A DNA stretch of 64,000 nt from an uncultured Thermoleophilia bacterium (lineage in GTDB: Bacteria > Actinomycetota > Thermoleophilia > UBA2241). The notes beneath the pieces were generated by a model. That model was not told where the DNA came from, made no database searches, and saw only the letters and a program-made list of their open reading frames with translations. Shown piece after piece: positions 1 to 64,000 of this stretch (positions within the stretch are counted from its first letter, which is position 1; each line of letters begins with the position of its first letter). The stretch lies in contig CAVQSP010000020.1 in the NCBI GenBank assembly GCA_963715985.1, positions 32,001 to 96,000 of the forward strand, written 5' to 3'. A program made the position numbers and the translations under genes.

Positions 1-616
1 CGAGGCCGGCGCTTTCTACGTGATGGATCGCGGCTATGTCGACTTCGCGCGGTTGTATGCGTTGCATCAGGTCGGCGCCTTCTTCGTCACGCGCGCCAAG
101 TCGCCGATGGACGCCAGGCGCGTGTACTCGGCTGCGACCGATCGCAGCACCGGCATCATCAGCGACCAGCAGGTCATGCTCAACGGCCACTACTCGGCCA
201 AAAAGTACCCCGAGCACCTGCGGCGTGTTCGATTCAAGGACCCCGAGTCGGGCAAGACGCTGATCTTCCTGACCAACAACACGGCCTTGCCGGCGCTGAC
301 GATCGCCGCGCTGTACAAGAGCCGCTGGCAGGTCGAGCTGTTCTTCAAATGGATCAAGCAGCATCTGCGCATCAAGAAGTTTCTCGGCAACAGCGAGAAC
401 GCCGTGAAGACGCAGGTGTGGTGTGCCGTGGCCACCTACGTGCTCATCGCCATCGTCAAGAAGGAGCTTCAACTCGATGCCTCGCTCTACACATGTCTAC
501 AGATCTTGTCGGTGTCGGTCTTCGAGAAAACCCAAATTTCATGCGCCTTGCAGGCCGATGCGTCCCAGACCAACATGCCCGACGCCGCTAACCAATTGAA
601 TTTGTTCGACTTTTAA
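1..616 (+). CDS. IS4-family transposase, C-terminal part (5' end outside window)
   Basis: DRGY motif and YKSRWQVELFFKWIKQ (YREK-type signature of IS4 DDE transposases). Confidence 0.93.
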   Translation, partial: EAGAFYVMDRGYVDFARLYALHQVGAFFVTRAKSPMDARRVYSAATDRSTGIISDQQVMLNGHYSAKKYPEHLRRVRFKDPESGKTLIFLTNNTALPALTIAALYKSRWQVELFFKWIKQHLRIKKFLGNSENAVKTQVWCAVATYVLIAIVKKELQLDASLYTCLQILSVSVFEKTQISCALQADASQTNMPDAANQLNLFDF

Positions 617-629
617 CCGGACAGTAGTG
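612..629 (+). mobile_element. Right terminal inverted repeat of the IS4-family element
   Basis: TTTAACCGGACAGTAGTG overlaps the transposase stop and resembles IS4-family ends; partner IR is outside the window. Confidence 0.65.
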
Positions 630-796
630 CTTCTCTCTATAGAGGTGAGAAGTTCGACATGACTATCGATGTTTCATCGGAACACATTATATAGGTGGAC
701 GATTGAGTTAAATCGAAGTCGAAGTTGCAGCGTCACAGTAGTGGTCACCCTGACGCTGGCAGAAAACCAATGACCGGTACGCTGTTGATCGTTGTG

Positions 797-1213
797 CTAT
801 TTCATTTTCATGTGGCTAATCTGAAATTCGAGCAGTGACTTATTGTTGCGTGCCTCAACCGTCAACGCGTAGTCCTTCGGCCAATTCGTGAGCACGTAGT
901 CGAAGTTCTTGATCGCGGTCTGAGCATAGTTCCTACTGTGCTTGCTGGTCGAATTCGATCTAAAGCGATTCATATAGAGCAGCCCAGTGCAGAAATGGTG
1001 GAGGTGCACGTAGATATCCTTGCCCATTTTGCTGCTCCATACTTTCTGCGTCGCCGGGTCCCCCCCGAGGCGCGCGATGCAGTAGTCCGGCAGCATCGAG
1101 AGTTCAGCCGCTGTTGGCTTATTTGGCAAGCGTGTATCGGCGGCTAAGGAGAATGCGGGGGCTAGCGCCACCGTGGCGACGACAAGGGCTAGCGTTCTAC
1201 GTTTCATGCTCAT
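797..1213 (-). CDS. Exported hypothetical protein (helical, Cys/His motif), type seen in EPS loci
   Basis: GGAG RBS before ATG 1213; signal peptide MSMKRRTLALVVA...AFSLA; LPDYC and HLHHFC motifs. Confidence 0.75.
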   Translation of the reverse strand: MSMKRRTLALVVATVALAPAFSLAADTRLPNKPTAAELSMLPDYCIARLGGDPATQKVWSSKMGKDIYVHLHHFCTGLLYMNRFRSNSTSKHSRNYAQTAIKNFDYVLTNWPKDYALTVEARNNKSLLEFQISHMKMK

Positions 1214-1315
1214 CAAATTGCTCCATTGCAACCTTGCTCTTGGTCTGGCGTGTAGATCGTGGCTGGCACGCTTGCAACCAGGCAGTGCCGTGCGGATGCG
1301 TTCGTTTATCACTCG

Positions 1316-2855
1316 TCACTTCGGGCGCATGAGCCGCGAGGTAACCGCCTTCTTCCAACGATCGGCCTCGGAGCGCAGGGCCTCCAGCGGCAGAAACAGA
1401 AAGGCCAGGGCGTAGACCAGGCCGCCGAACATCGCCATGGCCACGATGTAAAGAGACGGCGAGACCGCGCGGAGATCGGCCACGATGTGATGGAGCAAAG
1501 TCAGAGCGGCAGCCAGCAACGCATTGAGGATGACAGCAGGCCCGATCGCGTTCGTCAAGTCACGCAAGCGGGCTTTCACTGCCCGGTGTGCGAGCGCGTA
1601 AAGGCACGTGGCGCTCAAGATATGCGCCGAAACGATAGCCCAAGCCACGCCTGCCAAGCCCCAGCGCAGGCCGTAGAACGACGCGCCAGCGGCGACGACC
1701 AGCGTCATTGCCTGTATCGCCATCTCCTGGTTGAGCCGGTTCCTCGCCTCAAGCAACACACTTGCGGGGCGGCCCAGTGTGAAAGAAGCCGGCCAGGGCA
1801 AGGATCTGAGCGGGACCGGCAGCCGGCAGCCAGGTTGCGCCGTACAGGATCCGAACGAGAGGCTCAGCCACCCAGATGAAGATTACCAGTAGCGGGCTCA
1901 CGTAGACCGTGAGCAGCGTGATCGTTCGAAAGAAAAGGTACCTGGTCTGGTCGAGGTCGCCCTGCACCTTGCTCATTGCTCGGAACACGACTTGGCCCAC
2001 CGGCGGGGTGACAAAGCGGTTAGGCATGCGCGCCAGGCTTTCGCCCCGCGTCAGAACGCCCAGCGCTGCGGCACCAGCGTTCTTGCTGACGATGAGGTAC
2101 ACAGCCTGATCTTTGAAGTACGTCAGCAGTTCGTTGACTGTGATCTTGACCCCGTAGCGGGCGTGTTGGCGCACCGTTGCGAGATGCCAGCGCAACTTCG
2201 GCCGCAGCGGAACGATGTAGGTGAGCAGAACATTGGTAACCAGCGCGCCGATCAAGCCGGAGAAGACGAGGCTCCATACCCCCAGGCCGCCCATAGCCAT
2301 CGCGATGCCACTGAAGCCCGCCACCAGCGCCACCGTCATTTCGACCACCGACCGCTTCTTGAACTCCATGGCACGGCTCAACCAGACCAGGCGAATCGAG
2401 GCAAAGGGGCGAAACAGGAAGCTTATCGCCACCACGCGCAGCAGGTCCGCGTACAGCGGCTCGCCGAAATACGACGCAACCAGCGGCGCGACGGCGAAGA
2501 AGCCGGCGTAGATCGCCATACCGACCACGAGTTGCATCGTGAAGACAGCGTGGAAGTCGCCCGCAGCGGCGTTCTTGGCGCGGATCAGCGACTGGCCCAT
2601 GCCCCCTGCCGCCAGCAGGCCGACGAAGCCCGTGAAGATGTGAATGGTGGCCATGGCGCCAAAGTCCGCCGGCATCAGCAGCCGCGCCATCGCGATGCCG
2701 AACGCGAACTGCAGCACGCGCGTCCCGCTGTTGCCGAGGAAGGACCACTTGACACCGTGGCGGATGGTCTGGCCGAGATTGATTTGGGCGAGGGTTTGGA
2801 GTTCAGCCCCGAGATGGACGATGTAGGCCTGGACCGGACGGCCCCCAAGCCGCAA
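1316..2855 (-). CDS. Wzx/PST-family polysaccharide flippase (frameshift near 1790, start uncertain)
   Basis: GVKWS...ARLLMPADFG, GLGVWSLV, ILYGATWLPA motifs; hydrophobic C-terminus continues in ORF 1316-1801. Confidence 0.88.
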
Positions 2856-3137
2856 CTCTTCGGCAAGCCCGGCACCTGCCGAAGAATGCCGCTATGCATC
2901 GCATTCGCAGACAACGCTTTCGGCGGACCCGGCGATGACGGTTCGCCCTTAGCCGGGAGGCCCGGATCGAAGTCGGCTGATGTGCGCTCCAATCACCATA
3001 CGCGATCATGCCCCTCCCTGAGGCAGCGGCACCGATGAAAGCGGTCGGAAGCTGGCAGTTATGCACACGACCTACGTTCGGCACCGCCATTCGTAGTGGG
3101 CGCATTGGCATCATAAAAAATGCAGCGAGTTGTACAT

Positions 3138-4838
3138 AGTCGGCCCTGCAAATTTCAGTTTGGCGCCCAGTTGCGATGAACGGCCAAGCGCGGCTGCGGC
3201 GCTCTGAGGCCGACGAGGTGGACGAAGGCCCCCAGCATTGACCCGAGCGCGCCCAGCAATTCGCCTGATGCGCGCACGACACTGATTTGCGCATACAAGG
3301 CCAGATCGGACAAGGCCAAAGAAGACCGCTTGGCGGCCAGACGAACGATGGCCCGCATCAACCATCGAATGTTGTAGCCCGCCGCACAGCTCAGCGCGTG
3401 CAGCGCGTCACCCAATGCACCCTGCAGCCAGCAGCGGTCCATGCGGTTGTCGCTCTTGGTGTGACCGATCGCCGGTTCGATGGCCTGACGGCGCTTGAGC
3501 CAGCGCCGCTGCTGGCTCGTGAGCGTCTTGTACTTGCCGCGATGGATGATCTCGATGCCGGGGTTGTCGGCATCCACACCGCGGAACCCCAGGTCCACGA
3601 TGGCCTGCGTGGGACTGCGTCCCAGGTCTTGCAGCAGGTTGGTGGTCTGCTCGATTTGCGCGCACAGGATGTGCCCGTCATACGGATTGCCGGCGAAGCT
3701 GCGCGCGCCCACCATGAGCCCTTGCTTGTGCGTGACGGCCAGGCTGACCTTGACGCCGAATTCGTAAGGCTTGCGCGCCTTGCCCTTCGCGAGACACTCG
3801 ACCTCGGGGGCGTGCAGCGCGTACAGCTTGTTCTTGTCGTGGCGCTGCTGGGTGCGGATGCGTTCGGCGCGCTCCAGCCACATCTTCAGATCGCTCAGCG
3901 CCGTCGGCCCCGACGGTTCGCGCTCGGGCTGCCCACCTGCGGCAATGGCCTGCGTCTGCGCGTCGAGCTTGCGTTGCACTTCGCGCATCACCACGCCCAG
4001 TATCGTGCGCTGGCGCTTGACGGTTCTCTTCAGGCGCCGGAACTGCTTGGCGTGCGCATAGCCGCCGGCCTTGCGCCGCAGCTCCTTGCCTTCCTTGGCG
4101 AACGTTTGTTTGAGTGCGAGGCCGGCGCGCTGGGCCGCGCTGACCACCTTGTGGCGCGCGATCTCCAGCAGCCGACTGTCCACCGGGTGGGCGATGGCCT
4201 TCTCCTGGACCGTGGTATCGACAATCACGCGCTCGAGCTCGGCGGGCTTGACCGCCTTGATCTCGACGGCGGTCTCGATGGTGCACTTCAGCAGTTGCTC
4301 CAGGCCGTCTTCGCCGATGGCGCGGCGAAAGCGGCCGATCTGCGTCGCGTCGCACGGCAGCCGAGGCTCGTAGTACTCCATGCCGCTGAAGAACTGGTAC
4401 TGGACGTTCTCGCTCCAGCGCAGCACGAGTTCTTCGTCGCTGAGGTTGAAAGAATTCTTCAGGTAGACCAGGCTGGCCATGAGCCGTATCGACAAGCGCG
4501 GCCGGCCGGCGTTGCTGACACCGCCGCCGAACTCCACCTGGTGTTCGCCCAGGAGATCGTCCGCGATCCCTTGCCGGGCCGGACGATCCTGATGCGTGAA
4601 CTTCGGCGCCAAGGACTGCTCGATCCGATCCCACGGCAGCTGCCTTGCCAACACCGCCAGCGGGTGGCGCAGATCGATCATGGCGTCCAGCCGGGAGCGG
4701 AAGAAATCTGGCGTGCTCATCAACGAAATCCCTCAAGAATCGCCTCATCAAGAAACGATTCCTGGGGGATTCGGTGCACCTCGTTTACCCCGAATCGCTA
4801 GCATTCATGCGGGCAGCAGGCGTTTTGCAGGTCCGACT
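3138..4838 (-). mobile_element. IS5-family insertion sequence, complete
   Basis: Imperfect terminal IRs AGTCGGCCCTGCAAA (3138) and TTTGCAGGTCCGACT (to 4838) around a transposase; no clean target duplication seen. Confidence 0.85.
3155..4723 (-). CDS. IS5-family transposase
   Basis: IDLRHPL, GRPRL, VIVDTTVQEKAI, KGKARKPYEFG, DLGFRG, RRQAIEPAIGHTK. Confidence 0.95.
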   Translation of the reverse strand: MMSTPDFFRSRLDAMIDLRHPLAVLARQLPWDRIEQSLAPKFTHQDRPARQGIADDLLGEHQVEFGGGVSNAGRPRLSIRLMASLVYLKNSFNLSDEELVLRWSENVQYQFFSGMEYYEPRLPCDATQIGRFRRAIGEDGLEQLLKCTIETAVEIKAVKPAELERVIVDTTVQEKAIAHPVDSRLLEIARHKVVSAAQRAGLALKQTFAKEGKELRRKAGGYAHAKQFRRLKRTVKRQRTILGVVMREVQRKLDAQTQAIAAGGQPEREPSGPTALSDLKMWLERAERIRTQQRHDKNKLYALHAPEVECLAKGKARKPYEFGVKVSLAVTHKQGLMVGARSFAGNPYDGHILCAQIEQTTNLLQDLGRSPTQAIVDLGFRGVDADNPGIEIIHRGKYKTLTSQQRRWLKRRQAIEPAIGHTKSDNRMDRCWLQGALGDALHALSCAAGYNIRWLMRAIVRLAAKRSSLALSDLALYAQISVVRASGELLGALGSMLGAFVHLVGLRAPQPRLAVHRNWAPN

Positions 4839-5018
4839 GCATATGCGCGCGCCCGCTGACCGAGATATTGGCCCGAGCGCACCCAGACCCCGCGGATGAG
4901 GGATTTCTACGGTCGCCTTCCCGGCCCAATTCCGGGCTGTTCAGTTGGCGCGCGCGGATCGCTGCTGAATGTCCGCCACCCTCGTCTGACACTGGTACGC
5001 TGTTCCTGGAGTTGCTGA

Positions 5019-7816
5019 ATGAACCAGAGAATTCTTGGCCGTCGCATAAAGGCCTTCGCTGCCGCCTTGTTCGCCTGCGCAGCCGGTTCGCCTTCGGGCA
5101 GGTCTACTCGTATGACTTCGTCTGGTACACCGGTGCCATGCAGGTATGGGTCTACGAGACGGGCCCGAAGCTGACGGTAGAAGTCTACGAGGATCCATCG
5201 ACTCCGGAGAATGATGTTTTTTCCGTTTCGCAACGGTCTCGACATACCGATCATCTACAAGGGCAGCCCCTCGATCATTCACTCGCCATCATTGCAGACC
5301 TCCAGATCGACACCGGAACAGTCAACCCAGGTATGTTTTCGTCGGTTTCCGTCTGGAGCGCACTAGGCGATGTGAAGTTCCAGTTAACGCGCCCGGCACC
5401 CCATTCACACTGCTAGATCAAAGCGGCTCGATCTCCCGCATCGCATGGAGCGGTGACGCCGCCGTCGGGTAGGAGGAGCAGTTCCAGCCCGCGAACTGAT
5501 GGCGTCAATGCTGGTGAATATGTCGTGCTGCGGGCGGTGCTGAATCCCGGCGGTGACGTTCGCTAACGTCATCGAGGCCATCGAAACCGGATTGTCTTCG
5601 AACTATGTGCAGGGGCACTATGGGTTGTGGACGACGGCGCAGAAACAGTACTACCGTGCCGAAGCCCCCAAGGGTTTGCGGTTCGCGTTGCTTATGCAAA
5701 GCATCGTACCCAACAGATGGAATCCGGATGGGCACGGGCTGTTCGTGATGCACCGTCGCGCCGCGGAGGGACATTCCTCAGATCACTTCGTTAGCGCGAC
5801 GCCGGCGAGATGCTGGACACGCAGACGAGCCAGTTGTCCGTGTCGGCGGTGGACCCGAGCCCGGGCCGCAGGCGCTGAGCTACCAGTGGACGGTGGTCAG
5901 TGGCGGGGGCACGCTGAGCCAAGCGGCGAACGCCAGCGCGGTCTACACGCCGGCGAACGTGACGGGCAGCCAGGGGGTCGTGGTGCGCGTGCAGGTATCG
6001 GATGGTGCCTCGACGGTCACGCGCGACGTGACGCTGCAGGTCAACGATGCGCACGCCGCCGCCGCCGAACGCGGCGCCGCAGATCACGGCGGTGAGCGCG
6101 ACGCCGTCGACGATGTGGGAGATGCAAAGAGCCAGTTGTCGGTGACGGCGACGGACGCGGACGGTCCCGGCGCGTTGACGTACGCAGTGGGCGGTGGTCA
6201 GCGGCGGGGGAATGCTGAGCAGCGCGACGAGCCCGAACCCATGGTATTCGCCGGCGGACGTGATCGGCACGCAGACCGTGACGCTGCGCGTGACGGTATC
6301 CGACGGGGCGGCCAGCTCGAGCCGGGAACTGACGCTGACGGTGTAGGACAGCAGCAACCCGCCGCCGCCGGGCGCGCAGATCCTGAGCCAGGACTTCAGC
6401 GTCAACTCGTTCGCGGGGTGGCAGTACGCGGACGAGGGCACGATCTCGGCGCCGTCCAAGTGGGGCATCGTCTCGGGCGAACTGGTGCAGCAGAGCAACA
6501 TCCGCGACGCCAGCACGGCCAACGACGTGGCCAAGCTGGGCACCTATCTGCTGTATGGCGACGGGCTGGGCTGGACCGACTACAAGGCCGGGTTCAGGCT
6601 GCGTTCCACCGACGACGACACGCTGGGGGTGATGTTCCGCTACATCGACCCGGACAACTGGTACCGCTTCAGCTGGGACAGCCAGCTCAAGCAGCGCCGG
6701 CTGGTGAAGAAGGCCGGCGGCGTGTACAGCCTGCTGGCGGCCGACAACGTGCCCTACGTGATGGGGCGCAACTACCAGGTGCAGATCGTCGCGCAGGGCA
6801 GCCAGCTCGAAGTGTGGGTCGACGGCGTGCGCATCTTCCAGGTCAGCGATGCAGCGCACAACCGCGGCAGCGTGGCCTTTTACACCTGGCAGAACAACGG
6901 CGCCTTCTTCGACAACCTGGTGGTGGAGGACTTGAGCGGTGGCAACTTCAACGCGCTGCCCAAGATCACCGCGCTGACGGCCACGCCGGCGACGATGCTG
7001 GACAACCAGCAAAGCCAGCTGGCAGTGACGGCCACCGACACCGATGGCCCGAGCGCACTGAGCTACCGATGGACGATCGTCAGCGGCGGCGGTGTGATCA
7101 GCGGCGCCACCAGCGCGAACGCGATCTACGTGCCGGTGGACGTGGTGGGCACGCAGACGGTCAAGATCAAGGTGGAGGTCAGCGACGGCTCGGCCACGGT
7201 GGCGGGCAACCTGACGCTGAAGGTGAACGACGCCAACCCGCCGCCGCTGGGGCCGCAGCTGCTGGCCAGCGACTTCAGTGGCACGCTGGCGGGCTGGAGC
7301 GTGCGCGACGAGGGCACGATCTCTGCGCCGTCGAAGTGGGCCATCGTCTCGGGCGCGCTGGCGCAGCAGAGCAACATCCGCGACGGCAGCACGACCAACC
7401 AGTTGCCCAAGCTGGGCACGTACCTGGTGTACGACGGCGGCACGGCGTGGACGAACTACCGCGCCAAGTTCAAGCTGCGCTCGACCGACGATGACACGCT
7501 GGGGGTGATGTTCCGCGTGGCCGACGCGAACAACTACTACCGCCTGAACTGGGACCGGCAACTCAACCAGCGCCAGTTGGTGAAGAAGGTCGCGGGCGTG
7601 TACACGCTGCTGGCGGCGGACAACGTGCCGTATGTGATGGGGCAGACCTACGATGTGGAAGTCATCGCCAACGGCAACCAGCTGGAGGTGTGGATCGACG
7701 GCGCGCGCGTCTTCCAGATCACCGACGCCGCCCTGGGCAGCGGCTCCATCGCCTTCTACACCTGGCAGAACAACGCCGCCTTCTTCGACGACTTGCAGGT
7801 CAACCAAATTGACTGA
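5019..7816 (+). pseudogene. Large secreted protein: signal peptide, passenger domain, Ig-like x2, TSP-C-like, Ig-like, TSP-C-like; several frameshifts and an in-frame TAG at 6344
   Basis: GGAG then ATG 5019 gives MNQRILGRRIKAFAAALFACAAGS; repeated PQITAVSATP..SQLSVTATD.DGP..L.Y.W units; two domains with STDDDTLGVMFR. Confidence 0.7.
6001..6360 (+). repeat. Ig-like module DNA repeat, copy 1 (copy 2 at ~8757-9120)
   Basis: Long near-identical stretches, e.g. GCGCCGCAGATCACGGCGGTGAGCGCGACGCCGTCGACG in both copies. Confidence 0.9.
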
Positions 7817-7839
7817 CCGATCTATCCGAGGCAATTGAC

Positions 7840-9120
7840 ATGACTGGATTTCTGCCCCGCGCCCTTCTGCTCACCTCGGTGATGCTGGGACTTGCGCCTG
7901 CCCATGCCGCTCTTCACGACCGCGGGTGCGGTCTCGTCTACGACGACGTACTCAACGTTACCTGGCTGCAGAACGTGACCCTGGCAGCGGGCTCGCCCTA
8001 CGACGACGACTACCTTGAAGTCTCCATCACCTAACGCCAACACAGACGGGAAGTTGTCTTACTACGCTGCGCTGGCATGGGTGCAAAGCCTTCAGTACCA
8101 CGACTGCATTCGCGGACGCATCCTGACGGGCTGGCGCCTACCGGACGTCCGACCCGTCAATGGTGTGGCGCTCAACGTGCGGTCGGCCTACGACGGATCG
8201 TCCGACACGGGCTACAACATCACGTCGCCGATGCATGAACTGTCGTACATGTACTACGTCAATCTGAAGAACAAGGGGCAGTACAACACCCAGGGCGCGT
8301 TGCAGACGGGATTCGGATTGGTGGACAATCCGGGTGATTCCACCGACGAAAGCCTCTTCGTCAACCTGGAAGTCGGGCCTGTACTGGTCGAGCACTATCC
8401 GCCCGGACAACGACACGAATTCGTGGGACTTCCGCATGGATCGCGGGGCCACCACTGCTGCGAATTTGGATTACGTGCGCTATGCCTGGGCTGTTCGCGA
8501 TGGCGATGTCGATCAGCCGCAGCCGATCGACATCATTGTGGCGCAGGCCACGCCTGCGGTGTTGCTGGACACGCAGACGAGTCAGCTGTCCGTGGTGGCA
8601 GTGGATGCGCAGCCGGGCCCGCAAGCCTTGACGTATCAGTGGAAGGTTATCAGTGACGGCGGCACGCTGAGCAACACGACGAGCGCCACTGTGACTTACA
8701 TGCCGCGGGACGTGACGAGCGCACCGGAAGGGTGGTGGTACGGGTACTTGTCTCCGACGGTGCCTCGACAGTCACGCGCTACGTGACGCTGCAGGTCAAC
8801 GATGGTGGCACGCCGCCGCCGCCGAACCAGGCGCCGCAGATCACGGCGGTGAGCGCGACGCCGTCGACGCTGTGGGAGATGCAAAGCAGCCAGTTGTCGG
8901 TGACGGCGACGGATACGGACGGTCCTGGGGCGTTGACGTACGCGTGGGAGGTGGTCAGCGGCGGCGGGATGTTGAGCAGCGCGACGAACCCGAACCCGTG
9001 GTATTCGGCGGCGGACTTGAACGGCACTCAGACCGTGACGCTGCGCGTGACGGTGTCCGACGGGGCGGCCAGACACGAGCCGCGAACTGACACTGACGGT
9101 GTACGACAGCAGGAGCAACC
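7840..9120 (+). CDS. Secreted protein: signal peptide, DUF1566/Lcl-C-like domain, Ig-like x2; frameshifted and cut at the junction
   Basis: AHAALHDRGCGLVYDDVLNVTWLQ, GWRLP, ELSYMYYVNL, YWSST, AWAVRDGDV, then the same Ig-like units as the upstream gene. Confidence 0.75.
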
Positions 9121-10208
9121 CGGCCGGCTTCCTCGGTGTAATCCTCGGCGCGGCCACCGTTTCTGACGATGCAGACATCGTCCAGAAAAATCTGCACATT
9201 TTCCAGGACCATGTTTTCCACACCCGAGCGGCCAACGGCGGCAAGAATCCGGCCCCAATTGGGGTCGCTGGCAAAAAAAGCGGTTTTTACCAGGGGCGAG
9301 TGGGCGATGGTTTTACCGACTCGCACCGCTTCTTCATCGTGCAATGCTTCTTCGACTACGATGCGCATTAACTTGGTTGCACCTTCGCCATCCCTGACAA
9401 TGGCTTCCGCCAGTTGTTTGCAAACGCTCATAAGGGCATCGGCAAAAATCGCATAGTGTTCGCTGTCAGCGGTAATTTCCGGTGCGGTTGAGCAGCCGCT
9501 CGCCATGACGACGCAGGCATCATTGGTCGACGTATCGCCATCTACGGTAATACGGTTAAAGGAGTGTTCAACCGCTAAAGCCAGGCAGTGTTGCAACAAC
9601 GGCTGTTTAATTTTGGCATCCGTAGCGATAAAGCCCAGCATGGTCGCCATATTCGGCTGTATCATGCCGGCGCCTTTGGCAATGCCGTTGATTGTGATGG
9701 GCTGTCCGGCAACGGTAATGATTTCGGAAACGCCTTTGGGAAACGTGTCCGTGGTCATAATCGCGCGGGCGGCTTTATCCCAGTTATCGAGTGCAAGATG
9801 ATGTATGGCCGCCGGTAAAGCCGCTGTTATTTTTGCTACCGGCAAGGGTTGTCCAATCACGCCTGTTGAAAAAGGCAACACTTGATTGGCTGCGGCACCC
9901 ACGACTTTTGCCAGTTCGGCACAAGAGAGCAGGGCATCCTGCATGCCCTGTTCGCCGGTTCCCGCGTTGGCATTGCCCGAATTAATCAGCAACCAGCGAG
10001 GCCCCTGTGCCAGATGGGCTTTTGCAACATGTACAGGCGCGGCACAAAAAGCATTTTGGGTAAATACGGCCGCGCAGGTTGACTGTTCCGCCATTTGAAT
10101 AACCAAAATATCGTCTTTGACTGTTTGCTTGATACCCGCACAGGCCGTGCCTAACGTTATCCCTGCTACGTTAAGCATGTCCGGAAAATCACACTGTCCT
10201 ACCGCCAT
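9120..10208 (-). CDS. argJ: Bifunctional ornithine acetyltransferase ArgJ, C-terminus cut at the junction
   Basis: INSGNANAGTG, AIMTTDT, KGAGMIQPNMATML, DGDTSTND, DGEGATK, DPNWGR. Confidence 0.96.
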
Positions 10209-10211
10209 CGG

Positions 10212-11366
10212 TTAATCCTCGCTGTGTTTAAAAAATAAAATGACATTTTTAATTCGTTTGACTTTTACTTGCATCATTTTGCAGCGCTTTTTTAGCGAGG
10301 CTAATTGTTGCGGTTGTTCGCTGAGGGCAAACGGTAAAATAATTTCCACTTCAATCTGGCCGTTTAAATAATGAATTCTGAAATCTTCTATCGACGATCT
10401 AATCTCCACCAGATAGCGATCCAATAAAGCCTGGACATCACGGCGAGTGAGCGGTTTGCTGTTTTCAAATAACCCCTGGTCATCTTCAGGATCGATATGC
10501 ACCAACACATCCATGACATCATCAAAACGGGTGATCAGCTCATCCCTGACGGTATCGCCGATGCTATGGCCCTCGGAAACCGTGATACGCGGATCAACAA
10601 CAATATGGGCATCGATCAACGCATCTTCGCCCATCTGCCGGGTTCGCAATAAATGAATGCCTTCAACGCCATCAATACCCATGATGGCGGTGCGAATTTC
10701 GGCTACCAGTCTGGGCGGCAACGAGGTATCAACCAGCTCTTTGATGCTTTCAAGGACCAGGTTCAAGCCAATTTTTGCGACCATCAAGGCAACAACGATG
10801 GCGGCAATGGCATCGGCCAGCGGATAACCCAGCATCACGGCGCCTATGCCGAATAACACCACCAGCGATGAAATGGCGTCACTGCGCTGATGCCACGCAT
10901 TGGCCATTAATAATTTGGAGCGGGTTCTTCTCGCGATACGTTTGGTGTAATGATACAGCCATTCATTAACCAGAATGGATACCGCCGCAATGCCCAAGCC
11001 CATCACATTAGGCACAGGCAGATGTTCAGGATGCGCCATACGATTCATCACCGACCAGGTAATTGCGCCGCCGATAGCAATCAAACTGGCGCCTAAAATG
11101 ACGGTTGCAATCGTTTCAAAGCGCCGATGTCCATAAGGATGTTCGTAATCGGCTTCCCGGCTGCCCAATCTGACCGCAACAATGACTAACAGGTCGCTCA
11201 GTAAATCCGATAACGAATGAATGCCATCGGCGATTAATGCCGCGGATTGTCCCAGAATGCCAAAACCGATTTTGATAAGCGTCTGGAAAACATTAACCGC
11301 GGCGCCGACGTAGCTGGCTCTGGCTTTGAGTTTACGGATTCTTGCCGTATCAAGGACTTCAGCCAT
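10212..11366 (-). CDS. Cation diffusion facilitator (FieF-like) transporter
   Basis: ADGIHSLSD, HPYGHRRFE, NAWHQRSD, C-terminal VHIDP. Confidence 0.93.
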   Translation of the reverse strand: MAEVLDTARIRKLKARASYVGAAVNVFQTLIKIGFGILGQSAALIADGIHSLSDLLSDLLVIVAVRLGSREADYEHPYGHRRFETIATVILGASLIAIGGAITWSVMNRMAHPEHLPVPNVMGLGIAAVSILVNEWLYHYTKRIARRTRSKLLMANAWHQRSDAISSLVVLFGIGAVMLGYPLADAIAAIVVALMVAKIGLNLVLESIKELVDTSLPPRLVAEIRTAIMGIDGVEGIHLLRTRQMGEDALIDAHIVVDPRITVSEGHSIGDTVRDELITRFDDVMDVLVHIDPEDDQGLFENSKPLTRRDVQALLDRYLVEIRSSIEDFRIHYLNGQIEVEIILPFALSEQPQQLASLKKRCKMMQVKVKRIKNVILFFKHSED

Positions 11367-11593
11367 TACGCGCCTACTTCCAGGACAATAATATACTCAT
11401 GATCGCAGGATTTTGTTTCCAGCACTTTATGACCATTGATGCGGCACCATGCAGGAATATCCTGCATGACACCGGGGTCGGTGCAGATGACTTCCAATTG
11501 GTCGCCGGCCTTAAGTTGTTTGACTTTATCCTGGGTGCGTATGACCGGCAGAGGACAGAGTAAACGCCGTGCATTTAGGGTTTCTTTATTCAT
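11366..11593 (-). CDS. tusA: TusA-family sulfur carrier
   Basis: LLCPLP motif, TDPG...DIPAWC, 75 aa. Confidence 0.9.
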   Translation of the reverse strand: MNKETLNARRLLCPLPVIRTQDKVKQLKAGDQLEVICTDPGVMQDIPAWCRINGHKVLETKSCDHEYIIVLEVGA

Positions 11594-11600
11594 ATAAATT

Positions 11601-11676
11601 AAGGTCCAAGGTTAAAGGTGCAAGGTCAAGGTTTAAAAAGCTAATTTCCTTTAACCTTGAACCTTGCCTTGAACCT
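11601..11676. repeat. Inverted array of AAGGTNN heptamers
   Basis: AAGGTCC AAGGTTA AAGGTGC AAGGTC AAGGTTT, then complementary AACCTT GAACCTT GCCTT GAACCT. Confidence 0.8.
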
Positions 11677-11677
11677 C

Positions 11678-12724
11678 TTACACATACCATTCCTTGGGAA
11701 TGTCTTCTTTTTTTAATGGCTTAACCTGAAGTGTTCTTTCCGAGCCATCTGTGTTCATGACATTAATATCGACGTGTTCGGCATCTCGCCCCTGACCGAA
11801 ACGGGCCGTAATTTGGGCAGCCAAATATAAGTCCTCGGCAGAAGGCGAGCCGTCAATCAGCACTAAAGGTCCGATATGGCTCAAGCTATTCAAACTGATA
11901 AAGTCCTTTTTATAGCCCTGCAAAAAGCGGCTTTCACCTTCCTCCCGTGGCGACAATGAGTTTGAAATTCGCTTTGCGGCCTGATATGCCGGCCGACTTT
12001 TAACAACATGACATCATCCAATTCGTAATCCTTGTTGCCTTGCGCTTTCCATAAATCGACCAGTTTTGCAGAATAGTATTTATCGGTCAGAAAACAGCAA
12101 CCGCCGGCCGGCTGGGCATAGTCATCAAATCCGAACTGTTCTGCCATTGACAATCTGAGGCTTGCGTGACCGTCCGGTAATATCATGGAGCTTTTCTCTA
12201 TCGACCCAGCCTTCAAGCTCCGGCAGGGTTGGGGGTAGATTTTTAGCGCATAAAGGACGCAATAATAAATCATCAGCGCCGGATTGTTTTGATACGATCG
12301 GCATTTTGGATTTACTTTGCGACATGGGTCTTTGGCCGATGACTTCACCGGTGATAATAAAGTCAAAATCATTTTCCACTAGCCATTGTTTGGCCTTATT
12401 CACCATGAAAATTTTACAATCCAGACAAGGATTCATATGCGCGCCATAGCCGTGCTTGGGATTAATCAGCACATTTTTATATTCTTCGATAACATCGATA
12501 ATATGCAGTTTTATCCCTAACTGTTCGGCAACCCATAAGGCGTTATTGCGCTTGGGTTTGGCTTTATCATTTTCACGAATGGCATGGGTATGGCCTTCTA
12601 CACAAAAACCCGTAAAAAAATTAATTCCTTCGACATGAACGCCCTGTTCCATGACCGTCTTTGCGGCCAGCATTGAATCCAGGCCCCCGGAAATCAATGC
12701 GACTGCTTTTCTTTGTTTATTCAT
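11678..12724 (-). CDS. PP-loop ThiI/MnmA-like tRNA sulfurtransferase family protein (two frameshifts)
   Basis: SGGLDS, NPCLDCK, TGEVIGQRPMSQ, PAGGCCFLTD, GRH; pieces in ORFs 12125-12784, 11890-12372, 11678-11956. Confidence 0.82.
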
Positions 12725-12844
12725 TACATTGTTGTGTCTAAAAATTAGGCTATTATACCCAGATATTTTTTTATAGGGCTTCAACTTGTCCGGTTGATAA
12801 GCCGGCGCATAAATACAATCTTATTCCTTACGATGGAACTTGCT

Positions 12845-13416
12845 ATGGAACTCAAAGAGTATTTAAAAATCCTTGTTCATCACGATGGCTCTGATCTTTA
12901 CTTGACCGTAAAGGCGCCGCCGGTTGGCAAATTTGATGGCGTATTGAAACCGCTCGATCACATTGAGTTGACCAAAGACAGATTAAAGGAAATCGCCTAC
13001 AGCCTGATGGATGACGATCAGCAAAAAGCGTTTGAACAACTTCCTGAAATGAATTTGGCCATTTCCGAGCCGGGAGTTGGCCGTTTTAGAGTTAATATTT
13101 TTAAGCAGCGCAACTGTTTCGCATTGGTGATTCGCAATATCAAATTAAAAATTCCCAGTGCGGATACACTCCGCTTGCCGCCGATTTTGAAACAAACCAT
13201 TATGGAGAAGCGGGGGTTAATTTTGTTTATCGGCAGCTCCGGTTCGGGTAAGTCAACCTCTCTGGCCGCACTGATTGACCATCGCAATATCAATGCTTCC
13301 GGTCACATTATCACCATTGAAGATCCCATCGAATATATTCATCCACACAAAAAATCACTCGTTAATCAGCGAGAAATCGGCGTCGATACCCTAAGTTATG
13401 AGGATGCCCTTAAACA
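12845..13416 (+). CDS. pilU: PilT/PilU-family type IV pilus ATPase (PilU-like), cut at the junction
   Basis: GSDLYL, GRFRVNIF, Walker A GSSGSGKST, TIEDPIEY, NQREIGVDT; ends before Walker B. Confidence 0.88.
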
Positions 13417-14293
13417 ATCGTCCCAGAGGAGGTCGGCGGCGTTCCACGCGGTGCACACGGGAACGCCGAGGGCGTCGACGGCATCAAGGAAGAGCTCGTA
13501 GTCGCCGGCCGCGCGGACGGCGCTTCCGGCGAGGATCACCGGGCGCTCGGCCGCGCGCAGGCGGTCCAGCGTCTCCCGTGCGGCCGCCCCGGCGGCCTCG
13601 CGGTCGAAGCGCCCGCAGAAGGCGCCGGGAGCCTGCGGCGCCGGCGCGACACGTGGCCGAGGGGCAGCGCAGGCGAGCTCGCCCCGGCTCTCTCCGTCGC
13701 CCGCGCCTCGACCGTCTTGCCCATCGGTGGACTCTGCCGGGCCGAACTCAGCCAGCCTCTCCGGCTCGATCTGCGCCGCCTGCACGTTCAGCGGGACGTC
13801 AAGCCACACAGGTCCATGGCGCCCGTGAGTGGCCAGCCAGATCGCCTTCTCGACGTGATAGCGAGCCGTCGCCGGGTCGACTATGCACGCCGCGTACTTG
13901 GTGATCGGGGCGACCAGGCGCACGATGTCGGCTTCCTGGTCGCCGAGCTGGCGAAGCGGCAGATCGGTGCTCGCCACTGTGGTATCGAAGCGGACCTGGC
14001 CGGACACATACAGGGCCGGCACAGAGTCGTGCCACTGGCCGAGCACCCCCGTGATCGCGTTCGTGCCACCGGGCCCCGTGGTCACGCACGCCACGCCCAG
14101 CCACCCCGACGTGCGCGCATATCCCTCGACCGCGATCGCGCAGGCCTGCTCGTGGTGGCAGAACGACGAGCTCGAGGTCGTCGCGAAGGCCTAGGGCGTC
14201 GTCGAGATGCATGGCGCCGCCGCCGGTCACCATGAAGACATGGGTGACACCCAGGGCGGCGATGTGCTCGGCGATGTAATCGGCGACTCTCAT
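13416..14293 (-). CDS. ThDP-dependent acetolactate-synthase-like enzyme (YerE-like), frameshift near 14165, C-half cut at the junction
   Basis: VFMVTGGGAMHL, HHEQA, VTTGPGGTNAITG, LRQLGDQE, PITKYA, GPVWLDVP. Confidence 0.88.
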
Positions 14294-14298
14294 CACAT

Positions 14299-15188
14299 TC
14301 ACCTGTCCGTCAGCAGCACGTCACGGTCCAGCTCATCGCGACGTCCTCGTACCATTCGAGCAGACGTCGCACGCCTTCGTTCATCGGCACCGGAGCGAAG
14401 TCCGGGAGTGCCGCGCGCAGCTTGGCGCCGTCGCCCGCATACGCGGGGCCCATGCCGGCCTCGGCCACGACCACCGGGACACTGGCGCCCGCGAGCTCCA
14501 CAACGAGGCGCGCCAGTTCCTGCAGCCCGACCGGGGCAAGTGGCGTCACATTGTAGGCGCCGGCCGGAAGTCCTCCAGCCACTTCGCCGGCGAGCGCGCG
14601 CTCGACGACGTCCGCGACATCGTCCACCCACACGTAGCTGAAGAGACGATCACGCCGGAGCGTCACGGGAAGGCCGAACAGCACCTTGCAGCAGGCGTTG
14701 GAGATGAATCGGATCGCGTAGTCTTCTTCAGGCCCGAAGACGCCGAACGGCCGGAGTTCCACAGCGTCCTGGTCCCCGCCGAGATGGAGCGCCTCGACGT
14801 ACTTGGAGAACCCGTGTTCATCTTCAGGAACGACCACGCCGAGGTCCTCCTCGCGGGCGCTGCTGATGGAACGATGCGCGCCGTACACGGCCCCTGAGCC
14901 GAGCACCACCAGACGGCCGAATTCCGCGCGGCACCGCGTGAGCGCGAAGAACTGGCGCAGGTTGTCGTAGGCGAGTGCTGCGGTGTCCGCAGCGTTGCGG
15001 TGGCCCGGCTTCACCGCGGCGTGGACCACGGCGTCCACGCCGTGTGCAGCGAACCACGAGCGCACCGCCTCAGCATCTGTGAGCTCGAGCTCGCTGTGGC
15101 TGGGAGCAAGTACCTCGTGCGTCCCTGAGAGGCGTGTTACGACGTGCCGCCCGATGAAACCCGAGCCTCCCGTGACGAGGATCCTCAC
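14299..15188 (-). CDS. NAD-dependent epimerase/reductase (extended SDR); probable frameshift near the 3' end
   Basis: VTGGSGFIG, GSGAVYG, HGFSK, FGVFGP, SYVWVDD. Confidence 0.88.
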
Positions 15189-16477
15189 GCCGTTCCCTGC
15201 GCCTCGTCGACTACCGCCGGGGGAACGTCAGCCGAGTCGCCGCCAGGCTGCTTCTTCAAGACGAGCACGATCAGCGACAGCAGGGCGAGAGGGTAGGCCA
15301 AGGACGAAACACTGACCCACGAGACCGCTCCCCAGAATCGAAGGTAGTGGTAGTCCAGCGGCACCAGGAGTATCCCGAACAAGCAGGCGACGGCCGCGTT
15401 TCGCACGCCGGTCCTCGTGGCCGCGACGAACAGAGACAGCGGCAGCAGCACGTGGATGAGCGTGTAGTCCATCGACTCGTACGGTAGCACCAGGGCGCAG
15501 GCCGTGAGGGCGGTCGCCTTCTGCCAGTCGGCCAGATCCCCCCGCATGAGCCTCCGGACCACCAGCAGTACGACGACCAGTGCAGCAAGCAGGTAGATGC
15601 GTCTGTCCGGCAACCATGTATAGGCGTAGTCCGTCCACCGCGTGAAGCAGATGACCCACGACCATAGGCTGTGATTGTGGCTCGCCAGACCGAGAATACC
15701 CGTGCTGTCCACGTGCCCTCCGAGCGTGGCCACCCAGCTGGTCGCCACACGCACGAGCGAGTAGCCGGACACAAGGCTGACGGCGAGCGCCGCAGTTGCG
15801 GAGCTGACGACGGTCGTCACGACGCACCAACACGCCTGGCGCCACTCGCGGTCCAGGAGGAGGAGCACGAGGAGCGCGACCCAGTAGTACTTCGCGGCGA
15901 TCGCCAGGCCGAGAGGAAGCCAGGCCCAGGGCGAGCGTCGCGCGTAGTAGAGCCAGAAGAAGGCGGCAAGCAGGATGAACACCAGCATCTCGAGGTTGCC
16001 GCGGTCGATGACGAACAGCGCGGGGTAGGCAAGAAGGGTGAGGATGGCCACATGAAGCGCGCGCACCAGCGGGTCGGCGCGGAGCGTCGCCGTCGTCCAG
16101 CGCCACAGCAGGAGGACCAGCACGACCAGAAACGCTCCTACCAGCAGCCCGAACGCCACCCAGGAAGGGACGAGCGTCGCCGCCGACATGACCAGGTGCA
16201 TGAGCGGCGAGTAGACCATGTTCTCCGACACACCCGGCCGGAACTCCTGCGCGTGTCGGTACACATTGAAGAAGTCCATGAACCTGTCCTTCGGCGAGAA
16301 CAGGAACGTGGTGTACGGATAGCGGGCATGCACGTAGGCCGCCATGACGTAGTGGAAGACGATAGAGGCCATCGTGCCGCACAACACGATGAGCACCACC
16401 AGCGACAGCGCTGGATTCCGCCCCGCAGGCATGGCCGCCTCGACCGGAGCGGGCGTTGCCTCGGCGTCCGAGGCCAA
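15185..16477 (-). CDS. GT-C fold membrane glycosyltransferase (GT87/DUF2029-like)
   Basis: Multi-TM; DRFMDF, VYSP, IDRGNLE, AIAAKYY, DYTL motifs. Confidence 0.75.
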   Translation of the reverse strand: MASDAEATPAPVEAAMPAGRNPALSLVVLIVLCGTMASIVFHYVMAAYVHARYPYTTFLFSPKDRFMDFFNVYRHAQEFRPGVSENMVYSPLMHLVMSAATLVPSWVAFGLLVGAFLVVLVLLLWRWTTATLRADPLVRALHVAILTLLAYPALFVIDRGNLEMLVFILLAAFFWLYYARRSPWAWLPLGLAIAAKYYWVALLVLLLLDREWRQACWCVVTTVVSSATAALAVSLVSGYSLVRVATSWVATLGGHVDSTGILGLASHNHSLWSWVICFTRWTDYAYTWLPDRRIYLLAALVVVLLVVRRLMRGDLADWQKATALTACALVLPYESMDYTLIHVLLPLSLFVAATRTGVRNAAVACLFGILLVPLDYHYLRFWGAVSWVSVSSLAYPLALLSLIVLVLKKQPGGDSADVPPAVVDEAQGTA

Positions 16478-16478
16478 C

Positions 16479-17864
16479 TCAGCCCCCGTCCGGCAGACCC
16501 GGCCTGGCCGTGGCTGCGACCAGCGTCTCGGCGACGTACTCCAGCATCTCGGCGGTCATCCCCGGGTACACGCCCACCCAGAAAGCGTCGTTCATGATGC
16601 GGTCGGTGTTCGGCAAGTCCCCGGCCACCCGGTAGCCCGGCGCGAGGCCGCCTGATTCGACGGCGACGCGCATGACATCGAAGCAGGGCTGCCGCACCAT
16701 GTTGCCGGCGAAGAGCATGCGCGTCTGGATCTTCGCCGCCTCGAGGCGGGCCACCACGGTCGTCACGCGTGAGGCCGGCGGCTGCGGCCTCGGCGGTCAG
16801 CTTCAGCAGGAGCCCGAACCAGCTGGGCTCGCTGCCCAGCGTAGCTTGCTGCGCCTGCAGCAGGTGCGAAACCGGCGCGAGGAGGCGAGTCAGCGTCGCG
16901 TGGTGCTCGCGCCGTAGCCGCGTGAACTCCGGCAGGCGGGCCAGCTGGGCGCATCCCACCGCCGCCTGCATCTCCGTCACCTTGAGGTTGTAGCCGAACT
17001 CGGAGAACACGTACTTGTGATCGTAGCCGAAGGGCAGGGTGCCGAGCTGATGACTGAAGCGATGGCCACAGTGATTGTCCTCACCGCTGCGGCAGACGCA
17101 GTCCCGACCCCAGTCGCGCAACGACGCGACGATCTCGGCGAGCTGGGCGTCATCGGTGTAAACAGCGCCGCCCTCGCCGAGCGTCATGTGGTGCGGCGGG
17201 TAGAAGCTCGAGGTGGCGATGTGCCCGAACGTGCCGGTCAGTCGCCCGCGATACAGCGACCCAAGGGCGTCGCAGTTGTCCTCGATGAGCCAAAGGCCGT
17301 GCCGCTCGCAGAACGCCTGCACGGCCTCTACGTCGAAGGGGTTGCCCAGCGTGTGCGCGAGGAAGACGGCCTTGCTGCGAGGTCCGACAGCGTCTTCCAG
17401 CGCGTCGACATCCACGTTTGCGGTGTCGGCGCGCACGTCGATGAACACGGGGACGGCCCCGTACTGCACGATCGGCGCGACAGTGGTCGGGAAGCCCGCG
17501 GCGACCGTGATGACCTCGTCGCCCGCGACCGATCCGCCGCCCTCCAAGCCTCTCGCGAGGTCAGCGCCATGAACGCGAGGAGGTTGGCCGATGAGCCCGA
17601 GTTCACGAGCAGGCAGTGGCGGACACCGAGATACGCGCCGAGCTCGCGTTCGAAGCGTTCGGAGTAGCGGCCGTAGGTGAGCCAGAAGTCCAGAGCCGAG
17701 TCGACGAGAAGGTCGAGCTCCTCGGCGCCGAAGACGCGGCCGCCGTAGGGGACCCGCGTCTCGCCGGGCACGAAATCCGCCGACTGCCCCCACGTGGCGT
17801 CGTGGTAGTCCGCCACCAGAGCGCGGATCTGTGCACGCAGGTCGTCGCTGCGTGAAGCGCTCAC
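16479..17864 (-). CDS. rfbH: CDP-4-keto-6-deoxyglucose 3-dehydratase E1 (RfbH/DdhC), two frameshifts
   Basis: VNSGSSANL, EDNCDALG, SFYPPHH (His in place of the PLP Lys), Fe-S motif DCVC..GEDNHC, YDHKY. Confidence 0.93.
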
Positions 17865-19018
17865 GAATGCTCCTTCGCGCCGACCCACGAGGCACCGGCG
17901 CGCCCAGCCGCCTCACAGTACCGCGCGATGTCGTCACCGCAGAGGGCGCGGAGCCGCTCAGCAGTGGCGCCCTCCGAGAACTCCCTGTACCAGCGCACGG
18001 ACGCCGCGACGGCCTCGCTCGATACTCCAGGCCGGACGCCAGCCCAGCTCGCTCTCGGCCTTGCGGGATCGAGCAGCAGGAGGCCGGCTTCGTGGGGCTG
18101 CGCCGCAACCTGCTGCACCGGGCGCCACTCCCCCACCCCCCATGCGCTCACCACGGCCTCGACGACCTCCCGCACGCTCAGGATGGAATCCATCTGCGGG
18201 CCGAAGTTCCAGGCGCCGGCGGCCAGCCGCGCGTCACCGGCCATACCGAGCCTTCCGTTCCAGAGTGCGGCAGCGAGACACAGGTATCCCGAGAGCGACT
18301 CGAGGACGTGCTGCCAGGGGCGCACCGCGCCCGGGCTGCGTACCTCGATGGGGACGCCCGCGACCAGTGCTCTGACACAGTCGGGCAGGATGCGGTCTTC
18401 GCCCCAGTCGCCGCCGCCGAGCACGTTGCCGGCACGGGCGGAGACCACGAGCGGGGACCTCGGAGAGGCGAAGAAGCTGCGCCGGTACGCAGCAGTCACC
18501 AGCTCGGAGCAGGCCTTGCTCGAGCTGTATGGGTCGTGCCCGCCCAGAGCGTCGCTCTCGACGTAGGCGTGCGTGGTCTCGGTGTTCTCGTAGCACTTGT
18601 CGCTGGTCACGTTGACTACGACGCGAGGATTCGTGCGCGTCACCGCGAGCTCACGCACTTGCTCCAGAAGGTTCACGCAGCCCATCACATTGGTCTCGTA
18701 CGTGAGGTGTGGTTCCAGATACGACCGCCGCACCATGGGCTGCGCCGCGAGGTGGAACACGATCTCGGGCGCGGCTTCATCGAGCGCTACTGCGAGCGCC
18801 TCACGGTCGCGCACGTCGCCGCGCAGATCGGTGACTCGTCCCTCGGCGTCTGCCACGAGGCGCAGCGCCTGCCACAGGCTCGGCGTCGTGGGCGGATCCA
18901 GCGAGAACCCTGTTACATCCGCCCCCAGGCCCAACAGCCAGAGCGTGAGCCAGGAGCCCTTGAACCCGGTGTGGCCGGTCACGAAGATGCGCCGGCCGGA
19001 GAACGCGCCTTCGAACAT
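17861..19018 (-). CDS. rfbG: CDP-glucose 4,6-dehydratase
   Basis: TGHTGFKGSWL, HLAAQP, TSDKCY, DPYSSSK, RAGNVLGGGDW, RPWQHVLE. Confidence 0.96.
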   Translation of the reverse strand: MFEGAFSGRRIFVTGHTGFKGSWLTLWLLGLGADVTGFSLDPPTTPSLWQALRLVADAEGRVTDLRGDVRDREALAVALDEAAPEIVFHLAAQPMVRRSYLEPHLTYETNVMGCVNLLEQVRELAVTRTNPRVVVNVTSDKCYENTETTHAYVESDALGGHDPYSSSKACSELVTAAYRRSFFASPRSPLVVSARAGNVLGGGDWGEDRILPDCVRALVAGVPIEVRSPGAVRPWQHVLESLSGYLCLAAALWNGRLGMAGDARLAAGAWNFGPQMDSILSVREVVEAVVSAWGVGEWRPVQQVAAQPHEAGLLLLDPARPRASWAGVRPGVSSEAVAASVRWYREFSEGATAERLRALCGDDIARYCEAAGRAGASWVGAKEHS

Positions 19019-19793
19019 CACCACGCCTTCCACGGCGCCCGGCCGGAATCCCACAGCTCTTCGAGCTGGCGCTTGTCGCGCAGCGTGTCCATCGGCTGCC
19101 AGAAGCCGCGGTGCCGGTAGGCGGCCAGCTGTCCGTCGCGGGCAAGGCCCTCGAGGGGCTCGCTGCTCGAACAGGGTGTCGTCACCATCGATGTAGTCGA
19201 GCACGGCGGGCTCCAGTACGAAGAACCCGCCGTTCATCCAGGCGCCATCGCCACGGGGCTTCTCGACGAAGGAGCGCACCCCGACCTCGTCGGACGTCCA
19301 TCTCGAGAGCGCCAAAGCGGCCCGGCGGCTGCACCGCCGTCACCGTGGCAAGGCGGCCGGCCTCCTCGTGAAAGGCAAGCAAGGCGGCAAGATCGATGTC
19401 GGCCACGCCGTCGCCGTAGGTCATCATGAAGCGCTCTCGGCCGAGGTGGGCGGCGACGCGCCTGAGACGTCCGCCGGTCTGCGTGTCGGCTCCCGTGTCG
19501 ACGAGCGTCACACGCCAGGGTTCGACGGCGTTGTCGTGCACCTCCATCCCGCGGCCCCGCAGATCGAAGGTCACATCGGAGTTGTGCAGGAAGTAGTTGG
19601 CGAAGTACTCCTTGATCATGTAGCCCTTGTAGCCCAGGCACACGACGAACTCGGTGAACCCCTGCTCCCCGTATCCCTTCATGATGTGCCAGAGGATCGG
19701 GTGATCGCCGATCTCGGCCATCGGTTTGGGGCGGACCTGGGTCTCCTCGGCGAGGCGCGTGCCCAGCCCGCCGGCGAGGATGACGACCTTCAT
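19018..19793 (-). CDS. rfbF: Glucose-1-phosphate cytidylyltransferase (frameshifts in the 3' third)
   Basis: [43 protein letters not shown]. Confidence 0.95.
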
Positions 19794-19933
19794 CTTGCCT
19801 CCAGCCCGTACGTGCCTGACGGCTTCATCGGCATCGCCAAGGGATGCCTGTAGCCCGAACAGGCGACTGGATGCAAGTTCTACGTCCGAAGTGGGAACCA
19901 TCGGCCGGACTTCGTGCCAGCCGCACCCTTCTC

Positions 19934-21973
19934 TCACGGAGAGGGCGCTGCGATCCTCCCCTTCAGGACCCAAACGAGGAGGCGAGAGCCATCCGCTGCG
20001 GGAACATCGACCGCGAGAGCGTAGCGGCCGGACGCCGTCAGCGAGTCGATGGCGGAGGCGATTTCTCGTTGGCCGCTGCGCCTTCCTCCCCGGAACGCGT
20101 CCTCATGGAAGCGCCACACTCGTTCCGGCATGTCCAAATCGACGATGGCCGCAGGCGGGTCCGCCACCAGGATCGCGGCGTCTGCCTCGGCCACGTCGTC
20201 AGGACAGACATCCCAATAGGCGACCAGGGCGTTCGTGCGCGGATAGACCCCGGTCGTCACGTAGAACATGGGGATGTTCGGAAAGCAGTACACCCACTCC
20301 CCTTCTCCAAGGGACCGGCGGAGGAGCGCATCCACCCGCTCGTAGACGCCGTCGCTCTGCGGCGAGAGAGTGAAACCCCCAAGGAGGGGGGCGCGAGGAA
20401 CGACGGTGGATTTCGAGATGGCAGGCTCGCGCCAGCCCCACCACTGATAGGGCCACGTGTAGCGCTGACCGGCACAGAGCGCCATGAACACGACGACGAC
20501 GCCGATGACGATCGCGGCGCGAAAGACGCGGCCTGCCAAGCGCCATTCCAGCAACGCACCCACAGCCAATCCGAGTGCAGGCACTGCGGCGTGGGCCTCA
20601 ATGACGTACGACATCCCGTGCGCGTACATGACCGACACGCCGACGGCCGCACACAAGGCGAACAACGGCGCTCGCCGGAGGTCTCGCCGCTGGATCACTC
20701 GCACCAGCCAGAATGCGGTGAGGCCGCATGCTGCAAAGAGCGACCAGGTGACCAGCATCTGTTTCAGCTCGAGGAAGTGCAGCGTCTGGAACTTCCACCA
20801 CAGCCATCCTGCCAGCACCGACGGCGACCACAGAAGCAGGACGGCGACACTGGATACGATCAGCACGGCCGCCGGGCTGAGTAGCCAGAGCGTCAGGCGT
20901 CGTTGTGTGCCGGGGCTTCTGACGAGCAGCCGCCAGGCTGCGACCTGGGCGACCGCGCCTATGCCGATCAGCACTGCCACCCACCACCGGTATCGCTCGT
21001 CCACGAGCCACCACCACGCCGCAGACGCCCCGGCAGCGGCCGAAAGCAGGCAGGTTCGCAACCGCGCACGCAGTTCGGCTGGGCCGTCCGCATCCCGGCA
21101 CCACCTCGCCGCGAGGACCCAACACCCACCCGCGAGTGAGAGGAGTGCGAAGCTCACGACGTCTGTCACCGTGAAGGTGTGTCGGAAGAAGCCCGCAAGG
21201 ATCGAGACGAGCGAGCCCTTGCTTGAGGCCGCTCCACCGTAGACCTGCTGCAGGTAGGGTCCAGCCGCCCTGTTCACGGCCAGCCACACGGCGACAGCTG
21301 CGGTCGGGAGCGACAAGCCCGCGAGGAAGCCCAGCGACAGCTGGAGGGCGCGGTCGGGCCGCACCCTCCAGAGCACGATGGCCACCACGAGGCAGGCGCC
21401 GACCGCCGAGAGCAACCCGGTCGTCTGCTTGGTGAAGAACGCCAGTGCCAGTATCGCGCCGGCGGCGCATGCCCACCATGTGGTGCGCGCCGGCGTTCGC
21501 GCCTCCAGACTCCTTGTCAGCAGGTACACACCCAGCAGCACGAAGATGAGACAGAGCTGCAGGTACGAGTCAATGACATCGCTCGTGTGGCTGGCGTACA
21601 CGACTATCGCCATCAGTGTCCCGATGAGAGCCGTGATCGGCTGAAACAGCCGGGCCAGGAGCACGTACAGGAGTGCGGTGAGTACCAGACGCTCGCCAAG
21701 ACCCAGCACTCGCACCCAAAGGAAGCCGTAGCCGGCGACCTTCACCAGCCCGGTGATCACCAGAGGATAGACCGGCTGGAGAAACAGATAGAAGTCCCTA
21801 TAGGGGACCTTCCCGCCGAGGATCAGGTGGGCGTACGCACTGAACCAGCCCTCCTGGATAGGGAAGAAGCGGTTGAAGAACATGAGGTGGTAGACGAGAA
21901 CCACCGAGACAGAGCAGACCAGCCCCAGACGCCACGTCAGCCGCCTACCACCGGAACGACCGTCGTCAGGCAT
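19934..21973 (-). CDS. Large multi-TM GT-C/PMT-ArnT-like glycosyltransferase
   Basis: EGWF..YA..IL.GKVPYRDF, FFTKQTTG, many TM helices, extracytoplasmic C-terminal domain. Confidence 0.7.
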   Translation of the reverse strand: MPDDGRSGGRRLTWRLGLVCSVSVVLVYHLMFFNRFFPIQEGWFSAYAHLILGGKVPYRDFYLFLQPVYPLVITGLVKVAGYGFLWVRVLGLGERLVLTALLYVLLARLFQPITALIGTLMAIVVYASHTSDVIDSYLQLCLIFVLLGVYLLTRSLEARTPARTTWWACAAGAILALAFFTKQTTGLLSAVGACLVVAIVLWRVRPDRALQLSLGFLAGLSLPTAAVAVWLAVNRAAGPYLQQVYGGAASSKGSLVSILAGFFRHTFTVTDVVSFALLSLAGGCWVLAARWCRDADGPAELRARLRTCLLSAAAGASAAWWWLVDERYRWWVAVLIGIGAVAQVAAWRLLVRSPGTQRRLTLWLLSPAAVLIVSSVAVLLLWSPSVLAGWLWWKFQTLHFLELKQMLVTWSLFAACGLTAFWLVRVIQRRDLRRAPLFALCAAVGVSVMYAHGMSYVIEAHAAVPALGLAVGALLEWRLAGRVFRAAIVIGVVVVFMALCAGQRYTWPYQWWGWREPAISKSTVVPRAPLLGGFTLSPQSDGVYERVDALLRRSLGEGEWVYCFPNIPMFYVTTGVYPRTNALVAYWDVCPDDVAEADAAILVADPPAAIVDLDMPERVWRFHEDAFRGGRRSGQREIASAIDSLTASGRYALAVDVPAADGSRLLVWVLKGRIAAPSP

Positions 21974-21989
21974 GCGGGCCAGACTCCGC

Positions 21990-22772
21990 CTAGAACCCCA
22001 ACGCCACCGTGAGCAGGAAGTACGCCGCCACGCTCGTCCACAGGAGCGCGTCGAAGCGGTCCAGCACGCCGCCGTGCCCGGGGATGCCGCGGCCGGAGTC
22101 CTTGATCTGCACGTCGCGCTTCACGAGGCTCTCGAAGAGGTCGCCGAGCGGCCCCACCACGGCGATCACCGCACCCAGCGCCACAGAGTCGGCGGGGCCG
22201 AGCGGCGTGTAGAGCCCGATGAAGACCACGAGCAGCACGGTGCCGACGGCGCCGCCGGCGAAGCCCTCCCACGTCTTCTTGGGCGAGAGTCTCGGCGCCA
22301 TCGGCGTGGAGCCGAAGAAGCGGCCGGTGAAGTACGCCATCGTGTCACCGGCCCACGTCCCGAAGATCACTGTGAGCACCGCCGCCGTGCCGACGTCCAG
22401 GCGCCGCAGCAGCAGTATGGCGCTGAACCCGAGACCCAGGTACATGATGCCGAGCAGCGTCACGCCCATGCGCACCGTGATGCCGTGCTTGGGTCCGATG
22501 AGCAGGCCCAGCAGCGCCACGAGACCGGCCCCCACGGCCATCGCCCCGAACACGCCGAACGGCGAGCGGAACCAGGCCATGTACAGCATCAGCGCCACGG
22601 AGATGAACCCGGCCAGCGGCAGCGGGCGGTACATCCTCGTCAGCCGGTAGAACTCGCCGAGCCCCACCAGCGAGAGGGCGAGCATGAGGAAGAAGAAGAC
22701 GAGCCCTCCGTGCACCACGACGACCACGGCGAGCACGGCCAGCACGACGCCGGTGATGATGCGCGTCGTCAC
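21990..22772 (-). CDS. cdsA: Phosphatidate cytidylyltransferase
   Basis: [42 protein letters not shown]. Confidence 0.96.
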
Positions 22773-23691
22773 GAGGCAGCCATGCCGGGGTCCGCGGCAG
22801 CCTCGTGCCCCGCGGCCGCGTCGCTCCCGGCTGCATCCGGCGCGTCGGGCTTGCGCCCCCCGAACCGCCGTTGGCGGCGCGCGTATTCGGCCAGCGCCGC
22901 GTCCAGCGCCGCCTCGTCGAAGTCCGGCCACATGAGGTCGCTGAAGTACAACTCAGCGTAGGCGCACTGCCAGAGCAGGAAGTTGCTGATGCGCAGCTCG
23001 CCCGAGGTGCGGATGAGCAGCTCGGGGTCGTGCATCTCCGGCGCGTAGAGGTGGCGGCGGAAGTCGTCCTCCGCGAACGCCGGGCTGGCTTCGCCGCCAG
23101 CGCCCGCCTCCCGGCCGCCGCACCGGCGGCCGCCCTCTTCGCCGCCGGCCCCGCGGCTGCGGCAGCCGGAGCGGCCTCGGCCGCCAGCCCCGCGGCCGCG
23201 TCGAGCAGCTCGCGGCGGCCGCCGTAATTGAAGGCGATGTAGAGCGTCATCCTGGTATTGGCTGCGGTGAGCGCCTCGGCCTCCTCGATACGGCGCACGA
23301 GCTTCTCCGGTACGCCGTCACGACGCCCGACGAAGCGCACGCGTGCCCCGCGTTCGTGCATGTCGGGCACCTGCGAATCTATCATCTCCACGAACAGGTC
23401 CATGAGCGCGGCCACCTCGTCGGGGGGCCGGTTCCAGTTCTCCGTGGAGAACGAGTACACCGTGACCTCCCGGATGCCGAGGTCGAGGGCGTGCTCGAGG
23501 ACGCGGCGCAGCGTCTTCGCGCCGGCGCGGTGGCCGGCGGCCACCGGCAGGCGCCGGCGCTGCGCCCAGCGCCCGTTGCCGTCCATGATGATGGCGATGT
23601 AACGTGCGGTCGCGCCGCCCGCCGCAGGCTCGGCGGCGCCGCGCGCGCCGCGCAGCCGCCAGCGCGCCAGCCACGTACGCAGAGAGGCCAT
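22769..23691 (-). CDS. uppS: Undecaprenyl diphosphate synthase (frameshift near 23075; Ala-rich insert)
   Basis: [40 protein letters not shown]. Confidence 0.95.
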
Positions 23692-23732
23692 CGCCGTGAT
23701 CCCCAGGGTCGGTCCCGCCGGGCGGCGGGAAC

Positions 23733-24290
23733 TCAGACCTCGAGGATCTCCGCTTCCTTGTGCTTCAGGATCTCGTCGATCTCGTGGACGTGGTCGTCCG
23801 TGTACTTCTGCAGCTCTTTCTCGGCGCGCGCCTCGGCGTCCTCACCGACCTCGCCGTCGTGGACGAGCTCCTTGAGATCCTTCATGCAGTCGCGGCGGAC
23901 GTTGCGCACCGCCACCCTGCCGTCTTCGGCGAGGCGGTGCACCAGCTTCACAAGGTCGCGGCGGCGCTCCTCGGTGAGCGTGGGGATCGGCAGGCGGATC
24001 ACGGTGCCGTCGCTGCTGGGGTTGAGCCCCAGGTCCGACTCCATGATGGCCTTCTCGATGCTCCTCATGGCGGTCTTGTCGAACGGCTGCACGGTGAGCA
24101 GGCGTGCCTCGGGTGCGGCGATGTTGGCCATCTGCTTGAGCGGCGTGGAGGTGCCGTAGTAGTCCACGTGGATGCGGTCCAGCAGACCGATGCTGGCACG
24201 GCCGCTGCGCACCGTATTGAACTCGGTGCGGACGGCCTCCACCGCCTTGTCCATGCGATGTCTGGCGTCGGCGAGCAGCTCTTTCTCCAC
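23733..24290 (-). CDS. frr: Ribosome recycling factor
   Basis: RSGRAS, VDYYG, LGLNP, LTEERR, VRNVRRD. Confidence 0.97.
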   Translation of the reverse strand: MEKELLADARHRMDKAVEAVRTEFNTVRSGRASIGLLDRIHVDYYGTSTPLKQMANIAAPEARLLTVQPFDKTAMRSIEKAIMESDLGLNPSSDGTVIRLPIPTLTEERRRDLVKLVHRLAEDGRVAVRNVRRDCMKDLKELVHDGEVGEDAEARAEKELQKYTDDHVHEIDEILKHKEAEILEV

Positions 24291-24312
24291 GTGGTCCTCC
24301 CTTTTCCCGAGG

Positions 24313-25050
24313 TCAGCGTGCGGCGGGTGTGTGCACTACCGTACCCACGCGCTCACCGCCCAGCACGCGGACGATATTGTCGCCGGTCATCTTGAACACG
24401 TGGATGGGCATGAGATTGTCCATGCACAGGCTGAGCGCGGTGGTGTCCATGACGCCCAGACCACGCTCGATGGCCTCCATGTGCGTGAGCTCGGGGATGA
24501 ACTCGGCCGACGGGTCCTGCTCCGGGTCGGCGCTGTACACGCCGTCGTAGCGCCGCTTGGCCATGAGGATCGCTTCGGTCTCGAGTTCCAGCGAGCGCAG
24601 GGCGGCCGCGGAGTCGGTGGTGAAGTAGGGGTTGCCCGTGCCGGCGGCGCAGATGACCACGCGCCCCTTCTCGAGGTGACGGATGGCACGGCGGCGGAGG
24701 TAGGGCTCGCAGACGGCGCGGATCTCGAGGGCGCTCATGACGCGCGTGTCCACGCCCTCGTCCTCCAGGGCGTCCTGCAGCGCCAGCGCGTTCTGCACGG
24801 TGGCCAGCATGCCGATGTAGTCGCCCGTGGCCCTGTCCATGCCACCGGCGGCGGCGGCCATGCCGCGGAAGATGTTGCCGCCGCCCACCACGATGGCGAT
24901 GTCCACCTCGAGGGCGCGGGCGGTCTTGATGGATCCGGCCAGGCGCCGGGTGGTCGCGGGATCGATGGCCCGCGACTCACTGCCCAGCGCCTGGCCGCTC
25001 AGCTTGAGAAGAACGCGATGGAAGGCGCTGCTCGAAGGACCGCCTTCCAT
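24313..25050 (-). CDS. pyrH: UMP kinase
   Basis: LLKLSG, GGGNIFRG, DYIGMLAT, GTGNPYFTTD. Confidence 0.97.
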   Translation of the reverse strand: MEGGPSSSAFHRVLLKLSGQALGSESRAIDPATTRRLAGSIKTARALEVDIAIVVGGGNIFRGMAAAAGGMDRATGDYIGMLATVQNALALQDALEDEGVDTRVMSALEIRAVCEPYLRRRAIRHLEKGRVVICAAGTGNPYFTTDSAAALRSLELETEAILMAKRRYDGVYSADPEQDPSAEFIPELTHMEAIERGLGVMDTTALSLCMDNLMPIHVFKMTGDNIVRVLGGERVGTVVHTPAAR

Positions 25051-25056
25051 CGGCCG

Positions 25057-25668
25057 TCAGCCCGCGACCGTGGTCTCGCCGAGCTGGAAGCGCACGAAGC
25101 GTCGTACTTCCACGTTCTCGCCGATCACGCCGACGAGATCGGTGCGGACCTGCTCCATGGTGCGGTCCGGGTCCTTGACGAAGGCCTGCTCCATGAGACA
25201 GGTCTCGGCGAAGAACTTCTCCAGCTTGCCCGTGATGATCTTCTCGATCACGTTCTCCGGCTTGCCCTTGATCTGGTCGGACTCGGCGTAGATGGCCTTC
25301 TCGCGGACGACAACGTCCTCGGGCACCTCTTCGCGGTTCACCCAGATCGGGGAGGCGGCGGCCACCTGCATGGCGAGGTCATGCGTGAACTCGCGGAACG
25401 GCTCGCTGCGCGAGACGAAGTCGGTCTCCACACCCACCTCGACGAGCACGCCGATCTTGCCGCCGGCGTGGATGTACGCGTCCACGGCGCCGTCCTTGGT
25501 GGCGCGCGAGCTCTTCTTCTGGGCGCTGGCCAGACCCTGCTTGCGCAGCTCGTCCATCGCCTTCTCGAGGTCGCCGGCCGTCGCGGCCAGCGCCTTCTTG
25601 CAGTCCATCATCCCGGCCCCGCTCTTCTCGCGGAGCTCCTTTACCAGGGCAGCGGTGATCTCAGCCAC
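25057..25668 (-). CDS. tsf: Elongation factor Ts (short form)
   Basis: VKELREKSGAGMMDCKKAL, ETDFV, VRRFVRF. Confidence 0.97.
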   Translation of the reverse strand: MAEITAALVKELREKSGAGMMDCKKALAATAGDLEKAMDELRKQGLASAQKKSSRATKDGAVDAYIHAGGKIGVLVEVGVETDFVSRSEPFREFTHDLAMQVAAASPIWVNREEVPEDVVVREKAIYAESDQIKGKPENVIEKIITGKLEKFFAETCLMEQAFVKDPDRTMEQVRTDLVGVIGENVEVRRFVRFQLGETTVAG

Positions 25669-25710
25669 AGCGCGATCCTTTCGTAGGGTCGGCGTAAGTC
25701 TCTGGGTGTA

Positions 25711-26871
25711 CTACTCGGCCGGCTTCTCGTCGGCGGCCGGAGCGTCGGCCTTGGCCTCTTCGCCCTTGGCCTCGGCCTTCGGCCTTGGCCGGCTTCTCCG
25801 CGGCCTTGGCCTCGGCCTTGGGCTTCTCCGCCGGCTTCTCGGCGGCCTTGGGCTCGGCCTTCTTGGCGGCGGGCTTCTTGGCGGCAGGCTTCTCGGCGAC
25901 AGGCTTCTCGGCGCAGGCTTCTCGGCCTTGGCCTCGGCCTTGGCCTCCGCCTTCTCCTCGGCCGGCTTGGCGGCGGGCTTCTCGGCGGGCTTCACGTCGG
26001 CGACCTCGGCGACCGGCGAGGCGGAGGCCTTCTCCTCGCGGACCTCCTCGGCGGCCTTCTGCGCCTCGGCCTCCGCGGCTTCGGCGGCGGCCTTCTCGGC
26101 GGCGGCGACGGCCTCGGCCACTGCGGCCTCTTCGGCGGCCTTGCGTTCGGCCTCGGCCTTCATCTCGGCCTCGGTGAGCAGCTGGCGACCCTCTGCCACA
26201 GCGTCGGCCATGACGCGCACGATGAGGTTGCAGCTGCGGATGGCGTCGTCGTTGCCGGGGATGATGTAGTCGACCTCGTCGGGGTCGCAGTTGGTGTCCA
26301 CGAGAGCGATGATCGGGATCTTGAGCTTGCGGGCCTCTTTGACGACGATCGCTTCCTTGCGCGGGTCGACGACGAAGACGGCGGCGGGGACGCGGTCCAT
26401 GTTGGCCACGCCGCCGAGGTTCTGCTCGAGCTTGCGCAGGTCGCCGCGCAGCTGCATCTCCTCGCGGGTCGGGAGAAGGTCGAGCGACCCGTCCTCCGAG
26501 AGCTGGCGCAACTCGTGCATGCGCTTGATGCGCTTGCTGAGGGTGGTGAAGTTCGTGAGGAGGCCGCCGAGCCAGCGGTTGCACACGTAGGGCATGCCGA
26601 CGCGCTCGGCCTGCTCCTTGATGGTCTCCTGGCACTGCTTCTTGGTGCCCACGAAGAGCACGCCGCCGCCGCGCTCGGACGTCTTCTTGAGGAAGGCGTA
26701 GGCCTCGTCGATGAGGACCGTGGTCTTCTGCAGGTCGATGATGTAGATGCCGCCGCGCTCGCCGAAGATGAACTGCTTCATCTTGGGGTTCCAGCGGCGG
26801 GTCTGATGGCCGAAGTGGACGCCGCTGGTGAGCAGGTCCTTCATGCTGACGGTGTGTTCGGTCGCAGCCAA
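25711..26871 (-). CDS. rpsB: 30S ribosomal protein S2 with long Ala/Glu/Lys/Pro tail
   Basis: [41 protein letters not shown]; AAGGAGG before TTG 26871. Confidence 0.97.
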
Positions 26872-26879
26872 CGCTGCCT

Positions 26880-27090
26880 CCTTCTGAGACGGTTGTCCGG
26901 CGGCGAGCACCGGCGCGGGTGCGCCGGCGGCAGGCGCCGCCGATCTGTGTACCGGCGGACAGTCAGTGGAATCGGGACGGTGGGCGCCCGCGAGGCACCT
27001 GCCGCCCGACACCGCCACGGACCGGGGATCCGCCGGGTCGGGGTGGACACAACGGCGCAAGATGATACCAGAATCCGGCCTGCGCCTCCA
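26880..27090 (-). promoter_or_regulatory. rpsB-tsf promoter (TGG-TATCAT extended -10) and ~180 nt structured leader, possible S2 autoregulatory element
   Basis: -10 at 27062-27067; GC hairpins such as GGTGCC-TCGCG-GGCGCC in the leader; position typical of S2 leaders. Confidence 0.45.
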
Positions 27091-27183
27091 GTGACCGGCG
27101 CTCCGGGGTCGCGGCACGCCACGCGTTCATGCTCGCGGGCGCCGCGCACGCTCGGCTCTGGCCCGGGCCGAGGCGACGCCGCG

Positions 27184-27976
27184 TCAGCCGATGGCGGCCG
27201 GCTCGATCTCGTCGCGCAAGCGGCCCTTGAGGCGCAGGATGGCCTTGGTGTGCAGCTGCGAGACGCGGGACTCGGTGACGCCGAGCACTTCGCCGATCTC
27301 CCGCAACGTGAGGTTCTCGTAGTAGTACAGCGCGATGACGATCTTCTCGCGCTTGGGCAGCGCGTCGATGGCCGACGCCAGCCGCGCCTTCATCTCCGAG
27401 AGATCGAGCATCCGCGAGGGGTCCCTGCTCTTGGGGTCCTCAAGGGTGTCGATGAGCGACGCCTGGTCGCCGTCCGAGCCCGAGATGGACCACAACTCGT
27501 CGAGTGCCACGATGCTGGTGTTGGCGATCTGCGTGAGCGAGTGCTGGAACTCCGGCACGGAGATGCTGAGCTCCTGCGCTATCTCCTCGTCCGTCGGGGC
27601 GCGCTGCAGGCGGTTCTCGAGGACGGCGCACACCTTCTCGATCTCACGCGCCTTGCTGCGCACCGAACGCGGCACCCAGTCCAGGGAGCGCAGCTCGTCG
27701 ATGATGGAGCCCTTGATGCGCGAGATGGCGTAGGTCTCGAACTTGATCTCGCGCGACGGATCGAACCGCTCCAGAGCGCCGATGAGGCCCGAGCAGTCCG
27801 TAACTGATGAGGTCCGACTCCTCGATGTGCGACGGCAGGCCGTTGCTCATGCGCCCGGCGACGTACTTGACGAGCGGGGAGTACGCCAGGATGAGGCGGT
27901 CACGCGCCGCCTTGTCTCCCTGATACTTGTACTTCTCCCAGAGTTCGCGCACTTTGTCCTCGTCGAGCCGTGCCAT
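27184..27976 (-). CDS. whiG: FliA/WhiG-family sigma factor (frameshift near 27790)
   Basis: ARDRLILAYSPLVKYVAGR, PRSVRSKAR, LYYYENLTLREIGEVLGVTESRVSQLH. Confidence 0.9.
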
Positions 27977-28021
27977 GGTCTGTCCGCCGCCGCGAGTCGC
28001 CCTCAGGCGCTCAGGCGGCGC

Positions 28022-28969
28022 TCACGCCCGTGGATGATGGAGGTCGTAGACCCGCCGCAGATGCGCTCCGCTGACATGGGTGTACACCTGTGTCGTGGAC
28101 ACGGATGCGTGTCCAAGAAGCTCCTGAATCGCCCGTAGGTCGGCGCCCCTCTCAAGCATATGCGTGGCGTAGGCATGGCGCAGCATGTGCGGTGAGGCCG
28201 CGCCGATGCCCGCAAGTCGGCTGTATTTTACAACTATGCGGCGGATGTCCGAAGTCAGGAGCGGCCGGCCGGCGCGCGAGACGAGCAGATCGAGCTCCTC
28301 CCGGCGCCGCTCGCCGAGCAATTGCCGGCGGCCGCGCTCAGTGTAGCGGCGCACCGCGGCGGCCGCTTCCTCGCCCAGCGGCACCACCCGTGTCTTGGCC
28401 CCCTTGCCGTGCACGATGAGCTGCGCCTGCCCCGCCTTCACGTCGTCGAGCCGCAGCCCGACGGCCTCCTGGCTGCGCAGGCCACAGCCGTAGAGGAGCT
28501 CGAGGATCATGCGGTCGCGCAGGGCGAGCGGCTCCGTACCGTCCGCGGCCGCGAGCATCGCCTCGACCTCCCCCAGACTGAGGACGCGCGGCAGACGCCG
28601 GCGGCGGCGCGGCCCCGGCAGGAGCCTCGTGGGATCGGCGGGCAGTTCTCCGCGCTCGCTGAGAAAGCGGCACAGCCCGCGCAGGGTCGAGAGCTTGCGC
28701 GCGAGCGTGGCGGGCGCATAGCCGCGGCGCCCCAGGTCGGCCGAGAAGGCGCGCACCGTGCGCCGGTCGAGGGCCTGGACGGTCTGGCCGCGCTCCGTGA
28801 GCCACTCGAGCAACTGCTGCAGATCGGACGAGTAGGAGCGGCGAGTGGCTGCGCTCGCGCCCCTCACCTGCAGGTCGCGCAGGTACGCGACGCAGCACCC
28901 TCGGGGGTCCGCGACGGCGGTGACGTCTGTATGCGGTCGAGCGACGTGCGACTGCGGCGCAGCAGGCAA
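28022..28969 (-). CDS. xerC: Tyrosine recombinase XerC
   Basis: LLYGCGLR, GKGAKTR, HMLRHAYATH, LLGHASVSTTQVY; next to dprA. Confidence 0.88.
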   Translation of the reverse strand: MPAAPQSHVARPHTDVTAVADPRGCCVAYLRDLQVRGASAATRRSYSSDLQQLLEWLTERGQTVQALDRRTVRAFSADLGRRGYAPATLARKLSTLRGLCRFLSERGELPADPTRLLPGPRRRRRLPRVLSLGEVEAMLAAADGTEPLALRDRMILELLYGCGLRSQEAVGLRLDDVKAGQAQLIVHGKGAKTRVVPLGEEAAAAVRRYTERGRRQLLGERRREELDLLVSRAGRPLLTSDIRRIVVKYSRLAGIGAASPHMLRHAYATHMLERGADLRAIQELLGHASVSTTQVYTHVSGAHLRRVYDLHHPRA

Positions 28970-29040
28970 TGGGCACCCCCCTGAGGCGCCCTACCTTTCA
29001 ACACCGCCGCCGGGCACTCCTGCAGCGCGTACCCGCTCAG

Positions 29041-30336
29041 TCACACTCTGCGCAGCCGGTATGCGCCCCCACCCGCAGGCGCGACGAGGCCTTCGATCTC
29101 CAGCTCGCTGAGGAGGGCCGCCGCGACCTGTACGCGCACGCCGCACTCCTCTGCGACCTGGTCGGCGGTGAGCGGCGTCCTCTCGAGGGCGCTCAGCACG
29201 CCGGTGAACCGGCCGCCGGCCACGAGCCGTGCGGGCTCGGCCGCCGCCGGACGAGCCACCTGTCCGTTCGCCGGCTGCACACTCTCGGGCTGCTCGCCGA
29301 TGAGCGCCGTGACCACGTCGTCGGCCGACTCGCAGAGGGTCGCGCCTTGCCTGAGGAACCCGTGGGGCGCCTGTGTGAGCTTCTTGCCCGCCTCGCCCGG
29401 CACTGCGAGCACCTCGCGACCGAGGTCGAGCGCGAAGTCGGCCGTGATGCGGGCGCCGCTGCGTCTGGCGCCCTCCACGACGACAACGGCCTGCGAGAGC
29501 GCCGCCATGACACGGTTGCGTGCCGGGAACCGCCACGCCCGTGCCGGCACGCCCCAACCGAACTCGGAGACGACGAGGCCATGGCGGAGCACCTCGCGGT
29601 GGAGCGCGGCGTTGCACGACGGGTAGGCCACGTCCGCGCCGCAGCCCATGACCGCGACGGTGGCGGGCCCTCCCGGCGGGCCGCCCGCGCGAAGGGCGGC
29701 GGCCTGCGCGGTGGCGTCGACGCCCATGGCGAGACCGCTGACGACCACGACGCCCTTCAGGGCCAGGTCCCGCCCGAGCATCGTCGCCATCTCGGCACCG
29801 TAGGGCGACGGCGCGCGCGTGCCCACGACCGCCACGGCAGGGACCTCGCCCAGCACGCCGAGCCGCCGGTACAGCTCGGCGTCGTCCGCGGTCGCGGCCG
29901 CGAACAGGCACAGCGGCGGGTCGGCGAGGTGGCGCAACGACGCTGGGTACGGCGCGTCGCACCACGTGACGAGCACGCGGCCCGGTCGCGCGTGCCCTGC
30001 CGCACAGGCTTGAGGGGCAGCCTCACGCACGGCGTCGTAGCGGCGCCGCTCGGAGGTGTGGTCCTGGGCCGCGGGGCCGCCGCTGCCTGCCCTCCCTGCC
30101 ACCGCAGGCCCGGCCGCTGCCGGCCGTGGGGGCGGCATCTTCAGGAAGGCCCTCAGCTCGGAGACCGGGCGGCCCAGCACGTCGTCCACTTCGCCGTACT
30201 CGCGCACCAGAAGCCCGACCAGTCCACCGCGCCACCAGGCCAGGGTGCCGAGCCACACGCAGACCTCCCGCCGCGACGGAACCGCAGCGAGACGACCGGC
30301 CGAGCGCCGGGGCTGAGTGCCCTGGTCAGCCTCCAC
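29041..30336 (-). CDS. dprA: DNA-processing protein DprA
   Basis: AVVGTR, VSGLAMGVD, FPARNRVMA, VVVEGARRSGARITA. Confidence 0.95.
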   Translation of the reverse strand: MEADQGTQPRRSAGRLAAVPSRREVCVWLGTLAWWRGGLVGLLVREYGEVDDVLGRPVSELRAFLKMPPPRPAAAGPAVAGRAGSGGPAAQDHTSERRRYDAVREAAPQACAAGHARPGRVLVTWCDAPYPASLRHLADPPLCLFAAATADDAELYRRLGVLGEVPAVAVVGTRAPSPYGAEMATMLGRDLALKGVVVVSGLAMGVDATAQAAALRAGGPPGGPATVAVMGCGADVAYPSCNAALHREVLRHGLVVSEFGWGVPARAWRFPARNRVMAALSQAVVVVEGARRSGARITADFALDLGREVLAVPGEAGKKLTQAPHGFLRQGATLCESADDVVTALIGEQPESVQPANGQVARPAAAEPARLVAGGRFTGVLSALERTPLTADQVAEECGVRVQVAAALLSELEIEGLVAPAGGGAYRLRRV

Positions 30337-31861
30337 TCGCGTCCGTCGCCCTGTACGAGAGGCTCTCGCAGATGTGGTCGCTCGTGATGACCGGACTCGC
30401 CTCCAGGTCGGCGATCGTCTGCGCCACCTTGACCACGCGGTCGCAGGCCCTGGCGCTGAGGCGCAACCGTTCGTAGGCCCGGTCCAGCGAGAGGACGGCG
30501 CCGGGCTCCAGATCGCACCTGCGGCGGAGGTGGCGCGAGCTCATGTGCGCGTTGGCGTAGACGCCGGTGCCGGCCAGGCGCTGGAGCTGCCGGGCGCGCG
30601 CTTGCACCACTCGTTCGCGCACGGCAGCCGAGCCCTCCACCGGGTCGCCGCAGCGACGGTCACGGGGCGGCACTCTCGGCACCGCGACCCGCAGGTCGAT
30701 GCGATCCAGGAGCGGGCCGCTGAGGCGTGAGGCGTACTGCCGCATCCGGTGCGCGGGGCATGTGCACTCGCGCTCGCGATCGCCGCGGTAGCCGCACGGG
30801 CACGGGTTCATCGCCGCCACCAGCATGAGCCGCGCCGGATACGTGACCGAGACAAGCCGCCGGCTGATCGTGACCTCCCCATCCTCCAGCGGCTGGCGCA
30901 GGCCTTCGAGCGCCGAGAGCCTGAACTCCGGGAACTCGTCGAGAAACAGGACCCCGAGATGCGCGAGGCTGACCTCGCCGGGGCGCGGCGTGCCTCCGCC
31001 GCCGACCAGCCCGGGCGAGGAGATCGTGTGGTGCGGCGCCCGGAAGGGCCGTGCGGTGATAAGCGGCCGGTCCGGCGGCAGCAGACCGGCCACGCTGTAG
31101 ATGCGGGTGACGGCCACCGCCTCGTCGCGGGTGAGCGGAGGCATGATCGTGGGCAGACGGCGGGCCAGCATGGTCTTGCCCGCCCCGGGCGGCCCCGTGA
31201 GCAAGACGTTGTGCGCCCCGGCCACGGCCACCTCGAGGGCACGCTTGACGTGCGCCTGACCGATGATGTCGGCGAAGTCGGCGCCGCCGGGAGGTGCCGC
31301 ACCGAGCAGAGCAGAAGGATCGGCCGGCGGCGCCGGCGTGCCCCCGCCGGAGGCGAGCTGGGCTACGGCCTCCGCCAGTGTGTGCGCCGGGTACACCTCG
31401 AGGCCCGGCACGAGTGCCGCCTCGGCCGCGTTGGCCGCCGGGAGCAACAACCCGCGCACGCCGCGGCTGCGCAGGCTCTCGGCGATGGCGAGGGCGCCCG
31501 CCACGGGCCTCAGCGTGCCGTCCAGGCCCAGCTCGCCGACGGCGGCGATCGGGCCGCGGCCGTCACAGCCGTCCGCCGCTTGACCGGTGGCCACCAGGAA
31601 CGCGAGGGCGATCGGCAGGTCGAACGACGGGCCTTCCTTGCGCAAGTCGGCGGGCGCAAGGTTGACGGTGAGGCGCCGCGACGGGAACTCGAAGGACGAG
31701 TTCACGATGGCGGCGCGCACGCGCTCGCGGCTCTCCTGGACGGCGGCGTCCGGCAGCCCGACGATGCTGAAGGCCGGCGCCGCCGCCACGACGTCCGCCT
31801 CCACCTGCACAGGGTGACCCTCCAGCCCGCAGAGGGCCTCGCTGGCGACGCTGGCGAGCAC
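30326..31861 (-). CDS. comM: YifB/ComM Mg-chelatase-like AAA+ ATPase
   Basis: VGLPDAAVQESRERV, NLAPADLRKEG, GPPGAGKT, FLDEFPEF, AMNPCPCG. Confidence 0.96.
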   Translation of the reverse strand: MLASVASEALCGLEGHPVQVEADVVAAAPAFSIVGLPDAAVQESRERVRAAIVNSSFEFPSRRLTVNLAPADLRKEGPSFDLPIALAFLVATGQAADGCDGRGPIAAVGELGLDGTLRPVAGALAIAESLRSRGVRGLLLPAANAAEAALVPGLEVYPAHTLAEAVAQLASGGGTPAPPADPSALLGAAPPGGADFADIIGQAHVKRALEVAVAGAHNVLLTGPPGAGKTMLARRLPTIMPPLTRDEAVAVTRIYSVAGLLPPDRPLITARPFRAPHHTISSPGLVGGGGTPRPGEVSLAHLGVLFLDEFPEFRLSALEGLRQPLEDGEVTISRRLVSVTYPARLMLVAAMNPCPCGYRGDRERECTCPAHRMRQYASRLSGPLLDRIDLRVAVPRVPPRDRRCGDPVEGSAAVRERVVQARARQLQRLAGTGVYANAHMSSRHLRRRCDLEPGAVLSLDRAYERLRLSARACDRVVKVAQTIADLEASPVITSDHICESLSYRATDASGG

Positions 31862-31865
31862 CTCC

Positions 31866-32240
31866 TCACCCGTTCCCCGAGAAGGCGCCGGGCAGGTGGC
31901 GCACGGTGGCCGGTACGGTCGTGGCATCGACGGCCACGATGTCGAAACGCACGTCCGCGACGCGTTCCAGCGCCCACGGCCGGGCCGCCAGCCACAACTC
32001 GGCGAGACGCGCCACCTGGCGGCGCTTGCGCGGGCTCACGGCGTCCTCCGGAGAGCCGAACGTGTCGCTGCGGCGCGCCTTGACCTCGACGAAGGCGAGC
32101 ACGTCGCCGCGGCGGGCGATGATGTCGAGCTCGCCGCGGCCGACGCGCACGTTGCGCCCGAGGACGCGCCAGCCACGGCGCTGGAGGTGCCGGGCCGCGA
32201 CCTCTTCGGCCGCGCGGCCGAACTGTTGACGGGCGTTCAT
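31866..32240 (-). CDS. yraN: YraN-family nuclease
   Basis: GELDIIA, FVEVKAR, RFDIVAV. Confidence 0.93.
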   Translation of the reverse strand: MNARQQFGRAAEEVAARHLQRRGWRVLGRNVRVGRGELDIIARRGDVLAFVEVKARRSDTFGSPEDAVSPRKRRQVARLAELWLAARPWALERVADVRFDIVAVDATTVPATVRHLPGAFSGNG

Positions 32241-32246
32241 GGCGCC

Positions 32247-32275
32247 AGCGTAGCGGCCGGCGAGGCTGCCTCGAA
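32247..32275 (-). promoter_or_regulatory. Putative leaderless promoter of yraN-comM-dprA
   Basis: TTCGAG-17 bp-TACGCT, then 6 nt to the ATG, no SD. Confidence 0.5.
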
Positions 32276-32383
32276 GGGTGCCGATCGGCGACCTGCGGTG
32301 ACAGTGGCGAGTGTCCACCGCCGGGGTGACCTGCGCTGCGCCGGCGCCGGCCAGGCATCGAGGCGCGGGGCGCCCCTCAGCGC

Positions 32384-33040
32384 TCAGGGCGCCGCGTCGT
32401 CCTCGTCGGCAGGGAGCTCGAGCTGGCGATACGCCACCGAAGCGAACGACAGCCGGTGCAGCTCGCAGGTGCCGTACGTCTCGATGGCCTCCCGGTGCGC
32501 CGCCGTGGCGTAGCCGACGTGGCGGTCGAAGCCATAGGCCGGATAGCGCTCGTGGAGGCGGTGCATCACCCGGTCGCGAGTGACCTTGGCCACGACCGAG
32601 GCGGCGGCGATGGCGGCCGAGCGGCCGTCGCCGCCGATGATGGCCTGATGGTCCTCCTCGTAGTCCGGAAGGCGGAAGCCGTCCACCAGCGATACAGCGG
32701 GCCTTGGCTGCACGCTCCGCAACACTGCGGCCAGTCCCTCCAGGTTGCAGCGATGCAGGCCGCGACCATCGATGCGGGCCGGACACCAGCTGACCACCGC
32801 CACGTGACGCGCGCGCCTCACGACTTCGTCGTAGAGTGCCGCGCGCCGCTCGGCCGTCAGCTTCTTGGAGTCGTTGAGCGCGTCGAGCGCCGCGAAGTCT
32901 GCGTCGTCCAGGCGGGAGTAGTCGAAGCACACCGCGGCGGCCACCAGCGGGCCGGCCAGGCAGCCGCGGCCCGCCTCATCCGCCCCTGCCACCAGGGCGC
33001 GACCGGCGAGGTCGAGGTCGAAGGCGAACCGCTCGTTCAC
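32384..33040 (-). CDS. rnhB: Ribonuclease HII
   Basis: GADEAGRGCLAGP, NDSKKL, IAAASVVAKVTRD, HRLSF. Confidence 0.96.
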   Translation of the reverse strand: MNERFAFDLDLAGRALVAGADEAGRGCLAGPLVAAAVCFDYSRLDDADFAALDALNDSKKLTAERRAALYDEVVRRARHVAVVSWCPARIDGRGLHRCNLEGLAAVLRSVQPRPAVSLVDGFRLPDYEEDHQAIIGGDGRSAAIAAASVVAKVTRDRVMHRLHERYPAYGFDRHVGYATAAHREAIETYGTCELHRLSFASVAYRQLELPADEDDAAP

Positions 33041-33056
33041 GCCTCGCCGCCGCCTC

Positions 33057-33214
33057 GTCCGTCTCGCGCTGGGCCCTTGCGGGCCGCGAGTCGCTCAATA
33101 GCACTACGCATGCTGCGCAGGCTACGGGCATTAGTCCGTCTCGCGCTGGGCCCTTGCGGGCCGCGAGTCGCTCAATAGCGCTGCGCACGGCATGCTGCGC
33201 AGGCTTACGGGCAT
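33057..33214. repeat. Tandem pair of ~77-81 bp structured REP-like units
   Basis: Identical 46-nt core GTCCGTCTCGCGCTGGGCCCTTGCGGGCCGCGAGTCGCTCAATAGC at 33057 and 33134. Confidence 0.92.
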
Positions 33215-33820
33215 CTAGTTCGCGCCGCCGATGCGGCCGGGCGGCCAGTAGCGCGCGAAGGCCCGGCCCACGAACTGGCCGCGCTTGACGGGTCCGAACT
33301 CGCGGCTGTCGCCGCTGTCCGTGCGGTTGTCGCCCATCACGAAGTAGCTGTCCGCGGGCACCTGGAAGGGCACCTGCAGTGCCCAGGGCAGACCGTTGCT
33401 GAAGGGCTGAGTGGGCTCCGCCACTCCGTCGAAGCGGCGCACGTAGGGCTCATCCAGGGGCTTGCCGTCGATGTACACGGCGCCATCGCTGAGCGAGACG
33501 GTCTCGCCGGGCAGACCGATCACGCGCTTGATGAGCACCGGCCCATCAAAGGGCGGGTGGAACACGACGATGTCACCGCGTGCGGGGTCGGAGAACCTCC
33601 AGGAGATGCGGTCGACCAGCACGCGGTCGCCGATCAGCAACGTGTCCTCCATGGAGGCTGAGGGGATGCGGTAGGGCTTGACGAGGAACTGCTGGATGAG
33701 AAGCGCCACCGCGATGGCGACCACCGCGAGGACGAGGTACTCGATCAAGGTGCGGCGCGTGGACGACCTTCTGGCTTTGCCTTTGCCGCCCGCTGTGCCG
33801 CTCTTGTCTGCTCCGCCCAT
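33215..33820 (-). CDS. lepB: Signal peptidase I (copy 3)
   Basis: IPSASM, LIKRVIGLPG, MGDNRTDSGDSR. Confidence 0.95.
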   Translation of the reverse strand: MGGADKSGTAGGKGKARRSSTRRTLIEYLVLAVVAIAVALLIQQFLVKPYRIPSASMEDTLLIGDRVLVDRISWRFSDPARGDIVVFHPPFDGPVLIKRVIGLPGETVSLSDGAVYIDGKPLDEPYVRRFDGVAEPTQPFSNGLPWALQVPFQVPADSYFVMGDNRTDSGDSREFGPVKRGQFVGRAFARYWPPGRIGGAN

Positions 33821-33850
33821 GCTCTCCTTCGCCGGTCTCGCGGCAGTGTA

Positions 33851-34402
33851 TCAGAGGCCGTGGAGGCGAGAGAGCGGCCAGTACGTCAGGAAGGCCTCGC
33901 CGATGATCTCGCGCCGGGGAGCCGGACCCCAGTCGCGGCTGTCGTCGCTCACGGTGCGGTTGTCACCCATCATGAAGTAGTAGCCCGCGGGCACCTTGTA
34001 GGGCCGTTCGAGCGACCACGGCTGCCCGCTGCCGCGGAAGGGCTCCGTGGGCTCCGCATACCCATCCTCCCGGCGCACGTAAGGTTCGCGGAGACGCTTG
34101 CCGTCGATGTACACGTGGCCGCCATCCAGCGAGATGGTGTCGCCGGGCAGGCCGATGACGCGCTTGATGAGCACTCTGCCCACGGCCGCCGAGTCGAGCA
34201 CCACGATGTCGCCGCGGCCGGGCTCGTGCAGCTTGTAGACCACGCGGTTCACGAGCACGCGGTCCCGGGGCACCAAGGTCGCGGCCATGGACTCAGAGGG
34301 GATGCGGTACGGCTTCACGACGAAGGCCTGCAGCAGCAAGGCGATCACGACGGCGCACAGTGCGACCAGCACATACTCGACGACGGTGCGCGGCCTCATC
34401 AC
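33851..34402 (-). CDS. lepB: Signal peptidase I (copy 2)
   Basis: IPSESM, LIKRVIGLPG, MGDNRTVSDDSR. Confidence 0.95.
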   Translation of the reverse strand: MMRPRTVVEYVLVALCAVVIALLLQAFVVKPYRIPSESMAATLVPRDRVLVNRVVYKLHEPGRGDIVVLDSAAVGRVLIKRVIGLPGDTISLDGGHVYIDGKRLREPYVRREDGYAEPTEPFRGSGQPWSLERPYKVPAGYYFMMGDNRTVSDDSRDWGPAPRREIIGEAFLTYWPLSRLHGL

Positions 34403-34412
34403 GGCACACCCC

Positions 34413-34979
34413 TCACAGTCCCGACCAGTGGTCCGGGGGCCAGTAGAGGAAGAAGCCCTCGCCGACGACGGCGTCGCGCGGCACCACGCCCCAGTCGCGG
34501 CTGTCGTCGCTGTCGGTGCGGTTGTCGCCCATCACGAAGAAGCTCCCGACCGGGACCGTATAGGGCTGCGACAGGGACCAAGGGTCCTGCATGGTGCTGC
34601 CGTAGAGCGGGTGCTGAGCCAGCGTGGGATCGACGCTCCCGCCGGTGCGATGGACATACGGCTCCTTCACTGGGTGGCCGTTGAGCAGGAGCCGCCCGTC
34701 CTTGACCTGCAGCGTGTCGCCGGGCACCCCCACGACGCGCTTGATGAACACCACCGAGCGGTCCCGCGGGTACTGGAACACCATGACGTCTCCGCGCTGC
34801 GGATCACGCAGGCGGTAGACCACCTTGTTGACGAGCACGCGGTCACCGGGGCGCAGGGTGCTCGCCATCGACTCCGAGGGGATGCGGTACGGCTTCACGA
34901 CGAAGGCCTGTACCGCGAACGCCAAGGCGATCGCGACGACGGCCATGAGGCCGAAGTCGAGGAGCTTGCCGCGCCTCAT
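34413..34979 (-). CDS. lepB: Signal peptidase I (copy 1)
   Basis: IPSESM, FIKRVVGVPG, MGDNRTDSDDSR. Confidence 0.95.
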   Translation of the reverse strand: MRRGKLLDFGLMAVVAIALAFAVQAFVVKPYRIPSESMASTLRPGDRVLVNKVVYRLRDPQRGDVMVFQYPRDRSVVFIKRVVGVPGDTLQVKDGRLLLNGHPVKEPYVHRTGGSVDPTLAQHPLYGSTMQDPWSLSQPYTVPVGSFFVMGDNRTDSDDSRDWGVVPRDAVVGEGFFLYWPPDHWSGL

Positions 34980-35010
34980 GAAGCCGCAGCGAAGGCGACC
35001 GGCGTGGTGC

Positions 35011-35355
35011 CTAGCGCTGCTTCTCGCGGATGCGCGCCTGCTTGCCGACCTTCTGGCGCAGGTAGTAGAGCTTGGCGCGGCGCACGTCGCCGATCTGCGT
35101 GACCTCGATCTTGTCGATCTTCGGCGAGTGCACGGGGAACGTGCGCTCGACGCCCACGCCGAAGGACTGCTTGCGGACGGTGAAGGTCTCGCGTACGCCC
35201 TGGCCCTGGCGCTTGATGACGGTGCCCTGGAAGACCTGGATGCGGTGACGCGTGCCCTCCACGACCTTGAAGTGCACCTTCACGTTGTCGCCGGCCTTGA
35301 ACTGCGGCACGTCCTCGCGCAGCTGCTGGCGCTCGATGTTGTCGATGATGTTCAC
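35011..35355 (-). CDS. rplS: 50S ribosomal protein L19
   Basis: [32 protein letters not shown]. Confidence 0.97.
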
Positions 35356-35386
35356 GGATCCTCTTTCCCAGCGAAAACCGGCGGAC

Positions 35387-35415
35387 AGTCTAGCAGGAGC
35401 CGCGTGACGGCGCAA
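35387..35415 (-). promoter_or_regulatory. Sigma70-type promoter of rplS
   Basis: TTGCGC-17 bp-TAGACT with TGn extension. Confidence 0.6.
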
Positions 35416-35450
35416 AACGCCGGCCGCCGCGCAGGCCGCAAGGGGGTATC

Positions 35451-36111
35451 TTAGCGCTTTTCGACCTGCTGTGCGCGCCAGCGCGCGATCTCGGCGTGAT
35501 TGCCGCTGAGGAGCACATCGGGCACGGCCCAGCCGCGGAAGTCGGCCGGGCGCGTGTAGTGCGGGTACTCGGCGCCGCCCTCGAGCTCGGCGGAGTGAGA
35601 CTCGCTCACCACGCTCTCCGGGTTGCTGACGGCGCCGGGAAGCTTGCGCGTGACGGCGTCGAGGACCGCCATGGCGGCGACCTCGCCGCCCGCGAGCACG
35701 TACGGACCGATGGAGACGCGGTCGCTCACGATATTGGTGACACGCTCGTCGATGCCCTCATAGCGGCCGCAGAGCAGCACGAGGTCGGTCTCGAGCGAGC
35801 TCGCCGGCCAGGGCGTCGTCCAGCTGCCGCCCCTTGGGCGTGAGCTCGACGACGCGGCGACCGTCCTTGACCCGCTCCGCGTCGCCGGCGAACACCGCCT
35901 CCAGGGCGGCACAGACCACGTCGATGCGCAGCACCATGCCCGCGCCGCCGCCGAACGGGGTGTCGTCCACCTGCAGATGGCTGAGCGGCGTGTGGTCGCG
36001 GTAGTTGGCGAGCCGGAACTCGTGCCCCAGCTCCACGGCGTTGCGGATGTGCACCTGCGAGAGATACCAGTCGAACGCCTGCGGGAAGAGCGTGAAGACG
36101 TCGGCCCTCAC
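35451..36111 (-). CDS. trmD: tRNA (guanine-N1)-methyltransferase (frameshift near 35795)
   Basis: [42 protein letters not shown]. Confidence 0.96.
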
Positions 36112-36674
36112 GCGCCCCCCTCCGGCTCCTCGACAAGACCGTCCACCACGCGTGCCACGCCGGCCTCCTCGTCCACCTCCACGAGCTCCTCGACCAGGGG
36201 GATCAGGAGCTCGGCGCCGGCCGGCGTCCTGATCTGCAGGATCTCGTGGGCGGGGTTCTCGAGTACCTCCTCGACCTCGCCCAGCAGGCGGCCGGACGCC
36301 GTCTCCACGCGCAGGCCCAGGAGGTCACCGACCAGGTACTGCGGCAGCTCGTCGAGCTCCCCGCCGGCGGCGAGGAGCTCGCAACCCTGCAGGGCGATGG
36401 CCTCCTCGCGGGTGGAGGCGAGGTCGAGACGCACGAGAGGGCGCTGAACAGTCCCCCCCGCGCGTGTGACCACGCACGGAACGAGCTGCTCGGCGCCCTC
36501 AGGCGTCTGTCCGGCCGGGTACGCCAGGAAGAACTCGCTGCCCCTGCTCAGATGATCGAAGCCGTCCACTGCGACGTTGAGGTACAGCTCGCCGCGAAGG
36601 CCGTGGACCTTGCCCAGCGTGCCGCAGGCCCATAAGCCCGAGCTACTGTGCGGTGCTACTTCGTCGCCCCGCAC
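36108..36674 (-). CDS. rimM: Ribosome maturation factor RimM
   Basis: GKVHGLRGE, DLLGLRV, ELLIPLV; between khpA and trmD. Confidence 0.9.
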   Translation of the reverse strand: MRGDEVAPHSSSGLWACGTLGKVHGLRGELYLNVAVDGFDHLSRGSEFFLAYPAGQTPEGAEQLVPCVVTRAGGTVQRPLVRLDLASTREEAIALQGCELLAAGGELDELPQYLVGDLLGLRVETASGRLLGEVEEVLENPAHEILQIRTPAGAELLIPLVEELVEVDEEAGVARVVDGLVEEPEGGA

Positions 36675-36693
36675 GTTGACCCGGCTACGCTGG

Positions 36694-36927
36694 TCAATCA
36701 ACGATCTCCACGATGGCGCGCTTGCCGTCGCGGACGGCCGAAGCCTTGACGATGGTGCGGAGCGCACGGGCGATACGCCCCTGCTTGCCGATGACCTTGC
36801 CCACGTCGTCCTTGGCTACAGAGAGCTCCAGCACGACGGTGGTGTCGGTCTCCGTGACCTCCACGTGGACCTCGTCAGGATTGTCCACGAGTGACTTGGC
36901 CAGGTGCTCCAGCAGGTCCTTCAACAT
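36694..36927 (-). CDS. khpA: KH-domain RNA-binding protein KhpA
   Basis: LVDNPDEV, DVGKVIGKQGRIARALR. Confidence 0.93.
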   Translation of the reverse strand: MLKDLLEHLAKSLVDNPDEVHVEVTETDTTVVLELSVAKDDVGKVIGKQGRIARALRTIVKASAVRDGKRAIVEIVD

Positions 36928-36969
36928 CCCACTACTCCCTCTGTCTGCGCAACAGGACCCTCTGGCTCC

Positions 36970-37215
36970 TTATGCCTCGATGCCTTTGATCTTGAGCAGC
37001 TTCTCCACGGTGCGGGAGGGCTGCACCCCCTTGGCGAGCCATGCCTTCGCCTTGTCGGCGTCGATCTCGATGAGCGACGGCTCCATGCGAGGGTTGTACT
37101 GGCCGATGGTCTCGATAGCGCGGCCGTCACGGCGCGCGCGGGAATCCACGACGACGATGCGGTAGATGGGGTTCTTGGTGCTCCCCACCCGGGTCAACCT
37201 CATACGTACTGCCAC
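36970..37215 (-). CDS. rpsP: 30S ribosomal protein S16
   Basis: MAVRMRLTR, YRIVVVDSRARRDG, GQYNP. Confidence 0.97.
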   Translation of the reverse strand: MAVRMRLTRVGSTKNPIYRIVVVDSRARRDGRAIETIGQYNPRMEPSLIEIDADKAKAWLAKGVQPSRTVEKLLKIKGIEA

Positions 37216-37282
37216 TGCTTGTTCACCCCCTCAGGGTCCTGGAACGGCGTGCTACGGCCACGGCGGGTCGCAGCGGTGAATG

Positions 37283-37311
37283 ACTCTACGCAACCCGTCG
37301 CCGGGTCGCAA
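37283..37311 (-). promoter_or_regulatory. Sigma70-type promoter of the rpsP operon
   Basis: TTGCGA-17 bp-TAGAGT. Confidence 0.6.
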
Positions 37312-37322
37312 CAATCGGCACT

Positions 37323-37349
37323 GTGCGGTGCCGCTTCGCTGCACCGCAC
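37323..37349. repeat. 27-bp palindromic unit, copy 1 (copy 2 at 48678-48704)
   Basis: GTGCGGTGCCGCTTCGCTGCACCGCAC; 24/27 match to copy 2. Confidence 0.75.
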
Positions 37350-37424
37350 GCTAGCGATGCTGCGCCGGCTAGAGAGTGGTGCGCCCACGGCGCCCCCCTC
37401 GCTAACCCGTCTACGGCGGTTAGT

Positions 37425-38753
37425 CTACCCGCTCATGCCGGGCAGGCGAAACCCGCGCATCTTGCCGCCCGAGAACATCTTGAGCATCTTCTGCATCTCA
37501 CGGTACTGCTTGAGCAGCAGATTGACGTCCTGGATGGAGGTGCCGCTGCCGGCCGCGATGCGCCTCCGGCGGCTGCCGTCGATGACGTCGGGGTGGCGCC
37601 GCTCCTGCGGCGTCATGGAGAAGATCATCGCCTCGATGCGGTCCAGTTGTGAGTCGTCCACCTGGACGTTCTTGAGCTCCTTCATGCCGGGCACGCCGGG
37701 CAGCATGCCCAGGATGCTGGAGAGCGAGCCCATCTTGCGCACCTGCTTGAGCTGGTCCAGGAAGTCCTCGAAGGTGAACTCGGCGCGGCGGAGCTTGGCC
37801 TCCATCTCCGCCGCCTGCTTCTCGTCGAGGTTCTGCTCGGCCTTCTCGATGAGGCTGAGCACGTCGCCCATACCGAGGATGCGGCTGGCCATGCGATCCG
37901 GGTGAAAGACGTCGAAGTCGTCGAGCTTCTCGCCGGTGCTGGCGAACTTGATGGGCTTGCCGGTGACCGCGCGCACGCTGAGAGCGGCGCCCCCGCGGGC
38001 GTCGCCGTCGAGCTTGGTGAGCACGACGCCGTCGAGGTCCACCTGACCACGGAACGCGTCGGCCGCGTTGACGGCGTCCTGGCCGGTCATGGAGTCCACC
38101 ACGAGGAGGACGTTGTGTGGCTTCACCGCGTCGCGGATGTTGACGAGCTCGGCCATGAGCTCCTCGTCGACGTGCAGGCGGCCGGCGGTGTCGATGATGG
38201 CCACGTCGCCGTGGGAGCGCGCGAAGGCGACGCCGTCGCGCGCGATGTCGACAGGGTCCAGATGGGCGCCGGGCGCGTAGCAGGGCACGCCCACGCGCCC
38301 GGCCAGCGTCTGCAGCTGGTCGATGGCGGCCGGCCGGTAGACGTCGGCGGCGATGAGCACCGGCGACTTGCCGTCTTTCTTGAGCAGCTTGGCGAGCTTG
38401 GCGCAGGTGGTCGTCTTGCCCGAGCCCTGGAGGCCGGCCAGGAGGACGATGGTAGGCGGATGGCCACTGAAGGCGAGCTTGGAGTCGCCGCTGCCCATGA
38501 GCGCGACGAGCTCCTCGTTCACGATCTTCACGACCTGCTGCGCCGGCGTGAGGCTCTCCATCACCTCGGCGCCGAGCGCGCGCTCCTTGACGTGCGCCAC
38601 GAACTCGCGCACCACCTTGAAGTTCACGTCAGCTTCAAGGAGCGCCAGACGGATCTCGCGCATCGCCGCGTCGACGTCCTCGGCGGTGAGCTTGCCGTGG
38701 CCTTTGAGACTCTGCATGACGCCTTGCAGGCGGTCGGTGAGCGACTCGAACAT
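37425..38753 (-). CDS. ffh: Signal recognition particle protein Ffh
   Basis: MFESLTDRL, GLQGSGKTT, DTAGR, TKLDGDARGG, SMTPQER. Confidence 0.97.
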   Translation of the reverse strand: MFESLTDRLQGVMQSLKGHGKLTAEDVDAAMREIRLALLEADVNFKVVREFVAHVKERALGAEVMESLTPAQQVVKIVNEELVALMGSGDSKLAFSGHPPTIVLLAGLQGSGKTTTCAKLAKLLKKDGKSPVLIAADVYRPAAIDQLQTLAGRVGVPCYAPGAHLDPVDIARDGVAFARSHGDVAIIDTAGRLHVDEELMAELVNIRDAVKPHNVLLVVDSMTGQDAVNAADAFRGQVDLDGVVLTKLDGDARGGAALSVRAVTGKPIKFASTGEKLDDFDVFHPDRMASRILGMGDVLSLIEKAEQNLDEKQAAEMEAKLRRAEFTFEDFLDQLKQVRKMGSLSSILGMLPGVPGMKELKNVQVDDSQLDRIEAMIFSMTPQERRHPDVIDGSRRRRIAAGSGTSIQDVNLLLKQYREMQKMLKMFSGGKMRGFRLPGMSG

Positions 38754-38785
38754 GCGTGCCTTCCACTCTCGTGTCGGGGGAAGCG

Positions 38786-39322
38786 TCATCGTAGCACGGC
38801 GGTCGCCGGGGCTGCAGTCGGGGACAGATCGAGCACCCAGTGGTGGTGCGGCCGCCCGAACCACTCCACGCTCCGTTCGGGGTGGAACCCGGCGCGGCGG
38901 GCCACCGCCTGGGAGCGCACGTTTCAGGGCTCGATGAAGGCGATGAGCCGTGGCAGGCCGCGCTCGCACGCATCCTCGGCGCAGCCAAGGGCCGCCTCAG
39001 TGGCGAGGCCGCGGCCCCACAGGTCGCGGCGCAGGCGAGAGCCAAGCTCGACCTCGACGCCCGCCTCGAGCCCGCGCTGTGCCGGCCCAGAGCCGCCGAC
39101 GACCTCGCCGGTCGCGCGAAGCACCAGGGCGTAGCGTCCCGTGCCGTCGCGGCGCGCGTACCCGATCTCCCCGTCCAGCCACGCGCGTGACCGCTCGTAG
39201 GTCAGGGGCTCGTCATCACCGAGGGCCAGAGCAGGGTCGGCGATCATGCGGGCCACGTCGTCGACGTCGGCCGGCACGTACTCCCTGATCAGGAGCCGCT
39301 CCGCCTCGAGCGGCAGCGTCAC
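38786..39322 (-). pseudogene. RimJ/RimL-type GNAT acetyltransferase with in-frame TGA at 38924-38926
   Basis: ERLLIRE, WGRGLATEAA, then IEP*NVRSQAVARRAGF continuing the family motif past the stop. Confidence 0.75.
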
Positions 39323-40338
39323 GCGCCGGCCTGCTCCTCGCCGTCGCTGCCGAAGATGGCGCGCGCGAACACGTCGGGCTCGAAGGGCCGCAGGTCCTCG
39401 AGCTTCTCCCCCACGCCGATGAGCTTGATGGGGATGCCCAGGGTCTCGTGGATCGCCACCACGATGCCGCCCTTGGCCGTGCCGTCGAGCTTGGTGAGCA
39501 CCACGCCGGTCACGTCCACGGCCTGCCCGAACTCCTGCGCCTGGCGGAGGCCGTTCTGACCGGTGGTCGCGTCGATCACGAGCAGGGTCTCGTGCGGGGC
39601 GCCGGGCAGCTGCTTCTCGATGACCCGGCGCACCTTCTCGAGCTCGCGCATCAGATTCACTTGCGTGTGCAGGCGGCCGGCCGTGTCGATGAGCACCACA
39701 TCGGCGCCTCGCGAGCGGGCCGCGGCCACGCCGTCGAAGACCACGGCCGCCGGGTCGCCGCCCTCGTCCTGCTTCACGATCTCGCAGCCAACGCGCCGCG
39801 ACCACTCGGTGAGCTGTTCCACGGCCGCGGCGCGGAAGGTGTCGCCGGCCACCATCATGGGGGTCTTCCCCATCTCTTTGAGCCGCCAGGCGATCTTGCC
39901 GATCGTGGTCGTCTTGCCCGTGCCGTTCACGCCGACCATGAGGATGACGGTGGGCTGCTGCGTGACGTCGATCCGCTGGCGCTCAGGGTCCTCGGGGCGC
40001 AGGACCCCGGCGACCACGTCGGCGAGCTCGTTCTGGAACGGCTCCCGGGTCTCGATCTTCTTGGCCGTGCAGCGCTGCTCCAGCTCGTCGACGATCTTGA
40101 CGGTGCCGTCCACGCCCACGTCGGCGGCGATGAGCAGCTCCTCGACCTGCTCGTAGAGGCGGCGGTCGACGCCGACGTACACCGCCGCCTTGAGCCCGTC
40201 GGCCACGGCGGCGCGAGCCTTGCCGAGGTTGCGGCGCAGGCGGCCGAAGAGGCCCCTGCGCTCCTGCGCTTCTTCTTCCAGGACGGCGGCCGCGACCTCG
40301 TTCTCGTCCACGCCCTTGAACACTTCGTGCCATTCCAC
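39319..40338 (-). CDS. ftsY: SRP receptor FtsY
   Basis: GVNGTGKTTT, DTFRAAA, DTAGRL, TKLDGTAKGG. Confidence 0.97.
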   Translation of the reverse strand: MEWHEVFKGVDENEVAAAVLEEEAQERRGLFGRLRRNLGKARAAVADGLKAAVYVGVDRRLYEQVEELLIAADVGVDGTVKIVDELEQRCTAKKIETREPFQNELADVVAGVLRPEDPERQRIDVTQQPTVILMVGVNGTGKTTTIGKIAWRLKEMGKTPMMVAGDTFRAAAVEQLTEWSRRVGCEIVKQDEGGDPAAVVFDGVAAARSRGADVVLIDTAGRLHTQVNLMRELEKVRRVIEKQLPGAPHETLLVIDATTGQNGLRQAQEFGQAVDVTGVVLTKLDGTAKGGIVVAIHETLGIPIKLIGVGEKLEDLRPFEPDVFARAIFGSDGEEQAGA

Positions 40339-40387
40339 GTCGTCTGCGCTCCTCGTCAGGCGGCCGGCGCAGCCGGCCGCCGGTCAC

Positions 40388-43300
40388 TCAGTCCTCGCCC
40401 CGACTCCCGGCCGCGCGCCCGGCCGCCTGCTCGCGGTCGATCTCTTCTTCCGCCATGCGGGCGCTGACCACCTGCGACGCTCCGTCCGGCCCCATGGTGA
40501 CGCCGTACAGCACGTCGGCGGCCTCCATGGTGCGCTTCTGGTGGGTGATCATGATGAATTGCGTGCGCTCGCGGTAGTCACGCAGCAGCTGGACGAGGCG
40601 GCCGATGTTGACGTCGTCAAGGGCCGCCTCGATCTCGTCGAGGATGTAGAACGGGCAGGGGCGCGCTAACACCAGCGCCATCAGGAAGGCGATGGCCACC
40701 AGGGCGCGCTCGCCGCCGGACAGCAGCTGCAGCTTCTTGCCGAGCTTCTTGGCCGGCTTGACCTCCACGCTCACGCCGCCGGGGTCGTCCGCGGTGGGCT
40801 CGGCGAGCTTGAGGGTGCCGCGCCCGCCCGGGAAGAGCACGGCGACCATGTGCTCGAACTGCTCCTGCACCGCGGCGAAGGTCTCGGCGAACTCGGCGTC
40901 GATCTGCGCCGTGAGCTCCCTGATGAGCGCCTGCAGCTCGTCGAGGGACTTCTCCAGATCGCGGCGCTGCTCGCGCATGAAGGCGGCGCGCTCGCCGAGC
41001 TCGGCGCACTCTGCCTCCGCGAGCGGGTTCACGGGCCCGATGCGCTCGCGACGGCGCGCGAGCCGCTCCAGCTTCTCGCGGAGCTCGTGCTCCTCGGCCT
41101 CGTCGGCCGGCGGCGAGAACGACGCTTCATCGAGCCGCTCACTGATCTCGTCGAGAGCCGTGGCGAGCTCGCCGCGACGGTCCTCGAGGCGTGCCAGCGC
41201 CACGCGCGCCGCGGTCTTGCGCTCGCCGAGCTCGGCGAGACGGTGGCGCAGCGAAGCCTCGTTCTCGGCCAGCGTGCGCAGGCGGCCGCGGTCCAGTGAC
41301 GCCTCGGCGTCGCCCCGGCCCTCGAGCCGGGCGACGACGGTGCGCGCACGTCCGCCCAGCTGCGCCGCGCGCTCGACCAGCTCGCCGCAGACCTCGCGCA
41401 CCTCGGGCAGGCCGGCGAGCCGCTCATCCAGTTCCTTGAGCCGCGCGCGACCCTGCGCGACGCGCGCCCGCGCGGCCTCGCGCTGCGCGGCGGCCCGTTG
41501 CGCGGCGGCGCGGCGCTCCTCCAGCTCCACGCGCCGCCTCGTCACCTGGGAGAGCGCCTCGGCGTGCTCACCTTCGAGCGCGGTCAACGAGGCTTCACCG
41601 GCCTCGATCACGGGCCTGAGGCTCTCCGTCTGCACCAGGGCGGCGGCCGCGGCGGCCGCGGCCGCTTCGCCGCCCGCCTGCGCCTCCGCTCGCTCCGCCG
41701 CGATGGCCTCCAGGGCGCGGAGGTCGCGGGCGATCACTTCCTCGAGGTCACGTGCCCGCATGCGCACCGCCCTGAGCTCGCGCTCCGCCGCCTCGGCGCC
41801 CATGCGCGCCTCCCGCTCGGCGGTCGCGTCCGCCTCGGCGGTCTCCCTGGCGGCGGCAGCCTCGCGCGCGGCCACGGCGACGGCCGCCTCCGCGCGCACC
41901 TCCCGCGAGCGCACTGTGTCCAGCTTGTCGCCGAGCCGCTCGATGGAGGCGCGCCGCTCCAGGAGCAGCGCCGCAGGCACGCCGCTCGCAAGGCCGATCT
42001 GGCCCATGCTCGGCCGGTAGTACTCACCCTCGCGTGTGACGGCCAGACCGGCGAACTCGTCGGGCACGGCGTGCAGGTCGTCCACGATGACGACGTCCGC
42101 AAGCGCGCCGGCGAGCTCGTCGTGCCCACCGAAGCTGACCTTGTCGACGAGCGGGGCCGCACCCGGGAAGGCGACCGGCGGCCGCGCTCGCGGCGGCGGC
42201 ACCACCAGGCGCGCCAGGCCGACGCCCGCCTTCTTGAGGGCGCCCAACAGCGACCAGTGGTCCACACCGCTGGGCACGGCCAGGGCGCCTGAGAGCTGGG
42301 CGAGCGCTGCCGCCAGGGCGCGTTCGTAGCCGGGCTCGCAGGACACCGCCGCGGCCAGGGACTCGGTACCCGGGTAGGCGCCGGCCACGTCGAGCACGTC
42401 GGCGCCCACATCCTGCAGGTCGCGCAGCGCGGCCGCCAGGTGGTCGATCTCGGCCTCCAGGCCGCGCCGCTCGAGCGCGAGGGCGCGGTGCTGCTCCTCG
42501 GCCTCCGCGCGCTGCCGCTCGGCCTCGAGGGCCGCGGCGGCGGACGACCCGGCCGTGCCCGCAGCAGCAGTCAGTGCGCCGCGGGCCACGGTCTCAGCCT
42601 CGGCGGCGGCGCGCTCCACGCCGTCCTTCTCCTCCGCCTCGGCGACCAGAGCCGCGTGCTGGGCGGTGAGACGGCGCTCCTCGCCGCCGAGCGCCTCCTG
42701 TCGCCGCTGCAGCCGGGCGGCCGTGGTGAGCGCGTTCTCACGCTCCAGCGTGTGACGGGCCAGCGCCGCCTGCCTGCCGCCGTGGACCTCCCGGGCGGCA
42801 CTGAGCCGCCCGGCGACCTCGGCGTGCGCCGCCTCCGCGGCGGAGAACGCCGCCGCCAGGCGACGCTCTTCGCCGGGCCAGCCGTCCTCGGCGGGGTCTT
42901 CGGACCCGCCGGACAGCTCGGCCATGAGGCGCTCGCGTTCCTGCGCCGAGGCGCGCGCCACCTCGTCGAGCAGGCGCAGCCGCTGCTCCGCGAGGCGCCG
43001 CCCGCTCTCCAGACGACCGTCGAGCACGCGCGCCCTCAGAAGCCGTTTGGCGAGGCGCTCCCGTTCCGCCAGGCGACGCGCGAACGACTCCTCCTCCTCC
43101 GCGCGCTCCTGAGCCATCGCCTCGAGGCCGTCGTTGCAGCGCGCGCGCTCCTCTTCTACGACGCGGGCCTCCTCCAGGTGGACGGCGAGCTCACCGTCGA
43201 CGCCGGCCACGTCGCCCGTGAGCAGGCGCCCCCGCGTCTCGTCGGTCTCGGCCTCCACGGCGCGCAGCTGCTCGGCGGCGCTGGCCTGGCGGCGCAGCGG

Positions 43301-43909
43301 GGCGAGCTGCGCGTTGACCTCGCGCTCGAGCAGGTCGGCGCGCTCGAGGTTGCGCCGCACCTCGCGCAGCTTGAGCTCCGCGCGTTCGCGACGGCGCTTG
43401 AAGGTGCCCAAGCCGGCCGCCTCCTCGATCTGATTGCGGCGGTCCTCCGGCTTGCCGGCCAGGAACGACTCCACCTTGCCCTGGCCGATGATGGAGTGCA
43501 GCTCACGTCCCAGGCCCACCTGTGCCATCAACTCCACCACGTCGGTGAGACGGCACGTCGAATGGTTGATGGCGTACTGGGACGAGCCGTCGCGGGCCAC
43601 GCGGCGCGAGATGCTGACGTCGGCGGTGGGCAAGGGCAGCGACCCGTCGCTGTTGTCGAAGGTGAGCTCCACTTCGGCACTGCCGGCGGCGCGGCGCCCG
43701 TCGCTGCCGGCGAAGATGACATCCTGCATCGACGAGCCACGGACCGTACTGGGGCTCTGCTCGCCCAGCGCCCACACGACGGCATCGGCGATGTTGCTCT
43801 TGCCGCTGCCGTTGGGGCCTATCACGACGCTCACGCCGGGCTCGAAAAGGAGCTCGGTCTGCAGCGGGAACGACTTGAAGCCCTTGACCCGCAGCGACTT
43901 GAGGAACAC
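40388..43909 (-). CDS. smc: Chromosome segregation protein SMC
   Basis: GFKSF, GPNGSGKSN, coiled coils, LSGGE, LDEIEAALD, ITH. Confidence 0.96.
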   Translation of the reverse strand: MFLKSLRVKGFKSFPLQTELLFEPGVSVVIGPNGSGKSNIADAVVWALGEQSPSTVRGSSMQDVIFAGSDGRRAAGSAEVELTFDNSDGSLPLPTADVSISRRVARDGSSQYAINHSTCRLTDVVELMAQVGLGRELHSIIGQGKVESFLAGKPEDRRNQIEEAAGLGTFKRRRERAELKLREVRRNLERADLLEREVNAQLAPLRRQASAAEQLRAVEAETDETRGRLLTGDVAGVDGELAVHLEEARVVEEERARCNDGLEAMAQERAEEEESFARRLAERERLAKRLLRARVLDGRLESGRRLAEQRLRLLDEVARASAQERERLMAELSGGSEDPAEDGWPGEERRLAAAFSAAEAAHAEVAGRLSAAREVHGGRQAALARHTLERENALTTAARLQRRQEALGGEERRLTAQHAALVAEAEEKDGVERAAAEAETVARGALTAAAGTAGSSAAAALEAERQRAEAEEQHRALALERRGLEAEIDHLAAALRDLQDVGADVLDVAGAYPGTESLAAAVSCEPGYERALAAALAQLSGALAVPSGVDHWSLLGALKKAGVGLARLVVPPPRARPPVAFPGAAPLVDKVSFGGHDELAGALADVVIVDDLHAVPDEFAGLAVTREGEYYRPSMGQIGLASGVPAALLLERRASIERLGDKLDTVRSREVRAEAAVAVAAREAAAARETAEADATAEREARMGAEAAERELRAVRMRARDLEEVIARDLRALEAIAAERAEAQAGGEAAAAAAAAALVQTESLRPVIEAGEASLTALEGEHAEALSQVTRRRVELEERRAAAQRAAAQREAARARVAQGRARLKELDERLAGLPEVREVCGELVERAAQLGGRARTVVARLEGRGDAEASLDRGRLRTLAENEASLRHRLAELGERKTAARVALARLEDRRGELATALDEISERLDEASFSPPADEAEEHELREKLERLARRRERIGPVNPLAEAECAELGERAAFMREQRRDLEKSLDELQALIRELTAQIDAEFAETFAAVQEQFEHMVAVLFPGGRGTLKLAEPTADDPGGVSVEVKPAKKLGKKLQLLSGGERALVAIAFLMALVLARPCPFYILDEIEAALDDVNIGRLVQLLRDYRERTQFIMITHQKRTMEAADVLYGVTMGPDGASQVVSARMAEEEIDREQAAGRAAGSRGED

Positions 43910-43911
43910 GG

Positions 43912-44712
43912 TCAGCCGCCTCCGGCGGCAGACGTGCCCGCCTGGGGGTCGTCCTCGGGCAGACCGTCCCGGGTGCCGGCGTCCGCGGGGCGGCGGGCCC
44001 GGCGCCCGCGCAGTCTGGCGCGCCTCGACGTGCGCCGGGCGCGCGTCTGCAGCTCGCTCAGCGCCTCGGCGGCGGCCTCCTGCTCGGCGCGCTTCTTGCT
44101 CGTGCCGAAGCCGTGTCCGAGCGCCTCGCCGTCCACGCAGGCCTCGATCTCGAACTCGCGGTCATGCGGCGGGCCGCTGTAGCCCAACACCCGGTAGCTG
44201 ACCGACTGCGCCGTGCGCGCCAGGTGCTCCTGCAGCTCCGTCTTGTGGTCGATGTAGCTGCTCTCGGCGAACTCGATGTGCTCGTCGAAGACCTCGACCA
44301 CGGCCGGGCGCACCGCCTCGTAGCCGAAGGTCACGTAGACGGCGCCGATGAGCGCCTCGGTGAGGTCGGCGAGCACGTTCTGGTTGCTCTGCAGCTGCGT
44401 CGCGTCGCCGCCCTCACGCCCAGCCTCGGCGTGCTCGCGCATGAGCTTGCCCAGCCCGAGCTTGGTCGCCACACGGGCGCAGGTGGCGCGGCTGACGATG
44501 TAGGCACGCAGGCGCGCGAGATGGCCCTCGGCGAAGTCGGGGAAGCGCCGGTAGAGCTCGGTCGTGATGCACAGACTGAGCACGCTGTCGCCGAGGAACT
44601 CGAGCCGCTCGTACGAATCGACGCGTTCGGCCGCCCACGAGGTGTGGGTGAACACCTGCCGCATCATCGCACGGTCGAGCTGTTCCGCCAGGGATAAGAG
44701 CCGGTAGGTCAC
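43912..44712 (-). CDS. rnc: Ribonuclease III
   Basis: ERLEFLGDSVL, ADLTEALIGA, dsRBD KTELQE...SKKRAEQEAA. Confidence 0.96.
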   Translation of the reverse strand: MTYRLLSLAEQLDRAMMRQVFTHTSWAAERVDSYERLEFLGDSVLSLCITTELYRRFPDFAEGHLARLRAYIVSRATCARVATKLGLGKLMREHAEAGREGGDATQLQSNQNVLADLTEALIGAVYVTFGYEAVRPAVVEVFDEHIEFAESSYIDHKTELQEHLARTAQSVSYRVLGYSGPPHDREFEIEACVDGEALGHGFGTSKKRAEQEAAAEALSELQTRARRTSRRARLRGRRARRPADAGTRDGLPEDDPQAGTSAAGGG

Positions 44713-44726
44713 GCAGGCCTCACACG

Positions 44727-44772
44727 GCGACGAGGGGACGCCTCCCGCGCGCGGGAAGCCCCCCCTCGTCGC
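44727..44772 (-). promoter_or_regulatory. Long hairpin between acpP and rnc (terminator or RNase III site)
   Basis: GCGACGAGGGG/CCCCTCGTCGC outer stem plus inner stem, about 20 bp in total on the minus strand. Confidence 0.6.
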
Positions 44773-44794
44773 TCACAGACAAACGGGGACGGGA

Positions 44795-45040
44795 CTAGGC
44801 GTCGACCCTCTTCATCACGAAATCGACGGCGTCGCCGACGGTCTTGATCTCCGCCGCCTCTTCGTCGCTGATCTTGATGCCGAACTTCTCTTCCATGGTC
44901 ATCACGAGCTCGACGAGATCGAGCGAGTCCGTCTCGAGGTCCTCCTGGAAACGCGCGTCCATGGTGACCTTGTCCTCGTCCACGCTCAGGGTCTCCACGA
45001 GGATACCCTTCACATGCTCGAACACCTCTTCACGGGTCAT
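44795..45040 (-). CDS. acpP: Acyl carrier protein
   Basis: DSLDLVELVM, EEKFGIKISDE. Confidence 0.96.
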   Translation of the reverse strand: MTREEVFEHVKGILVETLSVDEDKVTMDARFQEDLETDSLDLVELVMTMEEKFGIKISDEEAAEIKTVGDAVDFVMKRVDA

Positions 45041-45068
45041 CGACGAACCTCCGGTAGAGATTTGGCAG

Positions 45069-45097
45069 AGTCTACACGTTCCCGGGCGAGGCCCCAA
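45069..45097 (-). promoter_or_regulatory. Putative acpP promoter
   Basis: TTGGGG-17 bp-TAGACT. Confidence 0.45.
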
Positions 45098-46139
45098 GCT
45101 CGGCCGAGATGGCCGGCAGAAGGTCGCTCACCGCGGCGCGGCGGCCCATGCGCACGGCCTGTGCGATGCCCCGAGCGGTGGAGCTGCCGTGGGCGATGAT
45201 GACGGGGGCGCTCACGCCCGCGAGGATCGCGCCCCCGAACTCGTTGGGGTCGAGGGCATCCTTGAGTCGCAACAGGTCGCGGCGCAGCAGCAGACCGCCG
45301 ATCTTCGTGCCCACGGACGAGTCGATGGTCTGGCGCAGGGCGGTGAGGATGCCGCGCGCCGAGCCCTCGATGGTCTTGAGCGCGACGTTGCCGGTGAACC
45401 CGTCGGTGACCACGACGTCGACCACGCGGTTCATGATGTCGCGGCCCTCCACGTTGCCGTGGAAGCGCACGTGAGGGTCGGCGGCGATGAGCTGGTGCGC
45501 CTCGATGACCTCGGGCGTGCCCTTGGTGGGCTCTTCCCCGATGGAGAGCAGGCCGACCTCGGGCTCGGCGATGCCCATCACCTCGCGCGCGAAGATGCCG
45601 CCCATCACGGCGAACTGGCGCAGGTGCTCGGGGCGGTACTCGGCGTTGGCGCCCACGTCCAGGAAGGCGATCGGCTTCGGCATGCACGGCATGATGGTGC
45701 AGATGGCCGGCCGCTTCACGCCGCGGATGCGGCGTACGTAGAGCAACGCACCGGCCACCACGGCGCCGGTGTTGCCGGCCGAGACGAAGACGTCGGCCTC
45801 ACCGCTGTGCACAAGCTTGAGGCCGATCACGATGCTGGAGTCGGTACGGTTTCGCGCGGCCCAGGCCGGCTCCTCGTCGTAGCCGATGACGTCGGCGGCG
45901 TGCATCACGGAGACATGCTCGGCGCCGGGCGGCAGCAGCGGCCGCACAACGGCTTCGTCGCCGACGAAGACCACGTGGACGTCGGGGCCGGCGGCCTGCA
46001 GGGCGCCGCGGACGACTTCGCCCGGCGCCTTGTCCCCGCCGGCCGCGTCCACGACCACGCGCACCACACGGCCGCCGGCGGACGCCGTCCACGCCGCCGT
46101 GACCTCGTGGGGAGAGACGTAGTGGGGAGCCGGCGTCAT
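45072..46139 (-). CDS. plsX: Phosphate acyltransferase PlsX
   Basis: DAAGGDKAP, SAGNTGA, LDVGANA, GNVEG, DGFTGNVALK, AHGSS. Confidence 0.96.
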   Translation of the reverse strand: MTPAPHYVSPHEVTAAWTASAGGRVVRVVVDAAGGDKAPGEVVRGALQAAGPDVHVVFVGDEAVVRPLLPPGAEHVSVMHAADVIGYDEEPAWAARNRTDSSIVIGLKLVHSGEADVFVSAGNTGAVVAGALLYVRRIRGVKRPAICTIMPCMPKPIAFLDVGANAEYRPEHLRQFAVMGGIFAREVMGIAEPEVGLLSIGEEPTKGTPEVIEAHQLIAADPHVRFHGNVEGRDIMNRVVDVVVTDGFTGNVALKTIEGSARGILTALRQTIDSSVGTKIGGLLLRRDLLRLKDALDPNEFGGAILAGVSAPVIIAHGSSTARGIAQAVRMGRRAAVSDLLPAISAELGASPGNV

Positions 46140-47200
46140 CCTTGCAGATCGGCGACGAGCCGGTCCAGGTCCACCGACTCTTCGATGAGGCCGGCGATGA
46201 GGTCGATCTTGGCGCGATCTTTGACACGCAGCCGGCCGAAAAGGCGACGCAGGTCGTCCGCGGCCGTCACCGTGTCGGTCTCCACGGAGACCAGCGGGAT
46301 GCCGCGCTCCTCGGCCCGTTCCAGCACGGCCGGGCTGGGCACATAGTTGCCGGTGAGCACGACGGCCACGGTAGGCGTGTCGAGGGCCGTGAGGATGATC
46401 TCGGCGCGGTCGCCGCCCACGATCACGACCTTGTCGGGCGTGAGCTGGAAGTAGCGCAGGGCGTGGTCCGGGCTCATGGCCCCGATCATGTACGTCTCCA
46501 CCAGCCGGTCGCCGTACTGGGCGCCGCAGACGTAGGTGCCGCCGAGGGCTTCGACGATCTCGGTCACGGAGACGGCCGAGAGGCGGCTGTTGGACGCGAG
46601 CGCGCCGTAGCTGGTGATGTCGTTCTTCGCAAGAAAGCGCACGTACTGCTCGGTGACCAGGCCCATGCGCGAGGCCGGGACCATGTTGAAGAGGACGCCC
46701 AGGAGGTGCTTCTTGAGGGCGTCCTTGACGTAGATGATGTCGTCCAGCAGGCGGGCGCCGGCGAATTTGGCGACGAGCAGGGTCCTGAGGTCCAGCTGCG
46801 CCACGACATCGGCGCCGCTGGTGCGCAGAAAACGGCCCTGCCAGATCTCCCCCAGCCCCTCGCACACGACGAGGTCCTTGCCGCGGCTGACGCGCCCGTA
46901 GGCGGAGGCTACTCGCGCCATGGCGTCCACCTCGGACCCCGCGAGCACGTCGTGCAGCGCGTCTTCGTCGAGGACCACGGGGCAGATGTCGGTGGGCGCG
47001 TCGTCAAGCTCGAGCAGCCCGGCGACGAAGCTGGCGTCCTCGTCGAGCAGGATCCCGCCGGAGGATGAGGCCAGCGTGCCGACCGGCTTGAAGTAGCCGG
47101 CCCGCAGACCCCGGCGCCGGAGCGCCAGGCACAGGCCCACGGCGATGGTGGTCTTGCCGCCGCTGCCCTGGGTGGAGGCGATGTAGAGCGACTTCAGCAC
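46136..47200 (-). CDS. BioD-like P-loop plus DRTGG-domain protein (Pta N-terminal-like, no Pta catalytic domain)
   Basis: SGGKTT, GYFKPVG, VCEG, IGAM, VGGDRAEI, VLTG. Confidence 0.85.
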   Translation of the reverse strand: MLKSLYIASTQGSGGKTTIAVGLCLALRRRGLRAGYFKPVGTLASSSGGILLDEDASFVAGLLELDDAPTDICPVVLDEDALHDVLAGSEVDAMARVASAYGRVSRGKDLVVCEGLGEIWQGRFLRTSGADVVAQLDLRTLLVAKFAGARLLDDIIYVKDALKKHLLGVLFNMVPASRMGLVTEQYVRFLAKNDITSYGALASNSRLSAVSVTEIVEALGGTYVCGAQYGDRLVETYMIGAMSPDHALRYFQLTPDKVVIVGGDRAEIILTALDTPTVAVVLTGNYVPSPAVLERAEERGIPLVSVETDTVTAADDLRRLFGRLRVKDRAKIDLIAGLIEESVDLDRLVADLQG

Positions 47201-47220
47201 GGCACGCCCCTGTCAGGCTC

Positions 47221-47336
47221 AGTCCGTCCGCCGCGGGGCCCTTCGGGCCGGCGGCCGCTCAATAGCTCTTCCGTGCATTAGTCCGTCCGCCGCGGGGCCC
47301 TTCGGGCCGGCGGCCGCTCACTAGCTCTTCCGTGCA
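47221..47336. repeat. Tandem pair of 59-bp structured REP-like units, related to 33057-33214
   Basis: AGTCCGTCCGCCGCGGGGCCCTTCGGGCCGGCGGCCGCTCA(A/C)TAGCTCTTCCGTGCA at 47221 and 47280. Confidence 0.92.
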
Positions 47337-47440
47337 CTCCGTGTCTCTACGGGTAGCAGTGTCGAGTGCGCCTGGTCTTCGACATCCGAGCCGGTCCCCC
47401 AGCTCGTTGGCGCAGCCCGACGTTGATTCACCTTCGGCGA

Positions 47441-47623
47441 TCAATCGGCGTCGAGGACGATGACCTCGCGACCCTTGTACATACCGCACTTGGGGCAGGC
47501 GCGGTGAGGGAGCTTGGGGCTCTTGCACTGCGGGCACACGCTGGCCACGTCGACACTGAGCTTCTGCTGAGACCGGCGCTGGTCACGGCGCCGCTGGGAA
47601 GTCTTCTTCTTCGGTACGGGCAT
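47441..47623 (-). CDS. rpmF: 50S ribosomal protein L32
   Basis: [13 protein letters not shown]...PHRACPKCG. Confidence 0.96.
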
Positions 47624-47675
47624 GGATGTTCTCCTCGGGTCAACCAGACACGGCACTGTACCACATGCGGCGGCC

Positions 47676-48143
47676 TTACGCTTCGTCGTGCCCGTGGCCG
47701 GGGTCGGCGTTGAGGTCGGCCCCGCAGACGGGACACAGGCCAAGGCAGTCGTCGCGGCAGAGCAGCTTGGGCGGCAAGGCATCGGCGATGAGGTCACGGG
47801 TCCAGCGCTCAATGTCGACGACGTTCGCGACCACGTAGCCCTCATCGTCCTCCTCCTCGCCCTCGGAGTCTCCGTGCCGCACGTACTCCACGCCGCGCGC
47901 CTCGACGCACACGTCGGCGTCGTCGAGGCAGCGCTGGCACGGGCCCACGACGTCGGTCTCGAACTCGGCGGTGAGGGTGACGTTGTCACCGACGCGGGCG
48001 GCCGTCAGGAGCAGGTCCACGCTGCCGCCCGGCACTGAGTACTCGAGCCCCCCGAACAGGAACGGCTCGACATCCACGGGCAGGCGCCGCCAGGTCTCGC
48101 TGGCATCGCCGAAGCGGAGGGAACGCAGGTCGAAACGGCGCAT
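47676..48143 (-). CDS. YceD/DUF177 family protein
   Basis: [23 protein letters not shown]; upstream of rpmF. Confidence 0.92.
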
Positions 48144-48180
48144 GGCGAGGCCGGCGCGGAGAGGGTCGTGTCGGCCGGGA

Positions 48181-48648
48181 TCAGGGCTGCAGCTGGTCGC
48201 CGGCGCCGCGGCCCTGGAGGCGCTCACGGCCGCGACGGACTGCGGCGATGAACTTGTCGAGGTTGACCTCGAGGTTGCCGAGCACCTCGTCGGCGTAGTC
48301 CTCGGCGCCCAGACGCACGTCGCGCTCGCGCTCGCGGGCGTCTTCCATGATCTGCTGGGCGTTGCGCTCGGCTAGCCGCACCACCTCCTGCTCCGAGGCC
48401 ATGCGCTCGGCGCGATCCTGCGCCTCGGCCAGCACGCGTTCCGCCTCCTGCTTGGCCTCGGTGAGCATCTCCTGGCGCTCCTTGACGATCCAGCGCGCCT
48501 GCTTGATCTCCTCGGGGATGGTGGACCGCATCTGGTCGAGGATGTCGTAGATCTCCTCGCGGTCGATCATCACGCTGTCGGTGAGCGGTACGGACCTTGC
48601 GTTGTGGATGATGTCGTCGAGCTTGTCGATGAGAACGAGCACGTCCAT
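48181..48648 (-). CDS. Coiled-coil DivIVA-like protein conserved downstream of coaD
   Basis: ARSVPL, IPEEIKQA, GAEDYADEVL. Confidence 0.8.
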   Translation of the reverse strand: MDVLVLIDKLDDIIHNARSVPLTDSVMIDREEIYDILDQMRSTIPEEIKQARWIVKERQEMLTEAKQEAERVLAEAQDRAERMASEQEVVRLAERNAQQIMEDARERERDVRLGAEDYADEVLGNLEVNLDKFIAAVRRGRERLQGRGAGDQLQP

Positions 48649-48677
48649 ATTCAGCAGCCCTCCTTGAGCAGCCCGGC

Positions 48678-48704
48678 GTGCGGTGCGGCTTCGCCGCCCC
48701 GCAC
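48678..48704. repeat. 27-bp palindromic unit, copy 2
   Basis: GTGCGGTGCGGCTTCGCCGCCCCGCAC. Confidence 0.75.
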
Positions 48705-48708
48705 CGGG

Positions 48709-49242
48709 CTACTTCGTCTGTCCGCCCCGCGGAAAGACTTCCGCCAGTCGGCGAGCGACGGCCGGGGGCACCAGGTCTTCCACGGAGCCCCCGAACCGCG
48801 CGATCTCCCGAACGCCGCTCGAGCTCAGGAAGCTGTGCTCGGGCGACGCCATCATGAACACTGTTTCGATTTCGGGCGCCATCCTCCTATTGAGCTGGGC
48901 CATGGCGAACTCGTACTCGAAATCGGAAATGGCGCGCAAACCCTTGAGGATGACGTGTGCGTCCCAGCGTCGCGCGAACTCCACGACGAGCTCGTTGAAG
49001 CGGTCCACCACGATGTTGTCGCAGCCTGTGGCTGCGATCGCCTCGCGCAGGAACGCCTCGCGCTCGTCGGGGTCGAAGAGCGGCGACTTGCGCTGAGGCA
49101 CCTCGATGAGGCCGACGACGACGCGGCCGAACTTGCTGGCGCCGCGCTTGATGATGTCGAGGTGGCCGACGGTGACCGGGTCGAAGGTGCCCGGGCAGAT
49201 GGCCGTGATGTTACGCGGCACGACGTGCCCCCGGGCCGTCAT
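48709..49242 (-). CDS. coaD: Pantetheine-phosphate adenylyltransferase
   Basis: PGTFDPVTVGH, KGLRAISDFEYE, SSSGVRE. Confidence 0.96.
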   Translation of the reverse strand: MTARGHVVPRNITAICPGTFDPVTVGHLDIIKRGASKFGRVVVGLIEVPQRKSPLFDPDEREAFLREAIAATGCDNIVVDRFNELVVEFARRWDAHVILKGLRAISDFEYEFAMAQLNRRMAPEIETVFMMASPEHSFLSSSGVREIARFGGSVEDLVPPAVARRLAEVFPRGGQTK

Positions 49243-49931
49243 TCAGTGGACGCCTCATCGTGGACCCCGACTCCTTCACCGTCGTCCTCATCGCCGGCGA
49301 CCAGCACGGTCACCCGCGTGTCGCCGTAGCGCTTCTCACGCAGCACCGTCCACGGCAGCGCGGCCGGCGTGCCGGCGGCAGTCTCCACGACCAGCACCGC
49401 CTGCAGCGCGAGCACCGGCGGCAGCAACCTGAGCAGCGCCGGGCGGACCGCGTCGTACTGCGCGTACGGCGGGTCCGCGAGGACGAGAGTATATCGTGCG
49501 CCGCGCCGGGCGTCAGCCTGCAGGGCGCGACGCACGTCGGCGGCTACCACGCGAGCGCGCGGCGATGCGGCGAGGCCGAGCCTCTCGAGGTTGGCGCGAA
49601 CGGCGCGCAGCGCGCCGCGATCGTTCTCCACGAAGGCGCACGAGAGCGCCCCGCGCGACAGCGCCTCGATGCCCAGAGCGCCACTGCCCGCGAAGAGGTC
49701 CAGAGCCACATGGCCGCCCAGCGGGCCGGCAGGGGCAGCAGCCGCAGCCCGGCCGGCAGAGCCGGCAGCCGAGGCCTGGCCGGCGGCGAACGCTGCGGCG
49801 AGTCGCGCCTCGGGCAGCGCCGCGAGGATCCCGAACACCGCCTCCCGCACCTTGTCCGAGGTCGGCCTCGTCGAGCGGCCGGCCGGAGCCGCGAGCGGCC
49901 GGCCCTTCCACTCCCCGCCCACCACTCGCAT
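49239..49931 (-). CDS. rsmD: 16S rRNA m2G966 methyltransferase
   Basis: TRPTSDKVREA, LDLFAGSGALGIEALSRGA, DPPY. Confidence 0.95.
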   Translation of the reverse strand: MRVVGGEWKGRPLAAPAGRSTRPTSDKVREAVFGILAALPEARLAAAFAAGQASAAGSAGRAAAAAPAGPLGGHVALDLFAGSGALGIEALSRGALSCAFVENDRGALRAVRANLERLGLAASPRARVVAADVRRALQADARRGARYTLVLADPPYAQYDAVRPALLRLLPPVLALQAVLVVETAAGTPAALPWTVLREKRYGDTRVTVLVAGDEDDGEGVGVHDEASTE

Positions 49932-49990
49932 CGGACTCCCTTCCGGAGGGCACGCGCCGGACCTGCCGGCGGGCGCGCGGATCACACAGG

Positions 49991-51292
49991 CTAGATGTGA
50001 TGCTCGTCGCGACCCAGCACGACGGGCGTCGTGGCCGGCGCGGCGTCCGCGACCGTGAACGCCGGCTCCAGGACACGTGCGGCGGCGGCGCGGCGCGCCG
50101 GGTCGCGCGAGAAGACGGCAGCCATGGGCTCGCCGGCCTCGACCGCCTCGCCCACGACGCGCTGCAGCAGCACGCCGGCCGCCGGATCGACGGTGTCGTC
50201 CACGCGCTGGCGGCCGGCGCCGGCGAGCTGTGCGGCCTGGCCGACGGCGAGCGCGTCGATGGCGGCGAGGAAGCCGTCGCGCGGGGCGACGACCTCGTGC
50301 GCCGCCAGACGATGGAACTCGCCGGGCTTCCAGCGCCCGCCCTGCACGTAGCACCAGCGCTCGAAGTGCTCGGCGGCGCGGCCGCCGGCGAGCGCCTCTT
50401 CGGCGCGCCGGCGCCCCTCCGCCTCGTCCACGCCCAGATCGGACAGCGCCAGGAGCGCCCCGGCGAGCGTGAGCGTGACCTCACGCACGTCCGCGGGGCC
50501 CTCACCGCTCAGAACCTGCCACGCCTCCTCCACCTCCAGGCGGTTGCCCACGGTGCGCCCGAGGGGCGCGTCCATGGCCGTGAAGATGCACGAGGTCGGG
50601 CGGCCGTACGCCTCGCCGATCAGGCGGCACAGCCGCGCCAGCTCCCGGGCGTGGTCCAGGTCGCGGATGAAGGCGCCCTTGCCGACCTTGATGTCCAGCA
50701 CCAGCGCCGAGGTGCCGCTGGCGACCTTCTTGGCCATGATGCTCGCCGCGATAAGGCCGTCGTTCTCGATGGTGGCGGTGACGTCGCGCAGGGCGTAGAG
50801 GACGCGGTCGGCCGGCACGACGCGCTCGCTCTGGCTGCACACAGCCACGCCGATACGCTCGAGTTGCCGTACGAACTCACCCTGCGGGAGCTGCACGCGG
50901 AACCCCGGGATGGACTCGAGCTTGTCCAGGGTGCCGCCGGTGTGGCCGAGGCCGCGCCCGGACATCTTGCCGAACACCGCGCCGCAGGCCGCCACCAGCG
51001 GCGCCAGCACCAAGGTGACCTTGTCGCCCACACCGCCGCTGGAGTGCTTGTCCAACACCGGCCGGAGCAGCGTCCGCAGGTCGAGGCTCTTGCCGCTCTC
51101 GACCATGGCGCGGGCGAGGCCCAGCGTCTCAGCGTCGTCGAGTCCCCGCAGAACGATGGCCATCAGCAGGGCGCTGGCCTGGTACGACGGCACTGCGCCG
51201 CTCACGACACCGTCCACGAACGCCGTGAGGCGCTCTTCGTCAAGGGCCTTGCCGTCGCGCTTCCACGCGATGACGTCGTTCACGAAGTCCAC
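49991..51292 (-). CDS. pdp: Pyrimidine-nucleoside/thymidine phosphorylase
   Basis: DKHSSGGVGDK, KMSGRGLGHTGGTLDKLE, YALRDVT, SIMAKK. Confidence 0.94.
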   Translation of the reverse strand: MDFVNDVIAWKRDGKALDEERLTAFVDGVVSGAVPSYQASALLMAIVLRGLDDAETLGLARAMVESGKSLDLRTLLRPVLDKHSSGGVGDKVTLVLAPLVAACGAVFGKMSGRGLGHTGGTLDKLESIPGFRVQLPQGEFVRQLERIGVAVCSQSERVVPADRVLYALRDVTATIENDGLIAASIMAKKVASGTSALVLDIKVGKGAFIRDLDHARELARLCRLIGEAYGRPTSCIFTAMDAPLGRTVGNRLEVEEAWQVLSGEGPADVREVTLTLAGALLALSDLGVDEAEGRRRAEEALAGGRAAEHFERWCYVQGGRWKPGEFHRLAAHEVVAPRDGFLAAIDALAVGQAAQLAGAGRQRVDDTVDPAAGVLLQRVVGEAVEAGEPMAAVFSRDPARRAAAARVLEPAFTVADAAPATTPVVLGRDEHHI

Positions 51293-51307
51293 GGGGTCAC
51301 TCCAGCC

Positions 51308-52111
51308 TCACGCTCGGACGAGGCCGGGCCAACGCGCCGCGACGGCGGCGCCGAGCCCGGCCGAGAGTCCGCGCGCCGCACCGGCGCCGCGCGACAGCAC
51401 CTCTTCGTGAGAGCCTACCTCGGCGGCGCGGTTGGCCACCAGCGCCAGCAGGCAGCACTCGGCGCCGGCGGCGCTCGTCGCACGTACCTCGGGCGCAGCC
51501 GACATGCCCACGACGTCGCCGTAGCCGGCCAGCCACGCCACCTCGGCGCGCGTCTCGAATTGCGGGCCGGCGACGGCGACGTAGGTGCCGGTGCGCACGC
51601 CGGCGACGGTCGCCCCGCGCTCGCCGGCCGTGACCAGTGACGCAGCGACGGCCTCCGCCGCCTCGGGAGGGCACACCTCCAGCCGGGGCGGCTCTGCCTC
51701 CGCGGGCGGCGCCTGCAGGTCGACGAGGTCGCCGCACACGACGATGTCGCCCGGCTCAACATCTTGGCGCAGTGAACCCGTGGAGTTCGTGAACACGACG
51801 CAGCGCACGCCTGCCGCGGCGAGGTCGCGCACGGGGCGCTGCAGCTCGTCGTCGGACCAGCCCTCGTAGAGGTGCGGGCGGCCGCAGGCCAACGCCAGGC
51901 GCAGCCTGGCCTTGCCTGCGGCCACGCCGCTCACGAGCCGCACCACGCCGGCGTGTCCCGGCACGGCCGTGCACGGCCAGCCGAGTTCCGGGTATGCGAG
52001 CTCGTCTTCGACCCGGGCACCCGGTGGCAGCGCCTCCAGCCCAGATCCGTACACCACGGCGGCGTGAGCGCGGAAGCGGGCCAGACGCTCGTGCGCGGCG
52101 GCCGCCGTCAT
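51308..52111 (-). CDS. punA: Purine-nucleoside phosphorylase (divergent)
   Basis: GSGL, VPGHAG, GRPHLYEG, GPQFET, VGMS, SHEEV. Confidence 0.85.
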   Translation of the reverse strand: MTAAAAHERLARFRAHAAVVYGSGLEALPPGARVEDELAYPELGWPCTAVPGHAGVVRLVSGVAAGKARLRLALACGRPHLYEGWSDDELQRPVRDLAAAGVRCVVFTNSTGSLRQDVEPGDIVVCGDLVDLQAPPAEAEPPRLEVCPPEAAEAVAASLVTAGERGATVAGVRTGTYVAVAGPQFETRAEVAWLAGYGDVVGMSAAPEVRATSAAGAECCLLALVANRAAEVGSHEEVLSRGAGAARGLSAGLGAAVAARWPGLVRA

Positions 52112-53244
52112 CTGCCCATCGAACGGCCGGGGAGCGGCGGCTCCTCGCCCGTGAGCAACGCGAACGCAGTGGCGCCGACGTCCTCCTGCGATCCGTCCCA
52201 GCGGCCCGGCGCCAAGCCGACGCCCATCAGCGGCGAGTACTCGCGCGAGTGGTCGGTGCTCGCCGTGGTCGGGTCGACGCCGTGGTCCGCGCAGAGGATC
52301 ATGGCGTCGCCGGGGCGCAGCAACGTCAGCCACTCCCCCACGCCCCGGTCCACCGCCGCAAGCCCGTCGGCGAAGCCCTGTACGTCGTTGCGGTGGCCCC
52401 ACACCTGGTCGAAGTCGACCAGGTTGGCGAACAGGAGCCCGCGCCGCATCTCGCCGAGGTGCCGCGTGCAGGCGGCGATGCCCGCCGTGTTGTCCGTGGT
52501 GTGGTCGTCCACGTCCACGCCCCGCTGCACGAAGATCTCGCCGATCTTGCCCACGCCCACCACGGGCACGCCGCGTTCGTGCAGCAGGTCCAGGTACGTC
52601 GGCCCCGGAGGCTCCAGGGAGAAGTCACGGCGTCGCGGCGTCCTCGCATACTGTCCGGACGTGCCGTCGAAGGGGCGCGCGATGACCCTGCCCACGGCGT
52701 GCGGGCCGTGGAGTATGCCGCGCGCGATCTCGCACCAGTCGTACAGCTGCGACACGGGGACCACGTCCTCGTGGCAGGCGATCTGGAAGACGGAGTCGGC
52801 CGACGTGTACACGATGGGCCGGCCGGTGGCGACGTGCTCGTCGCCGAGCTCGTCGATGATGCCGGTGCCGGAGGCCGGACGGTTGCACAGCACATCCCGG
52901 CCGATGGCCGCCGTGAACGGTCCCATGACCTCGGGCGGAAAGCCTTGGGGGTAGGTCGGGAAGGGCCGCTCGAGGACCACGCCCATCATCTCCCAATGCC
53001 CGGTGGTGGTGTCCTTGCCGGCGCCGTGCTCGGCGAGGCGGCCGAAGGTCGCCTCAGACCGCGGCGCCCCAAGCGGCAGCCCGACGACCTCGCCGAGACC
53101 GAGCGCGGTGAGATTCGGCAGCTCGACGTCGGTCCGCTCGAGCACGTGGCGCAGCGTGCTGGACCCCACGTCGCCATAGGCGGCGGCGTCCGGCAGCTCA
53201 CCCGCGCCGCAGCCGTCGAGCACGCACACGAACACGCGCGTCAT
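52108..53244 (-). CDS. deoB: Phosphopentomutase
   Basis: GKDTTTGHWE, VYTSADSVFQ, RVIARPF, NLVDFDQVWGHRND, ADHG.DP. Confidence 0.96.
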   Translation of the reverse strand: MTRVFVCVLDGCGAGELPDAAAYGDVGSSTLRHVLERTDVELPNLTALGLGEVVGLPLGAPRSEATFGRLAEHGAGKDTTTGHWEMMGVVLERPFPTYPQGFPPEVMGPFTAAIGRDVLCNRPASGTGIIDELGDEHVATGRPIVYTSADSVFQIACHEDVVPVSQLYDWCEIARGILHGPHAVGRVIARPFDGTSGQYARTPRRRDFSLEPPGPTYLDLLHERGVPVVGVGKIGEIFVQRGVDVDDHTTDNTAGIAACTRHLGEMRRGLLFANLVDFDQVWGHRNDVQGFADGLAAVDRGVGEWLTLLRPGDAMILCADHGVDPTTASTDHSREYSPLMGVGLAPGRWDGSQEDVGATAFALLTGEEPPLPGRSMGR

Positions 53245-54251
53245 CCGCGTCCCTCCCCTTCGTCGTCCGGACCGGCGTTGCCCGGCCCGGTCCCGCCATC
53301 CGCGTCGTCCGGCGCCGCGGCGCCCGCCTGACGGCGGCGCCGCGCCCGCGGGTGCGTCTCGAGGTACACCTCCCGCAGGTGCTCCACGGTGACGTGAGTG
53401 TACAGCTGCGTGGTGGCCACGTTGGCGTGCCCCAGCATCTCCTGCACGCTGCGCAGATCGGCGCCGGCCGCGAGCAGATGCGTGGCGAAGGAGTGGCGGA
53501 AGGTGTGCGCGCTGGCCTTGCCGAGCATGTCGGCACGCTCCAGCACCTTGCGCAGGATGTAGTCGAGCCCCTGCCGCGTGAGCGGGGCGCCGCGAACGTT
53601 GAGGACGAGCTCGGGACGGCGGCGGCCGCGCAGCAGCTGCCGGCGGCCGTCGCGCATGTACCTGGCTAGCGCCGCAGCAGCCGCCGTGCCCATCGGCACG
53701 ACACGCTCCTTGTCGCCCTTACCCACGCAGCGCACGAGCCCGGCTTCGAGGTCGACATCGCCCTCGCGCAGGCCCAGGAGCTCACTCGCGCGCAGGCCGC
53801 AGCCGTAGAGCAGTTCGAGTGCCGCCATGTCCCGCTGCCCCAGTGGGCCGGCCGGCACGATGGCGGCCAGCACCTCGCCGACCTCCTCCACGGAGAGGAC
53901 GCGCGGCAGGTCCTGCGGCCGCCGCGGCGTGCGCAGCGCCGCCGCGGGGTCGTCCTCGCGCACGCCTTCGCGGTTGAGGAAGCCGTAGAACGAGCGCAGT
54001 GTGGCGGTGCGGCGCGCCACGCTGGCCGTGGCGCCGTCCCCGCCGGACCCGGCGAAGTACGCATGCACGTGGGCGGCCGTGGCCGTGGACGGAGCCGCCC
54101 CGTGAGTCGCCATGAACTCCTCGAAGCGGCGCAGGTCGCGGCCGTACGCGGCCACTGTGTTCATGCTCATGCCGCGCTCGTAGCGCACGTAGTCGAGGAA
54201 GTCCTGGACGAGAGGGTCCGGGTGCCGCCCGGACGCGCCGGACGCTGCCAC
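53241..54251 (-). CDS. xerD: Tyrosine recombinase XerD
   Basis: NTVAAYGRDL, LLYGCGLRASE, GKGDKER, HTFRHSFATH, LGHANVATTQLY. Confidence 0.92.
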   Translation of the reverse strand: MAASGASGRHPDPLVQDFLDYVRYERGMSMNTVAAYGRDLRRFEEFMATHGAAPSTATAAHVHAYFAGSGGDGATASVARRTATLRSFYGFLNREGVREDDPAAALRTPRRPQDLPRVLSVEEVGEVLAAIVPAGPLGQRDMAALELLYGCGLRASELLGLREGDVDLEAGLVRCVGKGDKERVVPMGTAAAAALARYMRDGRRQLLRGRRRPELVLNVRGAPLTRQGLDYILRKVLERADMLGKASAHTFRHSFATHLLAAGADLRSVQEMLGHANVATTQLYTHVTVEHLREVYLETHPRARRRRQAGAAAPDDADGGTGPGNAGPDDEGEGRG

Positions 54252-54257
54252 AGGCGC

Positions 54258-57031
<2,774 letters not shown>

Positions 57032-57221
57032 TCAGCCCCTGCCGCCCGTGTGCCCCAGACGACACAAGCCGGCCGGGCGCGCATCCGCGGCGGAGCGCGC
57101 ACGTGCCGAGGCCCTGTCACTGCGGTCTGGCGAGGGATTTTGTGGGGCCGGGGTCGCGCCCGTACTCAGATGACGGGCCGGCGCGATGGTATCTCCGGCG
57201 AGCCCACGGATCACGGGCGCA

Positions 57222-57249
57222 AGTATACCATCGCGCCGGGGACCCGCAA
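57222..57249 (-). promoter_or_regulatory. pyrG promoter
   Basis: TTGCGG-16 bp-TATACT with TGn extension, about 200 nt upstream of the start. Confidence 0.6.
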
Positions 57250-57268
57250 GGACGCGACGGCGGGCCAC

Positions 57269-58918
57269 TCAGGCCGGCCGGCCGGCCCTGGCCAGCATGC
57301 CCTCCGCGTGGCTGCGGGCGGCGGAGTCGTCCGGCCGTGCGCCGAGCATGCGGCACAGCTCGGCGAGGCGCTCCTCCCCCTCCACGCGGCGCACCACCGT
57401 GACCGTGCTGCCGGCGGCCACGTCGCTCTGCTTCACGATCGCGAACTGGCGTTCCGCGAACGCGGCCACCTGCGGCAGGTGCGTGATGCACACCACCTGG
57501 CGGCCCTCTGCGAGACGCGCCAGCCGCTCGCCCAGCGCCGACGCGGTGACGCCGCCGATGCCGGCGTCGACCTCGTCGAAGATCAGCGTCTCCACGTCGT
57601 CGCCGAGCGTGACGATGCCACGGATGGCCAGCATGGCGCGCGAGAGCTCGCCGCCCGAGGCGGTCTCGCGCAGCGGGCGCGGCGGCACACCGGGATTGGC
57701 GCCGAAGAGGAACTCCACGTCGTCGGCGCCGCGCGGGCCCAGCGCATCCCAGCCCTCGCCGCGCGGACTCACCACGATACTGAAGCTGGCGTGCGGCATC
57801 GCGAGGCCGCGCAGCTCCTCCTGCACTCTCGCGGCCACGCGCGGAGCGGCGGCACGGCGCGCGGCGCTGAGGCGGGCCGCGGCCGCAAGAGCCCCGTCCT
57901 GCGCCGCCTCCACGCGGGCCGTGAGCGACGCCTCATCCGCTTCGAACTCCTCCAGCCGCTCCAGCCGTGCGCGCGCCGTGGCGGCGTAGGCGAGCACTTC
58001 GTCCGCGGAGCCACCGTACTTGCGCATGAGGCCCTTGAGCCTGTCGTACCGCAGCTCGAGCGCGTCCCGGTGTGCGGGGTCCACGTCGAGGTCGTCGAGA
58101 TAGGCGCGCAGCAAGGCCGCAAGGTCGTCGAGCTCGGCGGCGAGGCCGTCGAGGCGCTGCGCCGCGGAGTCCAGGGCCTCGTCCAGCGCCGCCGCCTCGG
58201 CCACGAGGCGCTGGGCCACGCGCACGGCGTCCAGGGCCGCGGCCTCGCTCTCGCCGGCCAGCAGGCCGAGCGCGCCGCCGGCGCGCTCCAGCAGCTTGCC
58301 GGCGTGCCGCAGCCGCTCGCGCTCCGCCGCGAGCCTGACGTCCTCGCCCTCCTGTACCTCCGCCGCCTCGATCTCCGCGGTCTGGTAGCGCAACATCTCG
58401 ATCTCGCGCTCCCGCTCGCGGCCGGCGCCGCGCAGCTCGTGCAGCTCGCGCGAGAGCACGCGCGCGCCCTCGTAGGCGGCGGCGTAGCGCTCGAGCAGCG
58501 GCGCCGTCTCGTCGGCGGCGCCGTCGAGCAGATCGAGCTGGCGCTCCAGCTGGAGCAGGCGCGTATGCTCGAGCTGCCCGTAGAAGGCGAGCCGCGAACG
58601 CAGCGCCTCTTCCACGGCGGCGGCCGAGCTGTACAGGCCGTCCAGGTGGGAGCGCGAACGTCCGCCGCGCGGCAGTTCCCTCGCCACCGCCAGTGTCTCG
58701 CCGTCCCCGCTCTCGAAGAGCGCCTGGACGAGCGCCCTGGCGGCCCCCGGCCGGATGAGCTCGTCGCCACCCTTCTGGCCCAGCAGCAGACCGATGGCCT
58801 GGGCCAGCAGGCTCTTGCCGGCGCCCGTCTCGCCGGTGATGACGTTGAGGCCCGGCGAGAACTCCAGGCGCGCCTCGGCGATGAGCACGAGGTCGTCGAT
58901 GGAGAGCTCAGCGAGCAT
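57269..58918 (-). CDS. recN: DNA repair protein RecN
   Basis: TGETGAGKS, ASGGELSR, FDEVDAGIGG, ITHLPQVAA. Confidence 0.96.
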   Translation of the reverse strand: MLAELSIDDLVLIAEARLEFSPGLNVITGETGAGKSLLAQAIGLLLGQKGGDELIRPGAARALVQALFESGDGETLAVARELPRGGRSRSHLDGLYSSAAAVEEALRSRLAFYGQLEHTRLLQLERQLDLLDGAADETAPLLERYAAAYEGARVLSRELHELRGAGREREREIEMLRYQTAEIEAAEVQEGEDVRLAAERERLRHAGKLLERAGGALGLLAGESEAAALDAVRVAQRLVAEAAALDEALDSAAQRLDGLAAELDDLAALLRAYLDDLDVDPAHRDALELRYDRLKGLMRKYGGSADEVLAYAATARARLERLEEFEADEASLTARVEAAQDGALAAAARLSAARRAAAPRVAARVQEELRGLAMPHASFSIVVSPRGEGWDALGPRGADDVEFLFGANPGVPPRPLRETASGGELSRAMLAIRGIVTLGDDVETLIFDEVDAGIGGVTASALGERLARLAEGRQVVCITHLPQVAAFAERQFAIVKQSDVAAGSTVTVVRRVEGEERLAELCRMLGARPDDSAARSHAEGMLARAGRPA

Positions 58919-59777
58919 CGCGGCGATCGAAGAGCTTTTCCTCGACGTTCTGATAGAAGGAGCCCTCGCCGCTCACCATGAGGCGGGCACGCTTGGGCCC
59001 CGCCGCGATGCGCACCTCGTCGCCGCAGCAGAGGCGGCCGCGGGAGTCGCCGTCCACCACGATCTCGGCCTCCTGCATGGGCGAGACGTTGCGCGCGCTG
59101 ATGACGTGGTCCGGACGCAGGATGACGGGGCGGAACCCGAGGGAGTGCGGGGCGATGAAGTTGAGCACCAGTACGCCCGCGTCCCACTCGACGATGGGCC
59201 CGCCGCAGGAGAGGTTGTAGGCGGTGGACCCGGTCGGCGACGCGATGATGAGACCGTCGCAGAACATGCGGCCCACGGTGACCCCGGCGACCTCGTATTC
59301 GAGCTGCAGCACGTGACGCGGCGCCACGCGGCTGAGGATGACGTCGTTGACCGCAGTGAGGCTGTGCCCGTTGACCTGCACGTCCACCGTGAGCAGCTGG
59401 ATGATGCGATGCTCTCCGGCCAGCATGCCGGCGAGACCGTCGGCCCACTCTTCACGGGCGAGCGCCGCGAGAAAGCCCACGTTGCCGAAGTTGACGCCGA
59501 GAACTGGAGCGCTGCCGTCGAGGAGCCGGCCGAGCGCACGGAGGATCGTGCCGTCTCCGCCGAAAACGAGGCAAAGGTCGGCGTCGCGGACCTCGTCTTC
59601 GCCGACCACGGCGTAGCCCTGCCGGGCCGTCGCGTCGTGCCGCGCGGCCTCGTCCGGCGGCATGAGCAGCTCGACACCGAGCTCGTGCCGGGCCGCGGCC
59701 AGCTGCGCCAGCGCGGCCTCGGTCTCGGTCTTGCCGAGGCCGGTGAGCACGGCGATGCGACGCAGCCGCTCAGGCAT
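58908..59777 (-). CDS. nadK: NAD kinase
   Basis: GGDGT, GNVGFL, ND, DGLIIASPTGSTAYNLSCGG. Confidence 0.95.
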   Translation of the reverse strand: MPERLRRIAVLTGLGKTETEAALAQLAAARHELGVELLMPPDEAARHDATARQGYAVVGEDEVRDADLCLVFGGDGTILRALGRLLDGSAPVLGVNFGNVGFLAALAREEWADGLAGMLAGEHRIIQLLTVDVQVNGHSLTAVNDVILSRVAPRHVLQLEYEVAGVTVGRMFCDGLIIASPTGSTAYNLSCGGPIVEWDAGVLVLNFIAPHSLGFRPVILRPDHVISARNVSPMQEAEIVVDGDSRGRLCCGDEVRIAAGPKRARLMVSGEGSFYQNVEEKLFDRRDAR

Positions 59778-60570
59778 GAGCGTCGGCGACGGCCCGCGCC
59801 GCCGCGAGAGAAGGCTCGACGGGAGTCGCCGGCAGAGGCGTGCGCCCGTCGCAGAAGTAGACGAAGTACTCCACGTTGCCCTTTGGTCCGGGGTGGCCCG
59901 AGTCGCAGACGCCCAGCACCGCGGCGCCCCGTTCCAGCAGCCACGCGCAAACTGCCTCGAGGACGCTCACCTGGACCTCCGGGTCGCGCACCACGCCACC
60001 CTTGCCCACACGGTCACGGCCGGCCTCGAACTGCGGTTTGACGAGGACGAGGCCCCGGTAGCCGTCGCGCAGCGATTCTAGCACGGGCCCCAGAGCCACC
60101 GTCAGGGAGATGAACGAGAGGTCGGCGGTGACAAACGACGGCGCGAACGGGAGACGTTGCGCGGTCAGGTGACGGGCGTTGGTGCGCTCGAGCACGGTGA
60201 CCCGCGGGTCCTCGCGCAGGCGCCAGTCGAGCTGGCCGTAGCCCACGTCCACGGCCACGACGCGTGCGGCGCCTCCCTGCAGCAGGCGGTCGACGAACCC
60301 GCCGGTGGAGCTGCCGAGATCGATGACGTCCTCGTCGGCTACTGCCACGCCGAAGACGTCGAGGGCGTGGTCGAGCTTGTCGCCGCCGCGCGAGACGAAG
60401 CGCGGGCGCACGGCCACACGAACGGGGGCCTCCGCGTCGACCATGATTCCAGGCTTGTCGGCGAGCCGGTCGCCCACGTGGATCTCGCCCGCGAGGATGG
60501 CCGTGCGCGCCTGGGCGCGCGTGGCGAAGAACCCCCGGGAGACGAGCAGCGCATCGAGCCGCTCGCGCAC
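59770..60570 (-). CDS. tlyA: TlyA-family rRNA 2'-O-methyltransferase
   Basis: VSRGGDKL, DLGSSTGGF, DVGYGQL, DLSFISL, KPQFE, GNVEY. Confidence 0.95.
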   Translation of the reverse strand: MRERLDALLVSRGFFATRAQARTAILAGEIHVGDRLADKPGIMVDAEAPVRVAVRPRFVSRGGDKLDHALDVFGVAVADEDVIDLGSSTGGFVDRLLQGGAARVVAVDVGYGQLDWRLREDPRVTVLERTNARHLTAQRLPFAPSFVTADLSFISLTVALGPVLESLRDGYRGLVLVKPQFEAGRDRVGKGGVVRDPEVQVSVLEAVCAWLLERGAAVLGVCDSGHPGPKGNVEYFVYFCDGRTPLPATPVEPSLAAARAVADAHA

Positions 60571-60577
60571 GGCTCTC

Positions 60578-62453
60578 CTACTTGACGCGGGCCAGCGACG
60601 CGGGGCGCACGGCAGCCGCCAGCGCCACGGCCTGCGGCGTAAGCCCGATGTCCTGCAGCAGGCGCGCACGGTCGCCGTGCGGCACGAAGGCGTCGGGCAA
60701 GCCAAAGCGCACGACTGGGACCAGAGCACCGACCTTCTCGAGCACGGCGCTTCCGAACCCGCCGGCGAGGGCGTTCTCCTCCACCGTGACGAGGCGCTTA
60801 TGCGTGCCGGCCAGCTCCAGGAGAAGGGCCTCGTCCAGCGGCTTCACGAAGCGCGCGTCGACTACGGTGGGCCGCTCGCCCTGGGCCTCGAGGAGCGCCG
60901 CCGCCTCCTCGGCGATGCCCACCCCCGTGCCGATGCCGATGAGCGCCACGTCCCGGCCCTCCTGCACGACGACGCCCTTGCCGACCGGCAGCGCCTCGAT
61001 CGCGCGTGGCTGCACGAACGGCGCCGCGAGGCCGCGCGGGTAGCGGATGGCGGCGGGGCCGTCGAGCTCCAGAGCCGTGCGCAGCATCCGCTGCAGCTCC
61101 TCCTGGCTTGACGGAGCCATCACCGTGAGGTTGGGGATGACCCGCAGGTAGCTGAGGTCGAAGGCCCCGTGGTGCGTGGGGCCGTCGTCGCCCACGAGCC
61201 CGGCGCGGTCCACCGCGAAGACGACGGGCAGCTGCTGCAGGCCGATGTCCTGCACGAGCATGTCGTAGGCGCGCTGCAGGAACGTGGAGTACACGGCGAC
61301 CACGGGTCGCATGCCGCCGATCGCGAGGCCTGCGGCGAACACCGCGGCGTGCTCCTCGGCGATGCCGACGTCGTAGAAGCGGTCGGGGAAGCGACGCTCG
61401 AACTCCTCCAGGCCGGTGCCCTGGGTCATGGAGGCCGTGATGGCCACCACGCGCGGATCACTCTCGGCCAGTCGTACCGAGGGCCTGCCCGAACGCCTGG
61501 GTGTACGTGGTCCCTACCGCGGGCACCTTGCGTGCCCCGTCGCCGATGTGGAACGGCGCCGTACCGTGGTACGCGTCCGGCTGCTTCTCGGCAGGCTTGT
61601 ATCCCTTGCCCTTGATGGTGCGCACGTGCACCACCACGGGGCGGCGGGTCTCGATGGCCTGGCGGATGCTCTCCCGCAGCGCGTGCAGGTCGTGACCGTC
61701 CACCACGCCGATGTAGGCGAAGCCGAGCTCCTCGAACAGCATGCCCGGCACCAAGAACGCCTTCATGGACTCTTTGACGTCCTTGCCGAGGCGGTACGCC
61801 TGCGGGCCGATGGCGGGGATGCGGGCCACGCCGCGCTCGAGGTCCTCGCGCAACCTGGTCAGCGTGGGATCGAGACGGATGCGGTTCAGGTAGAGCTGCA
61901 TCGCGCCGACGTTGGCGCGGATGGACATCTCGTTGTCGTTCAGCACCACGACCAGCGGCGTGCGCAGGTGGCCAGCCTGATTGAGGGCCTCGAAGGCGAC
62001 GCCCCCGGTGAGGGCGCCGTCGCCCAGCACGCATACGACGCTGCCGCCGGCGCGCGCCAGCCGCGCGGCCTCCACGAGGCCGAGCCCATAGCTGATGGAG
62101 GTGGAGGCGTGGCCGGTGCCGATGACGTCGTGCTCGGACTCGGCACGACTCGGGAACCCGGAGAGACCGCCGTACTGGCGGATGGTGCCGAACCGGTCGC
62201 GGCGCCCGGTGAGCAGCTTGTGCGCGTAGCATTGGTGGCCGACGTCCCAGACGATCTTGTCGCGGGGGCTCTCGAGCACGCTGTGCAGGGCGACCGTGAG
62301 CTCGACGGTGCCGAGACTGGGAGCGAGGTGGCCGCCGACCTCGCTCATGCAGGCGAGGATGGTCTCACGGATCTCCGCCGAGAGAAGCTTGAGCTCGCGC
62401 TCGGAGAACTGCTGGAGATCGGCGGGATCTGAGATCCGTTCAAGGTACGCCAT
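60578..62453 (-). CDS. dxs: 1-deoxy-D-xylulose-5-phosphate synthase (frameshift near 61470)
   Basis: GGHLAPSLG, WDVGHQ, GDGALTGG, LNDNEMSI, DVGIAEEHA, DRAGLVGDDG. Confidence 0.96.
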
Positions 62454-62526
62454 CGTCACCGGAGTATAGCACCGGCCTTCTTGCGGCAGCCTTACGACGG
62501 CGTGCCCGCGCCGCCGGACGGCCCGG

Positions 62527-63423
62527 TCAGCGGCGGCGACGGCGGATGTAGCCGGTGATGGCCGCCAGATCGGCGGGGTCGCCGGGCAGCGCCGCGAGCC
62601 GCTCCATGGCCCTCGCACTGGCCTCGTCGGCCAGCGTGCGCGCGGCGTCCAGGCCGAACCGCGAGACGTACGTGGTCTTCTCCTGGGCGCGGTCCTTGCC
62701 CACGCTCTTGCCGAGCTCGGCTTCTTCCCCGGCCTCGTCGAGGATGTCGTCGACGATCTGGAACAGGAGGCCGACCTCGGCGGCGAAGGCCCGGTACGGC
62801 GCCGCGTCCTCCGCGCCGCTCAGCACCGCCCCGCACACCACTGCGGCTTCGATGAGCCTGCCGGTCTTGAGCTCGTGCAGGGTGCGCAGGTCGTCGTCGC
62901 TCGCGGCCAGGCCCACCACGTCCATGTACTGGCCGCCGACCATGCCCTGCACGCCGGTGGCGCCGGCGATCTCGGTGACGGCGGCGAGCAAGGCCGCGGG
63001 CTCGCCCTTCTGGCGCGAGAGCAAGACGTGGAACGCCTCCGCGAAGAGCCCGTCCCCGGCGAGGATCGCGATGTCCTCGCCGAAGGCCACGTGGCACGTG
63101 GGCCGCCCGCGGCGCAGGGTGTCGTCGTCGATGGCCGGGAGGTCGTCGTGGATGAGCGAGTAGGTGTGCACGAGCTCCAGCGCTGCCGCGGCCGGCAACA
63201 CGCGGGCCGGGTCGGCGCCGCGGCTGCGTGCCGTGGCCAGCGTCAGGACCGGCCGGATCCGCTTGCCGCCGGCGAGCAGCGAGTATCTCATCGCCTCCAC
63301 GAGCCGCGCGGCGCGCAGGTCGGCGCCGAAGTCGAGCTCGTCGAGGTAGCGCTCGACGAGCGCGAGAAGCTCCAGCGGATAGCCGTCGTCCGACGGTGTC
63401 CCGGCCACGCGGCTGTCCGTCAC
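62527..63423 (-). CDS. ispA: Polyprenyl (farnesyl/geranylgeranyl) diphosphate synthase
   Basis: GGKRIRP, SLIHDDLP..DDD..RRG, FQIVDDILD. Confidence 0.94.
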   Translation of the reverse strand: MTDSRVAGTPSDDGYPLELLALVERYLDELDFGADLRAARLVEAMRYSLLAGGKRIRPVLTLATARSRGADPARVLPAAAALELVHTYSLIHDDLPAIDDDTLRRGRPTCHVAFGEDIAILAGDGLFAEAFHVLLSRQKGEPAALLAAVTEIAGATGVQGMVGGQYMDVVGLAASDDDLRTLHELKTGRLIEAAVVCGAVLSGAEDAAPYRAFAAEVGLLFQIVDDILDEAGEEAELGKSVGKDRAQEKTTYVSRFGLDAARTLADEASARAMERLAALPGDPADLAAITGYIRRRRR

Positions 63424-63668
63424 CCGGCGACGCGACCGAGGCGCTCGAGGAGGCGGCCCGCCTCCTCGACCAGCTCGGTCGCGCGCTCCAGGAGCGTCAT
63501 CTCGACCTCGCCGGAGGCGGAGGCGCCCAGACGCGGCTCCAGCTCCTCCAGCTGGGCGAGGATGGCGCGCACCCGGGCAATGGCCTCGGCCGGCTTGAGC
63601 GCCGCCTCGGCGGTGCCGCCGGCGACGGTCGGCGGCGCTTCCGCGGACACACCGGCCTCGTCATTCAC
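63420..63668 (-). CDS. Small helical protein in the xseB position (XseB-like, divergent)
   Basis: 82 aa two-helix pattern; overlaps nusB stop and ispA start. Confidence 0.5.
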   Translation of the reverse strand: MNDEAGVSAEAPPTVAGGTAEAALKPAEAIARVRAILAQLEELEPRLGASASGEVEMTLLERATELVEEAGRLLERLGRVAG

Positions 63669-64000
63669 CGTCGGCCTCCAGCTCGCGCTGGGCGGCACCG
63701 AGGACGCCGTTGACGAACGCTCCGGCCTCGTCGGTGGCGTACCGCTTGGCCAGCCGCACGGCCTCGTCGATGGCCACCTCGGGGGGCGCGGTGCCGCTCT
63801 CCATCTCCCACAGCGCCAGGCGCAGGATGCTGCGCTCAAGCGGCGCGATGCGGTCTATCGTCCAGCCGGTGGCGTGACGCGCGAGCGTGGCATCCAGCTC
63901 CTCGCGCGCGCCCTCCACGCCCCTCACGGCGGCGATGGTGTAGTCATCCGGGCCGTAGCCCTCGCGCAGTCGCTGACCCTGCACGACCTCTTCCATGCTG
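63661..64000 (-). CDS. nusB: Transcription antitermination factor NusB (5' end outside window)
   Basis: WTIDRI...ERSILRL, VAIDEAVRLAKRY, FVNGVL. Confidence 0.95.
   Translation of the reverse strand, partial: SMEEVVQGQRLREGYGPDDYTIAAVRGVEGAREELDATLARHATGWTIDRIAPLERSILRLALWEMESGTAPPEVAIDEAVRLAKRYATDEAGAFVNGVLGAAQRELEADGE

Follow-up and report, generated by a model that had tools for sequence, protein, structure and literature searches.

BOX, ERIC and Correia-type elements are small non-autonomous intergenic repeats that are transcribed and have secondary structure. They are built from terminal inverted repeats or from A-B-C modules, the middle module of BOX being tandemly repeated, and they have no translational architecture. 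REP/BIME elements with a RAYT, as found in enterobacteria and Pseudomonas, are imperfect palindromes, short and rich in GC, that have a bulge and a conserved flank; they lie in intergenic or intercistronic regions, and REPs can stabilize upstream mRNA. Mycobacterial interspersed repetitive units (MIRUs), reportedly described by Supply et al. in 1997, occur in forms of 77 and 53 bp. The rationale proposed for MIRUs in one source is a ribosome relay between overlapping stop and start codons (PMC12548453). A second source names as their traits a size range, a copy number, direct repeats where sites are filled, internal inverted repeats rich in GC and open reading frames (ORFs) that overlap adjacent genes (PMC3184786). 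Both texts describe MIRU-type repeats from mycobacteria only, where they serve in strain typing, and give no function for them and no means of spread (PMC12548453, PMC3184786).

The repeats described here share with REP/BIME elements the short, GC-rich and bulged imperfect palindrome, the conserved flank and the location between genes. They differ from them in that no RAYT was found in 54 genomes of the genus, in the lack of inverted pairs, and in their sense orientation, the stop/start overlap of a mini-ORF and a low copy number. Small size, intergenic location and secondary structure are also shared with BOX, ERIC and Correia-type elements; in contrast to these, the present repeats are plain copies set head to tail, with stop codons at both ends. 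The closest likeness in build is to MIRUs, and we consider it probable that the family consists of genus-restricted small interspersed repeats (59/77 nt) of a MIRU-like build that sit in sense orientation at 3′ gene ends reading (G)GAC-stop. Judged by what the two sources say of MIRUs, both systems comprise units of 40-100 bp that stand singly or in tandem between operon genes in sense orientation. In both, a small ORF overlaps the neighboring stop and start, inverted repeats rich in GC lie inside the unit, short direct repeats are seen where filled sites are compared with empty ones, and copies number in the tens. Long and short forms differ in both by a multiple of 3 nt, which here is 18 nt, or two 9-nt sub-repeats. 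The anchor here is the upstream (G)GAC-stop, whereas the review places MIRU insertion at start codons, and a bulged hairpin with ten of ten covarying pairs together with an invariant 11-mer are defining features of the present family. Because the host is an uncultured Thermoleophilia-type genus rather than Mycobacterium and the comparison is one of architecture, we file the repeats as MIRU-like and not as MIRUs.

Two unit pairs in the window

The analyzed DNA (the window) is a 64,000-nt stretch from an uncultured Thermoleophilia bacterium. As the initial annotation had noticed, it holds two intergenic loci, each consisting of a head-to-tail pair of units with a GCATTA joint, and we place these at 33057-33217 and 47221-47338. 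On the plus strand, locus 1 contains twice, at 33057-33214, the frame GTCCGT-CTCGC-GCTG-GGCCC-TTGC-GGGCC-GCGAG-T-CGCTCAATAGC. The frame of locus 2, likewise present twice (47221-47336), reads GTCCGT-CCGCC-GCGG-GGCCC-TTC-GGGCC-GGCGG-C-CGCTCA(A/C)TAGC. Between the two stem 1 sequences, CTCGC/GCGAG and CCGCC/GGCGG, three of five pairs are exchanged (T-A to C-G, C-G to G-C and G-C to C-G) with pairing kept, which agrees with the compensatory changes proposed at the outset. Since the flanking genes lepB, rnhB, rpmF and a DRTGG/AAA_26 gene all lie on the minus strand, the functional reading is the reverse complement. In this sense direction, the order is a stop overlapping an AUG, a linker of 11-12 or 29-30 nt, the 11-mer GCUAUUGAGCG, one nucleotide (N), a bulged two-part hairpin, (A/G)CGGAC and a stop. 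The hairpin itself runs from stem 1 (5 bp) through stem 2 (5 bp), a GCAA or GAA loop and stem 2′ to a 4-nt bulge and stem 1′.

Locus 1 begins at the end of lepB (signal peptidase I; 33215..33820, minus strand; Pfam Peptidase_S26, 1.2e-51), the stop codon of which forms the 5′ boundary of unit 1a. This unit is of the long type (33134..33217, minus strand), and its 84 nt include the lepB TAG at 33215-33217, which is directly followed by an ATG at 33212-33214. Its mini-ORF (33131-33214, minus strand) comprises 27 codons plus TAA and translates as MPVSLRSMPCAALLSDSRPARAQRETD. The core of unit 1a (33134..33179, minus strand) is composed of the 11-mer, A, CUCGC, GGCCC, GCAA, GGGCC, CAGC, GCGAG and ACGGAC. 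Unit 1b, also of the long type with 77 nt, extends over 33057..33133 on the minus strand and opens with TAATG at 33129-33133, in which its ATG shares nucleotides with the TAA of unit 1a. Its 46-nt core (33057..33102, minus strand) is identical to that of unit 1a. No stop follows ACGGAC in unit 1b, and a frame of 51 codons continues to a TGA at 32976-32978, about 62 nt into rnhB and out of frame with it. rnhB (RNase HII; 32384..33040, minus strand; Pfam RNase_HII, 4.5e-36) starts with GTG 16 nt past this last unit.

Locus 2 lies downstream of rpmF (ribosomal protein L32; 47441..47641, minus strand; Pfam Ribosomal_L32p, 5.1e-23), the stop of which (47441-47443) is situated about 100 nt 5′ of unit 2a. 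Both of its units are of the short type with 59 nt each. In unit 2a (47280..47338, minus strand), a GTG at 47335-47337 replaces the ATG and no stop stands in front of it; the mini-ORF has 19 codons and ends with the TAA at 47278-47280. The core of this unit (47281-47325, minus strand) carries GCUAGUGAGCG. Unit 2b (47219..47279, minus strand) is delimited by TAATG at 47276-47280 and TGA at 47219-47221; its 19 codons translate as MHGRAIERPPARRAPRRTD up to the stop, and its core (47222-47266, minus strand) has the CCGCC/GGCGG stem 1 and a GAA loop. A spacer of 18 nt separates unit 2b from the GTG start of the gene downstream of the locus (46136..47200, minus strand; Pfam DRTGG and AAA_26). Just 5′ of unit 2a, the stretch 47339..47360 (minus strand; CCCGUAGAGACACGGAGUGC in sense direction) is probably a remnant of a long-type linker; read by eye, it is similar to the linker of a copy elsewhere in the source genome (C11:246650).

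Searched against the whole 4.35-Mb genome with covariance model R1, which was built from three 46-nt cores, the four cores of the window scored between 44.8 and 68.2 bits (E 3e-6 to 2e-11), with 68.2 bits for each of the two cores of locus 1, 44.8 bits for unit 2a and 46.6 bits for unit 2b. The resemblance among the four units of the window thus exceeds chance.

Covariation and folding strand of the hairpin

For the analysis of pairing, 142 units (113 distinct) were fetched out of about 470 hits in 54 genomes of the genus, and counts drawn from them overstate the number of events, since copies that share an array or come from kin are not independent of one another. In the alignment fitted to the covariance model, 94.2% of the cells are paired compared to 75.0% in shuffles, and none of 500 shuffles reached the observed value. 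All ten pairs have changes on both sides, and 169 double-change cells were observed where 42 were expected. When the partners were slid by 1-3 columns as a control, pairing fell to 35-53%. Stem 1 occurs in at least 12 perfectly complementary variants, which include CUCGC/GCGAG, CCGCC/GGCGG, CGCGC/GCGCG, CCCUC/GAGGG, GCGCC/GGCGC, CCCCC/GGGGG and CUUGC/GCAAG. Because these alignments had been fitted to the structure of the model, an independent MAFFT/RNAalifold control was run on 61 whole long units. It recovered stem 1, found five of eight predicted pairs to be compensated and added two invariant outer C-G/G-C pairs, in which the end of GAGCG pairs with the CG of ACGGAC. The same RNAalifold prediction on the 61 long units contained no conserved pairs in the long linker that would constitute a second conserved hairpin; a palindromic GGCGCC..GGCGCC in this linker is found in some subfamilies only.

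Wobble pairs identify the strand that folds. Read on the sense strand, G-T and T-G pairs together number 38 versus 7 for A-C and C-A pairs, and this excess marks the sense strand as the folding strand. Since G-T pairs stabilize single-stranded DNA (ssDNA) as well, the bias names the strand and not the molecule, be it RNA or ssDNA. The GCAA and GAA loops that had been read on the transcribed strand recur throughout the family, with G..A loops of 3-4 nt in 88 of the 113 distinct units; they resemble the GNRA-like loops of RNA. Folding energies of single sequences were no better than those of shuffles for the 59-nt units (z +0.32 and +0.12), and z values of -2.86 and -1.99 were obtained for the 77- and 84-nt units. 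As the 59-nt units are not more stable than shuffles, the case for the structure rests on covariation and not on stability. Selection acts on the hairpin as it forms on the sense strand. The proposal of the initial annotation that a selected ssDNA or RNA structure is present in a repeat family was therefore borne out by the ten of ten covarying pairs and by further copies.

Outside the stems, the unpaired 11-mer is nearly invariant and is found in its exact form in 59 of the 113 distinct units, while ACGGAC forms the 3′ flank of 40 of them and GCGGAC that of 45. A CGTC tetramer had been pointed out at the foot of the hairpin, as in CGTC-type REPs; it is not conserved, being present in less than half of the 113 distinct units. 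The hairpin is followed by ACGGAC-UAAUGC and not by a U-tract, and a promoter and terminator scan of 32800-33500 returned no promoter and 0 terminator-like sites, on which grounds we rejected an intrinsic terminator.

Several of these properties are what a cis-acting RNA element of the host would display, for example a site processed by an RNase, a block to 3′ exonucleases or a site made up of 11-mer and hairpin to which a protein binds. In such an element, selected for a function of its own at operon junctions and 3′ ends, the mini-ORF would be a side feature and mobility minor. The covariation, the sense-strand wobbles, the G..A loops and the near invariance of a single-stranded 11-mer with 59 of 113 exact copies all agree with such an element. 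The missing U-tract and terminator call weigh against it, and its probability is taken up below with the distribution of copies.

Family size, placement and orthologous sites

BLAST and pattern searches revealed further copies in the window's own assembly. With covariance model R2, which was built from the 142 hits, 11 units were detected in the source genome at E<=1e-4; a twelfth, degenerate copy on contig C22 scored 21.8 bits with R1. R2 also matched in 38 of 53 other genomes of the genus, at 0-39 copies per genome, and in the single genome (1/1) of the sister genus g27. R2 gave no match in 34 genomes of the family that belong to nine further genera, nor in 150 genomes sampled from 115 other genera of the phylum, and R1 gave none in 24 genomes from elsewhere in the class. 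Some of these absences may reflect incomplete assemblies, but the distribution fits a young genus-level element of strongly variable copy number. Rfam gave no match for the window at gathering score and none on the units at E<=1 (15.5 kb, five loci), and a literature search for such repeats in Thermoleophilia returned no description of the family. The initial annotation had tied its reading to further copies, to covariation and to the lack of a described family, and had suggested a covariance model scan and an Rfam comparison as checks. The scan yielded further copies, including the 11 units of the source genome, covariation was strong and no known Rfam family was matched, so that nothing it had named as speaking against the reading was encountered.

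The 79 arrays consist of one unit in 36 cases, two units in 28, three in 11, four in 3 and five in 1. Among the 63 adjacent pairs of units, the period is 59-60 nt in 19 and 76-78 nt in 36, and all 63 pairs are direct, never inverted. These figures bear on the idea that the family is a REP-type element (REP/MITE in the initial annotation) mobilized by a RAYT of the Y1 HUH type, with hairpin and flank serving as ssDNA recognition site. In favor of such an element, the hairpin is bulged and GC-rich, its flanks are conserved and its G-T pairs strand-specific, the location is intergenic and the copy number varies among species. None of 54 genomes of the genus, 21 of which are at least 90% complete, yielded the corresponding enzyme domain (Y1_Tnp, PF01797), whereas the same search detected it in 6 of 14 control genomes. 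Furthermore, inverted pairs are missing, copies number 0-39 and not hundreds, the tetranucleotide is not conserved, and sense orientation and stop/start architecture are not REP features. Mobilization by a RAYT, as originally suggested, is thus highly improbable.

Presence of the stretch was seen in 19 wetland-metagenome DNA runs, and the single RNA run with a match, from fish gut, contained 0.05 of its words. Contigs from three of the DNA runs fragment into pieces of 48-82 nt at the repeat, and the raw reads of run X21 yielded nothing. In one contig of run X2, 189 nt are replaced by 37 other letters with a side of 23 nt only, which may represent the different junction of a relative; we do not count this contig as evidence.

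Placement was scored with a simple ORF/GC3 script at 84 fetched loci (79 arrays). The first unit starts exactly at the stop of a co-oriented upstream gene in 52 of the 79 arrays; the upstream gene is antisense in 7 and the upstream context unclear in 20. From the boundary stop to the core, short units measure 13-14 nt and long units 31-32 nt. Downstream, the neighboring gene is co-oriented in 61 of 79 arrays and convergent in 13. Three arrays stand in reverse orientation at the CTAG stop of a gene. A check for orientation bias, which had also been suggested, hence shows that sense orientation predominates (52 of 79 arrays at a co-oriented stop), with exceptions. The occupied sites are housekeeping junctions such as lepB/rnhB, adk/map, TatD/KsgA, RapZ/CofD, MraW/PBP and response regulator/histidine kinase, and further FtsZ/ScpA, DnaA/DnaN, PNPase/M16 peptidase and SRP RNA/dnaX. 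At the last of these, a copy of the source genome lies 29 nt after the large SRP RNA, and its 29-codon frame ends with ATGA on the dnaX start. The link to ribosomal-protein operons drawn from the two loci of the window does not hold for the family, copies of which are located at many other housekeeping junctions.

Orthologous junctions are occupied in some species and empty in others. Across 30 genomes, the lepB/rnhB junction is filled with model-detectable units in 4, has a spacer of 62-103 nt in 6 and a spacer of 19-44 nt in 20. Two long units are present in the source genome and two short units in each of the three other filled genomes; the 62-103-nt spacers look like unit remnants. The adk/map junction is filled in 7 of 30 genomes and empty in 23. 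An empty example of the latter reads GCG GAC TGA CGCCGC ATG, compared to GCG GAC [ TAATGCCCG...CCGGAC ]x3 TGA CGCCAC GTG in a filled one. From this comparison it follows that whole units are placed after a (G)GAC codon and before the stop, and that the unit end CGGAC-stop repeats the junction. Of the 63 adjacent pairs within arrays, 23 have identical cores and 19 have cores of different length. With so few identical neighbors and with mixed lengths, the arrays are not simply products of recent slippage; re-insertion at the regenerated GGAC-stop would explain them.

The direct repeats that flank filled sites, T(A/G)A or GAC, allow for one more mobile-element reading. IS5/IS1031- and IS630-like elements are DDE families that duplicate TNA or TA, and the units could be MITEs of such a transposon, with the stop codons at their ends as target-site duplication. 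T(A/G)A on both sides of filled sites, as well as CTAG and CTAA at boundaries, are in line with this. Terminal inverted repeats, in contrast, are weak, with a match at about 5 of 6 positions (GCCCGT versus GTCCGT) in the long type, and are missing in the short type. The source genome held no longer element with the ends of a unit, the matches found being chance-like and inside coding DNA, and a Pfam search of 122 flanking proteins yielded no transposase except for one XerC-like integrase and one HNH protein. Head-to-tail tandem arrays in a single orientation are also unusual for MITEs, and we consider this origin quite improbable.

The distribution likewise weighs on a host RNA element. Several species share occupied junctions (response regulator/histidine kinase in 5, TatD/KsgA in 4, RapZ/CofD in 3 and adk/map in 7 of 30 genomes), and some copies stand at 3′ ends before convergent genes, both of which such an element would account for. 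On the other hand, 15 of 53 genomes of the genus are without copies and orthologous junctions are empty in most species, which means that no junction needs the element and weakens this reading. In addition, an RNA site would not require stop/start overlaps and lengths that keep the frame to be conserved to this degree. We therefore regard a host cis-acting RNA element as an unlikely explanation of the family as such; a role in host RNA is possible as a secondary, co-opted function.

Overlapping stops and starts and a possible ribosome relay

The translational signals of the units are part of the MIRU-like build. The initial annotation left out the stop/start overlap, the mini-ORF of each unit, the anchoring at the upstream stop, the unoccupied and occupied sites as well as the likeness to MIRUs. 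A stop codon is present at the start of 132 of the 142 units and directly after the core in 121. In 104 units, a start codon overlaps or adjoins the 5′ stop (TAATG in 82, TGATG in 16, TAGTG in 4 and TAGATG in 2), and in 71 of these 104 the frame closes exactly at the next boundary stop. Of the remaining units, 38 of 142 have no start codon and 33 of 104 a frame that is not closed at the boundary; about a third of units without start or frame is as expected for decaying copies.

The lengths of linker and core are adjusted to each other. In the common classes of linker plus core, 11+46, 12+45, 29+46 and 30+45 nt, a loop length that differs by 1 nt is offset by 1 nt in the linker, and all four classes are in frame. 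Combinations such as 12+46, 29+45, 30+46 and 29+47 nt are rare. Counted by locus and class, lengths are in frame in 61 of 80 cases, and array periods equal 2 mod 3 in 42 of 63. The long linker corresponds to the short one plus 18 nt and is made of three 9-nt sub-repeats (NNNNCGNAG). An intact unit has a frame of 19 or 25 codons.

An open frame with start and stop in 71 of 142 units, together with a C-terminal part ...R(E/R)TD in many copies, raises the thought that the units are genes for a family of small proteins of 19-27 residues. Their N-terminal halves show no relation to one another, and conservation follows base pairing and not codons. Above all, the frame over the most conserved nucleotides differs between the length classes, since the 11-mer is read as GCU AUU GAG or as CUA UUG AGC depending on whether the core belongs to the 45- or the 46-nt class. 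What is kept is therefore an open frame of the right length and not a peptide. We rejected the small-protein family on account of this change of frame over the 11-mer and assign it next to no probability.

An intact unit of the MIRU-like family thus has an overlapping start (UAAUG, UGAUG, UAGUG or UAG-AUG), a frame of maintained length, the 11-mer and hairpin, and an (A/G)CGGAC-stop that recreates its own junction. This anatomy was observed directly, as were the covariation, the strand, the anchoring and the polymorphism of sites; a mechanism that connects them can be outlined as follows. The arrays would be transcribed together with their operons, and the hairpin would fold in the mRNA. A ribosome that ends translation of the upstream gene could re-initiate at the overlapping AUG and would then read through the hairpin and thereby melt it. 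It would terminate 6 nt past the hairpin and re-initiate again, so that it may be relayed unit by unit to the next cistron. Junctions of last units that we read directly are ATGA at dnaX, TGA-CG-ATG on contig C15 and TGA-CTGC-GTG at map. As just 8 nt separate the end of the hairpin from the next AUG and a Shine-Dalgarno sequence is missing, free entry of 30S subunits would presumably be hindered, and the start would depend on the preceding termination. Due to this relay, an insertion might be nearly harmless to the expression of the operon. Spread could be brought about by an enzyme or by microhomology at the GGAC-stop, and as each copy would regenerate its own target, mixed arrays could accumulate.

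In the window, the relay would be imperfect, unit 1b lacking a stop and unit 2a having a GUG with no stop in front and rpmF about 100 nt upstream. The 13 of 79 arrays before a convergent gene would have no target for coupling. Moreover, the relay leaves the invariant 11-mer and the covarying bulged hairpin unexplained, and these point to recognition by a protein, either in spread or in RNA processing. Combining these aspects, one may tentatively picture a self-targeting mobile module that is moved by non-HUH machinery, with 11-mer and hairpin (as RNA or ssDNA) as recognition handle, the (G)GAC-stop as target and the handing on of ribosomes as the reason why it is tolerated; we hold this joint reading to be possible but rather doubtful. 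If it is true, hosts may have co-opted units as punctuation at the junctions of housekeeping operons, and phyletic profiling over the 54 genomes could find the enzyme that moves MIRU-type elements.

For annotation, the repeats account for short "orphan" ORFs, and for breaks in assembly, at junctions between housekeeping genes of these metagenome-assembled genomes. The genus also provides a comparative data set in which filled sites can be cleanly set against empty ones, numerous hairpin variants have compensated pairs and copy numbers range widely among sequenced relatives. This data set is suited to a search for the mobilizing factor and for the role of the hairpin. In our best reading, the element is a further instance of the MIRU kind, likened by its architecture, and constitutes an independent family in a distant uncultured actinobacterial genus. 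This suggests that combining a stop/start relay with a hairpin is a way, arrived at more than once, of placing DNA in operons while keeping them intact.

Linker sub-repeats of the long units

The linker of long-type units is 29 to 30 nt in length (for example, window 33103-33131, minus strand). Three 9-nt sub-repeats make up this linker; they terminate in CGNAG and read CCCGUAG, NNNNCGCAG and NNNNCGUAG. One 9-nt sub-repeat is retained in the short-type linker, and the end of the hairpin core carries an ACGGA motif that resembles the sub-repeat ending. The sub-repeats could represent a repeated protein-binding motif.

Genomic neighborhoods of the repeat arrays

The array next to lepB lies downstream of three tandem signal peptidase I paralogs (Peptidase_S26; window 33215-33820, 33851-34402 and 34413-34979, minus strand). 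On a contig from one DNA metagenome run, position 33035 was linked to 33225 via 37 other letters that replaced the array-bearing 189 nt; the shorter side comprised only 23 nt, which makes this observation weak. The divergent junction may stem from a related population.

On contig C11 of the genome that holds the window, a large-type bacterial SRP RNA (Rfam RF01854, 205 bits; L005 1207-1472, C11:246353-246618) is directly followed by dnaX, with a single repeat unit wedged between them, and the stop codon of its mini-ORF overlaps the dnaX start (ATGA). Three arrays are inverted relative to their neighbors (L003 1499-1601, corresponding to C13:576594-576696, L015 and L102). Here, a palindromic CTAG at the unit boundary constitutes the stop codon of the opposite-strand gene, and the units belong to the GCUGAGCG subtype, lacking a start codon.

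A putative pyrrolysine-type methyltransferase gene

Repeat locus L002 on C11 contains a dimethylamine methyltransferase gene (1775-2848), which matched Pfam Dimeth_Pyl (1.7e-113) at profile positions 4-353 of 463 before its stop codon. An Rfam PYLIS_2 match (65 bits; 2849-2948, at position about 39.0 kb of C11) directly follows this stop. Repeat units were also found upstream of the Dimeth_Pyl genes of two relatives (L097 and L116). Because the Dimeth_Pyl match ends at the stop codon and PYLIS_2 comes next, the sequence indicates a putative mtbB gene with an in-frame amber/pyrrolysine codon in this actinobacterium.
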